From Mobula hypostoma (taxonomy: Eukaryota): DNA of 64,000 nt. The DNA is taken from NCBI RefSeq assembly GCF_963921235.1, contig NC_086097.1, positions 158,412,001 through 158,476,000 of the forward strand, written 5' to 3'. The translations under genes were made by a program, and so were the position numbers. Below the pieces are notes generated by a model that worked only from the letters and a program-made list of their open reading frames with translations, was not told where the DNA came from and ran no database searches. This document shows, one piece after another, positions 1 to 64,000 of the stretch; positions within the stretch are counted from its first letter, which is position 1, and each line of letters opens with the position of its first letter.

Positions 1-775
1 AGCAACAATTAGTTGGAAGTCAGTGGATTGGGAAGCTTTTGTAAACCAACAAAAAGCAACTCAAAAGCCACTTAGAGATAAAAGATGAAATATGAAGGTA
101 AGCGATCCCATAATGTAAAAGAGGATACCAAAAGTTTTCTTTTCAGATATATAAAGAGTGAAAGAGAGGCAAGAAGATTAAGGATATTGGATCACAGGAA
201 AATGACGCTGGAGAGGTAGTAATGGGGGATAAAGAAATGGCGGATGAACTCTTAAGTATTATGCGTTGGTCTTCACTGTGGAAGAGGCTGGCAATATGCC
301 AGAAATTTGAGAGTGTCAGGGGGAAGAAGTGAATGTAGTTACTTTAATTAAAGAGAAGCTGCTTGGGAAGCTGAAAGGTCTAAAGGTAGATAAGTCACTT
401 GGACCAGATGACTACACCGAGGGTTCTAGAAGAGGTAGTTGAAGAAGTTGTGGAGGCATTGGTAATGATCTTTCAAGAACCACTAGATTTTGGAATGATT
501 CCGCAGGACAAGAAAAGTGCAAATAACATGCCACTCTTTATGAAAGAAGGGAGGCAGAAGAAAAGAAATTATAGGCCGGTTAGCCTGACTTCAGTGGTTG
601 GTTGAAAAAATGCTGGAGTCCCTTGTTAAGGAGGCGGTTTCAGGGTACTTGGAGGCACGTGATAAAATGGGTGAAAGTCAGTATTATTTACTTAAGGGGA
701 AATACTGCCTGACAAATTTGTTGGAATTATTTGAGGGAATAACAGGCAAGAATGCCAAAGGAAAGTCAGTTGATG

Positions 776-1517
776 ATGGCAGTCGGCTGGGGTGATATAC
801 TGCGTCCGGTGCTCTCGATGTGGCCTTCTATATATTGGTGAGACCTGACGCAGACTGGGAGACCGCTTTGCTGAACACCTACGCTCTGTCCGCCAGAGAA
901 AGCAGGATCTCCCAGTGGCCACACATTTTAATTCCACATCCCATTCCCATTCTGACATGTCTATCCATGGCCTCCTCTACTGTAAAGATGAAGCCACACT
1001 CAGGTTGGAGCAACAACACCTTATATTCCATCTGGGTAGCCTCCAACCTGATGGCATGAACATCAACTTCTCTAATTTCCGCTAATGCCCCACCTCCCCT
1101 TCATACCCCATCCGTTATTTATTTTTATACACATGTTCTTTCTCTCACTCTCTGTTTTCTCCCTCTGTCCCTCTGACTATACCCCTTGCCCATCCTCTGG
1201 GTTTCCCCCCACCCCTTGTCTTTCTCCCTGGGCCTCCTGTCCCATGATCCTCTCATATCCCCTTTGCCAATCACCTGTCCAGCTCTTGGCTCCATCCCTC
1301 CCCCTCCTGTCTTCTCCTATCATTTTGGATCTCCCCCTCCCCCTCCCCCTCCCACTTTCAAATCTCTTACTAACTCTTCCTTCAGTTAGTCCTGATGAAG
1401 GGTCTCGGCCTGAAACGTCGACTGTACCTCTTCCTGGAGATGCTGCCTGGCCTGCTGCATTCACCAGCAACTTTGATGTGTGTTGCTTGAATTTCCAGCA
1501 TCTGCAGAATTCCTGTT
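776..1517 (+). mobile_element. 5'-truncated Penelope-like element (GIY-YIG C-terminus plus pseudo-LTR)
   Basis: GVIYCVRCSRCGLLYIGET...DGMNINFSNFR* (stop 1083-1085); highly similar to the reverse complement of 44119-44850; TSD gtcagttgatg (765-775) / gtcagtggatg (1518-1528). Confidence 0.92.
1388..1423 (+). ncRNA. Minimal type I hammerhead ribozyme in the PLE pseudo-LTR
   Basis: agtc-CTGATGA-agggtctcggcct-GAAACGTC-gact: conserved core, stem I agtc/gact, palindromic ACGT stem III, predicted cleavage after C1419. Confidence 0.8.
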
Positions 1518-1817
1518 GTCAGTGGATGCTGTTTACTTGGATTTTCAGAATGCCTTTGAGGATGCTTAACAAGCTAAGAGTCCATGGTATTACAGAAAAG
1601 ATACTATCATGGATAAAAGATGGGCTGACTTGCAGGAGGCAAAGTTTGGGAATAAACTTTTCTGATTGGCTGCCAGTGACTAGTGGTGTTCTGCTGGGGT
1701 TGGCATTGGGACCGTATTTTTTCACATTATATGTGAGTGATTTGGATAATGGAATTGTTGGTTTTATGGCCAAGTTTGCAGGTACAAAGCTATGTGGAGG
1801 GACAGTAGTGTTGAGGT

Positions 1818-1829
1818 GTCTCCCCCCCC

Positions 1830-1896
<67 letters not shown>

Positions 1897-1900
1897 TCAC
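1818..1900. repeat. Compound (TC)n/(AC)n microsatellite
   Basis: Directly visible. Confidence 0.95.
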
Positions 1901-1959
1901 TCTTCTGGCCTTACAAAGGTTTTTGTGTGTGTATTTATTTATTTATCTGTTTACCTTTA

Positions 1960-2255
1960 GTTATTTAGTTAGAGATACAGCACAGTTCAGGCCCTTCAGG
2001 CCCTTCGACCCTCCCTGGCCAGCAACCCCCGACAACAGCGATTTAACCTTAACCAAATCATGGGACAGTTTGCTATGATCAGTTAACCCACCCCATACAT
2101 CTTTGTCCTGTGGGAGGAAACCGGGGGACCTGGAGAAAACCCATACATTCCACAGGGAGGACATGCAGAGACTTTTTACAGAGGATGCCGGAATTGAACT
2201 CTGAACTCCAAAGCCCCTGGCAGTAATAGTGTCACGCTGTCTACAATGCCCATGG
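1960..2255 (-). mobile_element. tRNA-derived SINE (V-SINE/HE1-like)
   Basis: Conserved central block tgtgggaggaaaccgg...gagaaaaccca...cacagggaggacatgca; B-box-like gttcaattcc on the minus strand; CR1-like tail. Confidence 0.7.
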
Positions 2256-3147
2256 TATTTCATGTTAAATATTTCCAGTCTTTTCTGCTTTTATTTCACA
2301 ACCCTGTGTTCTAGTTCACTTACAGGGGGTCTTCTCCTTTCCTGTTACTCTCATTTAAAACAATATGCTTACATGATTGTTTTGAATATGAGGGTTGTTT
2401 ATGTCTAGCTAATCATGCTTCCTGTTCTTAAACATTGTCAGGAGATATGCAAGGGGCATGAAAGTCAGTTTATATCATACATTTACAACTTTGGTAAGAG
2501 GAATGTTCTAATATCCAATTTATTTTGGAAACTGAAATAAATGTGGTTCATTGGGTTTTATAGCTGAAACTTTCCCATTTATACTGGATACTATGGCTAG
2601 AGCCCAGCGATATCAGAATAAATTACATGGGGATGATTTAATGTTATGAAGTTAGCTGAAGTACCTGCATATATAATTTTAAGTTATTGTTCTGAAGTTG
2701 ACTTACAATATTAATTCATTTGTGAATAATTCTCAAAATCCTAGTATTTTCCCATACCGCCCACCTACTTCTAGGCAGTAATGAGGAAGCTGGGCTTATG
2801 ACCCAGATCAGTGGTTCACATGCACACATTGTAATCTTATTGAATCTATTGTCAACTCCCACAAAGTGGTTCTGGGGCCAAGCAAAATCATAGATGTCCC
2901 CTTATTCTTTGTGCTGTAATGGATTGACAGATAAGACGGTAATGTAAAAGTGCACTTATGTTGCTACAGTGCCAAAGACAGCCATTTCCTGAATCTTGTG
3001 CAGCTATTGACCTTGTAGAATAGGATTATATTAATGTTCCTCCAGTGTGTAACATTAAGTTGTTCTTTTGGATGAGTCATCTATAATGTGACCCCCAATC
3101 TTAGCTTTTCAAAGTGCTCCAATTAAAGTCAAGTCAGCCAAAATACA

Positions 3148-3251
3148 AAGTACTGTGCAAAGCATTTGGCATATAGGGGTGTGTGTGTGTGTGTGTGTAT
3201 GTGCATGTGTATATGTTTAGTGAGGGTGCCGAAAACTTTTGCACAGTACTG
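3148..3251. mobile_element. Tiny Tc1-type MITE containing a (GT)n tract
   Basis: TIRs agtactgtgcaaa / tttgcacagtactg; same family as 36954-39187. Confidence 0.65.
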
Positions 3252-3318
3252 TATATGTTACCATATGTAGTACAACCCTGTGACTCATTTTCTTATGGAC
3301 ATGCATAGTAAACCCAAG

Positions 3319-4445
3319 TGTAGCCCCCTCACCGGGTTCATAAGTAAACTTGGCTCGTTAGCCAGTTCTGCTAACAGCCACGTGACTCAGAGATGAGAAG
3401 GCCGCCATTCATATACAATACACGTAAAAGGTCTTTATGATTTGGGGTTCGACCAAACAGGAATGTCATGATGTTCTAATTACAGAAACATTGATCTGAC
3501 TGAATGTTCACACTGTTGTCGGTCAGCAAGAAATAATAATCATACACCACATAAAAGCATAAAGAAAGTATATTTTCAAGTATCAGCTTTATTGAACAGT
3601 TAATAGGAAAGAGAAACAAAAAGTGCCCATTACAGTTAAACCAGTCCAATGTTCACATAAATTTGGAGCTCATCCTGGACTTGTTGCTTACTCACACACT
3701 GGGTCCATAGTCTGCATGAAAACACACACTACATTCCCAACTTTGCTGAAAATCCATCTTGAACAAGCGGATTCTGTCTCAGGAGTACTGGCCTCTCCTT
3801 GGAGCCATTCATCTGCACAAAGCACTGTGTGCAATGGGTACTCTCCTTCTAATGACATTCTCAGCCATCTTCCTAACCTGCACACAAAATACTCTGCAGA
3901 TGCTGGGGTCAAGGCAACACTCATAACATGCTGGAAGAACTCAGCAGGTCGGGCAGCATCTGTGGAAATGATCAGTCAACGTTTCGTTCTGGAACCCTTC
4001 GTCGGAACTGAAGAAGGAAGGGGCAGAGGCCCTATAAAGAAGGTGGGGGGAGGGTGGGAAGGAGAAGGCTGGTAGGTTCCAGGTGAAAAACCAGTAAGGG
4101 GGAAAGATAAAGGGGCGGGGGAGGGGAGGCAGGGAGGTGATAGGTAGGAAAGGTGAAGAAGGAATAGGGGAACACACAATGGGTCCTTCCCGCAGCTCTC
4201 ACCAAAAAAAGACCCCGAACCAGGGTACCGTCCATCACAAATCTCTCTCTGCCCCACTCTCTGGAACTTCCTTCCGATTCCACCATCCTGATTGGCTGAC
4301 ACAACATTCCTAAGCTGAGCAGCAGGGCTTCTTAACCCTAGTCAAAACCACAACATTTTACCAGTTGGACGCAGAGCTCATGCAGAAACTGTTAAAATGA
4401 AATATCTGCAGCATAGTAGTAGAAATCTTAACCAGAGCATTAAAC
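3319..4445 (-). mobile_element. Probable solo LTR inserted in a Rex1-like 3' tail
   Basis: Begins TG(tagccccc) and ends CA; interrupts a LINE 3'UTR that resumes near 4446; minus-strand AATAAA near 3590; no clean TSD. Confidence 0.45.
3880..4180 (-). mobile_element. Penelope pseudo-LTR fragment with a variant hammerhead (3973-4010)
   Basis: Terminus ctgcagatgctgg...ctcagcaggtcgggcagcatc; minus strand reads cagtt-CCGACGA-agggttccagaac-GAAACGTT-gactg. Confidence 0.75.
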
Positions 4446-4790
4446 AGAAACACAACAGAAAAAATGAAAGACCACACCCAGCAGGACAGACAAATAACCA
4501 GGGTGCAAAAGACAACTATCTGTGCAAAAACAAAAGGAAAAAAGAAATAATAATAACAACAGCAATAAGTAAATAAATAAGCAATAAATATCGAGAACAT
4601 AAGTCCTTGAAAGTGCATCCATATTTTGGAGAACAGTTCACTGATGGGGCAAGTGAAGTTGAATGATGTTATCCCCACTGGTTCAAGACCCTGATGGGTG
4701 AGGGGTAATACCCGTTCCTGAACTTGGTGGTGAGAGTCCTGAGGTGCCTGTACTTTCTTCCTGAAAGTAGCAGCGAGAAGAGAGCATTTA
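4446..4790 (-). mobile_element. Rex1/Babar-like LINE 3' end
   Basis: Reverse complement of the aggtacagg..cctcagg..caccaccaagttcaggaac 3' region seen in the other Rex1-like copies. Confidence 0.65.
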
Positions 4791-5486
4791 GTTTTCCAAA
4801 TGTAAAGGAAACAACATATGAGCATTATGTCATTCAGTCTCTTCTGTTCACCATCTTATCATGTAACACTTCCATTCACTATAAAACAGCCCACCTTTCT
4901 TTGCCATCTTAAACTTGTTTCACTTCTAACTTTTCTTAGCTCTTATAATTGCTTGCTAAGGTGAGAAGTTGACTCTGTTTCTCTCCCCACAGACGTTGCC
5001 TAGAATGGTGAGTATTTCATCAATTTCAAACTTTATTTCAGATTTCTAGCATTGTGTTTCTTGCACCTAAATGTCACATGAACCGTAACAGAATAAGGGA
5101 AGACAATAAGATTAAACTTAGGCTCTTTATCTGAATGTATGCAGTATTCAGAACAGAGTGACTGAATTGACAACACAAATAGAAATACGTAGTTAGGATC
5201 AAATAGCTTTCCAGGGACAGGTTTGAAGGTGACCAAAACCTGGAACTGAATCGTCTAGGGTATTTTTTTCTTCTGAAGGATAGGTAAAGATGAAAGTAGA
5301 TGTGTTTGCTCTATAATGCATAGACGAGATAACTACAATGTTGAGGAATGGTATTGGCTCAGAAGCCAGATTTGTAGAATTAACTTTGTGGAAGTAAAAA
5401 TGATAATGGTAAATAGGCATTAGTGGGAAGAAAATATACATCCTCTAACAGTCGCTATACTGTAGGAGAGCTGGTAAAAAGAACAG

Positions 5487-5700
5487 ACACACAAAATGCT
5501 GGAGGAACTTAGCAGTTCAGGCAGCATCTATGGAAAAGAGTAAACAGTCAATGCTTCAGGCAGAGATTCTGATCCTGGCCCTGGTCTCGCTTGAAACGTT
5601 GACTGTTTACTCTTTTCCATAGATGCTGCCTGACCTGCTGAGTTCCTCCAGCATTTTGTGGGTGTTGCTTTGATTTCCAGCATTTGCAGATTTTCTCATC
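5487..5700. mobile_element. Fold-back (inverted-repeat) short derivative of the PLE terminus
   Basis: Arms aaaatgctggaggaact...tggaaaagagtaaacagtca / tgactgtttactcttttccatag...agttcctccagcatttt; the turn lies at the hammerhead region. Confidence 0.8.
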
Positions 5701-7318
5701 TTTGAAAAAAGAGCAATTTTAATCGCAGTGTAGATTGACGGAAAACAATTGTCAAGAGTAGTCTTGAGGATTACTTTATGAACTATATGCAGGATTATTT
5801 CTTAGAGCTAGATGATGAAGAAACAATCATGAAGTAGGCTATTGTAATTCTATGATCTCAGAGTAAAGGGCCCTATCAACCATAGCAAGATATACAAAAC
5901 CTCCCTCACCCAGACAATCAGGTTCCCCTGACGAGAATGTGGAAGAAAGGTCCACTTCCGATATCTCAGAAGCCATCTTGCAATAGAGGCAAATGGCTGA
6001 TGGTGAAGATAAAATTAGTGATCATCTTCAGTGCACTAATACAGTTTTTAGATAAGTGATGAAATGAGTGGAGATCAGTAACTCATGATCCATCATCATC
6101 TACTCATATGCCTCTATTGCAAAATGGCCCATGAGATATAGAAATGGGCAGTCAATATTTCGGATGAGACTGTCCATTTCTCTCTATACATTTTCCCTGA
6201 CCCACTGAGTTCCTCCAACGTCTGGTGTGTCGCTTAAAATTATCTTATTTATTTATTTAATCTTTCGCTCTTCACGTTATGCTGAATTTTGAAACTCTGC
6301 CCTTTATCTTCCTTCCTTAATAGACAAATCTCCTCTTTATTTATTTTAAATTAGGTTTTCTTGGTGGCCTAATGAGTGAAAAGCTTATTTTACAAACGCA
6401 GTATCAGAATTGAACTGTCTTCCATAGTTCACAGCTTCAAACATGTAGCTTGCTCTCATTTCAGCCTAAGGGCAGTAAGCACTCGTGCATCAGAGTAATC
6501 TGTCCAGGATCCCATGCTGTTTAAGCTCTGTGTGACTTATCTCTATTACCGTGAGTTAGTGCCTTAAGGAGGGGAATGGGAGAAAGATGCTTCTCCAAAG
6601 CAATCGTACACTTTGAAATTAGTTTCTTTTAAGCCTGGATTGCAGAGAGCCTGTCAAAATGGATCAGCTAAATTCATAGATCCGGGGAGCAGATGGCCAA
6701 GAGTGGATGGTTTTGGTGGCATCTATCGTTTTGGATATTGGAGTAGAAGAAACATCTCTGAGCTGAAATTTGTTAATGCCGCAGTGAATGAGAGGCAATA
6801 CTAAAGAAATATTGCTGGTAATGCAAGATGCAATGGAAGTATTATAGATAGTGAGAGTGACTGATTGGAGAGCTTCAGCTTATTCCCTCTTTTGCAAGCA
6901 AACTGTACGTTGCCATAAATCAAAGTGCCACCAGGCTCATTGAGTCCTGTCAGGCATGTGGACCTTTGCACAGCATCTTCATCTTATCTAACTGGTAACC
7001 CTCTCTCTTTTTCAAAAGGGCTACTTAAAAAAAAAACTTGCAAGCCAAACTGTATCAAATAAATGCAGATGCTGGAAATTGGAAATAAAACCAGAAAATA
7101 CTGGAAACATTCAGCAGATCAGGCTGTTTTTGGTGATAAAGGTTGCTTTTCTTCAGTTGCAATCGCACATCTGATATTCTGCATGGAAGTTAAAGTATGC
7201 TCTGTAGTAGCATTTATATGACTGATCTGTGAAATCTTAATCAATTGCTTATAGAAATGGTGCTTTAACTATTCAAAGAGGATGGTTCAATGGATCATAA
7301 TTGTATTTGATACATGTA

Positions 7319-8835
7319 CAGTGATGCTAGAAAGTTTGTGAACCCTGCAGAATTTGCTCTATTTCTGTATAAATATGACCTAATATGTGATCAGATCTTC
7401 ATGTGTGTCCTAAAACTAGATGAAGAAAACCCAATTAAATAAATAACACAAGAACATAATACTTGTTTAGTTGTTTATTGAGAAAAATGATCCAATATTA
7501 CATTAATTTGTTGGTAAAAGTATGTGAACCTTTGCTCTCAGTAACTGACCCTCTTGTGCAGCAATAACTTAAACTAAACATTTCTGGTGACTGTTGATCA
7601 GTCCTGCACATCAGCTTGGAGGATTTTTAGGCCATTCCTCAGCCTTCCAAAACATGAATTTTCTTTTTTTTAAACCATTCTGTTGTTGATTTACTCTTGT
7701 CTTTTGGATCATTGTTGCATTATCTAACTTCTATTATGCTTCAGGTGATGGAACGCTATCCTGCCATTCTCCTGTCTTGATACAATTGTGAATTAATTGT
7801 TCTCTCAACGATTACAAGTTGTCCAGGCCCTGAGGCAGCAAAGCAGTCCCAAACCATGATGCTCCTTCCACCATGCTTCACAATTGGGATGAGGTATTGG
7901 TGTTGATGTGCTGTGTCCTTTTTGGTGTTGGTGTGCCATACCATTTTAGTTCCAAACATAGCAATGTGCACTTCTGCCAAGAAGTGAAATTTCTGTCTCA
8001 TCTATCCACAGAACACTGTCCCAGAAGCATTGTAGAATATCGTGGTGGTCTTTTGCAAACTTGAGACCTGCAATAATGTCTTTTATTTGGAGAGCAATGG
8101 TTTCCTCCGTGGTGTCCTTCCATGAACACCATTCTTGTTCAGTGTTTTTCTTATAGTGGACACATGTACGGAGACTTTAGCAAGTTCTAGAGATTTCTGC
8201 AGGTCTTTTGCTGTTACCCTGGGGTTCTTTTGCACTTGCTACAGATTGCACATTGTGCTCTTGGTGAGATGTTTGCAGGATGCCTACTCCTAGGGGAGTA
8301 GCAACAGTACTGAGTTTCCTCCATTTGCAGACAATTTCTCCTAATGTGGACTGATGAACACTCAGGTCTTTAGAAATGCTTTTGTAGCCTTTCCCAGCTT
8401 CATGCGTCTCTACAGTTCTTCTTCTGAGGTCCTTTGAAAGTTGTTTTGATCGAGGCATGGTGCACATGAACTGATCGTTCTTGAGAAGAGCAGGCTCTGT
8501 CAGTAACCTGACTTTGTGTGACATTTTTATAGGGCAGGGTACCTCTACAACCCACACCTCCAATCTCATCTCATTGATTAGACCATCTGACTCCAAATAG
8601 CTTTCGTAGAAGCCTTACCCCAGAGGTTCACATACTTTTTTCAATAAATGCATGTAATATTGGATCATTTTTCTCAATAAGTAAATGAACAAGTATAATA
8701 TTTTTTGTGTAATTTATTTGTTTTTTTTCTTTATCTAGTTTTAGGACTTTTATGAAGGTCTGATCACATTTTAAGTCATATTTATGCAGAAGTAGAGAAA
8801 ATTGCACAGGGTTCACAATCTTTCTAGCACCATGG
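7319..8835 (-). mobile_element. Tc1-like DNA transposon with long (~200 bp) TIRs and a decayed transposase
   Basis: TA-cagtgatgctagaaagtttgtgaacc / gggttcacaatctttctagcac..-TA; MPRSKQLSKDLRRR..GKGYKSISK (ATG 8458); VKHGGRSIMVWDCF. Confidence 0.92.
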
Positions 8836-8982
8836 TAACTGTAGGATGGTCATGCATGAGATTCTGTTGGGATTTTTATTGTTTACGTTGCACAGCTTCA
8901 GTACACAGCTTTACTATCATTTTTGTGATTTTCCTTGTTCTCCTTTTAAACACAGTGCTGAAATGAAGTCCAATACATTGCA

Positions 8983-9216
8983 AACACAAGATTCTGCAGA
9001 TTCTGGATATCTAGATTAACACACAAAAAATGATGGAGGAACTCAGCAGGTCAGGCAGCATCTATGAAGAGGAATACAGAGTTGACATTTTGAGCTGAGT
9101 TCCTTTATTAGACTCTTCATCAATTCTGATAAGGATCTCAGTCCAAAATGTCAACTCTTTACTGAACTCCATAGATGTTTCCTCCATCATCCATCATTTG
9201 TTATGTGTTACTCCAG
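8983..9216. mobile_element. Fold-back PLE-terminus derivative (degenerate)
   Basis: Inverted arms tctatg...gagttgacattttg / caaaatgtcaactc...catagatg, with decayed hammerhead cores on both arms. Confidence 0.7.
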
Positions 9217-11138
9217 TATATTTTCTTGCTGTAACTCAGTCTTTCACAGGACTTGGAGCTGCTCTGCGTATTTCCTTTGAATTGCTTCCTTTCTCTTACA
9301 CTGTTTCTATACAGTAATTGTAAATTATGAGATTTATCCTGCTACTTTATACTTATAAATAGTATTATTTAGTTTCTAATAAATGCTGTCTGCAAATATA
9401 TTGGATTCAGAATGGGAGGAAGTTCCACATGACTGAGCCAAAGGTTGAAGTTTGTTGGAATAACCTTAAAGGAAGCAGAAGGGAATTTCTGTTTGTTAAA
9501 CTGAAAACATAACCATTATAGTGGAGCGTCTCAAATCAAAAGACCAGAATTTTAAGTGATTTGTGCGTTTGGACCAGGTTGACAGATAGAAAAATCTGAG
9601 GCCCATGAAGGATTATGACCTGAAACATCAACATTCACATTCATTGATGCAGCCGGACCTGCTGCATTCCTTTCATACCGACAGTGTTACTAGAGCAAAG
9701 TATTGGTCAACTGGGAACTTCTGTACTTTAGACTGCACTTGATAAATAGGCTTATTATTTTTACCTGAAGAGATACAACTAAAAACTTTGCTTTGCATGC
9801 CATCCAGACAGAATATTTTACCACATCAGTTCATTGAGGGAATTTGAGGCAAAAGAATATTTTTATATAAATAAAATTAAAACAAATGCAGAATAAAGTG
9901 TGATAGTCACAGAGAAAGTGCAGTGCAGGCAGGCAATAACAAAATAGATTGTGAGGTCAAGAGTCCATCTTATTGTACCAAGGGGTCAACGTTGATAAAG
10001 CTTACTCCTGGAAACTTGAAAATCTGAACCCTCTCAACCTTAGCACTGTTTTGTTTTGTAAACAAAAATGTGTGCATTCCATGTCCTCCTCCCCCCCCAA
10101 CCCACCTTACAGTCCCTTCATCGCTATTTACGTAGCATTTACATTGTATTAGGTATTATAAGTCAGTTCACATTGGGAATTAGATATCAGAGTTTTGAAA
10201 GAATTAGACTTCAACATGATTTGACAACCGTTATCCTACATGTTAGTTGTTGTTCATATTTAAGAGATTTCACATCAACAATCCTCCCTTGATTAATTTC
10301 TGAGCTTGTCAGACCAGAGGAGTGAACAGTTAAAAGTCAATTACATTGGTATATCTAGGCCAGACATATATATATACACTAATCTCTTTACACTCATGAC
10401 TGTGTGGCTAAGCTTAGCTCAAACACCACTGATAAATTTGCAGGTGACACCACTGTTGCTGATAAAATCTCAGATGAGATGTGATGAGGAGGCATACAGG
10501 AGTGTGTTAAATCAGCTGGTTGAGTAGTGTCGCAACAGTAGCTTTGCAATCAGTCAGTAAGACCAAGGAATCAATTGTGGACTTCAGAAAGGGGAGGTTG
10601 GAAGAGCACATACTAGTCCTCATTGAGGGGTCAGCTGTGGACAGAGCAAACAGCGTAAAGTTCTTGGGTGTCAACGTCTTGGAGGATCTGCCCTGGGTCA
10701 AAAACTTTGGTGCAATCACGAAGGGGGAATGCCAACAGTTATGCTTGGTTAGGAATTTGAGGAAATTGGTATGTCATCAAAGCCTCTTGCAAGTTTCTGT
10801 AGCTGTGCCGTTGGGAACATTCTGACTGGTTGCATTGTGACCTACTCTTGCTGCTGCAATGTTCAGAATTGTAAGTTGTTTTAGAAGGCTATAGAGACAG
10901 TCAGCTTCATCATGGACACAACCATTGAGTGTATGTTAAGAGGTGGTGCCTCAGGAAGGCGCCATCCATTATTATGAACCCTCAGCATTTGGGATAGGCC
11001 CTCTCCTCATTACTACAAGGGACAAGGTACAAGAGCCCACACTGTGATTTAGGAAGTGCTTCCTCCCCTCTGCCACCAGATTTCTGAACAGTACTTGGAC
11101 ACTACCTTATTTCTTTATTTACACGATATATCTATTTT

Positions 11139-11443
11139 AGGCACGTGGTTAAGGCATTGGACTAGCGACCTGAAGGTCGTGAGTTCAAGCCCAGCCGAGG
11201 CAACGTGTTGTGTCCTTGAGCAAGGCACTTAATCACACATTGCTCTGCAACGACACTGGTGCCAAGCTGTATGGGTCCTAATGCCCTTCCCTTGGACAAC
11301 ATTGGTGTCGTGGAGAGGGGAGACTTGCAGCATGGGCAACTGCTGGTCTTCCATACAATCTTCCCCAGGCCTGCGCCCTGGAGAGTGAAGACTTTCCAGG
11401 TGTAGATCCATGGTCTCGCAAGACTAACAGATGCCTTAACTTA
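11139..11443 (+). mobile_element. tRNA-derived SINE with a CORE-like central block
   Basis: Box A tggttaaggc, box B gttcaagc, tgtgtccttgagcaaggcacttaa; 11-bp TSD atatctatttt (11128-11138 and 11444-11454). Confidence 0.88.
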
Positions 11444-12004
11444 ATATCTATTTTGAAATTTATTGTACAGTCGTCCCTCCGTATCCGCGGTTCCGCATCC
11501 GCGGATTCAACCAACCATGGATCGGGATCGGAAAAAACCTAGAAGTTCTCTCTCCAGCACTTGTTGTTTGAGCATTGTTCGCCTCGCGTCTCGTTCGTTC
11601 GCTACTTGTGTTGTGAGCGAGAGGAAGGAGTTTAAGGCTACTAAACTCTGGCTGTCTAGCTATGTAAAGTGCTACAGCCTCAAGAACTTAAAGATCACGG
11701 GAGCATCAGCATCGGCTGAAGCCGAGGCGACATCAGCATTCCCAGAAGAGCTACGATGGTTGCATCTGTATTGAACATGTACAGACTTTTTTTTTCTTGT
11801 CATTATTCCCTAAACAATACAGTATAACAACTATTTACATAGCATTTACATTGTATTAGGTATTATAAGTAATCTAGAGATGATTTAAAGTGTACGGGAG
11901 GATGTGCATAGGTTATATGCAAATACTATGCCATTTTATATATGGGACTTGAGCATCTGCAGAATTTGGTATCCGTGGGGAGTCCTGGAACCAAAACCCT
12001 ATGG

Positions 12005-12076
12005 ATAAGAGTGGTGCAGCGGAAGCGTGCTGGGCCCATAACCCAGAGGTCAATGGATCGAAACCATCCTCTGCTA
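12005..12076 (+). pseudogene. Initiator tRNA-Met (CAT) copy, lacking the correct 5' end
   Basis: Matches vertebrate tRNA-iMet AGAGTGG(C>T)GCAGCGGAAGCGTGCTGGGCCCATAACCCAGAGGTC(G>A)ATGGATCGAAACCATCCTCTGCTA; positions 2-3 mismatched; no CCA; followed by TGTTTT. Confidence 0.93.
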
Positions 12077-12144
12077 TGTTTTCTGTTAGTGGCAGCGCTT
12101 ATGCATCCTCGTGTTTTAAAACACAAGTGTGTCATATTATATTT

Positions 12145-12205
12145 GGCACAGCCAAGAAGGGCCAAAAGGCCTGTTTCTGTGCTGTAGTTTCTATGGTTTC
12201 TATGT
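12145..12205 (+). mobile_element. CR1 3' tail fused downstream of the tRNA-iMet copy
   Basis: gggccaaaaggcctgtttctgtgctgtagtttctatggtttctatgt; same tail type as 33386-33440 (minus) and 49660-49706. Confidence 0.85.
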
Positions 12206-14249
12206 GGAAAGCCGACTGTAGTTATGTTTTGCACTGTACTGCAACAGCTAAATTACAAATTTCACATCGTATAAATCAGCAATAGTGAACCTGATTCTGA
12301 TTATGATTCTGATAGGAGTGAACTAGATAGGTTTTCACAGTCAATTGATAACTACATGATGATAGTAGCTGATACCAGCTTTAAATACGGAATGTAAGTT
12401 CCTTGTTGCAGTTGGATTCAAACTCTTCCCTCCTGGAGTCCAGTCCTGGGATGATTGTCCAACTACTTAACTGCTCTGTGATCTACCCTGTTTATAAGTA
12501 TTAAATAAAAACAGATGGTAATCAGTAATGAGAAGGGAGAGGACAACTGGTTAAGTCCAGTCTTTTGGGAACTATTTGTAAAGTGGTATCACCAGCATGC
12601 AGCTGTGGTACGTAGTTGGTATACAAACACCATGGTGCAAGAACAGAGCTGTGGACCAAACTGTAGATTGGTGGATTAATACCATCTGACATTAGCTGAC
12701 CACATTCTTTTAGAAACCTCTTAAGTTGCAATTAAACACTTTATAATGTGTATTCTTGAAGAAAAAAATAAGAAATGATAGTAATTGCAGCAGCAAAAGG
12801 AAAGAAAATATGCATTATTTCACAAAGCAAATATAGACCTTGATGGTGATTAGAGCTTGCCTCTTATGTACACTTTAATTTCTGGATGAAGAGTTAATGT
12901 GCTATTAGATTAATGTACATCTGTAGAAACCTTCAAGGAGGATCTGCATATGCTTTCTGGCAGGGTGCTGTAATAATCTTAGCATGGACTCTGCAGCCGA
13001 TGGAATAAATTGCAATTAATTTTAACTTGGTTATGATGAAGCATACTGCTACTGGTTTTTGACATTAAATAATAATAAAGATGTCTAAAGACTGTTGGTA
13101 ATGCTTTGTGAAACACAAGATCCACCCACCACCCATGATGCTCATAGTCTTCACCCTGAATGGATCTATACCCTTTGAGGAAGGCAATTTGACTTTCATA
13201 TCTCCTCACTTCTGTCTCTGCAGGAGGTTAATGAATGATTTTAAGGAAATCAGCACAGGATCTTCCTTTACTAATTTAATGAGTAAGATGCCATGATTGT
13301 ACAATGTAGAACAGGAACAGGATATCAGGCCAAGTACAGCATTTTAGTATCATTTCAAGTGCGGATTCTATGGGTTTTATAAATGTTTGCTCATTCCTGA
13401 TACTTGCAGCTCCTCCTTCATGACTTGAAGTCACTGTCTGTGACTGTTGTATTTATTTACCAGTCTTCCCTGCCGGATTGCAGATCAATCCAGTGACAGT
13501 TTCTTATGTATAAATCTGGCTGTGTGGGGTGTCAACGATATCTATCTGTGTTGTGCCAAGCCCAAAGCTGTAATCACACAACAGCAGTTGGACGGCACTT
13601 TCCAATGTGAATCATTGTGTTACGATCAGAAATGGGAATAAATTCTGATTTTCACATTGGACCCTCATAGTCTTGGCTATTTTTGAGCAGTAGTTCTTGA
13701 CTGTTGTCTGAGGACTTGGAACACAGAAAAGGTCTTTCAACCCATATCTGTGCCGATTGCAATGCCAAATGAAACTACTCCCATCTGCCTGCACACTCAT
13801 ATCCCTCCATTCTCTGTATGTTCATGAGTCTGTCTGAATACCTCTTAAATGCCACTATCTTTTTTCTTTACCATTACTGCTGGCAGTCTATTCCAGGCAA
13901 CTATGTTCTGTAATTAAAAAAAAAGTTAACCCAAACATCTCCTTTAAACTTCTTTCCCCTCTCACTTTAATGTTAGGCCATTCTTGTGGTCATTATGAAA
14001 GACATGCTTACGTTTAGTAAATCGTGATTTCTGGACAGATGATGCAGATTGACTCGATTTTGAAATGTTAACAAGAAAATGAGAACAACGGTGACATGGA
14101 AGTGAGCACAGTCAAGTAAGTCTCACGCGTAATTGAGAAAGCAACAAGCAGTGTATCTTTTGAAAAAACAGATTGACTTTTGGGGGTGAAATTTCAAGAC
14201 AGTAGAATAACTCAGAAAGTGAAAGAAAAATGACAATGCTAAAAAAAAA

Positions 14250-14432
14250 TAGCAGGTCAGGCACTCTCCATGGGAAGATACACAGTTAACATTTCAGATT
14301 CAGGGCCCTCCATCAGAATTGATTCTGCATTTCTCATAGTGTCACGGTTCTGATGAAGGATCTTTTTCACAGATTCTTCTTGATCTGCTGGGTTTTTGCA
14401 ACATTTTCTATTTTTAGTTTGGATTTTTAGTG
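14250..14432. mobile_element. Old fold-back PLE-terminus derivative
   Basis: agcaggtcaggca...catcagaa / ttctgatgaagg...tgatctgctg. Confidence 0.55.
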
Positions 14433-15949
14433 TCAGCGGTTTAGGTTCATTTTCATTTACTGCAGGGACAGAATTGGTTGTTGCTGAAATGGAGTTGGGG
14501 GCTTGGTAAGAGGGTGGATGGTGACAGCAGGGGTCTGGGCTTGGTGGGAATCCAAGCTAAGTGAGCATAAGCTTCTTTACGAACATGAAAAGTGTATGAC
14601 ATCTTGTCAGAAGAATAAGTAGCAGTCTCTTCAGCCACACTGTCAGTTCTTACTGGTCTATGTGTGAAGTTCTTTTTATACGCATAACTATCTTTCCACT
14701 TTTGCCTGTGATCATCCATTTGAAATTTATTGGGAGACTGTGACAAGCACACAAACTTTCTATCCTATAAAAGCATGTTTACTGCAAGCTTCTGTTGTTG
14801 AAGACAAGTTTCTTTTTTCCCCCTGTCTTGCTATTGCATGCTTGACTCACTATTACACGATCTATTAAAAAAAGGGAAAAAATAATTGTGAATATACAGA
14901 AAAACTCCTCCATTTGGGTAGATTTTTAGTCTGTTGACATTTTTCATCTTAACATTTGTTTCATTGGGCCCTCAATCCAATGGAGTAGTTTAAAAACCAA
15001 CAGCTGTAAGCTAACAGCAGTGGTGTTATGCAACCAGTGTTCGATAATTTTACTAGGAAACATAAAATATGGAATAAAGTCTCATGAAATTTAATGATAT
15101 GAAACAGGATCAAAAGACTGAAGTTGAGAATTAGAAAAAAAAAATTAGTTATCCAAACAGTATATTCCTTGCTGATTTTTCTCCATGTTAGAATGTATTT
15201 GCATTAGGAACATAAACGTACTTTGGTTTGATCAAGCTAACAAAGCACAATTTGTTTAGAATACATTTTCTTTGAATTATATCATAGTTCAATAAAAATA
15301 ATATTACACCCATGGGTGAAGCTAGATTAGAATCTGTCAAGCATATTTATGCAGTACCAGAATAGAGTGGAGGAGCAGAATAATGTACATGTGGAAATTG
15401 AGGGTGAAAAGTTGGTTATTGCCCTTCGATGAATCAGATCTGCTTGATGGCTTCCACGGCTCTGCCGATTTTCATGATCCAAAGATTCTTTGTGGAAATG
15501 TGTGCTGTTAAATTTTCCAGCAGGTGTTCGGGAAAGAATGACAAACATCGAATAAATGACCACTTATCATAGTCCCCAATGTACTACACCTGTATCTTGG
15601 CAAGTAGTCCCAGCAATGAGCAGCTGGAGTATCAATTATACCTTCCTAATGGGCTGATTTGGAGTGTCATATGCTGTAATGTTTATCTAATTGACATAAC
15701 TGTTTGCTAAATAGTATCAAAATGCACTTAATTACAAGATTAACATGAAGTTGCACCCCAGTGTACTGCAGCTGACTTTCTAATGTTGAATGTCAGGGAG
15801 ATGAGGGTGTCACACCACATTAAAAAAATGATGATTGAAGGAAACATGTACGTAGCACATCAGATGAAGTGTTTTTGTCTGTAGATTATTGGAGTTAGTT
15901 CAGCTCCATGTATCTGGAGCAACCCAGGCCAAATACATTAAATCAAATA

Positions 15950-16101
15950 CAGGTCGACCTTCACTAATCTGGCACCATTGGGACCTGAGGAGTGCCGGAT
16001 TAGTGAAAATGCCGAATTATAGAAGGATCACATTAAGCATATCAGTGCCGGATTATTGAAGGAACCGGATTACAGATAGTCAGATTAGTGAAGGTCAACT
16101 G
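15950..16101. mobile_element. Short Tc1/mariner-superfamily (pogo-like) MITE
   Basis: TIR caggtcgaccttcactaatc / gattagtgaaggtcaactg; second copy at 42713-42853. Confidence 0.8.
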
Positions 16102-16534
16102 TTCCAGTTTGTGAGGCTTCTGCATAGACCCTATATTGTCGGAGGATTCACTCTGTGCTTAGCTTTTGGAAACAGACCATGGTGGGACAGGGGAGCATGC
16201 TTCCTCTAATGCCCTGCCCTTCCCTCTGTCTTGATAAATGCATTAGCCCCGATGTTACTGGAATTGAATAATAAGTGGGAGAGCCTGGTCAGGAACAACG
16301 GCCTCAAACAGAGGAGGAATTAGAAAGCCACAATGCATATGTTTTGATTTTGATATTTTAATGATAATTGCTTGCTAACAGTGGACACAAATAATTACTG
16401 ACTGAAGATAGGGCCAATGCTCCTCTGAATAGTCCTTGGTTGTTTCTTTTACACAGTAGGTTGTAATGATCTGAAATACATGATTCAAAATCTGATGGGC
16501 ATAGATTCAGGAGTGGCTTTCAAAAAAGAAATGG

Positions 16535-17030
16535 CAGCACCCATCATGAGGGACCTCCCCCGCCATCACCTAGGATATGCCTTCTTCTCATTGCTACCAT
16601 CAAGGAGGAGGTAGAGGAGACTGAAGACACATTCTCAACATTTCACAATCAGCTTCTTCCCCTCTATCTCCAGATTTCTGAATGGACAACAAATCTATAA
16701 ACACTACCTCACAAACAAGAGAAAATCTGCAGATGATGGAAATCCAAGCAACATGTGCAAAATGCTGGAGGAACTCAGCAGGCCAGGCAGCATCTATGGA
16801 AAAAAAGTGCAGTTGACGTTTCGGCCCAAAACGTTGACTGTACTTTTTTCCATGAACACTACCTCACTTCTTTTTCTTTTTTTCCATTACTTATTTAATT
16901 TATTTTTTTAAAAATTATGCTCATTGTAATTTATAGTTTTTTTTATTATTATGCATTGCAATGTACTGCTGCCACATAACAACAAATTTAACAATATATG
17001 CCAGTAATGTTAAATTTGATTCTGATTCTG
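16535..17030 (+). mobile_element. Rex1/Babar-like LINE 3' end
   Basis: FSLLPSRRR-type C-terminus and 3' UTR ending gattctgattct. Confidence 0.75.
16713..16854 (-). mobile_element. 142-bp PLE-terminus insertion with a terminal hairpin
   Basis: TSD aacactacctcac (16700-16712 and 16855-16867); hairpin atggaaaaaaagtgcagttgacgttt/aaacgttgactgtacttttttccat. Confidence 0.85.
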
Positions 17031-18764
17031 CTAAGCACTTAATGTTGGAAAAATATACAAAGCTGTCAGGAAAGATGAGAGGTTTACTGGGTTATTCTAC
17101 AAATGATCTAATGAAGAGTTTCAGACCTGAAATATTAACTTTATTTCTCTTCCTGCAGATCCTACCTGGCCTGCTGAGTGTTTTTTGCATTTTCTGTTTT
17201 TATTTCCAATTTGCGGTGACTGTAGTTTTTATTTCACTTTATTTATTTATTTATTTGTTGCTCTCCTTTGAGCTCACATAATGCAATAGGTCAAACAGCT
17301 TCCTTCTATGCTAGTTTGATGCAACTTTTCGAGAAAAAGAAGAAATTACAAGTAAATGGATTACAGTTAGGAAAGCTAAACAGGAGAGACATATTGTAAA
17401 TCTAACAATCCCCACGTCTTTGTTTCCATAGTTATTCTTTTCTGATGAAATGTACACCCACACAGGCAGATGGAATTAAATGGCAAGAAGTGTGATCTGA
17501 TGCATCTTGGAATGGAGAATAAGGAGAGGCAACAATTTAGAAATGGATACAGAGGTCTGAAAAGTATCTACTGTAATCTGTGAAGATGGTGAGACAAATT
17601 GTTACTCAATGAAAAAGCAGGACAAAATTCTTGGTTTTATTTGTACAAGTATGGAATACAAAAATACAAAAGCACTAGGTCCTTTTTCAAAAGTAAGGCA
17701 TTTATACTTCCCTTCAAAAAACAGTGGGTTAGGCTTAAACTAAAGCATTACATCCATTTTAATGTGCCACATTTCAGGAAATATGCCAATACTCTATAGA
17801 GGGTTCCGAAATGTTTCTTCAATCTCCATCTTCAAAAACACTTCACAGGCTCTTAAGCACTTTGTGATATTCTGAGGAAGACAAATTTGTCTTCTTTTAT
17901 GAAGATCTTTAATCAAGAGGAGACAGTAGATAGGCTCATATTTCTTGGCAGACAAGGTGAAAGGAAATTTAATCATAGTGTTAAAAGCTATGAAGAGTTT
18001 GAAGTTTAAAGAGAAATTGATTCCACTGACCACAGGCTTAGAACCAGATCTAAGTTAAATGATTAAATAATCAAAAAGGGGAATGAAAAGAATTGTTTTA
18101 TGTAATGAGCTATTATGATCTGTGTTTCACAGCATTAAAGCATAGAAGCAATTCCATAGTTACTCTCAAAATGAATTGGATAGATCTTCAAAATAAAAAC
18201 ATACGTAGAATAATGGAGAAAAATTGCTGTGTGCACCCAATTTGAAATATCTTTCAATGATTTGAACCTGATGGATACTCCCTTCTGTGCTGCATGATTC
18301 TGTGAATTACAAGTTTCAAAGTCAGTGCAGTTTAACAGTGATTTTGCCAAAATACGTATACCAAATACCCCAAATAATGGGTTCTCTAAGAACAAGGATA
18401 TTGTAAAAGTAAAGGGAAAATCTCTTCAGTTTTAATGGTTGTATGATGCTGCTCAATGCAAAAACGATCTGAAGAAAGAAAACTGCCTAAAGGCAGCAGT
18501 TTTTGTCCAAGTTTACCCATTGCTTAAATGTTGTGCATAGTGATTCTTTGTGCAGTGGGATAAAGTTCTGTATGGCCTTCATATCTTATAACCTGTTGGT
18601 GTCACCTTTTCCCTGATTTTCTTTCAAAAAAATTACTATTAAATTTTGGAATTGAACAATTGACATTAGGATGGAGACTGAAACATTTAGTGTTCAATGT
18701 TCAAAATTTCAAATTATTTTTATTGGCAAAGTACATGTACTTTAGCATATACTACATTGTCTTG

Positions 18765-19530
18765 CAAGTGTGAGGTGTTTTGCCTTGGGAGAACAGATTA
18801 TGGTAGGGCTTATACAGTGAATGGTAGAACACTGAAGAGTGTGGTCAAACAAAGGGATCTGGGAATACAGATACATAATTTTTTGAAAGTGGAGTCACAG
18901 GTAGATAGGGTCATAAAGAGTGTTTTTGGTGCATTGGCATTCATGAATCGGAGTATTGAGTATGGGAGTTCGGATGTTATATTGAAGTTGTATAAGACAT
19001 TGGTGAGGTCTAATTTGGAACATTATGTGCTGTTCTGGTCAACAACTTACAGGAAAGATGTTAATTAAGATTAAAGGAGAACGGGGAAAATTTATACGGT
19101 TGCTTCTGGGACTTGAGGACCTTAGTTATCAGGAAAGATTGCAAGTTAGGACATCAGTCCATGGAGCATAGGAGAATAAGGGGAGATTTGAAAGAAGTAT
19201 ACAACATTATGAGGGATATAGATTGCTAAATGTAAGCAAGTTTTTATTTCCATTGAGATTGGGTGAGAAGAGAATTAGAGATTAGAGGTTAAGGCTGAAA
19301 GGTGAAATATTTAAAGGGACCCTGAGGGGGGGGCTTCTTCACTCAGAGGATGGTGCGAGTGTGGAACAAGCTGCCTGTGGAAGTGGTGGATGTGGATTCA
19401 ACTGTAACATTTAAGGGAAGTTTGGAAAATTGCATGGAAGGGAGGAGTATGGAGGGCTATAGCCCATTTTTGTGTTGATGGGATTAGGCATAATAACAGT
19501 TCATGATGGACCGTAGCACTTTGTCACTCT
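18765..19530 (+). mobile_element. CR1 LINE 3' fragment
   Basis: KCEVFCLG..RDLGIQIH..LYKTLVRSNLEHYVLFWS. Confidence 0.88.
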
Positions 19531-20284
19531 ATGTGCAAATAAAAAAAACAGAAAACAAATCATGTGGTGATGGCTGATTTTAATTTACTGCTCATTGTCT
19601 AATTGAACTGTATCAGGCTGCAGAAAAAAGCAGTTCATTGCTGTTGACAAGTTATGCAACAGGTGAGATGTACTTTTGGCCAGGAGCAAGGCTGAGTTTT
19701 CCTTAACTCTCATCATGATTCATCTTTATTGCGATTTATTGTGTGTTTCCATGTACATTAAGTGACAACATAATCACAGAGGTAGCTGCAAGCACACAAC
19801 TACCTATTCCTGAAGTAAGGGTATCAGGCATGTAGTGTTTGTTTTAAAAGCCACTAAATAGACAGCAGTCAAGTCTGTTTAAGACTACTGAGGGAGTTAT
19901 ATATTCTGATTGCCTTTGTATCCAAAGTGATGGTACTGACAGCAATGGAGAATTTTTGGAATTTTCTATTTTGAAGCTGCTATATATTTTCACTCTGCTC
20001 TGATAAATTTACTCTTTCTCTTGAAATAATAACCATGCTCATTCTTTATGATACATTTCCATTTCTGGAAGGTGGTATCGCTAACATGCTTGCTTTCAGA
20101 GGGTCCTCTGCCACCAGGAAAGACCAGAGCCAAGGCTGAATAGGACAACAACACTTGTATATTCCTGTCCAATTTGCAAAGCTTTGAAATGTATTGTTAT
20201 TTTTTTCATCATTGGTGGGTTTAAATCCTGGAAACTTCTACCCGACAGTAATCTTAGTAATCTCCTAAGGTAGTGCCAGATCAC

Positions 20285-21430
20285 TGTAGGGTGGCAATTG
20301 TTATTTCTTTTTTCAAGGAAGGGAGTAGAAATAACCCTGGGAATGAAAGACCAGTGAGTCTTACTCAGTGGTGGAGAGAATTTTTAGAGACAGAATTTAC
20401 GAATATTTGGAGAAGCATAGGCTGATTAGGTATATTCAGCATGGCTTTGTGAGGGTCAGGGCATGCCTCATGAACTTAAGTGAATGCTTTGAGGATGTGA
20501 CAAAGTGCATTGAAGGTTCAGCAATGAATGTCATGTATATGGATTTCAGTGAGGCATTTGCTAAGGTTCTCCATTGTAGGCACATTCAGAAAGTGAGGAA
20601 GCATGGGGTCCAGGGAAACTTGTTTGTGTGGTACAGAATTTGCTTGCGCATTGAAGGCAGAGAGTGGCAGTTGGTGGATTGTATTCTACCTGGAGGTCAG
20701 TGACCAGTGGTGTTCCGCAGGAATCTGTTCTGGGATGCCTGTTTTTTGTGATTTTTATAAGTGACTTGGATGAAGAAGTGGAAGGGGGTTTAGTAAATTT
20801 GCAGATGAGTTGAAGGTTGGTGGATTTGCAGATAGTGTGGAGGGTTGTTGCACCATAGGTTGCAATGGGACATTGACAGGGTGCAAAACTGGCCTGAGAA
20901 GTGGCAAATAGAGTTAAAGCCAGAAAAATGTGAAGTGATTAATTTTGGAAGAATGTGCGAGCTTTAGAGAGGATATGGAGGAGATTTACCAAGATGCTGC
21001 CTGGACTGGAGAGTATGTCTACTGAAGAAAGTTTGAAGGAGCTAGAGGTTTTCTTTTTGGAGTGAAGGGGGATGAACAGTGGCTTGGTAAAGGTATACAA
21101 GATGACACTAAGAGTGCCTAGCCAGAATCTTTTTCCCAGGATGGATGTGGCTAATAGAAAAAAACATAATTTTAATGTTTTTGGAGGTAATTATAGGGCG
21201 GGGATGTTAGAGGTAAGTTCTTTATACAAGGACTGGTGGGTGTGCAGAATGCCCTGCCAGGGGTGGTGCTAGAGGCAGATACATTATGGATATTTATGGA
21301 ACTCTTAGATAGGCACATGGCTGATATAAAACTGGAGGGCTCTGTAGAAGAGAAGGGTTAGATTGAAAGATCAGTACCACATTTTGGGCTGAAGGGCCTG
21401 TACTATGCTGTAATGGTCTATGTTCACTAT
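20285..21430 (+). mobile_element. CR1 LINE RT fragment with an internal deletion
   Basis: [37 protein letters not shown]1 tail gggctgaagggcctgtactatgctg. Confidence 0.88.
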
Positions 21431-22616
21431 TCTATCTCCTGCCTCAACCAGAAGAACTGCAGCAAATGAGGAAAGTATTTTACTACCACCTTCTGAAGGG
21501 CATTTGCTGGTGATGCTGCATCTGAAATACTGAATAAAAGGAGGACATTTGGGAGGGTAGGAGTAAAGTAATCGGAACGGATACAAGATTAACATAGAGA
21601 CTAGCCTGGTATGGATCCCAGGTTGGTGCAGGAGTCTTTGGAGTCTCCAATGATGGATGCATTGCTCTTAGGACAGTGAGCTAATGTTTTAGCCCAGTTT
21701 ACTAAGTGGCTTATTTGATACAGAAAAGCTCACAATCACACTTTATTGCTGAAAAGAACAAAAACAAAGGCCTTATTGAAAATGGCCATTCATCCTGATT
21801 ACTGTGTAGATCAATATGCAGTAAGTGTCAGTTATTGAATTTATTTTGAAAGATGTTGCTTTAATCAAACAAAAATAGTCTTAGATGTTTTTCAAAGTTA
21901 TCTAATTTACTGCAGCTCCTTTTGAATCTGTTAATCTTCGGTTTATTTATCTGTCTACCTATCTATCTATTTATTTATTTAGAAATTTTTGAAAACTCTT
22001 TAAAAGTACCTGGATATTCCCTCAATAAGCTTTTGTAACAGCTTTGTTTAAGACCTAGCCTTTCCCTTTGCTATACAGAGCATGTTTTACAATGATTGAA
22101 ATGTTATGCAAATGAACACGTTTAGAATTTGGCAGCACTTTTTCTTAGCTTGTGTCATTGTTACTTGTTTACTTCTCTGTGGTTCTGAGTCTGGATTACC
22201 TTCAGTAGACATGTAAAGGTACTGGGAAGATATCACCAAGCCTTTTTTGTAAAATTCTTCAAATTCACAGAAAACCTACCAAACCAATGACAGGCTGATA
22301 CCCATGCTGTTACAGTTGAATAAACTCTATTCAACTCAGTTGGCTACAGAGGGCAGGCCATGTAACTTGCAAGCCCAATACCAGATTATTATGAGTTCTG
22401 TCACAGGAAATTACCAGAGAAAAGAGAAACTATGTCACAGATGTGTTTGAAGACTCCTTAAAAAGTGGCAGCATTGCCATTGACTCTTGTGAATCTCTGA
22501 TCCATGACTGCTCAAAGTGGAGAAGGAACATTTGGCATAGTATTAAGTACTGCTAGTTTGTGTCTTGACAGCTTAGAGAAGTCCAGTGTAAGACATGGAA
22601 TGAATTTTTAAAAAAT

Positions 22617-22870
22617 TACAAATGCTGGGAATCTGAACTGAATACAAAATCTGAATTTGAACTGGAAACACAGCATATCAGGCGGCATCTCTGGAAAGAG
22701 GAACAAATTTAACCTTCAGACTGACGACTAATCCTCAGAACTGGGAATGCTTTTACCTCTGGTTTCTCTCTTCCCTAGGTTCTAATAAAGATTTCTTGAC
22801 CTGAAATGGTAACTGCTTTTCTCTGTCCTCAGGTGCTGCCTGACTTGCTGAGTGTTTTGAGCATGTTCTT
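22617..22870. mobile_element. Old fold-back PLE-terminus derivative
   Basis: cagcatatcaggcggcatct / aggtgctgcctgacttgctg arms. Confidence 0.55.
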
Positions 22871-23704
22871 CTGTGTATTATATGAGCAGCTGCTTCTTCT
22901 TATTAGAAGAACAGTGGTGGAAATGTATAAATGACTCACCTGCTCACCCTATCAGGCACGTCCTGACCTGTCTGTGAAAGCATCTGCAAAAAGTATCTGC
23001 ACTCAGAATTGCTGCAGAATTCATAAAACTGGTGTGGAAAGAAGTCACCCTTAATCCAAATGATGACAAAGAAGAAGATAAAGATGAGGATAAAGATGAT
23101 TCCCATATTCTGAGATTTATGCGATTATTGGACTGTTCTTTATTTTGCTTTCATTCTGCTTTTCTTGCTTTCTTTCTTGTGGACGGTGGGCAGGTAGCTG
23201 ATCTGTTAATTTTTGTGTGTGGGGGGTGTTGGGAGCTTGGTGCTACTGTCACTGTGCTTTTCTGCAAGTGAGAGGGTTAACGACTGTGATTGTGGCAGTT
23301 TTTTGCTGCAGGAAGGGTGGAATTTTTGGGCTCTGTGAGGTTTGTTTGTTTCCTTTTTCATGCGGGGGGAGTTGATGTCTTTTCTCTCATCAACACTCAT
23401 GGTCTTTTGGTATTTAATGGCCATCTGGAGAAAACAAATATCGGAATTGTATTGTACATGCATACTTTGGCAATAAAATGAACCTTTAAAATGAACCTTT
23501 TAATATCCCAACCAAATTACTGCTGCTTTAGGGCAAATAAATGCATATATAATAGTGCTCTCTTTAATTTATGTAGATTGTATTGTTGTACCACAAGCTA
23601 TATCACAATAAGTGTAGAAGCTTGGAGACAAATTTGGGTCCTTTGGAGACAGGAAAATCTATAATGGGGAAAAAGGAGACGGCAGAAGAATTAAATGTAT
23701 ACAC

Positions 23705-23920
23705 TGAAAGATCAGGAGACACTGGAAATCTTGAGCTACACACACAACTCAGCAAGTCAGGTAGCAGATATGGAGGGGAATAAACAGTGGACATTTCAGC
23801 CCAAGACCCTTCATCCAGACTGGAAAGGAAAGGTGCAGAAGCAAGAATAAGAAGATTAGGAAAAGGAAGCACAAGCTGGTAGGTAATAGGTGAGATAAAG
23901 TGAGGGGGGGAAAGTGTGTG
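23705..23920 (-). mobile_element. PLE pseudo-LTR fragment
   Basis: ctcagcaagtcaggtagca...gacatttcagcccaagacccttcatccagact (decayed hammerhead). Confidence 0.65.
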
Positions 23921-24129
23921 TTAACAACAACCTATTGAATCTTGAAAGGCTTAGATAGAGTGAATGTAGAGAGGATGTTTTCAGTGGGGGAGAGTCTGGG
24001 ACCAGAGGGCATAGCCTCACAGTTGAGGAACATGGCTCTAGAATGGAGATCACATTTTTTTTTTAACCGGAAGCTATCACCTACTACAGAGTGAAATCAA
24101 GTGGCATGGGAGACAGCAGGGCTTTGCTT

Positions 24130-24515
24130 CCAGATGAGCTCAATGCCTCCTATGCTTGCTTTGACCATTAGAACATGGAGGAACCATTGCAAAGCCCCAC
24201 ATCTTCCGACGATCCTCTGATCCTAGTATCTGAAGTTGATGTACAGGCTGCCTTCGGGAGGGTGAATCAACAAAAGCATCTGGACCCGATGGGGTACCTG
24301 GCCTTGTACTAAAGACTTGTGCTAACCAACTGGCTGGTGTGTTCACTGAGATCTTTAATCTCTCACTTTAGCAGTGTGTGGTGCCCACCTGCTTCAAGCA
24401 GGCTTCAGTTATATTGGCGACCTGCCCCAATGACTATCACATAGATGCACTTACATCCACAGTGATGAAGTGTTTTGAGAAGCTGGTGATGAAACATATC
24501 AGCTCCTGCATGAGA
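24130..24515 (+). mobile_element. Rex1/Babar-like RT fragment
   Basis: [49 protein letters not shown]. Confidence 0.85.
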
Positions 24516-25087
24516 GACGTAATGAGAGGGGTTAAGCTTGGTGAAATCTCATCTAGAATACAGTGTCATTATACATAAGGGATGATCTAACGGCCTTGGA
24601 ACAGTAGCAATGAAAGCTCACTAGATTGATTGCTGGGATGAGAGTGTTTTCCAGTGTGGAATGATTGAGAACTCTCTGGGGTTTATAAGAAACAAATAAA
24701 AGTCTTGAATTTATATTTCATGCACTCAGTTCACCGGAAAATGGTTTACAGCCAATTAAGTACTTCTGACTCACAATCACAGTTGTAATATAGAAAATGT
24801 CAAAGAACGAGAGATGATCTCTTGGAAACATATAAAATTTTCTGAGGAATCAACAGGGTAGAAGCTGCTTCTCATGTCCACAGTGATCAGAACAAGAAGT
24901 GATTGTCTCAGAATAAGAGGACTACCGGATGGGTCTAAGAGCAGAGAGTAGTTCTTCATCCAGTGAGTTAAAAAAAAAACTTGGGATTCTCTACTCTTTG
25001 AACACCAAGAGAATTAAGAATGAGGGGAGCAGGCAGGAAAGTGGACAATGTACAAGGTCAGGCTGTGGCTTGGAGGTATTAGATTAA

Positions 25088-27782
25088 AAGACCATAAGAT
25101 ATAGGAACAGAATTAGGCCATTGGACCCATCGAGTGTGCTGCGCCATTTCATCGTGGCTGATGCAATATTCCTCTCAGCTCCAATCTCTAGCCTTCTCAT
25201 CATATCCCTTCATGTTCTGACCAGCCAAGATTATATCAACCTATACCTTAAATTTACATTAAGACTTGACCTCCACAGCTGCCCATGGCAAAGAATTCCA
25301 CAGATTCACCAGTCTCTGGCTAAAAGAATTCCTCCTTAATTCCATTCTAAAAGTATGCACCACCATTGTGAGGCTGTGTCCTCTGATCTTAGACTCTCCC
25401 ACCAAAGGAAATATCTTCCCTACATCCACTCTGTCAAGGCGTTCACTATTTGATGGGTTTCAATGAGATCACTCCTCATTATCTGAATTCCAGTGAATAC
25501 AGGCCCAGAGCCATCAAATGCTCTTCATATGACAAGCCATTCAATCCTGGAATCATTTTCATGAACTTCCTTTGAACCCTGTCTAGTTTCAACACATCCT
25601 TGCACAATTGGCAGTCCCTGCAAAAGGACTCTCATGTTGCTTTACACCTCAGTGTTTTTTGTATTTTCTCTCTGTTTAGAAAATCACCAATCCTTTCATT
25701 TCTTCTACCAAAGTGCATGGCTAAGTGGTCTATAGTTTCCTTTGTTCTTCCTCTCTCCTTCTTGAAGTGTGGAGTAATATTTGCAATTTTCCAGTCCACC
25801 AGAACCAAAACAGAATCTAGTGATTCTTGAAAGATCATTACTAATGCCTCCACAATCTCTTCTTCCACCTCTTTCAGAACTCTGGGGGTGTCCACCATCT
25901 GGTCCAGGTGACTTATCTACCTTCAGTCCTTTCAGTTTCCCAAGAACCTTCTTTCTAGTTATGGTAACTTTGTGCACTTCATGAACCTGGACATCGGGTA
26001 CTTCCACCACTAACGTCTTCCACAGTGAAGACTGATGCAAAATACTTATTTAGTTCGTCTGCTGCTTTGTTGTTCCCCATTACTACCTCTCCAGGGTTAT
26101 TTTCTAGTGGCCTGATACCCATTCTTGCTTCTCTTTTACACTTTATGTATCCGAAGAAAATTTTGGTGTCTTGGCTAGCTTACTTTCGTATTCCATCTTT
26201 ACCTTCTTAATGTTTTTTTAGTTGCATTCTGTTGGTTTTTAAAAGCTTCCCAATCCTTTAACTTCCCACTAATTTTTGCTCTATTATATATACTCTCTTT
26301 GGCTTTTATGTTGGATTTGACTTCTCTTGTTAGCCATGGTTGTGTCATCTTTCCTTTAGAATACCTCTTCCTCTTTGGGATGTATATATATCCTGTGCCT
26401 TCCGAATTGCTTCCAGAAATTCCAGCCATTCCTGCTCTGCCACCATCCCTGCCAGTATTCTTTTCCAATCAATTCTGGCTAACTCTTCTCTTGTGCTTCT
26501 ATAATTCCCTTTACTCCACTGTAATACTGATATAGACTTTAGATTCTCCTTTTCAGATTTCAGGGTAAATTTGATCATTTTATGATCATTTTCCTGTGAG
26601 GGTTCTACGACCTTAAGCTCTCAAATAATTCTCTTTCATTCATCAGCAACCAATTCAGAATAGCTGATCATCTTGGCTCAACCACGAGCTGCCCCAAAAA
26701 GCCATCCTGTAGGCACTCTAGAAGTTCCACCTCCTGTAACCCTGATTTTCCCAATCTACCTGTATATTGAAGTCCCCCATCACCGTGGCAACATTGCCCT
26801 TTTGGCTTGCATTTTCTATCTCCTGTTGTAATTTGTAGGCCACATCTTTACTACTGTTTGAGGGTCTGTAACAACTCCCAACAAGGTCTTTTTACCCTTG
26901 CAGTTCCTTATTTCTATCCACAGTGATTCAACACCTTCCGACCATGTGTCATCTCTTTCTATTGATCTGGTTTCATTTTTTACCAACAGAGTAACACTGC
27001 CTCCTCTGTCTTCCTGCCTATCCTTTTGATACAGTGTGTATCCTTGGACATTAAGCTCCCAGCTATCATATTTCAGTCATGGTTCAGTGATGCCTACAAC
27101 ATTGCACCTACCAATCTGTGTCTGTTCTGCCGTGGTCCTCTACCTTGTTCTGTATACTGCACGCATTCAAATACTACACCTTCAGTCCTGTATTCATCCT
27201 TTCTGATTTTGTCCACCTTTTAAGTTGCAGTTCATCCTGCTGACTGGCAATTTTGCCCTATCAACAGCCTCTCCTCACTACGCGTTGCCTCTGTTTTTAA
27301 ACCAGCTACCTGATTTTCTGCCCTATCACCCACCTTTCCTACGATATTTCTTGCATTGAAATATATGCAGCACTGGACGCCAGTCGCACTATGCTCAACA
27401 TTTTGATTTCTAACTTTGTATGAGGCCTTAACAATATCTACCTGTACAACGTCTCCGCTAACTGTTCTGGCGCTCTGGTTACCATCCCCCTGCAACTCTA
27501 GTTTAAACCGCACCATGCAGCTTTTACAAACGTTCCCGCTAGGATGTTAGTCCCCCTGCAGTTCGGGTGCAAACCCTTCTGTATTGGTCCCCCCCTCCCT
27601 AGAAGAGAGCTCAATGATCCAAAAATCTTATGCCCTCCCTCCTACACCAACTCTTTAGCCACCTATTAAACTGTGTAATCTTCCTAGTTCTGGCCACACT
27701 AGAACGTGGCGGGTAGCAACCCTGAGGTCACAACCCTGGAGGTCTTGCCATTTAACTTAGCACTCTGAACTCCCTGTGCGAA
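25088..27782 (-). mobile_element. Degenerate CR1 LINE (ORF1 esterase end, APE, partial RT, 3' end) with an internal deletion near 25720
   Basis: YFNARNI, LKVDKSPGPDG, WKIANITP, WLTREVK on the minus strand. Confidence 0.9.
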
Positions 27783-28524
27783 ACCTTGCCATTGGGGAAA
27801 CTGCGCCATTAAAGAGTCATATGGGACCCAGGTCATTTTCAAGAGTCAAAGATTAGTTATAAGGATATTTATGCTGATGTTCTCACCAGTACACTGATGC
27901 CGGAATTATGTACAGTCTCTACAAAAGGGGGAGCATTTAGGAAACTAACTCCATTGCTTCAGAGCTATAGGCATCTTCAGCCATGTTTCTGGCTTATGAG
28001 CTATTCAGGTTACAAGCTCCACAGTATCCTGGAGAGGACTTTTATAAGCATAAGTTCAATGCAGAGAGAGAGTTGCCATAAAGTTATCATTAACCATTGG
28101 CACAGAACAAAAGGAAGGATCCATTATTACACCCTTTTCCAGTTCTTGCCAGTTTGTGACATAGCAATATTAACAAATGTATACATCCATTATATGCATA
28201 CCAACTGGGTGTTTCACAAAATTCAGAGAATGGTTTTTCCATTTCATGGACAGCTGACAGCACTTGGGTCTCTCCTTGATGCAAACCAGACATTTTGTCA
28301 TCTGTCCCAGCATTGCTTGACCTTGTGTATCCAGCTGATAAGGAAGGCCCAGCTGGCCAGTTCTTTTTGTGAGATGATAGAAATGGAACGTGGTGAACTC
28401 TCACAATACCAAGTCAGTTTTCCATTTTGTAACATAAATGTTTCGAGTCGTAATTTTGCCACTACTTGTCTAACTGTTATGATCCTGCTTTCACTTTGGT
28501 CTGTCACCAAAGACTCCAACAGAT

Positions 28525-28985
28525 TTCCACAGATGTGCCATGGGGGGCATTCTGACTGGTTGCCTCACTGTCTGGTATGGAGGTCCTAAAGCACAGGGTT
28601 GAAAAGAAAAGCTGCAGAGGGTTATACACTCAGGACATCACTCACCTCTCAACCATTGTAGACATTTTCAAATGAGGGGACCGCAAGAAGGTGGCATCAA
28701 TCACTGAGGACCTTCACCATCCAGGCCATGCCCTCTTCATGTTACTGTGGTCAGGGAAGAGGTACAGGAGCCAGGAGCCAGGATTTGGGACAACTTCTCC
28801 CCATCTGCCAACAGATTTATGAATGGTCCATGAACAATACCTCACTATTTTGCTCCTATTTTTTCAATATTCCTAGTTGTGACCTATAGTCATTTTTTTG
28901 TGTATTGCACTGTACTGCTGCTGCTCAACAGGAAATTTCATGACTTAGGTGTAAGTGATAATAAACAAGATTCTGATACTGATTC
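28525..28985 (+). mobile_element. Rex1/Babar-like LINE 3' end
   Basis: Colinear with 40410-40910. Confidence 0.75.
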
Positions 28986-29329
28986 TCCAATAGTGGCATC
29001 TTTTGGCACTACCTGTTACGTTTGTACTGCGTTCAAAGGAGCAAATAAATGATTTTAAAGAACATCTCGTCAAAGATTGATATAAATAATTAAAATTTTG
29101 CAAGTGATTTTAATTATCATTAAGCTTTTGTAACTTGTCATCTATGATTTTTGTTGGTGATGTTATTGTATGAATAGTTAATGAGCTTGCATTACATTCT
29201 ACTTTCCTTATATTGCTGCCTGTTTAAAACAAATGCCTCTATTTAACTGGAAATGAATTGAGGGTGATTGATTTGAACTGCTAGTTGAGATTAAATGAAA
29301 TATACTAGTGCAAGACTTGTTGTGTTAAC

Positions 29330-31862
29330 TGTTGTGTTTTATAACTCCAAAACATAGAAAAAGCTAATTGAAAGGAAAACAAAAGAGTTGGGAATGCAAG
29401 TCTAACTTTGTTTTTACTTTAAGCAAGGTGCATATGTATAACATGGTGGCATAATAACATACGCAGTTTACATATTTTTACATATAACCGGCAATGGATT
29501 ATGTAAACAACAAAGAATGATTAATCACAGAATATATTTACAATTCTATCTTAAATATTACTGAAATATTAAATACACAACACTATCCCGTTTAGGCCTA
29601 AATATTTAATCATTGTGGAGGCTTTCTCACTCTTGTGGTATAATATATTTCCTGATTGGGTGGCGGGGGGGGGGGCCACTCTGCTTGGTAAGAGAGACTT
29701 GTGGCTGTGAAACAATCTCAGGTTCTAGGGTCTCCTCTATGGTGGTTGTAGGAGTTGTCTCTGGGACTGCAGGAAATAGATCTGACAGCTCTGGAGTTGA
29801 CTCTGGACACGTTTCTTCTGGATGTGTTGGCACTGTGAATAGTGGATGGCAAGTTCATTGGAAGATGTGGATTATAATGTGTGAGTATAGTCTATCGTCA
29901 CCACTTCATTGACCTTTTTAAAATTCAACTCACACTCCTTTGTCCATTGACATGTTTTCCCGATCTGTGGTAATGAGTTCAAGGGGTGGAGCACAGTAGT
30001 CAGGTTTGGCAGGAACCTGTTATAGTAATTGACAAATCGTGGAAGGTCCACATATCTGGCAGATCTTTAGCCTTGGGGCATCTAACGCTGCTTGAATTTT
30101 CTCAGCACACTTGTGTAATCGTTGTGTGTCAGTAGTGTGACCAAATTAAGTGATGCTTGGTTTGAAGAATTTACACTTGTCATGTATTTCTCTGAGCCCA
30201 TAATCTTCTAATCTTTAAAAAAAATAACAATTTTGGAGACATACCTAGTCATCCTTATCAGTAACAATGATGTCATTGGTTTAACACTGGGTGCCTGGGC
30301 AGCCTTGCAGCACCTGGACAACAGCTTTCTGCTGGAGTGCAGGTGTAGATGCTACTCCAGAAATCAGTGATAAATCCCTTTATGAGTGTTTATAGTGAAA
30401 AACACTTTGGACTCTTCTTCCAACTCCATCTGCAGGTAGACCTCAGCTAAGTCCATTTTGCTGACATGTTTCCCTCCAGAAAGGTTTGTAAAGATATCCT
30501 CTATCATGGGAAGAGGGTATTGATCTAATTTCAGCACTGGGTTGATGGCGATCTTAAAATCACCACAGATCCTGACAGACCCATTCCTCTTAGCTTTGGG
30601 GACCAGTGGCTTTGCCCATAGGCTCTACTCAACCTTGGAAAAAATTCCTTCAGCCTCCATGCGATCTAGTTCACTGGCTACTTTATCACGTATAGTATAA
30701 CCGGGCAGGTTTTGCAAAACTTGGGTGTGGATTTTCATTTAACACTATTTTACCCTTGATATGTTTTGAGTTTTCCAATGCCATCCCTGAACAATGTTGT
30801 GACATCACCCAGTATCACTCTTATTTCACTTGACTTTATTGCAGGGGATGTGGCATGCAAATTGTAGATAGATCTCCAATCAAGTTGTAGTTGTCTCAGC
30901 TATTCACATCCTACGATGCTGGCCCTCCTGTTTTTACCACATATAAGCCCAATGTGGCTTGTTGGTTGTTGTATTTCACAGTTACAAATGTCACTCCTAC
31001 AGGTGTTATCTCTTCAGTATAATATCCAAATTGGATATTTGCAGGGTTCAGTTTAATATCTTTGAAATACCATTTAAACCCATTTTGTGGAATTGAGTAA
31101 AACAGCTGAGCCTGTGTCCAATTCCATTCTAATTAGTTTGCCTTTCACTTCTGGTATAAGCCATATTGCTTGTCTCTAGTTAGTTTTCACATTGTACATC
31201 TAAAGACTGCTCAGTTCTGAGTCACTCATTATCAGAGTTTTCATCAACAGCATTCAGAATAGTGCCCTTTTTGAAACTGCAATTTGCCTTTTTTATCTTT
31301 TTCTCTTCCCTGTGTAGTCCATATACTTTTGTCTGCCGGACCTGTTCTTTGTATGTGTTCTACTTTGTTGCATTTTTTTTTTTTTTTGCAAGGCTCACAG
31401 TTAAACCTGGATTAGTCTGGTGTTTGTGACCCCTTGTCATAATGGCAGTACAATTTGTTCAGCCAGGCAGATTTCTGTTTGTACATTACAATTTTGTTCA
31501 CACTCACTTTCATTCCTGACTGCAACTGCATTTTCTTTTAACTCAAACATCTCAGTATGCTTCAACAGGTAGGTAGTGTTCTTGGGCTCATTTTAAAAAT
31601 ATCTCATCGCCACTGTTATGTTTTGTAACTTCAAAACATAAAAACTAATTGAAAGCAAAACAGAGGAGGTAGGAATGTGAAGCTAACTTCATTTTTACTT
31701 GTAGCAAGGCATGTAGACATGACGTTGGCTGAGTAATGATGTATGCTATGTATCTACTTTTACACACAACCTGCATTGCATAATTTAAACAACAATGGAT
31801 GATTAATAAAACATATATTTATAATATTACTCGAATTTTGCTGAAATATTAAATATATAACA
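29330..31862 (-). mobile_element. Gypsy/Ty3 LTR retrotransposon relic, internally deleted, with both LTRs
   Basis: LTRs 29330-29582 and 31614-31862 (TGTT...AACA); 5-bp TSD ttaac (29325-29329 and 31863-31867); PBS TGGCGATGAG on minus at 31603-31612; protease MELDTGSAV (~31101-31128); RT GSVRICGDFK..QYPLP..DIF (~30410-30610). Confidence 0.93.
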
Positions 31863-31902
31863 TTAACCATGCAGTAAGTTTCTTTCTTTTATTACCCAAC
31901 AG

Positions 31903-31980
31903 CATCACAAATCGACCCCAATGAAATACAGGAAGTCTTTGAGGAGCTTACAACCAACATTTTCCGCATTAACTCGAATG
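31903..31980 (+). CDS. TSNARE1: Coding exon of a t-SNARE domain-containing protein 1 (syntaxin 12/7-like), N-terminal Ha helix
   Basis: Polypyrimidine tract + AG acceptor, GTGAGT donor, phase 1-1; SQIDPNEIQEVFEELTTNIFRINSN resembles the recalled human TSNARE1 [24 protein letters not shown]. Confidence 0.88.
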
Positions 31981-33385
31981 GTGAGTTTCCCTTTCATCTT
32001 CTTGGACTGTGTAATGGTTCTGCCTCAGTTATTGTTGAGATTGATTGGGTAAATGATTGACTGGAAATTGAAGATCAAGTGAGTCCAGTTACTATTCTTG
32101 ATAAACTGTAGTCAGGTTTTTATAAATGCAAAGTATTTATTGACAAATGTGTATCAGCCATTGAATTAGAGGTGACAGGTTATGTGATTCATAGCCAAGT
32201 ATATTGTACAGGAAACAGTCTTCAGAAAATAAACCGTGTATAAAGAGTGCAGTAAAAAGAAACTTCTTCCAATAAAACAGTTTAATTTCCTCCCAGTGGC
32301 ACAAAATGCAGTGATGGGTAAGTTGTTACCTTTGTACACATAATCTCAGCTTCAATCATTCACATCCATACGGACACTAAGATTGATTTGTAGGTGACCT
32401 ACCTTATCCCTGGATATTGTGATGTCACCACATGATGGATGTCCAACAATTCCGGCCTTCCTTTCAATCTAGACAAAAGAATCTGCAATCATGTGGGTTA
32501 GATTCCGATGTCCTTTGAATGAAGAAGAAGGACTCTGAGACTGAGGAAGAAGGAGGAAAGAGGAACAGGGTCAGTAAAAATTGCATTGTGTACTTAGGAT
32601 TATTTACTTAGGATATGAGCTTCTCACAGTATCAATGCAGAACAACCATTTCCCATGTAATTTCCCCAAAACTGGAACCTGGCTGTAGAAAACTGAGTGC
32701 TGGCCTAGTTCTTAACTGAACTACATTGGGATTCTGGATTTTCAAACACAAAGGACCAGGATTTTGTGATTAGTAGTGAGAATCCACTGAAGCAGAAGAT
32801 TACAAGTACTGTCCAGCACAGCATGTTTGAAAGGTAACAGGCCTCTTCAGCTGACTTGACTTAGCCTTGAAGTATTGCGTAGACTATACTGAGACACCAG
32901 TTGGCACTTCAAACTTCCATTTTAGACTTTGCTGAGTATGCAAGTGGTTCAGAGCTGATGCCTTCAGCTTCACAAGGACAGGCAGGAGTAGCAAGTTCAA
33001 TGTTTTGTTCAGTTTTTCCAGTACTTTCTAATGGTACCTTCTGTTTTCAACTTGTTGCTTTCCTTGCATGATTGGTTTTTGTCTTTCATCTAAAGACTTA
33101 ATTTTAAAGTAAATGTTTAATATCTTCCTTGATAACTAATTAATGCCTGTTTCAAGTTATCATCATGTGTTAACTGAGTAGTTGTGAATGTTGTTGCAAA
33201 TGATTGCATTACGGCCATGCAGACTAAATTAAACCAAATACTCTGTTTTATAGGTTGATTGTGATTTATTTTTACTCACTCTGCTAGATTACAGTGTTGA
33301 CTATAATATAAACAATGTTTCAGTAAAATACAAATCGGTTGATTAGTGAAACTATTCCCAATACCATTGTCTGTACTGACAACAT

Positions 33386-34535
33386 TAGAAACATAGAAAC
33401 ATAGAAAACCTACAGCACAATACAGGCCCTTTGGCCCACAAAGTTGTGCCAAACATTTCCCTACCTTAGAAATTACTAGGATTACTCATAGCCCTCTATT
33501 TTTCTAAGCTCCATGTACCTATCCAAAAGTCTCTTAAAAGACCCTATTGTATCCACCTCCACCACTGTTGCTGACAGCCCATTCCACGCATTTACCACCC
33601 TCTGCGTAAAAAACTTAACCCTGACATCTCTTCTGTATCTACTCCTAAGCACCTTAAATAGTCATTTCAGTCCTAGGAAAAAGCCTCTGACTATCCACAC
33701 GTTCAGTGCCTCTCATCATCTTATACACCTCTGTCAGGTCACCTCTCATCCTTTGTCGCTCCAAGGAGAAAAGGCCAAATTCAGTCAACCTATTCTCATA
33801 AAGCATGCTCCCCAATCCGAGCAACATCCTCGTAAATCTCCTCTGCACCCTTTCTATGGTTTCCACATCCTTCCTGTAGTGAGGCGACCAGAACTGAGCA
33901 CAGTACTCCAAGTGGGGTCTGACCAGGGTCTGATATAGCTGCAACATTACCTCTCAACTCCTAAATTCAGTTCCATGATTGATGAAGGCCAATACACCAT
34001 ATGTCTTCTTAACCACAGAGTCAACCTGCGTAGCTGCTTTGAGCGTCCTCTGGACCCGGATCCCAAGATCCCTCTGATCCTCCACACTGCCAAGAGTCTT
34101 ACCATTAATACTATATTCTGCCATCATATTTGACCTACCAAAATGAACCACTTCACACTTATCTGGGTTGAACTCCATCTGCCACTTCTCAGCCCAGTTT
34201 TGCATCCTATCAATGTCCCGCTGTGACCTCTGACGGCCCTCCACACTATCCACAACACCCCCAACCTTTGTGTCATCAGCAAATTTACTAACCCATCCCT
34301 CCATTTCCTCATGCAGGTCATTTATAAAAATCACAAAGAGTAAGGGTCCCAGAACAGATCCCTGAGGCACACCACTGGTCACCGACCTCCATGCAGAATA
34401 TGACCCGTCTACAACCACTCTTTGCCTTCTGTAAGCAAGCCAGTTCTAGATCCACAAACCAATGTCCCCTTGGATCCTATGCCTCCTTACTTTCTCAATA
34501 AGCTTTGCATGGGGTACCTTATCAAATGCCTTGCT
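33386..34535 (-). mobile_element. Young 5'-truncated CR1 LINE
   Basis: [46 protein letters not shown]; (tagaaaca)n tail at 33386-33405. Confidence 0.95.
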
Positions 34536-34697
34536 TGGTTGCTATTGCTATTGTTTGGTTAGTGTTTATAGTTTGGTTTATCAAAGTCATCCCCAGGTTA
34601 TTAACACCTGCAAGTACAAATGAGCCTCCAGAATATTATGAAATCAAGAAGTCTTACTTACGTATGTATGTTTTTTCTATGAATGACACAACTTATT

Positions 34698-34816
34698 TCT
34701 CTTCCTCTCTCTCTCTCTCTCTCCCTCTCCCTTTCTCTCTCTATCGCTCTCTCCCTCTCCCTTTCTCTCTCTATCATTCTCTCCCTCCCCCTTTTTCTCA
34801 CCATCTCTCTCCTCTC
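34698..34816. repeat. CT-rich simple/minisatellite repeat
   Basis: (CT)n followed by ~30-bp units ctctccctctccctttctctctctatc. Confidence 0.85.
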
Positions 34817-36981
34817 GCTCCAATTTCTTCACTTCTAGTAATTGTTCTTTCGTATCAGTCTTATATAGATTTGATGCCATTCATAACAATAGTGTAGAGG
34901 TGGGGTTACCATATTGAATGATTTTTGTGCATTTATGACTTATGGACACCTATACAAACAGAGGCTTTTCAGTATCTGTGGACAGTATGTATTGGAGTTC
35001 TAAATTGTACTTTTTTAATATTAATGAAGAGTTCCAGACAGAGAATTAAACACTTGGAGTTCTGGTTTGAGTGTTTTTAAAGCAGTCAGAGAGAGCTGTA
35101 AGAAACTGATGACATCTCTGAAAATCAGTCACAAAATGGCTGAACAGACATTTATTTTTCTCAGGGACACAGAAAGATTCGTGAGAAATGCAGAACTGAA
35201 TTAATAATATTTCTTTTGGGACATCCGCCTCTGTTGGAGCTGTTCCCTCAGAAATGCTTTAGAATATCTGACAAAAGCACAGTATCCACGATGGAGTGGA
35301 GGTAATTACTTCTGCAAGCAGAGTCTATGAAGTGATGTGGGGGAGGTGATGCATCACTGTGGACTGGAAGTGCTTACATTGGTTGGATGCCACTATAAAT
35401 TGCAATGTTCCTCAGGTGTTCCTTTGCTTCCAACGGTCTCTGTGCTGTGCAGCAGTTGTGGATTCAATCAGAAATGTTTTACTCCTATTTAAAATCTCAG
35501 GAAAATACAATGGCATAACCTATCTCTAGTGGTTAGCTTAAAATGAAACATTTAAACTTGCTGTTTGAAAAGATTAAAATTGAGTAAGATTGAAACTGTA
35601 ATGATTTTTTCACCTCTTAAATGTGCCATAAAATCAAGGCATTCAGCTTCTGAAAGGAAATAATCAGCATATCCTATCTGATATAATGACACAATGTTTT
35701 ATTTTGATTTTCAACCAACTCATAGGTAACAAATGCAGAGATTCCCTCTATATCTGTAGATAATAACTTTAAAATTAATATAAAGATTTTCACCTTTTTA
35801 TATGCTTCCACTGATGTACAAAATCCTTAAGCACACCTTAGTCTGGAGTGACCAATTCGGAGAGGAGTTGAGGCGGAGGAGTTTCGATGCCCATCCACCT
35901 AAACTGGCTGTGAGGTTGGATTGCTATAAGTGCAGAGCCAATTTGTAGAGGTTGAGAGTGACTTCAGGCTGGGCGGCGAGGTCTCAGCCCAGACCGTGTC
36001 ACTAGTGTCACTAGGTGGTGAAGTCTAGGCCAATAGAATATCACTGGGGGGGGGGGTGGAGTGCGATCCAGGCCGGTGCCCAGGTCGTAGTGTGCGGTAC
36101 TACCTGGTGTTTGGACAAATTAAACCCCGATCCATGTAGACTGGAAAGGCAGAGTGTTAGGACTGGAGGGAAGGGTTGGGCCAATTTTACTCACTCTCCC
36201 AGGATGTTCACTCCTTTTTCTGCACTGTTGAGTCTATGAGACTGCACCTGCTGCTCGACACTTTGTGTCTGCGAGCTTCGCAGTGATTTGCCCCTCTCTA
36301 TGATAAATTGAGATCCAGGGCTTTGGGCCTACTCCAGCTGCTCCAGGGATTCGGGTCTACGAACTCAATTTGGTTCAGAATTATGTTGCTGTTGCTTGCT
36401 TCTGTTGTTTGCATGATTTGTCTTTCATCTCTTTTCTCTGCACATTGGGTGTTGGTGTTTTTTTTGTTAATTGGGTTCTTTCAGGTTTCTTGCTTTGTGG
36501 CTGCCTATAATAAGACAAATCTCAAGGTTGGATAATTCATACATACTTTAATAATAAATGTACTTTGAATCCTTTCTATTTGTCAATATGGAGCAGAGAG
36601 CGAGTTTGTAACTGATGGGAGCAAAGGATGTTGGAACTGGTGAGGGTGGAGCACAGTGAGAGAGGTTTGGGACAGGTGCAGAGGAGTGCCAGGTGTGGGG
36701 GTTGGTGGGGGTGCAGACACACACAGCCTTGAGACACCAGACAAAGACATTTGATTCCAAACAATTCTTTTATTGATCATTACAGAATGTACCTTTGGTT
36801 CTTCCTGCTCCCTCTTCTCTCTCTTCCTGTTTTCCCAAATATGATCCCCCTCTCCTGCCCCCTTCTTACTCTCAGCCCACAATAGATAGTCATATCAAAA
36901 TCAGGTTTATCATCACTCACATACTGTATGAATTTTTTTTTGCGGCAGCAGTACAGTGCTTTGCAAAAGTCTTAGGCACCC

Positions 36982-39155
36982 TAGTGCCTATAAAAAGTAT
37001 ACAACCCCCTTGGAAGTTTTCATGTTTTATCGTTTTACAACATTGAATTACAGTGGATTTAATTTGCCTTTTTTGACACTGATTAACAGAAAAAGTGAAA
37101 ACATCTCTACAAAGTGATCTAAATTAATTACAAATATAAAACACAAAATCATTGATAAGTATTCACCGCCCTTTAATATGACACATCAAATCATCACTGG
37201 TGCAGCCAAATGGTTTTAGAAGTCACATAATTAGTTAAATGCAGTCATGGTGTTTCAACTGATTGTAGTAAAAATATATCTGTATCTGGAAGGTCCATCT
37301 GTTGGTGACAAAAGAACACTCCAAGCAACTCCACGAAAAGGTTATTGAAAAGCTTAATTCAGGAGATGGATACAAGAAAAAATTCCAAGTCACTGATATC
37401 CCTTCGAGTACAGTTAAGTCAATCATCAAGAACTGTAAAGAATATGGCACAGCTGTAAATTTGCCTAGAACAGGCTGTCTTCAAAAACTGAGTGTCTGTG
37501 CAAGAAGAGGACTAATGAGGAGACTACTGACAGACCTATGACAGCTCTGAAGGAGCTACAAGCTTCAGTGGCTGAGATAGAAGGGATTACACAGACAACT
37601 GTTGCTTGGGTGCTTCACCAGTCACAACTTTATGGGAAAGTGCAAAGAGAAAGTCACAGTTGGTTAAAAAAACTCTCAAGAGATCTTGGTTAGAGTTTGC
37701 TTGAAGGCATGTAGGAGACTCTGAAGTCAGCTGGAAGAAGGTTCTATGGTCTGATGAAACCTAAATTGAGCTTCTTGGCCATCAGACTAAATGTTATGTT
37801 TGGCATAAACCAAACACTGCACATCATCAAAAACACACAATCTGTACTGTGAAGCATGGTGGTAGCTGCATCATGTGGTAGGGATGCTTCACTGTAGCAG
37901 GCCCTGGAAGGCCTGTGAAGGTAGAGGGTAAAAGGAATGCAGCAAAATACGGGGAAATCCTGGAAGAAAACTTGATGCAGTCTGTAAGAGAACTGTGATT
38001 TGGAAGAATATTAGTTTTCCAGCAAGACAATGATCCCAAGCATAAAGCCAAAGCTACACAAGAATGGCTTAAAAACAACAAAGTTAATGTACTGGAGTGG
38101 CCAAGTCAGAGTCCAGACCTCAGTCCAATTAAGGATTTGTGTCTGGACATGAAAAGGTCAGTTCGTTCACGATCCCCATGCAATCTTTAGATTATGAAGA
38201 AACGCAGTCCTCTTTTATTGTCATTTAGTAATGCATGCATTAAGAAATGATACAATATTTCCTCCGGTGTGATATCACAAAACACAGGACAGACCAAGTC
38301 TGAAAAAACTAACAAAACCACATAATTATAACATATAGTTACAACAGTGCAACAATACCATAACTTGATGAAGAAGTCCATGAGCACAGTAAAAAGTTCA
38401 AAGTCTCTCAAATGTCCCATATCTCACGCAGACGGGAGAAAGAAGAAAAACTCTCCCTGCCACGTCGACCACAGTCCGACTCTGAGTCATCCGAAAATTT
38501 CGAGCCTCGGATTCAGCTCTCCGACACCGAGTACTGAGGGCCATCTCTGTCCGCACGATTCAACCTGAATCTGGGTCGCCAACAGCAGGCAAAGCCGGGG
38601 ATTTTGAGGCCTTCCCTCCGGAAGATTCCCGACCGCGCGGTAATGACAGCAGCGAATGAGCGTTTCAGAAATTCCTCCAGAAGTTCCTCTGTGCTTTCAC
38701 ATCCGTCTCCATCAAATCAGAATTGTCGATGGCCCCTATTTAACGGATACGATATCATTTTTCACCGGAGGGCTGCGCACGCGTGACGCGCTGCTCTCTC
38801 TCCTCCTGCCATCTTGCAGAATTTGAGCAGTTTTGTACAGAAGAATGGGGAAAAATTGCATTGTGCTGATGTACAAAGCTGATAGAGGCCTATTCACAAA
38901 GAATTAAGGCTATAATTGCTGCCAAAGGTGCACCTACGAAATACTGACTTTAAGCAGGTGATTACTTATGCAATCACTTAATTTGCATTTTGTATTTGTA
39001 ATTAATTTTGATCACTTTGCAGAGATCTGTTTTCACTTTGACACAGAAGGGTCTTTTTCTGTTGATTAGTGTCAAAAAAAGCCAAACTAAATCCATTTGG
39101 ATTCAATGTTGTAAAACAATAAAACATGAAAACTTCCAAGGGGGTGGGGTTGATA
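36982..39155 (+). mobile_element. Tc1-like (Passport-like) transposon with a decayed transposase
   Basis: TIR cccccttggaagttttcatgttttat / ataaaacatgaaaacttccaaggggg; [48 protein letters not shown]. Confidence 0.92.
38188..38810 (-). mobile_element. Young CpG-rich non-autonomous retroelement inserted in the Tc1 transposase
   Basis: TSD atctt (38183-38187 and 38811-38815); LINE-like 3' end with AATAAA on minus; no ORF. Confidence 0.75.
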
Positions 39156-39629
39156 TGTTTGTGCCTGAGACTTTTGCACAGAATTGTACTTGTTCTGCAT
39201 TTAAAGCTTTTTTTGCATTTTCCTTTTAATCTGCAGGGCCTTGTTAATCCTTATAACCTATTACTTCCATGATATCTGATGCTGCTATTGTGTAAATGCA
39301 CTGGCAGCCTCTAGTGACAAAAATTGTGAAGTACCAGGTTCCTCCATTTGTGAAGTATTGTGTTCTTGTTTTATGTTGATTCTGAGTTTATGAATCAGGA
39401 GGAGTGGAATTTCCAATCCTCACTTTCCACAAGTGATCATAAATGGAAGGTCTGAGTTAGGCCCATGGTGTGGTGCCATGTCATGAAGAAAAAGTGATGT
39501 AAATCCATCAGATATAAATTGGTTATGCCTGACATTGGGATTGGGTGGAGCAAAATGAAATGTTCAATTTACACGTTTTTTTTGGCTTCAAATGGAATCT
39601 GACACATTAGACAAATATATTTGCCTGGG

Positions 39630-40912
39630 TGATTGGAAGGTTAGTCGTGGCTAGAATGAACTCCTGCCTCAGCAAGGACCTGGACCCACTGCAATTTGCC
39701 TATCGCCACAATGAGTCTATGGCAAAAGCCATTTTAATGGCTCTTCACTCGGTCTTAGATCAACTGGACAATGCAAATATCAAGAGGCTGTTTGTTGACT
39801 ATAGCTCTGCGCTTAACACCATCATTCCCACAGTCCTGATTGACAAGATACAGAACCTGGGCCTCTGTATCTCCCTCTGCAACTGGATCCTCGACCTCCC
39901 AACCGGAAGACTACAATGTATGCGGATTAGTGATAATAAATTCTCCTTGCTAGCGATCAACACTGGAGCATTTCAGGGGTGTGTGCTGAGCCCACTGCTC
40001 TACTTCCTCTATACCCAGGAACTTGTGGCTAGGTATAGCTGAAATCCCATCTATAAAATTGCTGATGATACAACCATTGTTGGTAGAATCTCAGATGGGG
40101 ATGAAAGTGTGTACAGGAGTGAGGTATAGTAGGTGGCTGAGTGGTATCACAGCCACAACCTTGCATTCAGTGTATGTAAGATGAAAGAGCTGATTGTTGA
40201 CTTCAGGAAAGGTAAGCCAAGGGAAGATAAACCAATCCTCATAGAGGGATCAGAAGTGGAGAGACTGAGAAAATTCAAGTTCCTGGATCTCAAGAGCTCT
40301 GAGGATCTAACCTGGTCCCAACATATCGATGCAGCTATAAAGAAGGCAAGACAGCGGCTATATTTCATTAGGAGTTTGAAGCGATTTGGTTTGTCACTTA
40401 AAACACTCGAGAGCATTCTGACAGGCTACATCACTGTCTGGTATGTGGACATGGGGCTACTACACAAGACTGAAAGAAACTACAGAAAGTTGTAAATTTC
40501 CATCTTGGGTACTAGCCTCCATAGTATCCAAGAAATCTTCAAGGAGTGGTGGCTCAGAAAGGTGATGCCCATTATTAAGGAGCCCCCTCACCAAGGGCAT
40601 GTCCTCTTCTCATTGTTACCATCAAGGAGGAGGTACAGAAGCCTGAAGGCACACACTCAGCGATTCAGAAACTGCTTCTTCCTCTCTGCCATATGATTCC
40701 TAAATGGACATTAAATCCATGAACACTACCTCTCTTTTTAAAAAAAATATATATTTCTATTTAATGTATTTTAATCTATTTAATATATTGTTACTATAAT
40801 TTATTTATTTATTTATTTTTTCTTTCTATATTATCATGTATTGCATTGTACTGGGGCTGCTGTTAACAAATTTCATGACACATGCCAGTGATAATAAACC
40901 TGATTCTGATTC
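39630..40912 (+). mobile_element. Rex1/Babar-like LINE RT and 3' end
   Basis: LDPLQFAYR, LFVDYSSALNTIIP, GAFQGCVLSPLLY, KIADDT, KELIVDFRK, KARQRLYF. Confidence 0.92.
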
Positions 40913-41039
40913 AAATTTCAGCAAGTCCTTTAAAAGTTTACACCCACAATTAGTAGCATAAATTGGCAAATTGATGTTTTGCAAACCATGGGAATCACTT
41001 CGAAGATTTTATGGAGAGAGTGTAAAGCCATTGCTAGTT

Positions 41040-42300
41040 TAACGCACAAGCATATAGAATCACATCTTTCTGCCACTGCGTCCATGCTGATCATCAAGTT
41101 GAACTACACTCAATCGCAAATGCAGATACCTCTTAAATGTAAGAGCTCATTCAGTTCAGCTCATTCCAGAAATCAACTACTCTTTGTCTGAAAAACTTAC
41201 CCCTTGATAGCATCCACTACTCTGTGTTTAAAAAACAATCTTGACACAAACACTTCCTTTAAATTTTCCCTGATCTCATGTTAAGCGCCTTTACTTCCTG
41301 CGGAGCATCAAGAAAGCTCACCTCTGTCCCAGGATACTGACAGACTTTTACCGCTGTACCATTGATAGCATACTCACCAACTGCATCTCAGTGTGGTATG
41401 GCAATTGTCCCGTATCAGACCGCAAAGTACTCCAGCGTGTGGTGAAAACTGCCCAGCGGATTATCGGCACCCAATTGCCCACTATTGAGAGCATCTACCA
41501 TAAACGCTGCCTGGGCAGGGCGAAAAGCATTATCAAGGATGCATCTCACCCTAACCATGGACTTTTTACTCTCCTCCCATCCAGTAGGCGCTACAGGAGC
41601 CTCCGCTCCCGCACCAGCAGGCACAGGAAGAGCTTCTTCCCTGAGGCTGTGACACTGCTGAACCTCTCATCACAGCGCTAAGCAGTATTGCACCCATATT
41701 GTACTGTCTCAGTACTTTTATATTTGTGTGCTGTAGCACTTACTTTTTATTCGCAGTTATTTTGTAAATAACACTATTCTTTGCACTTCTGGTTAGATGC
41801 TAACTGCATTTCATTGGCTTTGTATTTGTACTTGGCACAATGACAATAAAGTTGAATCTAATCTAATCTAATCTACATTAAATGCATGCCCATGTCAAGT
41901 ATTAGACATTTCAACCCTGGGAGAATTACACCAACTGTCCATTATATCTATGCTTCTCATAATATTACAAACATCTTTCAGGTCTTCCGTCAACCTCTAT
42001 CATTCCAGAAAAAAATAGTCCAAGTTTGTCTAACCTCTCATTACAGCACATGTCCTCTAATCCTGGTAAACAACTTCTGCACTATCTCCAAATCCTTACA
42101 TTTTTCCTATAATGGGACAACGAGAATTGAATGCAGTACTCCAGGTTTGGCCTAACTAGAGTTTTATATTGCTACAACATAACTTCCGGACGCTTGAACT
42201 CAATGCCTCAACTAATAAAGGCAAGTATGTAATTTGTTGCTTTTACCTCCCTATTACCTTGTGCAGCCACTTTGAGGGAGCTAAGGACTTGGATCCTGAA
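41040..42300 (-). mobile_element. Old CR1 3' fragment interrupted by a young Rex1-like copy
   Basis: Colinear with the CR1 at 33420-34030. Confidence 0.65.
41285..41875 (+). mobile_element. Young 5'-truncated Rex1/Babar-like LINE
   Basis: RLYFLRSIKK..SILTNCISVWYG..LQRVVKTAQRIIG..LLPSSRRYRS..SFFPEAV; (aatct)n tail. Confidence 0.9.
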
Positions 42301-42712
42301 GTACTTTTAATGGAATTATGCTTGGTGTACAGGAGAAGGACATAGAGAATCATCAATCCCGAAATAATATGTGAACCTAATTGGAAAATTATATAAGTAA
42401 AATAGCTTAAAATGGAACAAAAGAGAATGAAGTGGAAGAGACTCACGGGGATTAATGTAAACGCAGAATTGTTTTGAAGATAGGGTGGTCCATTTCCAAG
42501 ACTTCCATTCCTTTTAAATATTGCAAAGGATCCCCCCGTCCTTATTTTCAATCTCAAGCAGCCTTCTCTTTCAATAAATCATCTTTGACCAATTCAGCCA
42601 CCACCAGTTCAAGTGACTACTCCTGTTTGTTTGCCCATGAGCAACAGTGGCTTCTTTTTACCCCAATCAGCCTGTCATCCAAAACACTGCTTTCTGAAGG
42701 GTCAGCAACATA

Positions 42713-42853
42713 TAGGTCGACCTTCGCTAATCTGGCACCATTGGGACCTGAAGAGTGCCGGATTAGTGAAAATGCCAAATTACAGAAGGATCACATTAAG
42801 CATAATCAGTGCTGGATTATCAATGGAACCGGATTATAGTGAAGGTCGACCTG
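42713..42853. mobile_element. Second copy of the pogo-like MITE at 15950
   Basis: TA-flanked TIRs; internal sequence near-identical to the first copy. Confidence 0.85.
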
Positions 42854-44214
42854 TACTAGTTCTTTTTTTCAATATAATAAACTGTATTCATTGCTCATAT
42901 TACTGGCACCTTGACAATAGGAAGTCCAAATTCATTCAGAGAAGGAAGTCTGAGAATCGGAGCGGGAGTGCGGAGGAAGCCATTTTTGAATTTTTTGGGT
43001 TTTTTTCCATCAGCGTTCAGAGAGGCGGGACTGCGCAGGCGTGTGACATCGGGTAGTGAAGCGCGGAAGATCTAAAAGAACAGAAATCCTGCTTTGGGTT
43101 TAATTCGGAGAAGGAAGTCTGAGAATCGGAGCTGGAGTGCGGAGGAAGCCATTTTTGAATTTTTCAGTATTTTTTCCATTGGCGTTCAGAGAGGCGGGAC
43201 TGCACAGGCTTGTGACGTTGGGCAGTGAAGTGCGGAAGATTTAAAAGGAACAGAGCCTTATACAGTGGGCAGCGTAGTTTGCGGGTGGCGGAGTGAGCCG
43301 GGAGCAGAGTGAAGGCTTAAGGGCCTTGGCTCCATGGGCTTAGGTGGAAACGGGCGAGGCGAGGAAGGTTTAGTATTCATTTTTTGTTGTTATTTGAGGA
43401 GAGGGGCAGTATGAGTGTGAGAGAAGCTTGTTGTTCTTGGTGCCAGATGTGGGAGGCCCTGGAGTCTTCAAGCCTCCCGGACATCCACAGTTGCACCAGC
43501 TGTGCCGAGATGCAGCTCCTAAGGGACCGCGTTAGGGAACTGGAGCTGCAGCTCGACGACCTTCGTCTGGTCAGGGAGAGTGAGGAGTTGATAGACAGGA
43601 GTTACAGGCAGGTGGTCACACCGAGGCCACGGGAGGCAGACCAGTGGGTCACGGTTAGGAGGGGGAAGGGGAAGAGTCAGGTAATAGAGAGTACCCCGGT
43701 GGCTGTGCCCCTTGACAGTAGGTACTCCTGTTTGAGTACTGTTGGGGGGGCGGGGGGGTCAGCTTACCTGGGGGAAGCGACAGTGGCCGTGCCTCCGGCA
43801 CAGAGTCCAGCCCTGTAGCTCAGAAGGGTAGGGAAAGGAAGAAGAGGGCAGTTGTAATAGGGGACTCGATAGTAAGGGGGTCAGATAGGCGATTCTGTGG
43901 ACGCAGTCCAGAGACCCAGATGGTACGTTGCCTCCCTGGTGCCAGGGTCCGGGATATTTCTGATCGCGTCCAAGATATCCTGAAGTGGGAGGGTGAGGAG
44001 CCAGAGGTCGTGGTACATATAGGTACCAATGACATAGGTAGGAAAAGGGAAGAGGTCCTGAAAGGAGAATATAGGGAGTTAGGAAGGGAGTTGAGAAAAA
44101 GGACCGCAAAGGTAGTAAACAACAGGAATTCTGCAGATGCTGGAAATTCAAGCAACATACATCAAAGTTGCTGGTGAACGCAGCAGGCCAAGCAGCATCT
44201 ATAGGAAGAGGCGC

Positions 44215-44250
44215 AGTCGACGTTTCAGGCCGAGACCCTTCGTCAGGACT
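44215..44250 (-). ncRNA. Minimal type I hammerhead ribozyme in the PLE pseudo-LTR
   Basis: Minus strand reads agtc-CTGACGA-agggtctcggcct-GAAACGTC-gact. Confidence 0.82.
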
Positions 44251-44543
44251 AACTGAAGGAAGAGTGAGTAAGGGATTTGAAAGCTGGAGGGGGAGGGGGA
44301 GATGCAAAATGATAGGAGAAGACAGGAGGGGGAGGGATAGAGCCGAGAGCTGGACAGGTGATAGGCAAAAGGGGATACGAGAGGATCATGGGACAGGAGG
44401 CCTAGGGAGAAAGACGGGGGGGGGGGTATCCAGAGGATGGGCAAGAGGTATATTCAGAGGGACAGAGGGAGAAAAAGGAGAGTGAGAGAAAGAATGTGTG
44501 CATAAAAATGAGTAACAGCTGGGGTACGAGGGGGAGGTGGGGC

Positions 44544-46379
44544 CTAGCGGAAGTTAGAGAAGTCAATGTTCATGCCATCAGGTTGGAGGCTACCCAGACG
44601 GAATATAAGGTGTTGTTCCTCCAACCTGAGTGTGGCTTCATCTTTACAGTAGAGGAGGCTATGGATAGACATGTCAGAATGGGAATGGGATGTGGAATTA
44701 AAATGTGTGGCCACTGGGAGATCCTGCTTTCTCTGGCGGACAGAGCGTAGATGTTCAGCAAAGCGGTCTCCCAGTCTGCGTCGGGTCTCACCAATATATA
44801 AAAGGCCACATCGGGAGCACCGGACGCAGTATATCACCCCAGTCGACTCACAGATGAAGTGATGCCTCACCTGGAAGGACTGTTTGGGGCCCTGAATGGT
44901 GGTGAGGGAGGAAGTGTAAGGGCATGTGTAGCACTTGTTCCGCTTACACGGATAAGTGCCAGGAGGGAGATCAGTGGGGAGGGATGGGGGGGACGAATGG
45001 ACAAGGGAGTTGTGTAGGGAGTGATCCCTGCGGAATGCAGAGAGAGGGGGGGAGGGAAAGATGTGCTTAGTGGTGGGATCCCGTTGGAGGTGGCGGAAGT
45101 TACGGAGAATAATATGTTGGACCCGGAGGCTGGTGGGGTGGTAGGTGAGGACCAGGGGAACCCTATTCCTAGTGGGGTGGTGGGAGGATGGAGTGAGAGC
45201 AGATGTACGTGAAATGGAGGAGATGCGTTTAAGAGCAGAGTTGATAGTGGAGGAAGGGAAGCCCCTTTCTTTCAAAAATGAAGACATCTCCCTCGTCCTA
45301 GAATGAAAAGCCTCATCCTGAGAGCAGATGCGGCGGAGACGGAGGAATTGCGAGAAGGGGATGGCGTTTTTGCAAGAGACAGGGTGAGAAGAGGAATAGT
45401 CCAGATAGCTGTGAGAGTCAGTAGGCTTATAGTAGACATCAGTGGATAAGCTGTCTCCAGAGACAGAGACAGAAAGATCTAGAAAGGGGAGGGAGGTGTC
45501 GGAAATGGACCAGGTAAACTTGAGGGCAGGGTGAAAGTTGGAGGCAAAGTTAATAAAGTCAACGAGTTCTGCATGCGTGCAGGAAGCAGCGCCAATGCAG
45601 TCGTCGATATAGCGAAGGAAAAGTGGGGGACAGATACCAGAATAGGCACGGAACATAGATTGTTCCACAAACCCAACAAAAAGGCAGGCATAGCTAGGAC
45701 CCATACGGGTGCCCATAGCTACACCTTTAGTTTGGAGGAAATGGGAGGAGCAAAAGGAGAAATTATTAAGAGTAAGGACTAATTCCGCTAGACGGAGCAG
45801 AGTGGTGGTAGAGGGGAACTGATTAGGTCTGGAATCCAAAAAGAAGCGTAGAGCTTTGAGACCTTCCTGATGGGGGATGGAAGTATATAAGGACTGGACA
45901 TCCATGGTGAAAATAAAGCGGTGGGGGCCAGGGAACTTAAAATCATCGAAAAGTTTAAGAGCGTGAGAAGTGTCACGAACATAGGTCGGAAGGGATTGAA
46001 CAAGGGGTGATAAAACAGTGTCGAGGTATGCAGAAACGAGTTCGGTGGGGCAGGAGCAAGCTGAAACAATAGGTCGGCCAGGACAGGCAGATTTGTGGAT
46101 CTTGGGTAGGAGGTAGAAACGGGAAGTGCGGGGTGTGGGAACTATAAGGTTGGTAGCAGTGGATGGGAGATCCCCTGAGCGGATAAAGTCGTTGATAGTG
46201 TGGGAGACAATGGCCTGGTGCTCCTTGGTGGGGTCACGATCGAGGGGTAAATAAGAGGAGGTATCCGCGAGTTGTCGCTGTGCCTCGGCAAGGTAGAGGT
46301 CAGTACGCCAGACTACAACAGCACCCCCCTTATCAGCGGGTTTAATAATAAGGTTAGGATTAGTGCGGAGGGAGTGGAG
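44544..46379 (-). CDS. PLE reverse transcriptase + GIY-YIG endonuclease (open frame, N-terminus missing)
   Basis: Stop-free frame read by hand from 46379: KPADKG, LPKIHK, RPIVS, MDVQSLYT, GVAMG, RYIDD, Cys linker CKRNKCYTC, VIY..YIGET. Confidence 0.92.
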   Translation of the reverse strand, partial: LHSLRTNPNLIIKPADKGGAVVVWRTDLYLAEAQRQLADTSSYLPLDRDPTKEHQAIVSHTINDFIRSGDLPSTATNLIVPTPRTSRFYLLPKIHKSACPGRPIVSACSCPTELVSAYLDTVLSPLVQSLPTYVRDTSHALKLFDDFKFPGPHRFIFTMDVQSLYTSIPHQEGLKALRFFLDSRPNQFPSTTTLLRLAELVLTLNNFSFCSSHFLQTKGVAMGTRMGPSYACLFVGFVEQSMFRAYSGICPPLFLRYIDDCIGAASCTHAELVDFINFASNFHPALKFTWSISDTSLPFLDLSVSVSGDSLSTDVYYKPTDSHSYLDYSSSHPVSCKNAIPFSQFLRLRRICSQDEAFHSRTREMSSFLKERGFPSSTINSALKRISSISRTSALTPSSHHPTRNRVPLVLTYHPTSLRVQHIILRNFRHLQRDPTTKHIFPSPPLSAFRRDHSLHNSLVHSSPPSLPTDLPPGTYPCKRNKCYTCPYTSSLTTIQGPKQSFQVRHHFICESTGVIYCVRCSRCGLLYIGETRRRLGDRFAEHLRSVRQRKQDLPVATHFNSTSHSHSDMSIHSLLYCKDEATLRLEEQHLIFRLGSLQPDGMNIDFSNFR

Positions 46380-49300
46380 TGTCCCTCTGAATATACCTCT
46401 TGCCCATCCTCTGGGTCACCCCCCCCCCCGTCTTTCTCCCTAGGCCTCCTGTCCCATGATCCTCTCGTATCCCCTTTTGCCTATCACTTGTCCAGCTCTC
46501 GGCTCTATCCCTCCCCCTCCTGTCTTCTCCTATCATTTTGCATCTCCCCCTCCCCCTCCAGCTTTCAAATCCCTTACTCACTCTTCCTTCAGTTAGTCCT
46601 GGCAAAGGTAGTAATCTCGGGATTACTGCCTGTGCTACGTGACAGTGAGAGTAGGAATGCAGTGAGGTGGAGGATAAATGCATGGCTGAGGGATTGGAGC
46701 AGGGGGCAGGGATTCAAGTTTTAGGATCATTGGGACCTCTTTTGGTGCAGATGTGACATGTACAAAAAGGACGGGTTACACTTGAATCCTAGGGGGACCA
46801 ATATCCTGGCGGGGAGATTTGTGAGGGCTACTGAGGTGACTTTAAACTAGAATGGTTGGGGGGTGGGAATCAAATTAAAGAGATGAGGAGAGAGGAGGTT
46901 AGTTCACAACAGGGGGATGGGAACCAGTGCAGAGAGACAGAGGGGTGTAAAATGAGGGTAGAAGCAAAAAGTAGTAAGGAGAAAAGTCAAAGTGGCAGGC
47001 CGGCAAATCCAGGGCAAAAATCAAAAAGGGCCACTTTTCAACATAATTGTATAAGTCTAAGAGTGTTGTAAAAGCGAGCCTGAAGGCTTTGTGTGTCAAT
47101 GCAAGGAGCATTCGTAACAAGGTGGATGAATTAAAAGTGCAGATTGTTATTAATGAATATGATATAGTTGGGATCACAGAGACATGGCTCCAGGGTGACC
47201 AAGGATAGGAGCTCAACATTCAGGGATATTCAGTATTCAGGAGGGATAGACATGAAAGAAAAGGAGGTGGGGTAGCATTGCTGGTTAGAGAGGAGATTCA
47301 CGCAATAGAAAGGAAGGACATTAGCCGGGAGGATGTGGAATCGATATGAGTAGAGCTGCATAACACTAAGGGGCAGAAAACGCTGGTGGGAGTTGTGTAC
47401 AGGCCACCTAACAGTAATAGTGAGGTTGGGGATGGTATTAAACAGGAAATTCGAAATGCGTGCAATAAAGGAACAGCATTTATAATGAATGACTTCAATC
47501 TACATATAGATTAGGTGAACCAAATTGGTAAGGGTGCTGAGGAGGAGGATTTCTTGGAATGTATGCGGGATGGTTTTTTGAACCAACATGTCGAAGAACC
47601 AACTAGAGAGCAGGCTATTCCAGACTGGGTATTGAGCAATGAGGAAGGGTTAATTAGCAATCATGTTGTGAGAGGCCCCTTGGTTAAGAGTGACCATAAT
47701 ATGGTGGAATTCTTCATTAAGATGGAGAGTGACATAGTTAATTCAGAAACAAAGATTCTGAACTTAAAGAAGGGTAACTTTGAAGGTATGAGACGTGAAT
47801 TAGCTAAGATAGACTGGCAAATGACACTTAAAGGGTTGACGGTGGATATGCAATGGCAAGCATTTAAAGATGGCATGAATGAACTACAACAATTGTTCCT
47901 CCCAGTTTGGCAAAAGAAGGTAGTGCACATGTGGCTGACAAGGGAAATTAGGGATAGTATCAATTCCAAAGAAGAACCATACAAATTAGCCAGAAAAAGT
48001 GGCTCACCTGAGGACTGGGAGAAATTCAGAGTCCAGCAGAGGGTCCAGTGAGATGGAGGAACTGAGGGAAATACATGTTAGTAGGGAAGTGGTGTTAGGT
48101 AAATTGAAGGGATTAAAGGCAGATAAATCCCCAGGGCCAGATGGTCTGCATCCCAGAGTACTTAAGGAAGTAGCCCAAGAATTAGTGGATGCATTAGTGA
48201 TAATTTTTCAAAATTCTTTAGATTCTGGACTAGTTCCTGAGGATTGGAGGGTGGCTAATGTAACCCCGCTTTTTAAAAAAGGAGGGAGAGAGAAACCGGG
48301 GAATTATTGACTGGTTAGCCTAACATTGGTGGTGGGGAAAATGCTAGAGTCAGTTATCAAAGATGTGATAACAGCACATTTGGAAAGTGGTGAAATCATC
48401 GAACAAAGTCAGCATGGATTTGTGAAAGGAAAATCATGTCTGATGAATCTCATAGAATTTTTTGAGGATATAACTGGTGGAGTGGATAGGGGAGAACCAG
48501 TGGATGTGGTATATTTGGATTTTCAAAAGGCTTTTGACAAGGTGCCACACGGGAGATTACTGTGCAAACTTAAAGCACATGGCATTGGGGTAAGGTATTG
48601 ATGTGGATAGAGAATTGGTTGGCAGACAGGAAGCAAAGAGTGGGAATAAACGGGACCTTTTCAGAATGGTAGGCAGTGACTGGTGGGGTACTGCAAGGCT
48701 CAGTGCTGGGACCCCAATTGTTTACAATATATATTAATGACTTAGATAAGGGAATTAAATGCAGCATCTCCAAGTTTGCGGATGACCCGAAGCTGGGCGG
48801 CAGTGTTAGCTGTGAGGAGGATGCTAAGAGGATGCAGGGTGACTTGGATAGGTTAGGTGAGTGGGCAAATTCATGGCAGATGCAATTTAATGTGGATAAA
48901 TGTGAGGTTATCCACTTTGGTGGCAAAAACAGGAAAACAGATTATTATCTGAATGGTGGCCGATTAGGAAACGGGGAGGTGCAACGAGACCTGGGTGTCA
49001 TTGTGCACCAGTCATTGAAAGTGGGCATACAGGTACAACAGGCGGTGAAAAAGGCGAATGGTATGCTGGCATTCATAGCAAGAGGATTCGAGTACAGGAG
49101 CAGGGAGGTACTACTGCAGTTGTAGAAGGTCTTGGTGAGACCACACCTGGAGTATTGTGTGCAGTTTTGGTCCCCTAATCTGAGGAAAGACATCCTTGCC
49201 ATAGAGGGAGTACAAAGAAGGTTGACCAGATTGATTCCTGGGATGGCAGGACTTTCATATGATGAAAGACTGGATCGACTAGGCTTATACTTGTTGGAAT

Positions 49301-51261
49301 TTAGAAGATTAAGGGAGGATCTTTTGAAACGTATAAAATCATAAAGGGATTGGACAGGCTAGATGCAGGAAGATTGTTCCCGATGTCGGGAAAGTCCAGA
49401 ATGAGGGGTCACAGTTTGAGGATAAAGGGGAAGCCTTTTAGGATCGAGATGAGGAAAAAGTTCTTCACACAGAGAGTGGTGAATCTGTGGAATTCTCTGC
49501 CACAGGAAACAGTTGAAGCCAGTTCATTGGCTATATTTAAGGGGGAGTTAGATATGGCCCTTGTGGCTAAAGGGATCAGGGGGTATGGAGGGAAGGCTGG
49601 TGCAGGGTTCTGAGTTGGATGATCAGCCATGATCATACTGAATGGTGGTGCAGGCTCGAAGGGCCGAATGGCCTACTCCTGCACCTATTTCTATGTTTCT
49701 ATGTTTGTGGAAGTCTTCTTTTCAATCTCCATATACACCCCTGAGCTGGTGGTCACTTCCTATTTTACTGGCAGTCGAACATTCTACACCATTTCATTGA
49801 AATTCAAAGGGCAACACTTCATGGTTTAATGAGGCATGTTTGGACTTGACATTATTAAAAATTCCAAATCTTTAATTTTAAGGTGGTGCTGATAATGGCT
49901 TTGCTCTTTCCACATACCTTATTTGTGGAACTACCTCAGCTCCCTAGGAGGCTGGACAGGAAAAATGATGAGACGATGTTTTCTGTCACAGGAGAGTCCA
50001 GAATCGGAGGTTAAAGTAAGTGGGATTTAGTCAGTTAAGATTGAGAAGAAGATGATCTTTTTTCAGAAGTTTGTGAGTCTTTGGAATTCCCTGCCACAGG
50101 GAGCAGTGGGAGCCGAGTCCTGGTATATATTCACCCTGAAATAAATGGATTTCTCTCAGGTTAAGAGGAAATGGAACTCACAGAATATCTCTTGATTCTG
50201 TTGATTGGCACAGCATGCTCAAGGACTGAATGGCTTAATTATACTTCTTGCCTTCGATTTTTACCACCTCGAGCAAAACCTTTAGTGCTGTAGAGTTATA
50301 CAGGGTCTCCGGCCCAATATATCCATGCTGACCAAGGTGCCATCCTGAGCTCAATCCAATTCCCTCTGCTTGTCCCATAATCCTTTAAGCCTTTCCTAAC
50401 CATTCGCCTGTTGAAACATTGTAATTGAACCTGCCTCTAGCATTTCTTCTGGCGATTTGTTCCATATACCCATAAACCCTGTGTGAGAAACGAGCTCACC
50501 TTAAACGCATGTCCTTTAGTTCTAGACTCTCCTATCCTGGGAAAAGGACTTTGACCATCCACCTAATTAATGCCATTCATTATTTTGTAAATACTTATCA
50601 GGTCACCCCTCGTTCTTTTCAGTCTACATTACTTCCCTGTTAAATTGTTGGTATTTTCCAGTTCCGATGAAAGATCATTGACTGAATTACCAACTCTCTT
50701 TGCCCCAAACACACTTTCTGTCTGATTTGAAATAGTTTTCCATTATTTATTATTCATGCCTCATATTTGTAACAACTACAATATTTGGGCTTCCTGTTAT
50801 AAGAACTTCATTCAGTCCGTCAATCTAAAGCTCCCATACAGATATGTAAGGGCTCAGCTGAACTTAACTCCATTCACCCATCGTGAAACCATAACACTTA
50901 AGACTATTTCCTATCAAAATATATCAGCATCCATTTCAAGATTTCCAATTTGGACAGCCACCAATGGTGATAAAATGATCAATATTCACCATCTCTGAGT
51001 AAAATAAAAAGCCTCAATCATCACCCTGAAAATCCTTTGTTCTAATGTTGTGCTGTTCCTTTTGATTTGAACTCTGACCCAGGAAAACTCATTTTCCTGA
51101 TTTATCAACTCATTTAATTAACTCAAACGCTTGACATGGGTGTCCTGGCAGAGGTCAAATAAAGGCCAAGCTCTGAGGATTTGTAGCCAGTGCCCGCAAC
51201 ATACATTGACCAATGCACTTTCAAATGCTACATTGCACCTCACATGCACTTTGTTTAGTAC

Positions 51262-52824
51262 TGTGACGGTATTGGGTTTGCTGATCACCAAGCTCTAAAC
51301 TCAGATGAAGACTTTAAGCACTATTGGATATAAGTAGCCACAAGTACTCTTACTAAAGGGAGATTATACTGTAACTATCCAATCTTCAAAGACTAGTTTA
51401 CTTCCCTGTTTATTCTCTACTGCAAATTTAGCTGCCAATACCTGCATAAGGAGAAGATACTCTAGTTAATAAAGTAGTTTAAAACACAGTTCATTTATTT
51501 AAAGTGATACACATTTAAATCCACACATTCTTAAAACACATTTAAAATTCACAGAGGATTTCTATTTCAACATTTCCCAACTACAAACTATTTTTAAAAC
51601 ACAAACCATTTCCAAAGCAAAGCCCAAAGTACTTCTCAAACATAAAGGATTAAAGAATTCCAAAATGGTACAATTCCAACACACTAAAAAGGCCTAGCAA
51701 AGATGCAGACAAGCAAGTTGTCCATCGCCGAAACCGAAAGTAGAGGAATCGATTGTAGTTCTTCCATGTTTCTTGATGTTTCTTACCCCATTCCCAATAA
51801 GCCTGAACTGCTTTCAACATCTATACCCCTTTTCTCCCACTTGGATAACTTCACAAGCATGTTATTTCCTCAGATATCCTTTTACCACATACGGTCTGAA
51901 AGCATTTCTTGGGGACATAGATCTTAGCTAGCTACTATTAATGTTGTAAAACTAACTTCTGAGTACATAAAAACTCTTCCAACTACAATCACATCAATTA
52001 TTGATAAGCTAAATTATATTATAACAGATACTAATGTACATGATATATATATATTATCAAAGGTTTCAAAGGATTCAAAGGTACATTTAATGTCAGAGAA
52101 ATGTAGACAATATATATCCTGAAATTCTTTTTCTTCGCAATCATCCACAAAAACTGAGGAGTGCCCCAAAGAATGATTGACAGTTAAATGATAGAATCCC
52201 AAACTCCCCCACCCACGCATATTGGTGTATTGGTATATTGAATAGTGGCCAGTTGTGAGCCCTGACGGTGGGTCCCATTCCCACAAAGAACCGAAGTCAG
52301 CGTGTAACTCCAGGTCAGGATCTTCAAACGAACCCCAAAAAGGAAAAATAGAGATATTAATGATAGAAATAGAGCTGCTTCCGAAGATGCAAACAAAGGA
52401 GTCGCCATTAGGTGCCATCGTCCTCCTGAGCTATAATATAATATTATAACAGATATAACCCATCTGTTCTGCAAGCTTCCCTGAATGTCCTTGGACAGAG
52501 TCAGCTTTTCTGTTTGAAGCAGCTCAAGTTGGACAACCCATTGTCTTATACTCCACTCTTGAGCAATAATAAAACAGGTGCAGTAGCTCTTTACAGACAG
52601 AGCATCTTCAAAATACAGGGCCTCTTTGCAAAGCTGTTATATAAACAGTGCTCTTTTAACTTCAAGTTGCTTTCCATTTATGTTTTACTAACTGAGGAAT
52701 GACTTGCACTTATGACCAGTAGTTAAAGCAATATAGTTGAAAGTTTACCTACAACTGTTTTTGGACTTTCAAGTGGCAGCCGCTAAGATTAGCAAACATG
52801 AGATGGAAGTGAATATCTATCACA
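51262..52824 (-). mobile_element. Possible solo LTR
   Basis: TGTGA...TCACA termini and minus-strand AATAAA; no TSD found. Confidence 0.3.
52031..52428 (-). mobile_element. Short non-autonomous LINE derivative (5' end joined to 3' tail)
   Basis: Flanked by duplicated atattataacagata (52016-52030 and 52441-52455); tail attaaatgtacctttgaatcctttgaaacc on minus. Confidence 0.6.
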
Positions 52825-53414
52825 ATGCCATTACGTTATCTGTGCACCAGTGACCTCTGCTCACCTTGGCTAAATGTAACATTGTCGTTTTCTACCACAT
52901 CTTCGGAGGCTTACCCCAATTGCCAGCCCTTATGACCACACCTTACAGTTTTCAAACATGAGAGCTATATCACTGAAACATCTGGATGGCACATTTACAC
53001 ATCTGGCTCTCAGCAGGCATGGTGGCAGACAACAGGAGTCAGCAGAAATGGGGTTCCGCTGCAGCTGTATTGGTTTACCCCATGATCATCCTGCCCCGCA
53101 ACCCATTCCTTATCATTGGAGAGACATTACAAGCCATACCCAAAATTGTCTTTCTTACACTGCTCTTCCTGTTCTTTCATCTACTTTCATCTTTTATGCT
53201 GAAGGCATAAGTGTCTATCCTTCAAATTTATCTCTTCTCTTTATAACAACCATAAACGTGTGTCTTTTCCTTTCATTAGCAAGAATTGTAACCAGTACGC
53301 TTAATGGTAGGAGAGCGAGAACTGAGTGGTGGTGATTGTGGTCAATTTAACATCCCCAGCTACCACTGAAATATTGACAGTATATAACTACGGCAAACAT
53401 TTTTGGGACCAGGA

Positions 53415-54200
53415 CCATAAGATCTAGAAGCAGAATTAGGCAATTAACCTATTAAGTCTGCACCACCATTCAATGGTGCCTTTTTTTTTAACTCCATTCT
53501 CCCACCTTCTCCCTGTAACCCTTAACCCCGCCACTGGTCAAGAACCTATTAATTGCTGCCTTAAATACATCCAATCACTTGACTTCCACAGCCTTCTGTT
53601 GCAATGATTTTCACAGATTCATTGCACTTCACCTGAAGAAACTCTTCCTAATCTCTGTTTTAAAGATATGTCATTTATTCTGAGGTTGTTCCCTCGGATT
53701 ACAGACTCTCCCACTAATGAAAACACCTTCTGCATGTGTTGTCTAACTAGCACTAGTCAGGGGCTAGTGCGTGTGAGAGGAACGATGGGGCCTGGTTAGA
53801 AGGTGAATTGAGCCTTTATTGTCAAGATGGAGTCATAGAGTAATACAGCATGGGCTTTGATGTCCTTTTGCCCAACTGGTTCATGTTGCCCACAGCATCC
53901 TCCCTGCTTGTCCCAGTTGTCTGCATTTAGCCCATAACCTTACCCTCCAAGCATGTCCAAATACTTGTTAACTAGTGTAATTTTAACCTCCCCACCCTCT
54001 GACCACTTCTTCTTGCAACTCGTTCCAGATACTCACTACCCTCTCAATAAAGAATTGTGTCTCATGCCCCTTTTAAAACTCTCCCCTGTTATCTTGCATC
54101 TGTGCCCTCAATTCCTGGATTCCCCAACCACTGGGAAAATCTTTTGACTGTCCACCTTATCCATGCCACTTCACTATTTAATAAAGTTTGATGAGTTGCT
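53415..54200 (-). mobile_element. Two old CR1 3' fragments (53415-53735 and 53830-54200)
   Basis: Colinear with the CR1 3' ends at 25090 and 33400. Confidence 0.65.
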
Positions 54201-55379
54201 CCTCATTTTCCTTTTGGTGGGTGAGTGTACAAATAAAAATGACTTTTAATGCAGATCTCCACATGTGGGTGATTTTACTTGTCATTCAACTATATTGAGC
54301 AATGCCATTGTGATACACACAACATAAAGCGGAGGCTAGTTGAGTGGAGGCATGTGTACCCAACGAGTCACTATGTTCAATGCCCTGTGGTAAGAAGGAA
54401 GGAAATTTTTGCTGATGGCTCCATCAGTTACCCACAGTTCCACAATGTAGAGGACATTGAAAAATACTCCAGTAGGCTACCCTGTACGGAAAGACTGTAT
54501 ATGTATTTCCTGCAATATTTGATAAGTGTGCAAGGCTGCAAGGAAGCCTGCATGAAGTGGCAAAGTGTGGGCTCGGAACAGACCTTGATGCCCATTCTTT
54601 CAGTGTGGAAGTGGTGGCTAGTTCTGTTTCCACACTTACAGGCCCAAACATCATGTAGCATTTGATGATCAATGACTTAGTGCAAGCAAAAGCCATCCAT
54701 CATCTGAGTACTACAGTGGAAGCTCAGGCATCAATTATGCAGGCACATTTTGCTGCCATGTGACCTGAGACTGCTGTTAGACATTACATGCCATGAGTGA
54801 TCATTACTGTACCACTTCCCAGGGACTGGCAATGATTTGATGAGACAAGAGCCTGCTGCTTCCTCTCAGGATGATAGTAGGTGTGGTGCCATTTATGTTT
54901 CCTCTCAGCCATGCAGAAAGAGACCACTCAGCCCATCATGTCCATGCTGGTACAGAGTAAGAGACCAATCTACTGTGGCTTTATCCCACTCATTGACTCC
55001 TGAACTATAGCCTTGTGGTTTATAAGACCTAAAATTAAAGAAGGTAAAGTTAAAGAAGGGACCTAAATATTATGGCTACAGAGTTCCCCTTCACTGAAGT
55101 AATTAAAAATGGCCTTGATGATCTGAGGATTTAGTTAATGAAACCACTTTGGATGTCTCATGGTTTGGAAGCAATTTATTAATTTAAATTATTTAGCAGT
55201 TAAGTTATTTGCATGAAAATATTTTCTGAATTTGTGGGTAGAAATGTGAAGAAGAGAATGCAACATTTTTACAATTCTTAAAAAAAGTAGGAGCTACAAG
55301 CATTGAAATTGGATGTTCATCTTATTAAGCTCCACGTTTACTTGCACTGTGTACAGTCTTTCTTATAATAACCTTACAG

Positions 55380-55411
55380 TTTACCCACTATGTCCTATGG
55401 GTCAGTTCGAG
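55380..55411 (+). other. Candidate alternative mini-exon with ATG (MSYGSVR)
   Basis: ttacAG acceptor, ATG 55390, AG|GTAAAC donor in phase 1, 197 bp upstream of the phase-1 coding exon. Confidence 0.45.
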
Positions 55412-55608
55412 GTAAACACACCCTGAAGATCAATTTTAATTCAGTGAAAACAGAAATATGAAATTATTGGTTATCAAATATATTACATTAATAAATCTTT
55501 TCTCGATCATGCAAAAGCTTAAAGGCTAGTGTTATGGAAGTGCCTGACCTTTCAACAGCCTAGTGTTTCAACCTCACTTTCTCATTAATCCTCACCATTC
55601 TTTTGCAG

Positions 55609-55678
55609 TGACTTCCTTAGAGAAGAGTTTGCAAGCTCTGGGGACACCTAATGATACACAAGAGCTCAGAGATGGACT
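55609..55678 (+). CDS. TSNARE1: Next coding exon of the TSNARE1-like gene
   Basis: ttttgcAG acceptor, GTGAGT donor; in frame with the previous exon: VTSLEKSLQALGTPNDTQELRDGL (recalled human: [24 protein letters not shown]). Confidence 0.92.
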
Positions 55679-56864
55679 GTGAGTCACTTTTTGATATAGA
55701 TTTTTATGAAAAGACTAATGGCTTTGTCTGCTGTTATGCTCCAACTGCACTGTGTAATTTTATATCTGTGAGTAATGGACATGTACAAAATGGTCATCGA
55801 TTCACACTGTAAAACTGGACTGAGGAAGCTCATAATACTGCCCCAATGTGAAATTTAAACCTAATTTTGCCTTTCCGGTCATGGATTTTAACCATGTTGG
55901 TAGGGGTTGAAATAAAGGACAATCTATTCTTGAATATAGAAATGCCACTCATTTTAATCACTGTTTCAAACCTGGTTTTGCTTGGGGCAGTCTGACAAGC
56001 CGCAATTACCTTATAATAAAGATGAATGAATTGTTTTACACGTTAAGCTAAGAGAAGGAACTTTTTATTAGTATTCATTTATTTTGGTTTACTGAAACTA
56101 TATTTCTCTAAAGTGATGGGAGCAGAAATTGCATTATTTTTCCTTTGTATTTCCTGTAATTATAGACAATGAAAACTGTTTTGGGTGAATAATACTCTTT
56201 GAAAACAGAGAAAGAGGTGACTGCTTGAGCACGTACTGTATCAATTCCCCAACCTATGTGAAACCTGCTCAGGTTTAGAACTACTTTAGGCTCAGGACTT
56301 AAGTTTTAGATTTAGATTTTACCAAGCTCTTTCTAGAGCGGTTGGGGTGAGTTAGTGTGGTGTTCAACTATTGTATATGAACCAGTTTTTGTACTGACAA
56401 ATTCCTGGCCTGGGTGAATCCGTGGCACACTACTGAATAATGCAGACAAAGTGCATCTCTTTGTTTGCATAATTCAGCTGCTCTCTCTGATCTAACTTAG
56501 TTTCATTCATCACAACAAATTTGCCAATGGAGCCAACTAGAATTGATAACTAATTATTTTTATGTATGAATGCAAGGAACAAATGTAAATTTAACGGAGC
56601 TCAGAAAGCTTCTAAACTGTTTAATCTTTCAAATTGCCAGTTGCCTACTCAGGGCTATGGCACCTTTAGAAATTCGAGATTAGATCATACCATTTTGGGG
56701 AATGTCAAACGTGTAAAATTTTCTATTTGACAGGTTGTTAATTAACACATTATATTCATTGCTGTTTAGTTTATAGTTGAAATTAATTATTTAGTGGATC
56801 CTTCTCAGAAAACATTATTAAACATAGCCTCCCCTATGGTTCTGTTGTTTTTGTTTTCATTTAG

Positions 56865-57092
56865 AGTTACGGCACAGTGACAGGCTCTCCTAGCCCAATG
56901 AGCCTGCATTGCCCAATTAACCAATCAACAAATACGTCTTTGGAATGTGGGAAGGAACCAAAGATCTGGAGGAAACCCATATACTCACGGGGAGAACGGA
57001 CAAACTCCTTACAGATAGTGGCAGAATTGAACCTGGGTTGCTGGTGCTGTAATAGTGTCACACTAACCCTTGCACTCTTGTGCCATCCCATC
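56865..57092 (-). mobile_element. tRNA-derived SINE (V-SINE-like)
   Basis: tttggaatgtgggaaggaacc...aaacccat...cacggggagaac...caaactccttacaga; similar to 1960-2255. Confidence 0.72.
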
Positions 57093-57928
57093 TAATGACA
57101 ATTGGAAACTTTGGATTGGGTTTAATTTTGCCATGAACTTATTTTCTAATTTTAAATAATTCATCCAAAAATGTTATAAATTTAAAGAGCCTTTTGAACT
57201 TAATTGCACATTGTTAATAGAATTGGTTTAACATTTTTGTTTGTGGTTGCAGTTCTGATGTCAAATGTCAAATGGAACAAATATGTTTTAAACAGCCCTG
57301 AAAGTGAATTTCTACGCTAAACTTCTTGTGTTTTTTTTCAATTTTGATTAGTCCAGGAACGAACAATGCATAGTAAGCTTGTGTTGAGCATTTAGTATTT
57401 CTGAGGGACTGATACCTGAGTTGGGATGTGGCTTTAGCACTGTTTTTGGACCAATCACTAAATCTGAGAGGCTGAGTTCACTTTTGCTTATCTTGAAAGA
57501 TTCATCGTGAATGCCCTGCATTCCAGTGCATTGATTGGAGATTAGTGGCACCTATTATCGCCTACGTCGGCACTATTACTGACTTATTGCAGAGAGTGCC
57601 ATCGCAAGTCTTGCTCTGTGAATCGGCATCAGTTTTATTTTTGCTTCTGTATTTTTTGCATTTTTTCTGGCTAGAATTATGTTATCACAAACATTCTACA
57701 GCATGTGTTGAGACTGCAGAACCTACAAGCTGCTCATTATTCATCCTGTTTGTCCTGTTGCCTTGTCCTCTCCTTTCATCTGCTTTCAATACAGAATTCA
57801 AAATTAATTTGGTCACTGAGTACAAGGCTGAATTAGCAGGTGCAAACTCTTCAAATCAGCAGATGTAATAAACACAGGTAATATTAAAACAAAGGCCAGC
57901 CACTCAACTTTGTACCTCTAATCATGTA

Positions 57929-59165
57929 CAATGCCTTGTAAAAGTATTCAGCCTCCAACCCTTTGTTCACGTAACCGAGAATTACAACCAGGGATTTTGA
58001 TCAATTTAACTGAGATTTTTTATTTGTGAATCACATGCTCTTTTTCCACAATGGAGCCCAAAAAAAACAGGGAAAATTGTAAAGCATGAAAAATTTAAAG
58101 AACTGAAATGTCTACAGTTCATATGCATCCATCTGCCTTTGTTCAGTACTTAGCTGAACCACCTGTCACAGATATTACAGCCAGTTGTCTTTTTGGATAA
58201 GTCTCTATTAGCTTTGCACAATGTGATGGAGCAAGATTTGCCCATTCCCCCTTGCAAAATTGCTCATGCTGTGTCAGATTAGTTGAGGAATGGCGGTGGA
58301 CAGCAATCTTGAGGTCTTGCCAGAGGTGTTCATTTAGGTTAAGGTCAGGTCTCTGACTGGGCCACTCAAGGACATCAATTTTCATCAGTTGAAACTATTC
58401 CATGCCTGCTCTGGAAGTGGGCTTTGGGTCATCATCCCGCTGAAAGAGAACTTCCTCCTCAGTTTAAGCTTTGTGGCAGAGGCTAGCAGGTTTCTGTCCA
58501 GGATATGACTGTATTATGCATCATTTGTCTTCCCATCAATCCTGACCAGATTTCCAGTCCCTGCTGCTGAAAAATATCTCCATAGCATGAATGTGGAGTA
58601 GGGACGGTGTTACCTGGCTGATGAGCAGTCTTAGATTTATGTCACACATACTGCTTAGTGTTGAGGCCAAAATGTTGCACTTTAGTCTCATCTGACCATA
58701 AGACCTTCTTCAATCTTTACAGTATCTTCCAAGTGATGTTTTGCAAAGGCTTTATGGGCCAGGATATATATATATATATTAGCTATGGCTTCTTCCTTGC
58801 CACTCTTTCATAAGTGCCCTTTTTAAGTGAGGCTTTAGAGATTGTGGAGCTATGAATTTCATCTGCAGTTGCAGCCACTGAATTCTGCAGCCTACTCAGA
58901 GTGACTATTGGTATCACAGTAGTCTCTCGTACAAGTGTCATTCTTCTTTGGTGACTAAGTTTAGAGGGGCAGTCTGACCTAGATAATGTGGCTGTGGTTT
59001 CATATTTTTTCCACTTTTTCCCTGAGGTATGTTCAGTGCTTTTGAGATGATCTTGTACCCTTTCCCAGATTTGAGCTTCTGTATTATCATTTCTCTGACT
59101 TGCCTTGAATGCTCTTGGTCTTCATTTTGGTTTGGTCTGTTGAAAATCATCCATACTGTTGGAAT
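57929..59165 (-). mobile_element. Tc1-like transposon relic with one TIR retained
   Basis: TA-caatgccttgtaaaagtattca; transposase starts at ATG 59125 (frameshifted), SGKGYKIISKALNIP, VLEWPSQRPDLNLNEHLW. Confidence 0.88.
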
Positions 59166-59189
59166 TTTCACAAGACATCATGCCCCGTT

Positions 59190-60045
59190 AGTGTAATTGG
59201 TAAGACACTGAAAACCTGTGCTGACCAACTGCCTGGGGTGCTTAGCGATATCTTCAATCTCTCAGTTCTGCCGTCAGAGGTTCCTAAATAGGCACCATAA
59301 TCAACAAAAGCAGCGCGAGCCACCTTGTTACCTGGTAGCACTTACATCGATTGAAATGAAGTGCATTGAGAGGTTGGTCATGGCTTGAATTATCGCCTGC
59401 CTGAGCAAGGACCTACCCCTACAACTGGTCTACAGTGGAAGCAAGGAATTGAACGTAGACTTCATGACTTCATGAAGGGGAATTTGAAAAGTACGCACAA
59501 ATTCTCATTGATGAGTCAGCAGCGGAAAGTGTGAGCAGCTTAAGCTTTCTGAGCATCAACATCTCAAAGGATCTATACTGGGCACAAAATATTGGTGGAA
59601 TTACAAGTAAGGCACTCCGCTGGCTCTACTTCATTAGGAGATTGGATATGTCACCAAAGATGAGCAAATTTCTACTGATATACTGTTGAGGGCACTCTGA
59701 CTGGTTGCATCGCACCATGGTTTGGAGGCTCCAATGCTCAGGGTCAAAAGAGGCTGCAGAGGGTTGTAGACTTAGCTAGCTCCGTAGAAGTAAAACCCTC
59801 CCCACCATCAAGGACATCTGGAAAAGGGATTGACTGAAGAAGGCGGCTGCAATCATTAAGGATCCTCACCACTCAGGACATGCCCTCTTTTTATTATTAC
59901 CATCAGGAAAGAGGTACAGGTGCATGAAGTTGCACACTCAAGGTTTTAGGAATAGCTACTTATTCTCTTCCAAAAAATTTCTGAATGGTCCATGAACCCA
60001 TGAATACTATCTCATCACTCCTATTTTGTTCTATTTATTTATTTC
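59190..60045 (+). mobile_element. Degenerate Rex1/Babar-like LINE with an internal deletion
   Basis: LKTCADQLPGVLSDIFNLS; 3' region colinear with the other copies. Confidence 0.8.
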
Positions 60046-60116
60046 TCTGTCAGAGAAAGGCCGATTTTAATAGTGTAAGGGAGGACCTGATAAAAGCAGA
60101 CGCTTGTGGGTAAAAC

Positions 60117-60901
60117 CAGGGTCCCCAACCTTGTTTACACCGTGGACCGGTTTAATATGGATAATATTCTTGCGGACTGGCCGACCGGGTGGCGGGGGGC
60201 GGTGTACGAGAGGTGTTCAAGTAGGGTTAAACTCACCTCAACATGTCTTTTACAGTTAGGGTTGCCAACTTTCTCACTCCCAAATAAAGGACAAAAGCAG
60301 CAGTCAAATCCCGGGACACTTTACCCCAAGAAAGACTACCATGACCATGAAGCCTTGCGCGGGCACCTGTGTGCGCATGCGTGACGTGCGCATGCGCGTA
60401 AATGCCGATTTTTTTTTCCCCCACAAATCGGTTTTGCCTTTATCTTCCCGACTATACGGTACGTACATTATTTCTACTTTATATAGGCTGTGTATTTATC
60501 AAATCATTCCTGCTTTTACTATAGGTTAGTGTTATTTATTTTCTGTTTTATGTGTTACTTGGTATGATTTGGTAGGTTATTTTTTGGGTATGGGAACGCT
60601 CAAAAATTTTTCCCATATAAATTAATGGTAATTACTTCTTCCCTTTACGCCATTTCGGCATGAAAGGTTTCATAGGAACACTCTACCTTAGTGGGGGAAA
60701 TATGGGACAAGGGTGGTCCCCTTATGGGACAAACCAATTTAGCCCAATATATGGGATGTCCCGGCAAATATGGGACAGTTGGCAACCCTATGTTCAAGTT
60801 CAACAGTGCGTGAACGGAATGAGGAAAGGTGCAGCTGACTCAGATCGTTTCCTTGCGGCCCGGTAGCACGTGCTTTGCGGCCTGGTGGTTGGGGACCGCT
60901 G
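60117..60901. mobile_element. hAT (Charlie-like) MITE
   Basis: TIR cagggtccccaacc / ggttggggaccgctg; 8-bp TSD ggtaaaac (60109-60116 and 60902-60909). Confidence 0.92.
60222..60790. mobile_element. Nested hAT (Blackjack-like) MITE
   Basis: TIR tagggttgccaact (60257) / agttggcaacccta (60790); 8-bp TSD tgttcaag at 60214-60221 and 60791-60798. Confidence 0.85.
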
Positions 60902-61698
60902 GGTAAAACAACAGGTGACAAGTTGGAGATTTTAAAAAGAGAGTCGGTTAAAGTTTAGGGCAAACATATTCCATAAAGAGCAAAGGCAAATTTGACAAGA
61001 TTAGAGAATGTTGTTTGACAAACAATATTGAAGGACTGATCAAGACAAGAAGGCAGCTAGGATTGATGGAGCCTCCTTGAGAAGTGTAGGATATGTCAGA
61101 GAGAAGAGAAGAACGAAAGTAGGAGGGCTAAAACTGACCAAGAAATGTTCTCAGCAAGAAAGATTAAGGAGAATCCCAATCCATTCTGTGAGTATATCAG
61201 GAGTGAGAGGGTGACCAGGAAAAGAGTGGGTAGGGGTGGAAAGGTATACTGTTGGTGGGGCTGGGTAATTTGTGAGGCCCTAAATGAATATTTGTCAAGA
61301 AGGACGCAGAAGCCAGATGAGATCTGGCCCAGATTATTATGGGGAACATTCTAGATTTTTGCATTCCGTTAGCCACAGATGAACTAACAGAAAACTGGAG
61401 GGTGGCTAACTTTGTTCCTTTATTTAAGAGTAGAAAGGATAAGCCTAGTAACTACAGGTTAGCAAGCCTTACATCAGTGGTAAGGAAATTACTGGAGAAA
61501 ATCCAAATGGATAAGACTTAACATGCATTTAGAAAGGCGACTCGTGAACAGGGAGCATCTGCATGGCCTTTTGTGGAGAAATTCTGCCTTATTAATGTGA
61601 TTGAGCTTTTTGAGGAAGTAACCAAAACACTGATGAAGGCAGTGAGGCAGATATTGTCTGTTTCAGCTTTACTAATACACTTGACAAGGTCTTACATG

Positions 61699-61872
61699 AG
61701 CCTCAGCTGTGACAGCGTGTTTGTGCCCTTGAGCAAGGCATTTAATCACACATTGCTCTAGTCTGTGCGAGGAGTGGTGCCTCACACAGACTTCCAATCT
61801 GCGCCTTGTAAGGCATGAAAATACCTGACGCAGGCCTCTCATGGTCTGAGTCGACGTCCCCTCCCTCCCCTC
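61699..61872 (+). mobile_element. 5'-truncated SINE sharing the CORE-like block with 11139-11443
   Basis: ccttgagcaaggcatttaatcacacattgctct; TSD-like cttacatg/cctacatg. Confidence 0.75.
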
Positions 61873-64000
61873 CCTACATGGTCGGATGGTCCAGAAAGTT
61901 AAGGCATATGAAATGCAAGATGAGCTGGCTAAATTGGATGAAAAATTGGCTTGGTGGTGGGATAGTAGTGGAAGGTTGCTTTTCTGATCGGACGTCTGTG
62001 GTTAGTGTTGTAGTGCAAAGATCAATACGAGGTTTGTTGTACTGTCCTTCATGTGAATATAGGAGATATAATTGGGATTTTGCAGAAAACCTTGAAGTTA
62101 ATAGGGTTATGGATAATGATAAAAGTTGCTTAAGGCTGCAGCAGAATATCAGTCAGATGGAAAATTCGGTGAAGCATTAGCAGATGGAATTTAAACCAAG
62201 CATGTGTGGGGAGTTGCATTTTGGGAAGTCAAATAAGAATACAGTAAATGGTAGGACACCAAGGAACGTTGATGAATAGTGGGACATTGGGTTTTAAGTC
62301 CACAGTTCCATCAAAGTAGCTTCCCAGATAGTTCAGGTGCTGAAGAAGGCTTATTTTTATTCTTTGGGACGGAGAGCATAAAAAGTTGGGGCATTCTGTT
62401 ACAACTTTGCAATTTACTGGATAGATGACACCACGTGTATCACTTGCCATTCTGGTTCCCACACTATAGGGAGGATGAGATTATACTGGGGATAATGCAG
62501 AGGAGATTCACCAGAATATTGGATCGATTTAGTCATACGGAGAGATTGGATAGGCAGGGTTTGTTCTCCCTGCAGTGAAGGAGGCTAATGGGTGATCCGA
62601 TAGAGGAGTATAAAATATTAAGAGCCACAGATAAGATAGATAGTCAGAATTTCTTCCCCATGGTAAGGATGTTATTTTGCACAGAGTGCTTGATAGGTGG
62701 AACATGCCTACAGAGGAGGTGGTAGAATGAGATAGAGTTGTGCTGTTTAAGAGGCACTGAAGTAGGCTGAGCAGAGAAGAATGCAGGCCTGATGCAGGCG
62801 AATAGGATTAGTGAAGAAAATCAGCATGGATATGATGCACCAAAGAGCCTGTTTCTGTGCTGAATGATTCTTTGACTCTCAACACTTCATCTACTGACAC
62901 ACAATTAATAGGTAGCTTTGCTACTTCTTTTGGCATATTTCAGGAACATGATTGAACATTTACCACTTGACTGGAAGATTGCAGCTTCAATAACACTCAA
63001 GAAGCTGAAAATCATCCAGAACAAAGCAGATTGCTTGATTGGCATTGCACTTCATTCGCCTGTCGCTGGTACACTGTGGCTGCAGGTGCACCATCTGTAA
63101 AATACTTTGCAGTGATTTGCCTGGGTTACTTTGACAACATTTCCCATGCATGTGACTTCAACCATCAAGAAGAATAAAGGCAACAGGCCCTCTGGGACAG
63201 CTCCACCTACAGGTTCCCTTCCAAATTGCACTTCATGCTGATGTGGAAAAGTGTAACTATTCCTTCAGCACTTCAGGGTTGAAATCTCTTAATTCTTTAC
63301 CTCAAACCACCAGGAAAGTACCCTCAGCAGAAGGATTGCAGGACAGATCTTTCACTACCACCACTTCAAGTGCAGTTTGGGATGGGTAGTAAACTCTGGC
63401 CTTGCCAATGATACCCGTATCCTGAAAGACCGATTAAGGCTACTGAAGACACTGTTCCTTTATTCAGCATGGGATGAAGTGCAAAATATTGAAAAAAAGA
63501 AACATTGCCATCTGATTATTAAGTAGCCTAGGGCTACCGAGGTCTCATTTTTTCTTGTATACATAAGTTTAAGTGTGGTATTAATCAAGAGCATTTGAAG
63601 TTACATAGCTTAGTTATGGATTAAATTATGGAAAGACCTCTGTGTCTTTCAGCTTCAGGGGCTGATGTGCTGTAATTGCAAATTAGGTTTATGGTGGAAT
63701 ACATTGCAGAGTAATATGGCAATGTGCAGGGTAAAATGAAGGACAGGTTTATATTATTGAAAGCCCCTCCTATAAAAAAAGCCTACGGCCCATTTTCAGA
63801 AAGTGTAGTTTTTATTACAATTTAATGCTGGATCAGTTCCTAACACATCAAAAAAGTATCTGCAAAAGAAGCAGATGGCATCCACAGAGCTGTAGCAAAT
63901 TGTAGGCATCATGTTTTTTGTACTAAACCTGACAATGATGTCATTTCTGAGGGAAGAAGTCAGATCACAATTCCCTGCCTGATCTATGAGATAAATATAT

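Follow-up and report, generated by a model that had tools for sequence, protein, structure and literature searches.

An apparent single-copy pre-tRNA-iMet/CR1 chimera inside a MITE of Mobula hypostoma

Is a short unit with a tRNA-iMet head and a CR1-like tail, lodged within a MITE of Mobula hypostoma, one member of a SINE family, or does it stand alone? The standard proposal for SINE origins has a stringent LINE switch templates to a tRNA, a step usually reconstructed in retrospect from families that have already amplified. A sequence-only reading of the window (by which we mean the whole stretch of DNA analysed, 64,000 nt of contig NC_086097.1) had offered two options, a chimera between CR1 RNA and an unprocessed pre-tRNA-iMet or a young iMet-headed SINE family mobilised by CR1. 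With a length of 197 nt (12008-12204, with a 1-nt ambiguity at its right edge), the insert lies on C1, distant from tRNA clusters, and consists of a tRNA-iMet copy, a gene trailer, a single A and a CR1-type LINE end, with tRNA head and LINE tail in the same sense and all of it within the right TIR of the MITE. Its parts and surroundings are as follows:

11466..12007, + strand: host MITE, left TIR and body (from MITE copies; inverted repeat I12)
12008..12076, + strand: tRNA-iMet copy (positions 4-72, without CCA; box A and box B regions kept; RF00005; 67/69 identical to genes L002-L006)
12077..12140, + strand: 64-nt 3' trailer native to iMet genes from iMet-Asn pairs (from alignment to L002-L006)
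12079-12082 and 12114-12117, + strand: T4 runs inside the trailer
12141..12141, + strand: junction base A (the three closest source genes and most LINE copies have G here)
12142..12204, + strand: final 63 nt of a young CR1-type LINE, with a predicted hairpin and two TTTCTATG-type units (100% identical to dispersed copies)
12205..12220, + strand: remainder of the MITE right TIR, including the TA duplication (aligned with the 16 bases after GGATA in 29 further copies, departing from their majority at 3)

The head matches the Rfam tRNA family at 12005-12076 (32.3 bits against a gathering threshold of 29), and ARAGORN at default calls no tRNA at the insert because tRNA positions 1-3 are absent. 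Set against authentic iMet genes from this genome, 12008-12076 carries two changes in 69 positions (12015 and 12052), both of them at CpG, and no CCA follows, so the description of an almost intact tRNA-iMet was borne out. What had been called a unique spacer of about 68 nt is in fact 64 nt long and, when compared with true tRNA-iMet trailers as the sequence-only reading had proposed, proves to match them up to 12140. Because this middle segment matches the native trailer of parent genes, we read it as tRNA gene flank and not as a SINE body. An origin of the head from a mature tRNA or an LTR primer is ruled out by the missing CCA and by the native trailer that comes next.

The closest parents are three loci on C83 (L002-L004), which align to query positions 1-133 at 95% and which are intact tRNA-iMet genes with native leaders and, as judged by ARAGORN, a tRNA-Asn gene or its decayed remnant about 130 nt downstream. 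Over 12008-12140 the insert is identical to L002 and L003 at 127/133 positions (six differences each) and differs from L004 at 7/133; for the trailer, identity is 60/64 to L002 and L003, 59/64 to L004 and 48/64 to L005/L006, and the trailers of L002-L004 differ from each other at 1-3 of 64 positions. A genome search with only the trailer gave six candidates, all accounted for by the insert and five true iMet genes, and each of these five trailer-bearing genes runs on in the assembly into native spacer. We note that same-strand tRNA-iMet/tRNA-Asn pairs about 130 nt apart occur in several repeats at L002-L008 (G000:C83 and C82), and that L003, L005 and L006 have no T4 from +42 to the Asn gene, which makes a dicistronic read-through transcript possible. 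About 250 nt upstream of an intact iMet gene at L010 (G000:C80:19665297-19668379) lies a CR1 tail on the opposite strand.

The match to the parent genes breaks sharply at 12008, so that the leader is not carried, and again at 12140, and the 5' end of the insert lies at most 3 nt from the mature tRNA start, as expected of an RNA template. Capture of a DNA fragment would make terminator read-through unnecessary, and about 40% of zebrafish ZfL2-2 inserts are described as having extra 5' nucleotides, largely template jumps (PMC2666801). Against such capture, the fragment is leaderless, in sense orientation and begins within those 3 nt of the mature tRNA 5' end, and tRNA genes presumably make up a tiny fraction of the DNA while tRNA is abundant as RNA; we consider DNA capture quite improbable. 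The trailer carries T4 runs at +3 and +38 from the tRNA end, the next T4 lying at 12227. Since paralogs L005/L006 are without the run at +3, the +38 run may be the usual Pol III stop of this gene family.

The tail was correctly attributed to the 3' end of a CR1-type LINE, although it starts at 12142 and not at about 12145. The segment 12142-12205 is 100% identical to the 3' ends of many dispersed copies, and a 20-nt core of the tail has 8432 exact copies in the genome. Eight long copies of this LINE agree at 94-98% across up to 3.6 kb, their reading frames (four of the five scanned) match GDSL esterase, endonuclease and RT families, and Pfam identifies PF13472, PF14529 and PF00078 on the long copies L133/L134. 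The donor LINE has an esterase ORF1 and an endonuclease-RT ORF2 and is without poly(A), the combination by which the CR1 clade is recognised. An esterase ORF1 is known from CR1 and some L2 elements (PMC13343379), and the tail repeat unit agrees at 7/8 positions with the amniote CR1 octamer quoted in PMC5729268. The domains, the microsatellite end and the absence of poly(A) fit a CR1-type donor, with L2 as a possible alternative. A hairpin in the tail is predicted by folding (z -1.25; 32/200 shuffles fold equally well), and neither it nor the trailer (z -0.95) nor the head (z -1.16) folds clearly better than shuffles.

The captured tail is very short, with 18 nt upstream of the core motif; among the first 30 CR1 copies along C1, all 30 have at least 23 nt there (23, 57, 97 nt or longer), and 10 extend beyond 1500 nt. 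L013 (1500-1566, G000:C18:73801755) is a CR1 copy cut at the same point as the tail of the chimera, with A-rich bases and no tRNA upstream. Stopping may be favoured immediately beyond the hairpin, a hint that is biased since L013 was picked by its similarity to the query. Two truncated CR1 copies, L163 and L174, carry tail-like TTTCTAT letters before their 5' junctions, possibly extra nucleotides or an adjacent older tail. Elsewhere in the window, an uninterrupted 623-codon frame (44544-46415, - strand) with weak matches to RT and GIY-YIG, both below Pfam cut-offs, sits between esterase-like and RT-like LINE frames on the other strand; the RT/GIY-YIG pairing hints at a Penelope-like element nested in a CR1.

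The identification of the host as a MITE also held. The host (11466-12220) is a TA-flanked, non-autonomous DNA transposon, putatively a Tigger-like member of Tc1/mariner. A genome search gave 1281 candidates, the best 40 of which were scored and, the window copy apart, stand at 89-93%; two copies of the same length, L062 and L066, are 89.9% and 88.8% identical to it over 542 nt. In 29 other copies the TIR is uninterrupted across the insertion site, and the base after GGATA in these copies is C in 23, T in four and A in two (one A out of register). T12205 is most likely a MITE base that has undergone CpG decay, though it is also compatible with the tail, and on this basis we delimit the insert as 12008-12204. 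Removing 12008-12205, as the sequence-only reading had done to restore the TIR, does close the MITE but leaves it one base short. Around the insert as delimited here the MITE closes with no base duplicated and none lost (a TSD of 0 bp, with the same 1-nt ambiguity). A hidden TSD was considered and rejected, as TA or TATG registers add bases that are absent from the 29 other copies.

Between trailer and tail there is not a single base of the MITE, and two separate insertions are on that ground very unlikely; the rate at which a LINE would hit the exact bond between them is about 2.4e-6 per base (8432/3.48e9, counting exact-core copies). With the exact closure of the MITE as well, we reject two independent insertions, and the earlier suggestion that the unit arrived as one is supported. 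With the pre-insertion state read from paralogous MITE copies, the tRNA part and the LINE part appear to have been inserted together into one target.

Could the unit nevertheless belong to a family? Its head-middle-tail layout, Pol III boxes and LINE hairpin would suit a young tRNA-iMet-headed SINE mobilised by CR1, and our searches of its own genome (3.48 Gb, 200 contigs) give lower bounds. Counting the hits that retain head, spacer and tail, as had been proposed, one of the best-scored 40 of 436 candidates in a whole-unit search spans 198 nt, and this is the unit in the window itself; 13 of the 40 comprise the head with or without the trailer, and 26 only the last 64-66 nt. An exact iMet anticodon-arm motif occurs at 17 places and is followed by the LINE tail at one (the insert), and a genome pattern search for iMet followed by the tail within 500 nt gave a single match. 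A second copy of the unit was not found in four independent genome searches of the assembly. As a control, a search of the same type with a neighbouring 300-nt element upstream of the MITE gave 3847 candidates, with 39 other best-scored copies at 95-97%. This young, high-copy element (11142-11440, + strand; about 300 nt), whose 5' end is tRNA-like and which lies immediately upstream of the MITE, has the look of a genuine SINE family.

Raw-data contigs from other sequencing runs bear on the same question. At least half of the query words are contained in 8/24 runs, from two organisms, and no RNA run appears among those listed; four runs were compared over window positions 12077-13600, among which organisms C and E do not reach the insertion site. 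Organism A is possibly the assembly's own sample, which would make it no independent source; there the trailer-tail junction is covered, with no mismatch, by a 72-nt contig whose depth (8.6) equals that of the flank (8.53), indicating one locus. For organism B, a contig that begins within the tail (12180) continues through the TIR and flank with 20 differences in 1438, which puts the tail at the same site in a second species, about 1.4% diverged. The contigs of A and B carry only 25-28 letters on the tail side, below a 31-letter bridging rule, and no organism B contig across the trailer-tail junction was among the matches listed. With one copy in four genome searches, the trailer at six places of which five are genes, and single-locus junction depth, we reject the young SINE family, which we regard as extremely improbable.

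By the definition given in SINEBase (PMC3531059), the insert is short (197 nt, below 1 kb) and interspersed and exceeds 60% tRNA identity over 60 nt (67/69), but it is present in one copy, which falls short on copy number. As to a SINE-RNA template, there is no master among the five trailer-bearing genes, and junction depth is that of a single locus, although a lost or unassembled master is possible. The term proto-SINE, used in the earlier reading, suits the architecture only; both trailer T4 runs lie upstream of the tail. A Pol III transcript of the insert would likely stop mostly at these runs before reaching the tail, and because they precede the tail the insert is most likely dead as a SINE master, a plausible explanation of the absent amplification. 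An internal oligo-T has been used likewise to exclude Pol III transcription of SINEU (PMC4494074). The insert has no 3' A-tract and no 9-15 bp TSD and so lacks the marks of an L1-type processed pseudogene, and it has those of a small-RNA/LINE chimera, namely an RNA copy 5' of a truncated LINE with an intact 3' end, in the same sense. Taken together, these observations indicate that the unit is a single-copy pre-tRNA/CR1 chimera, a neutral insertion and not a SINE family. The other option that had been raised, a chimera of CR1 RNA with an unprocessed pre-tRNA-iMet, gains support from the native trailer of identifiable source genes and from the exact fit of the MITE on either side of the unit.

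A related possibility is that a short CR1 had landed downstream of a real iMet gene, at a distance of 64 nt, and that the read-through Pol III transcript of this master locus was mobilised once into the MITE, which would make the insert a first-generation SINE copy. The product would be identical. In organism B the trailer contig has a depth of 117.5 against 8.65 for the flank, so the iMet gene cluster may be larger than assembled, or collapsed (C83 is a 632-kb contig), leaving room for such a locus, and L070 (see below) may be a gene-plus-tail locus of this kind. However, 5/5 trailer-bearing genes run on into native spacer in the assembly, the junction depth in organism A corresponds to one locus, and two rare events would be needed; we think a master locus improbable.

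We suspect instead, with some confidence, that this single-copy join of iMet and 64-nt flank to CR1 arose in one round of target-primed reverse transcription (TPRT) in which the reverse transcriptase switched to a read-through pre-tRNA. In this scheme the endonuclease would nick the right TIR of the MITE, and the reverse transcriptase would prime on the CR1 3' repeats and copy 63-64 nt, just past the hairpin. It would then jump to pre-tRNA-iMet at a point 64 nt beyond the tRNA end, probably adding one base, and copy the pre-tRNA until 3 nt before the mature 5' end, after which the cDNA would be joined blunt to the target. The copy would have drifted neutrally afterwards, with CpG decay and no detectable progeny. 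In support of a template switch, head and trailer match the three C83 genes at 126-127/133 positions and end exactly at both junctions. The insert lacks an A-tract and a long TSD, unlike 11/30 U6 copies in the genome, which makes the tail's own LINE the likely mover, and the unusually short tail resembles that of platypus U6-L2 chimeras (PMC4476161). A switch to tRNA is also the origin proposed for the CR1-mobilised PittSINE (PMC5729268).

Several observations sit less easily with a template switch. The RNA template must cross both T4 runs; Pol III read-through trailers are reported from human cells, and T4 is reported to be a very efficient terminator in vitro (PMC3141230). Nor is the switch point (+64) at the end of a U-tract. 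Blunt joins are a described but minor class of insertions. The insert has no TSD, whereas CR1 TSDs are described as peaking at 3-5 bp (PMC4245944). Our own TSD baseline for this LINE, from a crude and noisy flank test of 19 truncated copies with values for six only, ranges from a 14-nt overlap to a 1-nt gap. No empty MITE allele was seen in the runs compared over 12077-13600, and the pre-insertion state accordingly comes from paralogous MITE copies and not from an orthologous empty site.

The junction base bears on the choice between a switch and a ligation. The A at 12141 is likely untemplated, but it could come from an unassembled paralog, as the more distant paralogs L005/L006 have A there. 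Were a read-through pre-tRNA with a 2',3'-cyclic phosphate first joined, in the manner of RtcB, to a 5'-OH CR1 3' fragment and then inserted by CR1, the same sense-sense product without microhomology would be predicted; RtcB is reported to join U6 to L1 and other RNAs (PMC6789731), and the trailer ends at an internal, non-terminator position, like a nuclease cut. On the other hand, ligation alone does not suffice for an A that is absent from the three closest sources and from most LINE copies, and no join to the tail was found for U6, on which RtcB is demonstrated to act. We consider prior RNA ligation unlikely, if a little less so than a master locus, and note that sequence does not distinguish between a template switch, RNA ligation and a lost master locus.

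Also on the side of a template switch is what is probably a second tRNA/CR1 join, at L070. A tRNA T-loop at most 160 nt upstream of the LINE core was found five times among the 8432 cores, at the insert, L070, L068, L069 and L071; the last three were rejected because there is no Rfam tRNA at the match. L070 (1500-1627, - strand; G000:C45:101311399-101311525) contains a perfect tRNA-Arg(CCT) (67.4 bits) with a 21-nt trailer that ends just past a T-run, followed by a short CR1 3' end with a slight deletion; immediately upstream lies the end of an unrelated repeat. It matches gene L073, 0.68 Mb away, in the last 3 leader bases and 15/18 of the first trailer bases. L070 is probably a second, independent tRNA-Arg/CR1 chimera, but it could equally be a real gene in a tRNA-rich region, with its tRNA unmutated, where a LINE landed at the terminator. 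A looser tRNA pattern upstream of the core, which cannot match the iMet T-loop, gave 56 matches, none of them on C1 or C2 and only L070 looking like a tRNA. An Rfam scan of 20 of 30 extracted looser-pattern loci gave no match, and the remaining 36 matches were judged by eye (first 80 letters) or from earlier Rfam results.

We found no U6/CR1 join at 30 loci examined of 48 scored, nor any genome pattern match, and frequent switching by this LINE is to that extent unsupported. L113 was set aside as a candidate because it sits inside an older LINE with its own A-tract and TSD. Across G000, 11/30 U6 loci (L102-L131) have a 3' A-tract and a 9-14 bp TSD; such copies appear to be L1-type processed pseudogenes, a separate route in a CR1-dominated genome. 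The U6 copy at L121 is 3'-truncated, with an 8-bp TSD.

How does the insert compare with known systems, as far as the published descriptions cited here go? Platypus U6-L2 chimeras and one unconfirmed turkey U6-CR1 chimera likewise have a sense, slightly 5'-truncated small-RNA head on a short stringent-LINE 3' end, small or no TSDs, and an independent origin for each copy (PMC4476161). Their heads are mature RNA ending in a U-tract, whereas that of the insert is pre-tRNA with a 64-nt trailer, its partner is CR1-type and its source genes are identifiable. Human tRNA/L1 chimeras, at 21 loci, resemble the insert in that tRNA sequence entered together with a truncated LINE, and 5' of it, in a single event, but they are mostly antisense tRNA halves with 9-19 bp TSDs, ascribed to twin priming (bioRxiv 10.1101/2025.02.02.635956), while the insert is near-full-length, sense, trailer-bearing and blunt. 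TguSINE1 and PittSINE share with it a tRNA head (tRNA-Ile and tRNA-Asp) on a CR1 hairpin/microsatellite tail, in their case CR1-X; they are amplified families whose founding chimera is inferred, in contrast to the unamplified insert with its iMet head and internal T4 runs, which agrees with the founder depicted for PittSINE (PMC5729268).

V-SINEs have a conserved central domain. HE1, a V-SINE paired with the LINE HER1 in sharks and rays, and SINE2-1_CM, paired with CR1-2_CM, combine a tRNA head and a LINE tail in CR1-rich fish genomes, as the insert does, but are high-copy, and the middle of the insert is a tRNA gene trailer, a distinction drawn from their descriptions (PMC3747384). Within the part of the literature covered, we found no report of an iMet-headed SINE or of a trailer-bearing pre-tRNA/CR1 chimera.

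The insert is thus an unusual form of a known class, the small-RNA/LINE chimeras, and it illustrates the proposed first step of SINE birth with an unamplified product, its parent genes in one genome and a target that can be reconstructed. The donor would be a precursor with flank, and the insert offers a simple origin for unexplained middle regions of SINEs. It is a single neutral insertion without known function, and its weight depends on further cases. We entertain, as a tentative and rather doubtful proposal, that this CR1 lineage repeatedly captures nascent pre-tRNAs (not U6), yielding ready-made head-trailer-tail SINE precursors; the iMet and Arg loci would then be fossils that record how SINEs are born. 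If recurrent capture were true, germline Pol III would read through towards a dicistronic iMet-Asn precursor, the bodies of SINEs could start as tRNA-gene trailers with traceable parent genes, and internal T4 runs would filter which founders amplify.
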